Source: Chthonomonas calidirosea
Lineage (GTDB): Bacteria; Armatimonadota; Fimbriimonadia; Fimbriimonadales; Fimbriimonadaceae
Length of the DNA: 11,914 nt
Direction of reading: 5' to 3'
NCBI GenBank assembly: GCA_945859975.1
Contig: CAMAPH010000065.1
Span: 1 to 11,914, forward strand
A program made the position numbers and the translations under genes. How positions within the stretch are numbered: position 1 is the first letter of the stretch; each line of letters opens with the position of its first letter. Positions 1 to 11,914 of this stretch are shown piece after piece. The notes beneath the pieces were generated by a model that was not told the DNA's origin, did not search any database, and was given only the letters and a program-made list of their open reading frames with translations.

Positions 1-42
1 TCTTTTCGGTTAGGGAAGAGTTCTGTCCCGACAGACACCGCC

Positions 43-399
43 ATGATGACTTCGGCAAGACAGCTGAGCGTTTCTGCCTTCACGATGCTCTTCGTCGTGG
101 TTGGGCTGTCGTTCCGTCCAAGCATGAACTGGCTGGTTCTCGACCAGGAATACGCCAAAACCGATGGCATGATCGGGAAGACCAGCAACGATGTCATCGC
201 CGCGCTGGGCGACCCAACCGAGGTCTACAACAAAAAGCGATTCTGGGAGCGAGACCGGTGGGGAAATTTCCGCGGCTGGGATCCCGATCCGAGCTACCCG
301 ATCGGCGAACGAGCGTTCTGCTACGTGATCGGAACAAAACGCATCGTCTTCTACTTCGCCCGCGATGTCGTAACCGCCGTCAAAACCTCTTACTCGTAA
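43..399 (+). CDS. Hypothetical membrane-anchored/exported protein, possibly SmpA/BamE-like small domain
   Basis: 118-aa ORF with host-like codon usage. It has an N-terminal hydrophobic stretch (AFTMLFVVVGL), a 'GKTSNDVIAALGDP' motif reminiscent of SmpA/OmlA (GMT.++V...LG.P) and a C-terminal beta-strand pattern 'IVFYFARDVV'. The start could be either ATG (43 or 46). Confidence 0.65.
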   Translation: MMTSARQLSVSAFTMLFVVVGLSFRPSMNWLVLDQEYAKTDGMIGKTSNDVIAALGDPTEVYNKKRFWERDRWGNFRGWDPDPSYPIGERAFCYVIGTKRIVFYFARDVVTAVKTSYS

Positions 400-412
400 G
401 CCGGCCGAACCG

Positions 413-1081
413 TCAGAGCTCGAGCGACCAGGTTTCCTGAAGGGCGTCGTAAGAGATCGACTTCACGTGAAAGTCGCCGTAAAGCGTGTTGTACCGGAAC
501 CCTCGAATGTTGTCGAAGTAATCCCGCAAGCTGTCCGTCGGAGTGAGCGCGCGGGTCGAGCCGTGCCAATGCCCCGCACCGTCGAACATGACATTCACGT
601 CGGAAGGCAGCCGGAAATTCGTCTGGGTGAAGTACTTGAAGGCGATCTCCGTCCGGAAGAAGTAGCTCGAACCGTACACCTTCCACATGCTTGGGTCGGC
701 TCGAAATGGCGTGGGGAAGTGGTTCTCTAAAACCTGCGTCCCCGAGTCTCCCGGGCAGTGAAAAATGTCTTTGTTCTTCGCGTACGGCTGAACCACCTCG
801 TGGAGCAACGGCATCGTGTCGATCCGGTTTCGAAACTCCGGAAACTCTTCCCAAATCTCCGGCGCAAACTTATCGCTGGCATCCAGCGCATGAGGAAACT
901 GGTCCTCGTAATCCCCCATGTAAAGCGCAATCGAGGCCCCGATCTGCTTCAGATTGCTGATGCATGCCGACTTCTTAGCCTCCGCCTTCGCCCTCGCAAA
1001 AACTGGGAACAGGAACGCGGCGAGAATCGCGATGATCGCAATCACGACCAACAGTTCAATAAGCGTAAAGGCGCGCCGCAT
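413..1081 (-). CDS. Prepilin-type N-terminal cleavage/methylation domain protein (DUF1559-like, H-X9-DG-type C-terminus)
   Basis: Class III signal '[32 protein letters not shown]', then '[21 protein letters not shown]', '[14 protein letters not shown]' and C-terminal '[11 protein letters not shown]'. SD-like GAGAGG lies just upstream on the minus strand. Confidence 0.93.
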
Positions 1082-1168
1082 ACCCTCTCAGTTTACGACG
1101 ACCACCGAGATTACGTGCCGAATATTTGGGTCAATCGCCGGAACCGTTTAAAGCTCGTAGGGTCGGCG

Positions 1169-1198
1169 TAGACTTTTGCCGCCTTCATAGTCCAAAAT
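1169..1198 (+). promoter_or_regulatory. Possible sigma70-type promoter for the 605-aa gene
   Basis: TAGACT (1169-1174), an 18-nt spacer and CAAAAT (1193-1198) lie in the divergent intergenic region. SD-like GAGGA precedes the TTG at 1247. Confidence 0.25.
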
Positions 1199-1246
1199 GA
1201 GTGGTTGCGCCCCAACCTGCATCCGGGGCCAGCGTGAGGAAGCAAT

Positions 1247-3064
1247 TTGGCCAAGCAAGTCTCGTTTAAGCCCGAAGAAATTTCTGCCCGATCCTATGCG
1301 GATCGCCTGATTCTCGAGAAACTCACCGAGATGGAGGCCGCAATCAAGCTCAGCGAACTGGCCGAGAAGTTGGCGGACAGTGGCATCGGTTTGGCAACCG
1401 TTCGATCCCTCCTGGCTTCGAACCCAGATCGATTCGCCTACCATGAGCGACGCTGGATTCCGGCCGCCCGACTGATCACTCAGGGCCGACCGCTTGCCGA
1501 AATCATCGCCGTCACCCTCGATCGATTCGGCGCGCCAATGCCGTTCGACCTTCTCGTGACCGAGATCTCCCGGGTCCGAAAAGAAGAAATCGAAGTCATC
1601 GAACCCGTCGTGCTTCGACTCCTCGACCACGACTCCCGATTCGCCTTCACCCTCGAGCACGAAGTCGCCCTCACCTCGTGGAGCTTCGTCGCCATCGATG
1701 AAGAACGAGATCGCGGCCTCGCCCTCAACGGCCTCACTCCAGAAGAAGTCGAAATTATTGAAGCCCGACTTGGCAACTTCGACTGGCGCGCAGATGATGC
1801 GGTTGCCGTCGCCATCGAAAAGCTCGCCCCGGCGCGATTGAAAGCCATTGGTGCTGCCTGCTGGAAGCAACTCAACTCCGAAGATCCAAAGTCGGTTCTG
1901 CTCTTTGATTTCCGAAAGTTTGCCGCCGAAGCCTTCAGCGTTCCAGGCTTCATCTACTCGCCCGATGGCACGATCTACCCAGAAAAAGAAGCCACCAAGT
2001 GGATTTCTGGCGCGATCAAGTTGGCCGATAAGCTCGCCCCATCCGTTGAAGTCGATGACGTCGCCCCGATGGAGATCAAGCCCGAGGACATCAGCAAGAT
2101 GGTAGGCAAGATCGTTGGCGTCGACACCAGCACCACCGCCCTCAAGCTTCTCGAAGAGAACTACGAAATCACGCCAGGAACCAAGACCTTTGTCGATGAC
2201 CTTGCGAACATGATTGCCGCCCTTCAAGGTAGCCCCGATGTCGTGTGGGTCGGCGGAGACCGATTCCGAAAGCCCGGTTCCATGCCGGACTACATCGCCG
2301 AGGTTCCAGAGCCGTTCTACTTCGTATCGTCCGACATCATGGACGAAGAAGGCGAACTCATCGATGTCGAACTCACCGATGACGGCCTCAGCACTTCGCT
2401 CCGAAAGCTCCTCAGCCACCCGCTGGCCATGGACGTGCTGGACGAAGACATTTCGCCAACGCCAAAGGTCATGCCAGACAGCGTTCGCTTGGTCCTTAAG
2501 TCCATCCACCGAGAGCTCGGCACGTTCCCAATGTGCCAGTTGCCAACCGGATTCCTCGATGCCACTCCAAACGTTCAGGAGTTGGTCATGCAGGATGCCG
2601 ACGGCCGAGAACTCACGATCTGGGCCAACCACGAAGCCCGGTTGACCTACAACTGGATCGACTGGTGGTTCGAGCAGACCAACGAAAGCGGCGCCGTCTT
2701 CACCCTGACCAAGACCAACAAGCCGAACGTCTTCGACTTCGCTTGGATGGAACAGCCAGACCCCGTCGTCTACATCACCGTTCAGCGAATGGAAGAACTC
2801 CGAAACATCGGTGTCGCTTCCGAAGGCAAGAGCATGCTCGACGTTCTCGTCGAAGTCTTTGCCCACTGGCCAAAGGGCGCCGACTTCTTGACTCTCCTCG
2901 CCGAAGTCAACGTTGTCCGACGCAGCAGCCGACGCCTCATCGCATCGCTCCTCAGCAGCTACCAGTGCTTCTACCAGCGATCCGGAAGCCCGGTCTGGCA
3001 CTTCGACGCCAAGAAGATCGATCTCGGCTTCGACAAGACGAAGCGCAAGTTCGTTCGAAAGTAA
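1247..3064 (+). CDS. Conserved hypothetical protein (605 aa) with several putative winged-helix-like units
   Basis: Long ORF with strong host codon bias (C-ending codons) and a TTG start preceded by GAGGA. It is acidic with no TM segment or signal peptide. Helix-helix-helix-beta-hairpin-like segments recur, ending in 'RF....RW', 'RF....EV', 'VVWVGGDRF' and 'CF.....VW'. Confidence 0.85.
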   Translation: MAKQVSFKPEEISARSYADRLILEKLTEMEAAIKLSELAEKLADSGIGLATVRSLLASNPDRFAYHERRWIPAARLITQGRPLAEIIAVTLDRFGAPMPFDLLVTEISRVRKEEIEVIEPVVLRLLDHDSRFAFTLEHEVALTSWSFVAIDEERDRGLALNGLTPEEVEIIEARLGNFDWRADDAVAVAIEKLAPARLKAIGAACWKQLNSEDPKSVLLFDFRKFAAEAFSVPGFIYSPDGTIYPEKEATKWISGAIKLADKLAPSVEVDDVAPMEIKPEDISKMVGKIVGVDTSTTALKLLEENYEITPGTKTFVDDLANMIAALQGSPDVVWVGGDRFRKPGSMPDYIAEVPEPFYFVSSDIMDEEGELIDVELTDDGLSTSLRKLLSHPLAMDVLDEDISPTPKVMPDSVRLVLKSIHRELGTFPMCQLPTGFLDATPNVQELVMQDADGRELTIWANHEARLTYNWIDWWFEQTNESGAVFTLTKTNKPNVFDFAWMEQPDPVVYITVQRMEELRNIGVASEGKSMLDVLVEVFAHWPKGADFLTLLAEVNVVRRSSRRLIASLLSSYQCFYQRSGSPVWHFDAKKIDLGFDKTKRKFVRK

Positions 3065-3104
3065 AGAACGAATCCCATCACGGTGGAAGGTGCCACAAAT
3101 TAGG

Positions 3105-3110
3105 TACCTT
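3105..3110 (+). promoter_or_regulatory. -10 hexamer (TACCTT) of a probable leaderless transcript
   Basis: TAnnnT exactly 6 nt upstream of GTG 3117, with no SD between them. The same geometry occurs at 5490, 5880 and 8771. Confidence 0.45.
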
Positions 3111-3116
3111 CCAAGC

Positions 3117-3629
3117 GTGACGATCACCCTCTTCATCGCAACCAGCCTCGACGGATACATCGCGGGGCCGGACGACGATCTCTCGTGGTTGTTTACCGAC
3201 GCCGACTACGGGTTCTCCGAATTCTACGAAACCGTTGACGGCCTCATCATGGGCCGCGGCACCTACGACGTAGTCCGCAAAATGGGCAAGTGGCCATATC
3301 CTGGCAAGCCCACCTACGTTGTCTCCAAGAACACCGATTTCAGCGTAGATACGCCGGACACCAAAGCCGCGACTGGCGAACTCGAAGACCTTGAAGTCGA
3401 ACTCGTTGATCTCGGTCTAAAGAACGTTTGGCTCGTCGGCGGCGGAGAGCTTGTCCGCTCCTTCCTCGATCAGCAGCGCATCGACCGCATCGTGATCAGC
3501 CTGCACCCCGTGCTCCTCGGACGCGGCGTTGCCCTTTTCGCCGGCGGATTCCCCGGCATGCGACTCAAGCTCGAACACGCCGAAAGTTTCGATTCCGGTC
3601 TCGTCCAGCTCACTTATCTCACTGACTAA
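3117..3629 (+). CDS. Dihydrofolate reductase family / RibD C-terminal domain protein
   Basis: Motifs 'LFIATSLDGYIA', 'IMGRGTY', 'VWLVGGGEL', 'IDRIVISLHPVLLGRGVALF' and 'SGLVQLTY'. The start was reassigned from the ORF track's 2913 to GTG 3117 (170 aa), where family similarity begins. Confidence 0.92.
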   Translation: MTITLFIATSLDGYIAGPDDDLSWLFTDADYGFSEFYETVDGLIMGRGTYDVVRKMGKWPYPGKPTYVVSKNTDFSVDTPDTKAATGELEDLEVELVDLGLKNVWLVGGGELVRSFLDQQRIDRIVISLHPVLLGRGVALFAGGFPGMRLKLEHAESFDSGLVQLTYLTD

Positions 3630-3635
3630 CGCAGG

Positions 3636-3680
3636 TATCCTTCGAACGTTCACAACTCAATCCCGCTGTAAGGGAAGGAC
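3636..3680 (+). promoter_or_regulatory. Putative thrS -10 element (TATCCT) and Shine-Dalgarno (AAGGGAAGGA)
   Basis: TATCCT at 3636-3641 follows the upstream stop codon. A purine-rich SD ends about 7 nt before ATG 3687. Confidence 0.4.
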
Positions 3681-3686
3681 CATCCT

Positions 3687-5492
3687 ATGCGCTACGAAGA
3701 AAGCAACCTCTATCGTCTCCGGCACTCCGCCGCCCACCTTCTGGCGCAAGCCGTCACCGAACTTTATCCCGGTGCGAAGCTCGCCATCGGACCACCCGTA
3801 GAGAACGGCTTCTACTACGACATCGACTTCCCAACCCCATTGCGCGAGGAAGATCTGCCGAAGCTCGAGCAGAAGATGAAAGAGCTGGCCAAGCTTGATC
3901 AGCGCATCGAGCGCACCGAAGTCAGTCGTGATGAAGCTCGTGCCTTGATCCTCGACGCCAGCATCCCCAGCATGGGCCCCGACGTCGCCGAGTACAAGCT
4001 CCAACTCCTCGATGCCATCCCCGAAGGCGAGACGATCAGCTTCTACAACCAGCAGCGAACCGACCGCGAAGGCGTCCTCCACCGCTTCCTGGACCTCTGC
4101 CGCGGACCGCACGTAGAGACAACGAAGGAAATCAAAGCCTTCAAGCTGATGTCCATCGCGGGTGCGTACTGGCGCGGCGACGTCAAAAACAAGCAGCTGA
4201 CGCGAATCTACGGCACGGCCTTCGAGACCAAAGAGGAACTCGAGCAGCACCTCTACATGCTCGAAGAGGCGAAAAAGCGAGACCACCGAATCCTCGGCAA
4301 GGAACTCGGCCTATTCATGTTCTCCCCTCGCGTTGGCACCGGTCTCCCGCTCTGGCTGCCCAAAGGCGCGACCTTGCGCCAGGTCATGATCGACTTCCTG
4401 CAAAAGGAGCAGGTGAAGCGCGGCTACGACCCCGTTGTGACGCCGCACATTGCCAGCATCAAGCTGTACGAAAAGTCCGGGCACATCATCAACTACCGCG
4501 ACAAGATGTTCCCGTTCATGGAGGACCACACGGAGGGTAGCGAAAAGGACACCTACATCCTAAAGCCGATGAACTGTCCGTTCCACATCGAAATCTACGC
4601 CTCCCAGATGCGCAGCTATCGAGACCTCCCGGTTCGGTACGCCGAGTTCGGAACCGTCCATCGTTACGAGCAAAGTGGGGAAGTCACCGGCATCCTCCGC
4701 GCTCGTGGCTTCACCCAAGACGACGCCCACCTCTTCGTCCGCCCCGACCAGCTGCTGGAAGAGTTCATTGGCGTGGTGGACCTCATGAAGACCGTTCTGA
4801 ACAAGCTCGGCCTCACCTCCTACCGCGCGCGACTCGGAACGAAGGATCCAAACGACTCGAAGTACGTCGGCCACGACGATAACTGGAAGCTCGCCACCGC
4901 CGCCATTGAAGAAGCGTGCCAAAAGATGGGCTTGGAGTACGAAGTCTCCCCCGGAGACGCCGCGTTCTATGGTCCAAAACTCGACCTCATCATCAAGGAC
5001 GCCCTCGGCCGAGACTGGCAGATGGGCACCGTCCAGGTGGACTACAACCTGCCTGAGCGATTCGAGCTGGAGTACATCGGCGAAGACAGCAAGCCCCATC
5101 GCCCGGTCATGATCCACCGCGCCCCGTTCGGCTCGCTAGAGCGAATGATCGGGCTCATCACCGAGCAATACGCCGGCGCCTTCCCGCTCTGGCTCGCCCC
5201 GGTCCAGATCAGCGTCCTCGCGATCGCCGACCGGCACAACGATGAGACTCTCGAAGTGGCAAACGAACTCCGTGAGACCATCTTCGACACGCGAAATCTT
5301 CGGGTGTCGATCGATGACCGCCGCGAAACCCTCGGCAAAAAGATCCGCGATGCCCAACTTGCCAAAGTCCCCTACATGCTGATCATCGGCGATAAGGACC
5401 TCGAAAACGGCACCGTCGGCGTCCGCTCCCGAGAAGAAGGCGACCTCGGCCCAATGACCCTAGAAGCGTTCCTGTCGCACATCAATAAGTAG
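3687..5492 (+). CDS. thrS: Threonine--tRNA ligase (short form without N-terminal TGS domain)
   Basis: Editing-domain motifs 'RHSAAHLLAQA', 'GFYYD' and 'DLCRGPH'. Catalytic-core motifs 'AKKRDHR', 'LKPMNCPFH', 'RGFTQDDAH', 'AFYGPKLD' and 'MIHRAPFGSLER'. Anticodon-binding 'LGKKIRDAQ..KVPYMLIIG'. Confidence 0.99.
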   Translation: MRYEESNLYRLRHSAAHLLAQAVTELYPGAKLAIGPPVENGFYYDIDFPTPLREEDLPKLEQKMKELAKLDQRIERTEVSRDEARALILDASIPSMGPDVAEYKLQLLDAIPEGETISFYNQQRTDREGVLHRFLDLCRGPHVETTKEIKAFKLMSIAGAYWRGDVKNKQLTRIYGTAFETKEELEQHLYMLEEAKKRDHRILGKELGLFMFSPRVGTGLPLWLPKGATLRQVMIDFLQKEQVKRGYDPVVTPHIASIKLYEKSGHIINYRDKMFPFMEDHTEGSEKDTYILKPMNCPFHIEIYASQMRSYRDLPVRYAEFGTVHRYEQSGEVTGILRARGFTQDDAHLFVRPDQLLEEFIGVVDLMKTVLNKLGLTSYRARLGTKDPNDSKYVGHDDNWKLATAAIEEACQKMGLEYEVSPGDAAFYGPKLDLIIKDALGRDWQMGTVQVDYNLPERFELEYIGEDSKPHRPVMIHRAPFGSLERMIGLITEQYAGAFPLWLAPVQISVLAIADRHNDETLEVANELRETIFDTRNLRVSIDDRRETLGKKIRDAQLAKVPYMLIIGDKDLENGTVGVRSREEGDLGPMTLEAFLSHINK

Positions 5493-5512
5493 AATCCGCA
5501 TATGCGGCTGAA
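5486..5512 (+). repeat. Direct repeat copy 1 (promoter plus start of duplicated gene; overlaps thrS stop)
   Basis: taagtagaatccgcatatgcggctgaa matches 8767-8793 (taagtagaatccgcctatgcggttgaa) at 25/27. It contains TAGAAT-6nt-ATG. Confidence 0.9.
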
Positions 5513-5764
5513 TCAAGAAGGGAGCCTGCCAACCAGGGTCCCTTCTTTACAGGGCGAAAGAAATTCCGTCTTTGCTGCTTACCCTGTCTTCAACTATCGG
5601 CGCTGACTTTGGTAGCGGGGACGATTTTGCTGACTCGCGAATACGCTTTATTCCAACTTGACGCGGGCCCATATTTGGCTGCCATGTACTTTCTAATCGC
5701 GGTTTCCTGGCTTGTCGCAGGTATGTTGCGACTTAAGGCGAAGAAAGTCTGTCCGATCCATTGA
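5502..5764 (+). pseudogene. 5' remnant of a paralogue of the 8783-9493 gene (frameshifted, truncated)
   Basis: Starts MRLNQEGSLPT versus MRLNERGSLFT. After a frameshift near 5540, 5621-5731 reads TILLTREYALFQLDAGPYLAAMYFLIAVSWLVAGMLR, which aligns without gaps to MVVITLDLVSFRVSVEAHSGTVLFLILIPWFAAGMSR (8906-9016; 10/37 identical). It stops at TGA 5762-5764. Confidence 0.8.
5515..5548 (+). terminator. Hairpin, probable intrinsic terminator of thrS
   Basis: AAGAAGGGAGCCTG-ccaac-CAGGGTCCCTTCTT pairs at 13/14 bp, ends in TTCTTT and lies 22 nt after the thrS stop. Confidence 0.55.
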
Positions 5765-5879
5765 GCGCAGACCAAGAAGTTCGTTCCGCTTAGATTCCGG
5801 CCGCCAATCCAAACTGTGGGACAGGGAAGAAAACCTTGTCCGATGAGTACATTTGGCACGTTAGAGGCGTCTGAAGACC

Positions 5880-5885
5880 TAGAAT
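5880..5885 (+). promoter_or_regulatory. -10 hexamer (TAGAAT) of a probable leaderless transcript for the cassette
   Basis: TAGAAT-agacag-ATG(5892), with no SD in between. The hexamer and spacing are identical to 5490 and 8771. Confidence 0.5.
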
Positions 5886-5891
5886 AGACAG

Positions 5892-7796
5892 ATGATCATC
5901 CCGCCCCACGCAAGATTACAGTTTGTAACCGTTGTGCCTAGCGATACAATCACCTATCCGGTGCCAGCTCGTGCAGTCCGTGTAGAAACAGGCGGAAACC
6001 TGCGATATCGGAACTCCGCTAGTGTAGACATCACGCTAAGTTCTGTCGCACCGGGACTTCTGTTCATTGATGCCGTTCGCATCTGGGCAACCGGAACTAC
6101 CGCGACGGGAGTGACTGCGGCGTTTGCCTGGATTACCGACACTTCCAATTGGTCCGACATTAATATTCAACTTATCCCTGACTGGGGAGCCATAGGGTTC
6201 AACCCCGTCAAGGGAAACGGCAAGTTCCAGCGCTCTTTGAATCATCAGTGGCGGTATACGGGCAAGCCAGCGGATGAAATTCCGACAACCGGTTTTACGG
6301 ATCGCTACGTGGATCCAATAATAGGGGACGACGGCAACGATGGGACGTCGCCGACGCAACAGCCAAATAATGTCGGCCCATGGAAGTCGTTAGAGTTCGC
6401 CCTCAACGTACTTAACATAGCGAACCTACGTATTATCATTCCTGACAAATCTGTTTTTGACTTTCGCGCTTTGGGTGGCCGGCCTTGGAGCACTTTGGTG
6501 AGACGAGTTCCCAGACCCAGCAAAACAATTGTGATAAACGCCTCGGCTCTCGCTGGAAACTTTGATCAGGACCTGGGTTGGCGCACTTCGACCGAAATGG
6601 AACGCAAAACCGGTTGGACTCAAGTCGGGTCTACGAGCGTATACTTTTCTGAAGTTTTCTGTAACGGAGATGACAATTCAATTCCTGATTTCGATTGGAA
6701 ATCTGGGCCAAATGCCATTGGTGGCTCTTCCTTACAAACTGGCTGCATTATAGACGAAGCGCTTACGGATCAGAACGGGCCCACACGATACTTACAAGTC
6801 AACTCTTCGTCGGATGTCAGTGCTGCTCCATTCACGTATGCTTATGTGCGTGATACGGTCACAAGGCTTTGTACGGTCTACATAAATACCGGCAGCTCAG
6901 ACCCTGCATCGACCGAAGGAATTCGGGTCTTCGCTAACACTTATGGTGGTAGTTTTGATACAGCAAATTTTGCCGCAGGAAACACGAAAGAACTTTGTGT
7001 CATAAACGGCACCTTTGAAGGTGGTCACGGAACCTTCGTCGTCGCTGGTACGGATGGAAAGTCAAATGCCAACCTCATCACCTTCTGGCAATGTGTTTTT
7101 CGCTACAGTAAAGCAGGAAGAGCTGGACTCAGTGTAGATCGACCCTGCGAGGTGCGCGCATTTTACTCAACGGCCTATGCGAATGGTAATGACGGGATTA
7201 CGTACACCTCGACAATGTCACAAAATCAGCGATCCGATGACTACTTAATTCGTGTATTGGAAGTAGGCTGTCGTTCATTTTGGAACGGGTCGACTGCTGC
7301 GTCCATAACCGTTAACGGTACTCCTAATTCAAGCCTCTTAGGAAAGGTGAATGGATATACTTCGCACCAAGGGGCAAAAGTCGTGAGAGTCGGTGCGATT
7401 GCCCATTCTAACGGTGGCGCAAACTATGGTGATGCCGCATCAAGTGGATACATCCGTACACTGAATCTTGGCTGCTATAGCTGGCGCTCTCTTGGTAGTA
7501 CTACGAAGTCTGAAGGTAAAGTCCAATTTGCTGTGTACGGATACAGTGGCTCTCTACCTGAGGAGAATTCTGCCGCACAATCTGGAGCCATCGTTTGGCT
7601 ACTCGATTTCGGTTACTGGTCGGAGCTTGGCGAAATCACGCTCTCGGACAACATCTTGTTTATGACGGATGAACAAGTTGGTCAACCGGCTAGAAATGTA
7701 GGACGTATCCAATCGACCGACGATTTCCCTACGCCAAAAGTCGTTTTGGATAAGGGTGCGACTGAACTCAGCAACTTTACCAAAATTGTGTTTTAA
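5892..7796 (+). CDS. Phage/GTA head-spike-base (Rcc01079-like) domain fused to a putative right-handed beta-helix (pectin-lyase-like) region
   Basis: Residues ~11-78 'VTVVPSDT..YPVPARAVRVETGGNL....DITLSSVAPG.LFIDAVRIWATGTTATGVTA' match the remembered family pattern (TPSD...RA+YVG.GGN+...VT+..VPAG.+P+...R+.ATGTTAT.+VA). 'YVDPIIGDDGNDGTSP...PWKSLEFAL' is a typical beta-helix cap, and later G/N-rich rungs include 'AYANGNDGITY', 'SFWNG' and 'NGYTSHQGAKVVRVG'. There is no signal peptide. Confidence 0.75.
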   Translation: MIIPPHARLQFVTVVPSDTITYPVPARAVRVETGGNLRYRNSASVDITLSSVAPGLLFIDAVRIWATGTTATGVTAAFAWITDTSNWSDINIQLIPDWGAIGFNPVKGNGKFQRSLNHQWRYTGKPADEIPTTGFTDRYVDPIIGDDGNDGTSPTQQPNNVGPWKSLEFALNVLNIANLRIIIPDKSVFDFRALGGRPWSTLVRRVPRPSKTIVINASALAGNFDQDLGWRTSTEMERKTGWTQVGSTSVYFSEVFCNGDDNSIPDFDWKSGPNAIGGSSLQTGCIIDEALTDQNGPTRYLQVNSSSDVSAAPFTYAYVRDTVTRLCTVYINTGSSDPASTEGIRVFANTYGGSFDTANFAAGNTKELCVINGTFEGGHGTFVVAGTDGKSNANLITFWQCVFRYSKAGRAGLSVDRPCEVRAFYSTAYANGNDGITYTSTMSQNQRSDDYLIRVLEVGCRSFWNGSTAASITVNGTPNSSLLGKVNGYTSHQGAKVVRVGAIAHSNGGANYGDAASSGYIRTLNLGCYSWRSLGSTTKSEGKVQFAVYGYSGSLPEENSAAQSGAIVWLLDFGYWSELGEITLSDNILFMTDEQVGQPARNVGRIQSTDDFPTPKVVLDKGATELSNFTKIVF

Positions 7797-7797
7797 G

Positions 7798-8529
7798 ATG
7801 AAACTGTCTCAACTGTTAATGCTCTCGACACTGTTCGCTACAACTCTGCTCACGGGGTGTGGAGGTACGGCACAAAGTAGTAGCGCCCCAACTGGCGTTC
7901 GTTTACGCTACATGCAACTAAGCCCTTATCCTGAATTACTGCCCGCTCGGTTCACCGATGGGAATGGAACTGAAACAGTCCGAACTGCGGAACAGTGGGG
8001 ACAACTCTCAGAATGGGGGAACGAAATACCATTCGAACAATCTAACGTTCGGATTAAACTCGATGGTGAAGCGGAGTTTACGGACTTTACTCCTCTAGAG
8101 AGAACTCAGGCTCCACAGGGTTTGGTTACAATTGCGGTTGGTAGCACTGGAGTAAGGTCCCTTCGAGCGTGGTACCCACCATCGGACGGAAGCCGTTGCT
8201 CCTTACAGATGATAGGATTCCGCACTAGTTTCCCGGAAGACGGCGGAGCCTACGAAGTTTTCCTGAGAAAATCCGATCTTTCGGAAGTAAAGATTGGCGG
8301 CTTTTCCGAGGGAAGAGAACCACAGATGCCCATCGACTTTGTGCCACCAGCGGGTGAAGTCACGGTGGTTCTGAGGCTCTATTTCACGGGTGAAGTCTAC
8401 GACGTATTCGGCAGAATGACGTTTAAGCCAGGAATGACGTACATTGGGTTTACGGGAAAGCGGGCAAACGGAGATGGGACGTTCCGGAAGATCAGTCGAA
8501 TATGGGAAGATCCATTTCCTAGCCGTTAG
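7798..8529 (+). CDS. Lipoprotein, possibly DUF4397-like beta-sandwich
   Basis: ATG 7798 lies 1 nt after the upstream stop. The signal 'MKLSQLLMLSTLFATTLLTGC' has lipobox LTGC, followed by a GGTAQSSS linker. 'VRLRYMQLSPYPE' resembles the DUF4397 start (VRV+HASP). The protein is 243 aa. Confidence 0.8.
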   Translation: MKLSQLLMLSTLFATTLLTGCGGTAQSSSAPTGVRLRYMQLSPYPELLPARFTDGNGTETVRTAEQWGQLSEWGNEIPFEQSNVRIKLDGEAEFTDFTPLERTQAPQGLVTIAVGSTGVRSLRAWYPPSDGSRCSLQMIGFRTSFPEDGGAYEVFLRKSDLSEVKIGGFSEGREPQMPIDFVPPAGEVTVVLRLYFTGEVYDVFGRMTFKPGMTYIGFTGKRANGDGTFRKISRIWEDPFPSR

Positions 8530-8557
8530 CCGTGCTGATCATGACCTACCGCCAGTT

Positions 8558-8588
8558 TGAGGAACTTTTTTAGCAGCAAAGTTCCTCA
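8558..8588 (+). terminator. Hairpin downstream of the cassette operon
   Basis: TGAGGAACTTT-9nt-AAAGTTCCTCA forms a perfect 11-bp stem 28 nt after the lipoprotein stop. The U-tail is poor. Confidence 0.4.
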
Positions 8589-8600
8589 GTTCGGATTTAG

Positions 8601-8690
8601 GAAAACGGCGTTCTCATCACGATCTTGCACAAAACGGATCGAAACGCCATCGACGCACCCCACTCAACCCCCAAGACCGGCAAGGCGTAA
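8601..8690 (+). pseudogene. 3' remnant of the paralogue of the 8783-9493 gene
   Basis: 8601-8666 reads ENGVLITILHKTDRNAIDAPHS versus EDRILFFISHKADRNAKDALHS at 9350-9415 (13/22 aa, 47/66 nt identical, ungapped). It is bounded by in-frame stops. Confidence 0.85.
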
Positions 8691-8766
8691 CCATCGCCCG
8701 CTTCGTTCGACCCTTTTCCGAAGCCGCTTCGGTTCACAATCCAAGGAATGTTCCGCGTGCAAACAG

Positions 8767-8793
8767 TAAGTAGAATCCGCCTATGCGGTTGAA
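8767..8793 (+). repeat. Direct repeat copy 2 (promoter plus start of intact paralogue)
   Basis: 25/27 identical to 5486-5512. TAGAAT (8771-8776) lies 6 nt before ATG 8783. Confidence 0.9.
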
Positions 8794-9493
8794 CGAACGA
8801 GGAAGTCTGTTCACCGGGCTTCATTTTTCCAACTCTCGGCGGAAGGGTTTGCGCATTCGGAGAACCACGTTTTATCTGCTTTTCTTGCTGTCCATTTGGG
8901 CAGCCATGGTCGTGATCACCCTTGATCTCGTGTCGTTCCGTGTAAGCGTCGAGGCTCATTCCGGGACAGTCTTGTTTCTGATTTTGATCCCTTGGTTTGC
9001 GGCAGGAATGTCTCGTCGACGCAAAACGCAATACGAAGGAGCTACCCTTACGACGCTCATCGGGCTTGGTTGCCTCGTCGGTGGCCCCGTGACTGTGCAG
9101 GCAAGGGCGTCAGCAATCACGACCAGCCAGTTTGATAAGGTCCGGGCAATCTCGCGCGCCACTTTCGAGTACGCAAGCGACCACGCCGAAAACCTGCCGC
9201 CCGCGAATATCTGGATGGATTCGATCTCGAACCGCGTGTCCGAGGAAGACTTCACCCTTGGAAAAAATCTCGTCCCGCCGCAACAGGGCTACCATGTCGC
9301 GATGAACTCAGACTTCGGTAGCAAGTCAATAAGCAAAATTGACCGGCCAGAAGATCGCATCCTCTTCTTCATCTCGCACAAGGCAGATCGAAACGCCAAA
9401 GACGCCCTTCATTCACGGATCGAAAATACGGTCTGCGCAAAAGTAAGTGGCAGCGTGACAATGCTCGGCAAAATTACTTCTTCGAAACCTTAG
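8783..9493 (+). CDS. Membrane protein with about 3 TM segments and a degenerate DUF1559/pilin-like C-terminal domain
   Basis: Three hydrophobic segments are followed by 'QARASA..SQFDKVRAISRATFEYASDHAENLPPANIWMDSI', which resembles the 'C.SNLKQ+G.A..MY..DYDE.LP' block seen in 413-1081, and by 'GYHVAMNS' and 'PEDRILFF'. The start is supported by the conserved paralogous ATG. Confidence 0.75.
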   Translation: MRLNERGSLFTGLHFSNSRRKGLRIRRTTFYLLFLLSIWAAMVVITLDLVSFRVSVEAHSGTVLFLILIPWFAAGMSRRRKTQYEGATLTTLIGLGCLVGGPVTVQARASAITTSQFDKVRAISRATFEYASDHAENLPPANIWMDSISNRVSEEDFTLGKNLVPPQQGYHVAMNSDFGSKSISKIDRPEDRILFFISHKADRNAKDALHSRIENTVCAKVSGSVTMLGKITSSKP

Positions 9494-9881
9494 GCAACTT
9501 CGGTGCTCGATGCGCCTGGAAAGCCCGGAAGGCTTTCAGGGCAACCATCGCAATGTTGATGCCGGGCACGAGTTTGCTGAGCAAAGGCCCTGCGGCCATC
9601 GAAGCGTTCTCAAAAACTCCTGCCGCATTCGATGCCTTCGTCCCGACCGTCTGCGTCGTCTGACGAACCGAACTCGCAACGTCATCCACCTTCGCGGCTG
9701 TCGACTGAACCGTGTCCACCAGCCGATTCACCTTGACGTTCAGTTCGGCGAGCTGTGGCTTGCTCTCTTCCAGCATTTTCACTACCTTCAGACCGATAAC
9801 TGCCAGCACGACCAGCACCACCAGGTTAACGACAAAGAACAGCGCGGAGACCACTAACCACCAAATCGGAATTTCTGTCAT
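9474..9881 (-). CDS. DUF948/YoxC-like membrane-anchored coiled-coil protein
   Basis: A single long N-terminal TM helix is followed by a heptad-rich helix (LNVKVNRLVDTVQSTAAKVDDVASSVRQTT) and an amphipathic, basic C-terminus. It overlaps the convergent gene by 20 nt. Confidence 0.7.
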   Translation of the reverse strand: MTEIPIWWLVVSALFFVVNLVVLVVLAVIGLKVVKMLEESKPQLAELNVKVNRLVDTVQSTAAKVDDVASSVRQTTQTVGTKASNAAGVFENASMAAGPLLSKLVPGINIAMVALKAFRAFQAHRAPKLPKVSKK

Positions 9882-9932
9882 ATCACTTTGCCTACGCCAA
9901 AGGGTACTAGGTTAGCCCACGGACTTGCCATT

Positions 9933-11914
9933 TCACGGGACTACTTCCACCTCAACCGTAACCGTCCCGTTCTTCGGTAGGTTGATCGTCAGTTCAAGTT
10001 CACCGTTCACGGCTTCAATAATTTGCTCGCCAAACTTGAACCGGCGACCCCAAAGCCCGCTGATCCGAAGGGTCGTGGACATGTTGATCTTTGCCGGGTT
10101 CTGAATCCGAACCCCCGCCTTGCGCTTCCGCGCTCCGAACCGAAGATCCAAGATCCGACCGAAAGTGATCTTTGCTTCGAGCCCGATATGCCGAACCACG
10201 ATGCGCCGTCCGATTCCATCCCAAGGGCGAATCGTGTACACAAACTCGTTCATCACCTGCTCCACCTCAAAGTGGCAGCCGAAGGTCTGCATGCCCTCTT
10301 CCACCGTCGGCAGCACGTAGCTCGCCACGCTCCGCATGTATTGGTAAAGCGGAATGCCAAGCTCTCCGGTCGATCGATTCATTCCGTAATGGGCACTCGC
10401 CATATCCGGCGTAAACCCGAGCGACCCCGCACCGTCCGCCCGAACCAGGGCCCAAGGCGCCAGCAATCCACCAAACGCCGCCCGCATGTAAGCCTCCGGC
10501 AACGCACTCGCATCGTGCTCCAAAAGCGCCAGCGCAATCTGGCTGTTCGCCACGCTGCTCAAGCCATGACAAATCTCGCCCTTGTCGGCAACCGTCGGAT
10601 GCCCGTAAAGGTCCTCCAACCAGCGCTTGTCCGAGCCGTACCACCACCAACTCGGACTTAGCGACCGCGAAGCAAACGCCAGCCGCGAAGCCCGCTCCGC
10701 GAGCTCATCATTTCCGCGCCGCCGCGATACGTCGTAAACCTCAGAGAACCCATCGCCATTCCAAAGCGTTTCCCCCGCGAATGGGTACTGCTTGGCCATA
10801 AACTCGTCCGACCGACGATTGAGCAACTGCCCCAGGATCTGGGTCTCCTCGTGCATCTCGAACCGCCAAAGCGTGGTCAGCAGGTTCATCATCTCGTCCA
10901 TCAGCGGCAAGCCAACTCCCGTGGTGACCCCCGGATTCGCGTTTCGGAACATTGCGAAGGCAATCTTTGCCGACTGCTCCAGATACTCCTGCGGACTCTT
11001 CTCCGTTACCGGCACGAGCTCCGCCAGCCGCGCCATCGCCAGATACAGCGTCACCGCCATCGGATACGTCTGCGGCCGACCGAACACCGCCGAGATTCCG
11101 TTGAGCGAAGGAATGATTGACCCAACGCTGCCATCGCCGGGGTTAACCACGAACTCTTCAACAAAGTGCTTCAGGTGTCGATCCAGCGCCTTAATCTCGG
11201 CCGATTCCGGAATGTGCCGATTCTTTTCCGCCAAGAAAATCGCATCCGCAAAGCTGCTCTCGATGCCGAAGGCAGAAACAAACGTCTCCAACTCCGTCAT
11301 CGGCAAGCCGGTCAAGTTGTCCGCCGGCAAAATCGCGTGCTTCAGCGGTCCCGTCTTGGCGATCTGCTTCGTGAGAATGTAGTTCGCCCGCTTGGTCATC
11401 AGGTCGGTGATCGGCTCGGTGAACAGCAAGTGCATCTTGCTCATCCGGCCCTGCGTGTCCTCAAACGACAACATCACCGGCCCCGGCCGGGTTGGGCGAA
11501 CAAAGCAGAATCCGCCCGCCTCGTCGGCGTCTGTCTCCGTCTCGGCCTCCACGTCCGTATCGAACTGCGTCGGCGTCGCGCCAACAATCTCAACTGCGAT
11601 CCCAACGTCCATCGGCGCAACCGCCGCTGGAAGCAATCGAATCGCCGGCTGACCGAACATCGCGAGTGCTGAACTCACATGGTCGTTCTTATCGCGCTCT
11701 GCGACCAAAAACTTAAGCTGCACGTTCGCCGTTTCGCCGGGTTCCAGAATTCGATTACTGTGCCCGTTGAACCACTCCGTCCACTCCTCACGCTCAATCG
11801 TCGCCAGACTGTGGACGTAAACGATCGGAATCCCGTCCCACCGGTACGGCGTCGCCAAGCTCGCCGGAACGTTGTTCGTAAACTCCCAACTCGTGTTCTC
11901 ACCCGGCACCACCA
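9933..11914 (-). CDS. DUF5695-like putative glycoside-hydrolase-fold protein (5' end outside window)
   Basis: The ORF is open to the window edge. 'YPFAGET.W...GFSEVY', 'PSWWWYGSDKRW', 'RAAFGGLLAPWALVRADGAGS', 'STGELG' and 'IRPWDGIGRRIVV' follow the order of motifs I recall for DUF5695 proteins. Confidence 0.65.
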   Translation of the reverse strand, partial: VVPGENTSWEFTNNVPASLATPYRWDGIPIVYVHSLATIEREEWTEWFNGHSNRILEPGETANVQLKFLVAERDKNDHVSSALAMFGQPAIRLLPAAVAPMDVGIAVEIVGATPTQFDTDVEAETETDADEAGGFCFVRPTRPGPVMLSFEDTQGRMSKMHLLFTEPITDLMTKRANYILTKQIAKTGPLKHAILPADNLTGLPMTELETFVSAFGIESSFADAIFLAEKNRHIPESAEIKALDRHLKHFVEEFVVNPGDGSVGSIIPSLNGISAVFGRPQTYPMAVTLYLAMARLAELVPVTEKSPQEYLEQSAKIAFAMFRNANPGVTTGVGLPLMDEMMNLLTTLWRFEMHEETQILGQLLNRRSDEFMAKQYPFAGETLWNGDGFSEVYDVSRRRGNDELAERASRLAFASRSLSPSWWWYGSDKRWLEDLYGHPTVADKGEICHGLSSVANSQIALALLEHDASALPEAYMRAAFGGLLAPWALVRADGAGSLGFTPDMASAHYGMNRSTGELGIPLYQYMRSVASYVLPTVEEGMQTFGCHFEVEQVMNEFVYTIRPWDGIGRRIVVRHIGLEAKITFGRILDLRFGARKRKAGVRIQNPAKINMSTTLRISGLWGRRFKFGEQIIEAVNGELELTINLPKNGTVTVEVEVVP

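Follow-up and report, generated by a model that had tools for sequence, protein, structure and literature searches.

Among the receptor-binding parts of gene transfer agents, head spikes are understood least; what is known of them so far comes from Alphaproteobacteria, in which base and fibre are separate. As reported for the gene transfer agent of Rhodobacter capsulatus (RcGTA), the head spike is built from the base GhsA/Rcc01079, a pentamer at the capsid vertex, and the fibre GhsB/Rcc01080 (PDB 6TB9; PMC7296036, PMC5026251). The head-spike genes are described as lying outside the main cluster, patchily distributed (9 of 21 Rhodobacterales), fast-evolving and of phage origin, and a homologue of rcc01080 is placed in the Mu-like phage RcapMu (PMC5026251, PMC7296036, PMC8601537, 10.64898/2026.07.19.739414). 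Here we describe a gene of a distant phylum in which the same capsid anchor appears fused to an enzyme-like beta-helix and is carried on a mobile, fast-diversifying cassette.

The window, that is, the whole 11,914-nt stretch of DNA analysed, holds an open reading frame at positions 5892–7796 of the + strand that encodes a protein of 634 aa. We named this copy C65 after its contig in the genome G000. Its first 80 residues (5892–6131, + strand) are assigned to a spike-base domain of the Rcc01079 family with a jellyroll fold. Residues 10–76 match the NCBIfam profile NF048002, 'spike base protein, RCAP_Rcc01079 family', with 49.7 bits and an E-value of 3.3e-13, covering profile positions 16–83 of 85 and exceeding the curated 'equivalog' cut-off of 28 bits; in a genome-wide search the C65 base scored 54 bits against the same profile. 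Residues 11–74 match the sequence of PDB 6tb9, 'Head spike base Rcc01079' (E 1.1e-6), and residues 12–77 match phrog_12296 (E 7.2e-13). In the predicted model of the spike protein, aa 11–80 have a pLDDT of 87–94, and Foldseek aligned the base with 6tb9_A1 over 76 columns with a target-normalised TM of 0.63, an rmsd of 3.4 and 37% identity (E 3e-4). An Rcc01079-like N terminus had been proposed in a sequence-only reading of this DNA, and the proposal is confirmed by the NF048002 match above the cut-off and by the agreement with 6TB9 in both sequence and fold. The absence of a signal peptide, noted in the same reading, also holds, as the N terminus read directly from the sequence (MIIPPHARLQFVTVVPSD) has no hydrophobic core. 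In RcGTA, the N-terminal arms of the base make the capsid contacts, including a contact between Glu12 and a cation; here, ten residues precede the aligned base core, none of them acidic to stand for Glu12 of Rcc01079. The protein also differs in size from the members typical of NF048002, which are free-standing and about 85 aa long. Judged from its sequence, the gene product is a capsid-vertex protein of the 'head spike' type and of phage origin.

The base is followed by a linker (aa 81–134; 6132–6293, + strand), which was delimited with an alignment of 11 family members and the secondary structure of the model. W98 and R114 of the linker are each conserved in at least 90% of the 11 members, and the alignment shows none of the (I/L)-Gly plug repeats that are found in the fibre N termini of stand-alone base and fibre pairs. 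The remainder of the protein (aa 135–634; 6294–7796 with the stop codon included, + strand) is predicted to form a right-handed parallel beta-helix, as seen in an AF2 model of the spike protein with a pTM of 0.85 and a mean pLDDT of 79.5. With VIA-align, aa 135–632 were aligned with the glycoside hydrolase BT_1002 (5mqp_A) at Z 25.5 and an rmsd of 3.7 over 382 residues; alginate and pectate lyases and tailspike depolymerases come next in the ranking, and a total of 50 beta-helix entries, from Z 25.5 down to 17, span aa 135–634. The fold was also matched by Foldseek in the PDB and in BFVD. The beta-helix opens with an N-terminal cap at aa 139–166 ('YVDP..GDD.NDG..PWKS', with the core YVDPxxGxDxN), in which D141, P142, G145 and D147 are invariant across the 11 family members, and further conserved polar columns are found at D185, D293, D434, E457, H492, R499, N507, N511 and D514. 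The only PHROG match of this region is phrog_32409 (E 2e-4). No Pfam family matched the spike protein at E ≤ 0.01, including Beta_helix, Pectate_lyase_3 or any family that would point to a catalytic site. The earlier description of a beta-helix with a YVDP cap is thus borne out by the model, the Z score and the position of the cap, and sequence profiles, the AF2 model, Foldseek and VIA-align agree in placing base and beta-helix in a single polypeptide, as had been claimed.

The genome contains four spike_base matches. Three are in intact frames of 618–653 aa (C65, C17 and C20), and the fourth, C66, is a decayed remnant with three stops. The base regions of the three intact paralogs are only 29–37% identical, their N-terminal arms differ, and the C20 base scores 19.1 bits against NF048002, under the cut-off. 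The C20 copy is syntenic with an ortholog in the sister species G038, annotated as 'Fimbriimonadaceae bacterium', which upholds the claim of a host outside the Alphaproteobacteria. The two proteins share 94% aa identity with a dN/dS of 0.119 at a dS of 0.30, a ratio similar to that of the neighbouring lpxB gene (0.124); a 286-aa ORF beside C20 with a dN/dS of 2.26 was left out of this comparison as a mis-called frame. These substitution ratios indicate that at least one member of the family, C20, is kept under purifying selection, base domain included. Only two of the 201 genomes surveyed for the order carry the fused form, as do 2 of 401 genomes of the phylum sample and 2 of 18 genomes of the same genus. 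Among 1.84 billion representatives, 35 base-family matches were obtained, of which about eight are long clusters and most are 74–99 aa long, and a sub-alignment scan for the fused family yielded two metagenome loci. Each of the six intact loci examined is a solitary gene of low GC surrounded by housekeeping genes, and the content of copies differs between two species with about 95% DNA identity. By these comparisons the spike fusions constitute a small family that diverges quickly and is present in several copies per genome.

The C65 gene lies in a 2.9-kb cassette of foreign composition that is inserted into a host gene. The cassette (2907 bp; 5730–8636, + strand) consists of the spike gene, a lipoprotein gene and a hairpin, and its GC content is 0.495–0.503 compared with 0.567 for the genome. 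At the insertion site, the sister genomes G073 and G038 carry an intact gene for a membrane protein of about 230 aa, and in both the unoccupied site measures about 371 bp, the length of host gene that is replaced by the cassette. Positions 1–5729 of the window match G073 at 90% and G038 at 95%. The homology with the sister genomes ends at 5729 together with a frameshifted 5' fragment of the disrupted gene ('MRLNQ...'; 5502–5729, + strand) and resumes at 8637 with a frameshifted 3' fragment (8637–8773, + strand), which is followed, outside the cassette, by an intact host gene for a 236-aa paralog of the disrupted membrane protein (8783–9493, + strand). The left junction of the cassette is bridged by contigs of three independent studies and the right junction by those of two; the empty allele was not seen among the contigs of independent studies at this site. 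No repeats longer than 8 bp were found at the ends of the cassette.

Downstream of the spike gene, the lipoprotein gene (7798–8529, + strand) encodes 243 aa beginning with MKLSQLLMLSTLFATTLLTGC..., its start and a lipobox-like LTGC being read from the sequence. Its ATG is located 1 nt past the spike stop codon, and the two genes are predicted to be translationally coupled. The lipoprotein could be assigned to none of the families in Pfam, PHROG, NCBIfam or PADLOC, and its look-alikes did not reach the threshold, with a feature score of 0.86 and a structural TM of 0.47. A perfect 10-bp hairpin read from the sequence (GAGGAACTTT / AAAGTTCCTC; 8559–8587, + strand), without a T run, lies 3' of the lipoprotein gene. 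A scan of 5450–8800 with a consensus promoter gave 5 hits compared with 2.8 ± 1.9 in shuffles, with none in 5730–5891, and the consensus terminator scan of the same region gave 4 compared with 3.7 ± 1.9, the hairpin at 8559–8587 not being called. The C65 gene had been described as an orphan. This description fails, because two intact paralogs and one remnant exist in the genome and the lipoprotein gene is coupled to it.

Given this arrangement, we considered that the protein may be a cell-envelope glycan enzyme that works on the cell's own polysaccharide with the lipoprotein as its partner and uses the base merely to oligomerise. The 1-nt spacing is in line with such a partnership, as is the presence of a weakly homologous lipoprotein gene (E 6.6e-5) after the second spike copy of G038, and in fold the beta-helix is similar to alginate epimerases and lyases as well as to capsule depolymerases. 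However, the lipoprotein gene is missing downstream at four of the six intact loci (C17, C20, the G038 ortholog of C20 and L059), and the base is conserved family-wide, above the curated 'equivalog' cut-off. Moreover, spike and lipoprotein would reside in different compartments, since the spike has no signal peptide and the lipoprotein is exported. We regard a role as an envelope enzyme as very improbable.

The neighbours of the paralogs raise another explanation. C17 adjoins the PADLOC candidate system HEC-01A/B (E 1.7e-117 and 7e-60) and the C66 remnant adjoins Cas9-Cas1-Cas2, so that two of the four copies lie beside defence genes. The fusions might act as anti-phage capsid poisons or decoys, the varied bases co-assembling on the five-fold vertices of the HK97-fold capsids of invading phages, where five bulky beta-helices at each vertex would either disturb maturation or tether the progeny to surface glycans of the producer. 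Several highly divergent base domains per genome would suit this role, and fast turnover and foreign composition are also seen in defence islands. On the other hand, the three spike proteins and the lipoprotein match no family in PADLOC-DB 2.0, an effector or sensor module is absent, and C65 and C20 stand outside defence contexts, except that an AAA ATPase was weakly matched at a distance of 2.6 kb from C20. We know of no experimental precedent for a poison of this kind, and we consider it improbable.

The surroundings of the window contain a candidate partner. The window is itself an entire contig, and its positions 1–84 are identical to the last 84 nt of the contig C25, which places it directly downstream of a phage-head module; the complete genome G038 has the same order. 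This intact, Mu-like module (C25:37786–40696) has the ORF order 258 aa–146 aa–MCP–128 aa–114 aa. The Mu-like gpT gene for the major capsid protein (MCP; C25:38533–39468) matches PF10124 (E 3.7e-55) and phrog_371 (E 6e-61), and its product matches the solved 'Mu GpT domain' capsid chains with a profile E-value of 2.4e-52; the 146-, 258- and 128-aa ORFs of the module have no meaningful sequence match in the PDB. TerL and a Mu-type portal are encoded about 33 kb upstream (C25:10915–13291), and the packaging and head set present comprises TerL, portal, MCP and a connector-like ORF. Thus, the statement that there are no phage genes nearby is correct inside the window but not beyond its edge, where the major head gene lies 1.4 kb before base 1 on the overlapping contig. 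The claim that the spike is encoded alone is not supported either.

In searches with PF05065, PF04860, PF04454, phrog_10 and PF03354 the genome appeared devoid of phage head genes, an assumption that was overturned by PF03237 and PF10124. No match to PF05065, phrog_10, PF03864, PF11651, PF04454 or PF04860 was found in G000, and the first four of these were not found in the complete genome G038 either. Two family searches for tail genes in G000 (Phage_sheath_1 and Phage_Mu_F) found none. The MCP is present in 123 of 201 genomes of the order and the portal in 129 of 201, in all five families and mostly as single, intact copies, and their identity drops from 99% to 36–41% with taxonomic distance. 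The dN/dS values of all five ORFs of the head module are between 0.013 and 0.14. These sequence comparisons indicate that the head genes are order-wide, vertically inherited and under strong purifying selection.

We tentatively favor the reading that the protein is an accessory head spike, fast-evolving and horizontally exchanged, of this domesticated GTA-like capsid, analogous to GhsA/GhsB but fused; we consider it quite possible rather than established. The spike would be made in the cytoplasm, as suggested by the lack of a signal peptide, would pentamerise through its base domain and would seat on the five-fold vertices of the Mu-gpT-type head, the only capsid found in the genome. Five glycan-binding or glycan-cleaving beta-helices would then be presented at each vertex, and the spike could serve as the adsorption or capsule-penetrating device of the particle. 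Like GhsA/GhsB, it would be an ectopic, patchy accessory that is exchanged rapidly, outside the core of the particle. The earlier reading had suggested that the spike may decorate an HK97-fold particle, possibly GTA-like, whose genes lie elsewhere. Such a particle now has a candidate, as the sole capsid gene found in G000 and G038 is a conserved, selected gene of the Mu-gpT type, to which the spike would bind.

Several observations bear on this link. The PF05065 capsid is absent in all five spike-bearing genomes with a Mu-like MCP (G000, G038, G035, G110 and G192). In G035, a lone base and fibre pair is found at host GC, and its fibre begins with MRIGLGLEL, which resembles the Rcc01080 plug as described in PMC7296036. 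The bases of C65 and C17 are nearest to the G035 base (49% and 48% identity) compared with 34–38% to a prophage-type base, and the C65 copy is about 7 kb from the head module. An 18-nt element (GACCTGATYGCCKAGGAA) occurs only twice in the genome, upstream of the C17 paralog and upstream of TerL; no copy was detected upstream of C65, and G073 has not retained the element. In G035 and G110, no upstream motif common to the spike and head loci rose above shuffles, the stretch compared upstream of the G110 head module being only 16 nt. A predicted complex of two MCP and two base copies (aa 1–100), smaller than a 5+5 penton, returned a score of 0.00, which speaks neither for nor against an interface. 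The spike is dispensable for the particle, as only 2 of the 123 MCP-carrying genomes of the order have the fused form, and none is present in G073, the species next in relatedness, whose MCP is 97% identical. The divergent bases with their differing arms, as read from the sequences, sit uneasily with the idea that all three paralogs fit one highly conserved MCP. Furthermore, given the recent arrival and foreign composition of the cassette, the base may fit another capsid, for example the PF05065 type of a phage-like element of the genus g2, in which a stand-alone base is encoded 8–10 kb from the capsid gene.

The last point leads to the explanation that the cassette is a stranded phage fragment or moron, a remainder of recombination with a phage that is unrelated to the resident capsid, comprising the spike and a lipoprotein of the superinfection-exclusion type, which is young or is kept for another benefit to the host; the spike would be a free glycan-binding or glycan-cleaving protein, possibly pentameric and released on lysis. 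The foreign GC and the recent insertion would be expected of such a gene, C66 is already decayed with its three stops, copy content differs between species with about 95% DNA identity, and the stand-alone bases of g2 belong to an element with its own PF05065 capsid. Beta-helix relatives with a signal peptide are present in the same genome and match phrog_16653, 'hydrolase' (E 4.6e-27), and a 2026 preprint describes the RcGTA beta-helix tailspike as doubling as a free biofilm-degrading enzyme (10.64898/2026.07.19.739414). Several features speak against a stranded gene. No relative came up in pattern scans of viral contigs and genome contigs, no fused homologue was found in viral collections, and BFVD matches cover single domains. 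Homologues are not confined to prophages; the six intact loci each consist of a single chromosomal gene, and none is in a prophage. The dN/dS of 0.12 over a dS of 0.30 in the syntenic copy points to long-term selection that includes the base. Finally, it is not obvious what a free enzyme would gain from a domain that anchors it to a capsid, and no signal peptide is available for its export. We consider a stranded gene rather unlikely.

An extension of the head-spike reading is that Armatimonadota of the Fimbriimonadaceae type own a DNA-packaging capsid, Mu-derived and tail-less, that attaches to cells in some lineages only through horizontally swapped vertex spikes, with the pentameric anchor fused straight to a glycan-cleaving beta-helix. 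Such a particle would act as a head-first GTA-like vehicle whose host range is set by exchangeable cassettes of a spike and its cognate lipoprotein. We regard this extension as speculative and unlikely; if true, a tail-less head-first particle with exchangeable cassettes would be a design undescribed for any GTA or phage.

In a search of full-text literature, neither a fused spike of this kind nor a GTA in Armatimonadota was found to be described, and the proposed connection of the fused spike to the Mu-like head module is new. If spike and capsid cooperate, an undescribed, host-owned capsid that appears to lack a tail would have its first candidate for an attachment device, and antibodies or tags on the spike, together with its glycan targets, would give a handle on the role of the particle in lake bacteria. 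If they do not cooperate, the family would be a clear case of a phage structural domain selected outside any phage.

The closest described system remains the RcGTA head spike. The N-terminal domain belongs to the same family by curated profile and by fold, the spike gene likewise lies outside the head cluster and is patchy, fast-evolving and derived from phage, a set of phage-head genes is inherited vertically in the genome, and the distal part has a glycan-recognising fold. The differences are also clear. RcGTA has a separate fibre gene with an (I/L)-Gly plug, whereas here the distal part is fused, there is no plug and the downstream gene encodes a lipoprotein. One fibre is held by each base pentamer in RcGTA, whereas the fusion would give five distal domains per vertex, and Rcc01080 is unrelated to the 500-aa beta-helix domain of the spike. 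The RcGTA capsid is of the PF05065 type in an alphaproteobacterial host, and the capsid here is of the Mu-gpT type (PF10124), with no tail genes found, in a host of the Armatimonadota. The coupled lipoprotein gene and the several divergent paralogs per genome also have no counterpart in RcGTA.

Nearer in taxonomy are the stand-alone base and fibre pairs of the order and phylum (G035, G192 and the g2 element), whose bases belong to the same family with 34–49% identity. The G035 pair is also similar in being a lone chromosomal locus in a genome where the only capsid gene detected is Mu-like. In these pairs, in contrast, the base is a protein of 82–103 aa, and at nine of the 11 stand-alone base loci with a next ORF, this ORF is a gene of its own with hydrophobic-Gly repeats at its start. 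The distal domains of the pairs are not homologous to the beta-helix of the spike. The fused gene as a joined base and fibre of the g2 type was rejected as an origin, the g2 fibre being an unrelated GDSL/SGNH protein.

The distal domain finds its likeness in tailspikes, glycoside hydrolases and lyases (5MQP, CBA120 TSP2, Pel9A, and alginate epimerase and lyase), with which it shares the right-handed beta-helix at Z 20–25.5 over 260–382 residues. It differs from them in having no Pfam beta-helix or pectate-lyase match and a sequence identity of only 8–16%. With tailspikes, the protein shares the order of an N-terminal particle anchor followed by a beta-helix; the anchor of tailspikes is an adaptor to the tail or baseplate, whereas that of the fused spike is a capsid-vertex base.

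The spike gene (5892-7796, + strand) encodes a protein of 634 aa and lies in a window that is a whole contig of 11,914 bp (C65) from the source genome, G000 (3.12 Mb, 101 contigs, 95.8% completeness). NCBIfam NF048002 ("spike base protein, RCAP_Rcc01079 family") scores 49.7 bits on residues 10-76 against a cut-off of 28, residues 12-77 match phrog_12296, and residues 11-74 match by sequence the chain "Head spike base Rcc01079" of PDB 6TB9 (E 1.1e-6), while Pfam returned no family for the protein. Eleven family members were aligned to build an AlphaFold2 model (pTM 0.85, mean pLDDT 79.5), and its base domain superposes on 6tb9_A1 with a target-normalised TM of 0.63 and 37% identity. Residues 135-632 form a right-handed beta-helix in the model, for which the glycoside hydrolase BT_1002 gives a Z of 25.5 over 382 aligned residues; alginate and pectate lyases, alginate epimerases, and many phage tailspike depolymerases follow with Z of 20-24, and the viral structures closest to the model are tail fibres and spikes with a beta-helix (E 1e-17 to 1e-14). 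The cap motif is located at residues 139-166, with four of its residues invariant across the family alignment. Based on these profile, PDB, model, and motif results, the features noticed in the sequence-only reading are real.

Relatives of the C-terminal domain that consist of the beta-helix only are encoded in tandem elsewhere in G000 (L040:2068-3615, - strand, and the adjoining match G000:C10:3618-4259, - strand), and such a pair is also found in the genomes G038, G073, and G174. One of the two has a signal-peptide-like start, the same YVDPIxGSDxNSG cap, and a match to phrog_16653 "hydrolase" (E 4.6e-27). These genes may represent a host-side or phage-side source of the domain fused in the spike.

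A genome search found four spike base matches in G000: the 634-aa gene in the window, a copy of 618 aa on contig C17 (base 70 bits), a copy of approximately 653 aa on C20 whose base scores just 19.1 bits, and a remnant with three stops on C66. The intact copies have the whole architecture in common at pairwise identities of merely 26-33%. Between the C20 copy and its syntenic counterpart in the sister species G038, identity is 94%; a further G038 copy shares 58% identity with the C20 copy, and the GC content is approximately 0.50 in all copies. One source lists the G038 ortholog under "Fimbriimonadaceae bacterium". Each intact locus examined is a single gene amid housekeeping genes: after thrS in the window, after pyrG on C17, after a DUF58 gene for the C20 copy and its G038 ortholog, after PPDK for the second G038 copy, and between a peptidase and an amidohydrolase gene on a 100-kb metagenome contig. 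Two copies also have defence genes next to them. The C17 copy adjoins a PADLOC candidate system, HEC-01A/B (AAA_21 and DUF4276; L005:11079-12878, or G000:C17:44079-45878), and the C66 remnant adjoins a type II CRISPR-Cas locus with Cas9, Cas1, and Cas2 (L007:5599-10144). An anti-phage decoy directed at capsids would suit these two neighbourhoods, but not those of the window and C20 copies, and we consider it improbable. Fused proteins of this kind are rare. Among 1.84 billion representatives, searched exhaustively, 35 matched; approximately eight of these clusters are long (323-616 aa), and the remainder mostly consist of a stand-alone base of 74-99 aa. The fused form was found in 2/201 sampled genomes of the order and 2/401 of the phylum.

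The gene in the window does not stand alone. A lipoprotein-like ORF begins 1 nt past its stop codon and opens with MKLSQLLMLSTLFATTLLTGC, which we take to be a lipoprotein signal from the lipobox consensus. In a DNA search of 46 genomes of the same genus, window 1-5729 and then 8637 onward were matched by G038 (95% identity) and another sister species, G073 (90%), with only approximately 371 bp between the two matched stretches in both. In those genomes, this segment forms the central part of an intact gene for a membrane protein of approximately 230 aa, of which only frameshifted 5' and 3' fragments are left at 5502-5729 and 8637-8773 of the window. The intact gene in the sister genomes and the fragments in the window show that 5730-8636 is derived: a cassette with the spike gene, the lipoprotein gene, and, at 8559-8587, a perfect 10-bp hairpin was inserted here in place of part of the host gene. 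Neither a mobility gene nor end repeats longer than 8 bp were found in the cassette. Its left junction is bridged by contigs of three studies and its right junction by two (lake and aquatic metagenomes), those of studies X2 and X3 with 0 mismatches, and none of the contigs examined skips the cassette. The description of the spike gene as an orphan thus gives way to a cassette with a coupled lipoprotein gene and intact paralogs in the same genome. The coupling and the likeness to glycan-active enzymes would suit an envelope glycan enzyme working with its lipoprotein; reading the spike N-terminus by eye revealed no hydrophobic signal-like stretch, and the base matches a head protein. We give this explanation very little weight.

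The cassette landed downstream of thrS among the members of a small membrane-protein family, arranged in tandem, whose genes open with MRLN(Q/E)(R/E)GS and vary in copy number among species (window 5502-5729, 8637-8773, and 8783-9493; syntenic G038 and G073 regions).

The first family searches (PF05065, PF04860, PF04454, phrog_10, and PF03354) gave no match in G000, and the notion that this genome is devoid of phage head genes was ruled out by later matches for a large terminase (TerL), a portal, and PF10124. A terminase from a phage-like element of another genus, g2, provided the lead. On contig C25, TerL (G000:C25:11981-13291, Terminase_6N) lies beside a Mu-type portal gene (PF06074, E 6.6e-61) in a locus with four small ORFs (G000:C25:8582-13291). 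Further along, an intact Mu-like gpT major head protein (MCP) of 311 aa (C25:38533-39468; PF10124, E 3.7e-55; phrog_371, E 6e-61) is the third gene in a co-directional module encoding proteins of 258 aa, 146 aa, MCP, 128 aa, and 114 aa (G000:C25:37786-40696), and a profile from 21 MCP orthologs finds capsid chains of solved structures annotated "Mu GpT domain" (E 2.4e-52). Because window 1-84 is identical to the final 84 bases of C25 and the gene order is the same in G038, the MCP gene can be placed 1.4 kb before the window and approximately 7 kb upstream of the spike gene, with TerL and the portal approximately 33 kb upstream, so the earlier claim that no phage genes lie nearby no longer holds. 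Directly beside the module, a 236-aa ORF (G000:C25:36996-37706, + strand) with a GC content of 0.499 and no family match could be another inserted gene. Between the module and thrS sit a 222-aa protein with a prepilin-type N-terminal methylation signature (window 413-1081, - strand) and a 670-aa protein without family matches (1148-3160, - strand), both conserved genus-wide at 65-75% DNA identity.

The module recurs across distant genera, and in genome G023 the order 258-146-MCP-128-TerL-portal is found on a single strand within approximately 6 kb. MCP matches occur in 123/201 genomes of the order (48/66 genera) and portal matches in 129/201 (52/66 genera), or 122/200 and 128/200 when the unpublished G037 is excluded. 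Both are present in all five families, nearly always as single intact frames, and can lie approximately 1 Mb apart in complete genomes such as G035. Identity is 99% and 97% in the closest species and declines with distance: 58-73% for members of the family, 50-64% for other families, and 36-41% for the remotest family. In three species, every one of the five module ORFs is intact, with dN/dS values of 0.013-0.14. By these distances and rates, the head genes are old and under selection. Neither Phage_sheath_1 nor Phage_Mu_F matched in G000 and no tail gene was recognised; the two-locus Mu-like set looks like a domesticated, GTA-like or novel capsid particle.

Several observations speak for the spike belonging to this capsid. 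Five spike-bearing genomes carry the Mu-like MCP (G000, G038, G035, G110, and G192), and a PF05065 capsid was found in none of them; PF03864 and PF11651 had no match in G000 or G038. In genus g2, Mu-like head genes occur in 0/12 genomes and the spike base in 7/12 sampled. There, the base is a separate 85-aa protein, encoded within a phage-like element spanning approximately 13.5 kb (L038 and L047, G088:C1:~1985500-1999000; also G121 and G029) with an Sf6-like TerS, TerL, a CHAP lysin, a PF05065 capsid, several ORFs of unknown function, and a GDSL/SGNH fibre. Its size is GTA-like, and a prophage, a satellite, and a GTA are all candidates. G035 has an 82-aa base paired with a 264-aa gene opening MRIGLGLEL, the pair standing alone at host-level GC. 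Hydrophobic-Gly repeats of this kind open the next ORF at 9 of the 11 stand-alone base loci that have one, resembling the N-terminus of RcGTA Rcc01080, which is described as plugging into the base pentamer (PMC7296036). The base domains of the window and C17 copies are 49% and 48% identical to the G035 base, vs 34-38% to the g2 type. An 18-nt element, GACCTGAT[T/C]GCC[T/G]AGGAA, occurs at only two places in G000 (up to 2 mismatches): 79 nt upstream of the C17 spike, overlapping a -35-like TTGACC (G000:C17:41396-41413), and 34 nt upstream of TerL (G000:C25:13308-13325, - strand). The two upstream regions also have a 13-mer in common, and the element may be a regulatory site that both use. Against this, no copy was found upstream of the spike gene in the window or in G073, and G035 and G110 yielded no counterpart.

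Against a link between spike and capsid, most MCP-bearing genomes lack any spike, the cassette arrived recently and has a foreign composition (spike GC 0.495 vs 0.567 for the whole genome and 0.58-0.59 in flanking DNA), and the base domains of the paralogs are just 29-37% alike. These points would suit a stranded phage gene unconnected to the resident capsid, which we regard as unlikely, though as the foremost alternative. For the syntenic C20/G038 pair, dN/dS is 0.119 at a dS of 0.30, comparable to adjacent lpxB (0.124), and by this measure the spike gene of the pair is under selection. The pair is also mosaic. An 800-bp tract that runs from the end of the DUF58 gene across 380 bp of intergenic DNA and through the spike base domain (L006:7877-8677 vs L035) is 100% identical in nucleotides and abuts the most divergent tract (68-76% identity), whereas the two species differ by approximately 5-9% at this locus outside the identical tract. 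This pattern indicates that recombination or conversion has recently affected the anchor domain.

We tentatively favour, at somewhat short of an even chance, a role for the protein as an accessory head spike of the domesticated capsid that this genome encodes. The component domain families are already known. The literature searched does not describe their fusion, the way the gene behaves as a cassette, its occurrence as a family with several copies, or its association with a domesticated head of Mu type outside Alphaproteobacteria. In function, such a spike would parallel GhsA/GhsB of RcGTA, whose genes are likewise reported as ectopic, patchy, fast-evolving, and phage-derived (PMC5026251, PMC8601537, and a 2026 bioRxiv preprint). 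Unlike GhsA and GhsB, the anchor and the glycan-directed domain are here one polypeptide, which would place five beta-helices at each capsid vertex.
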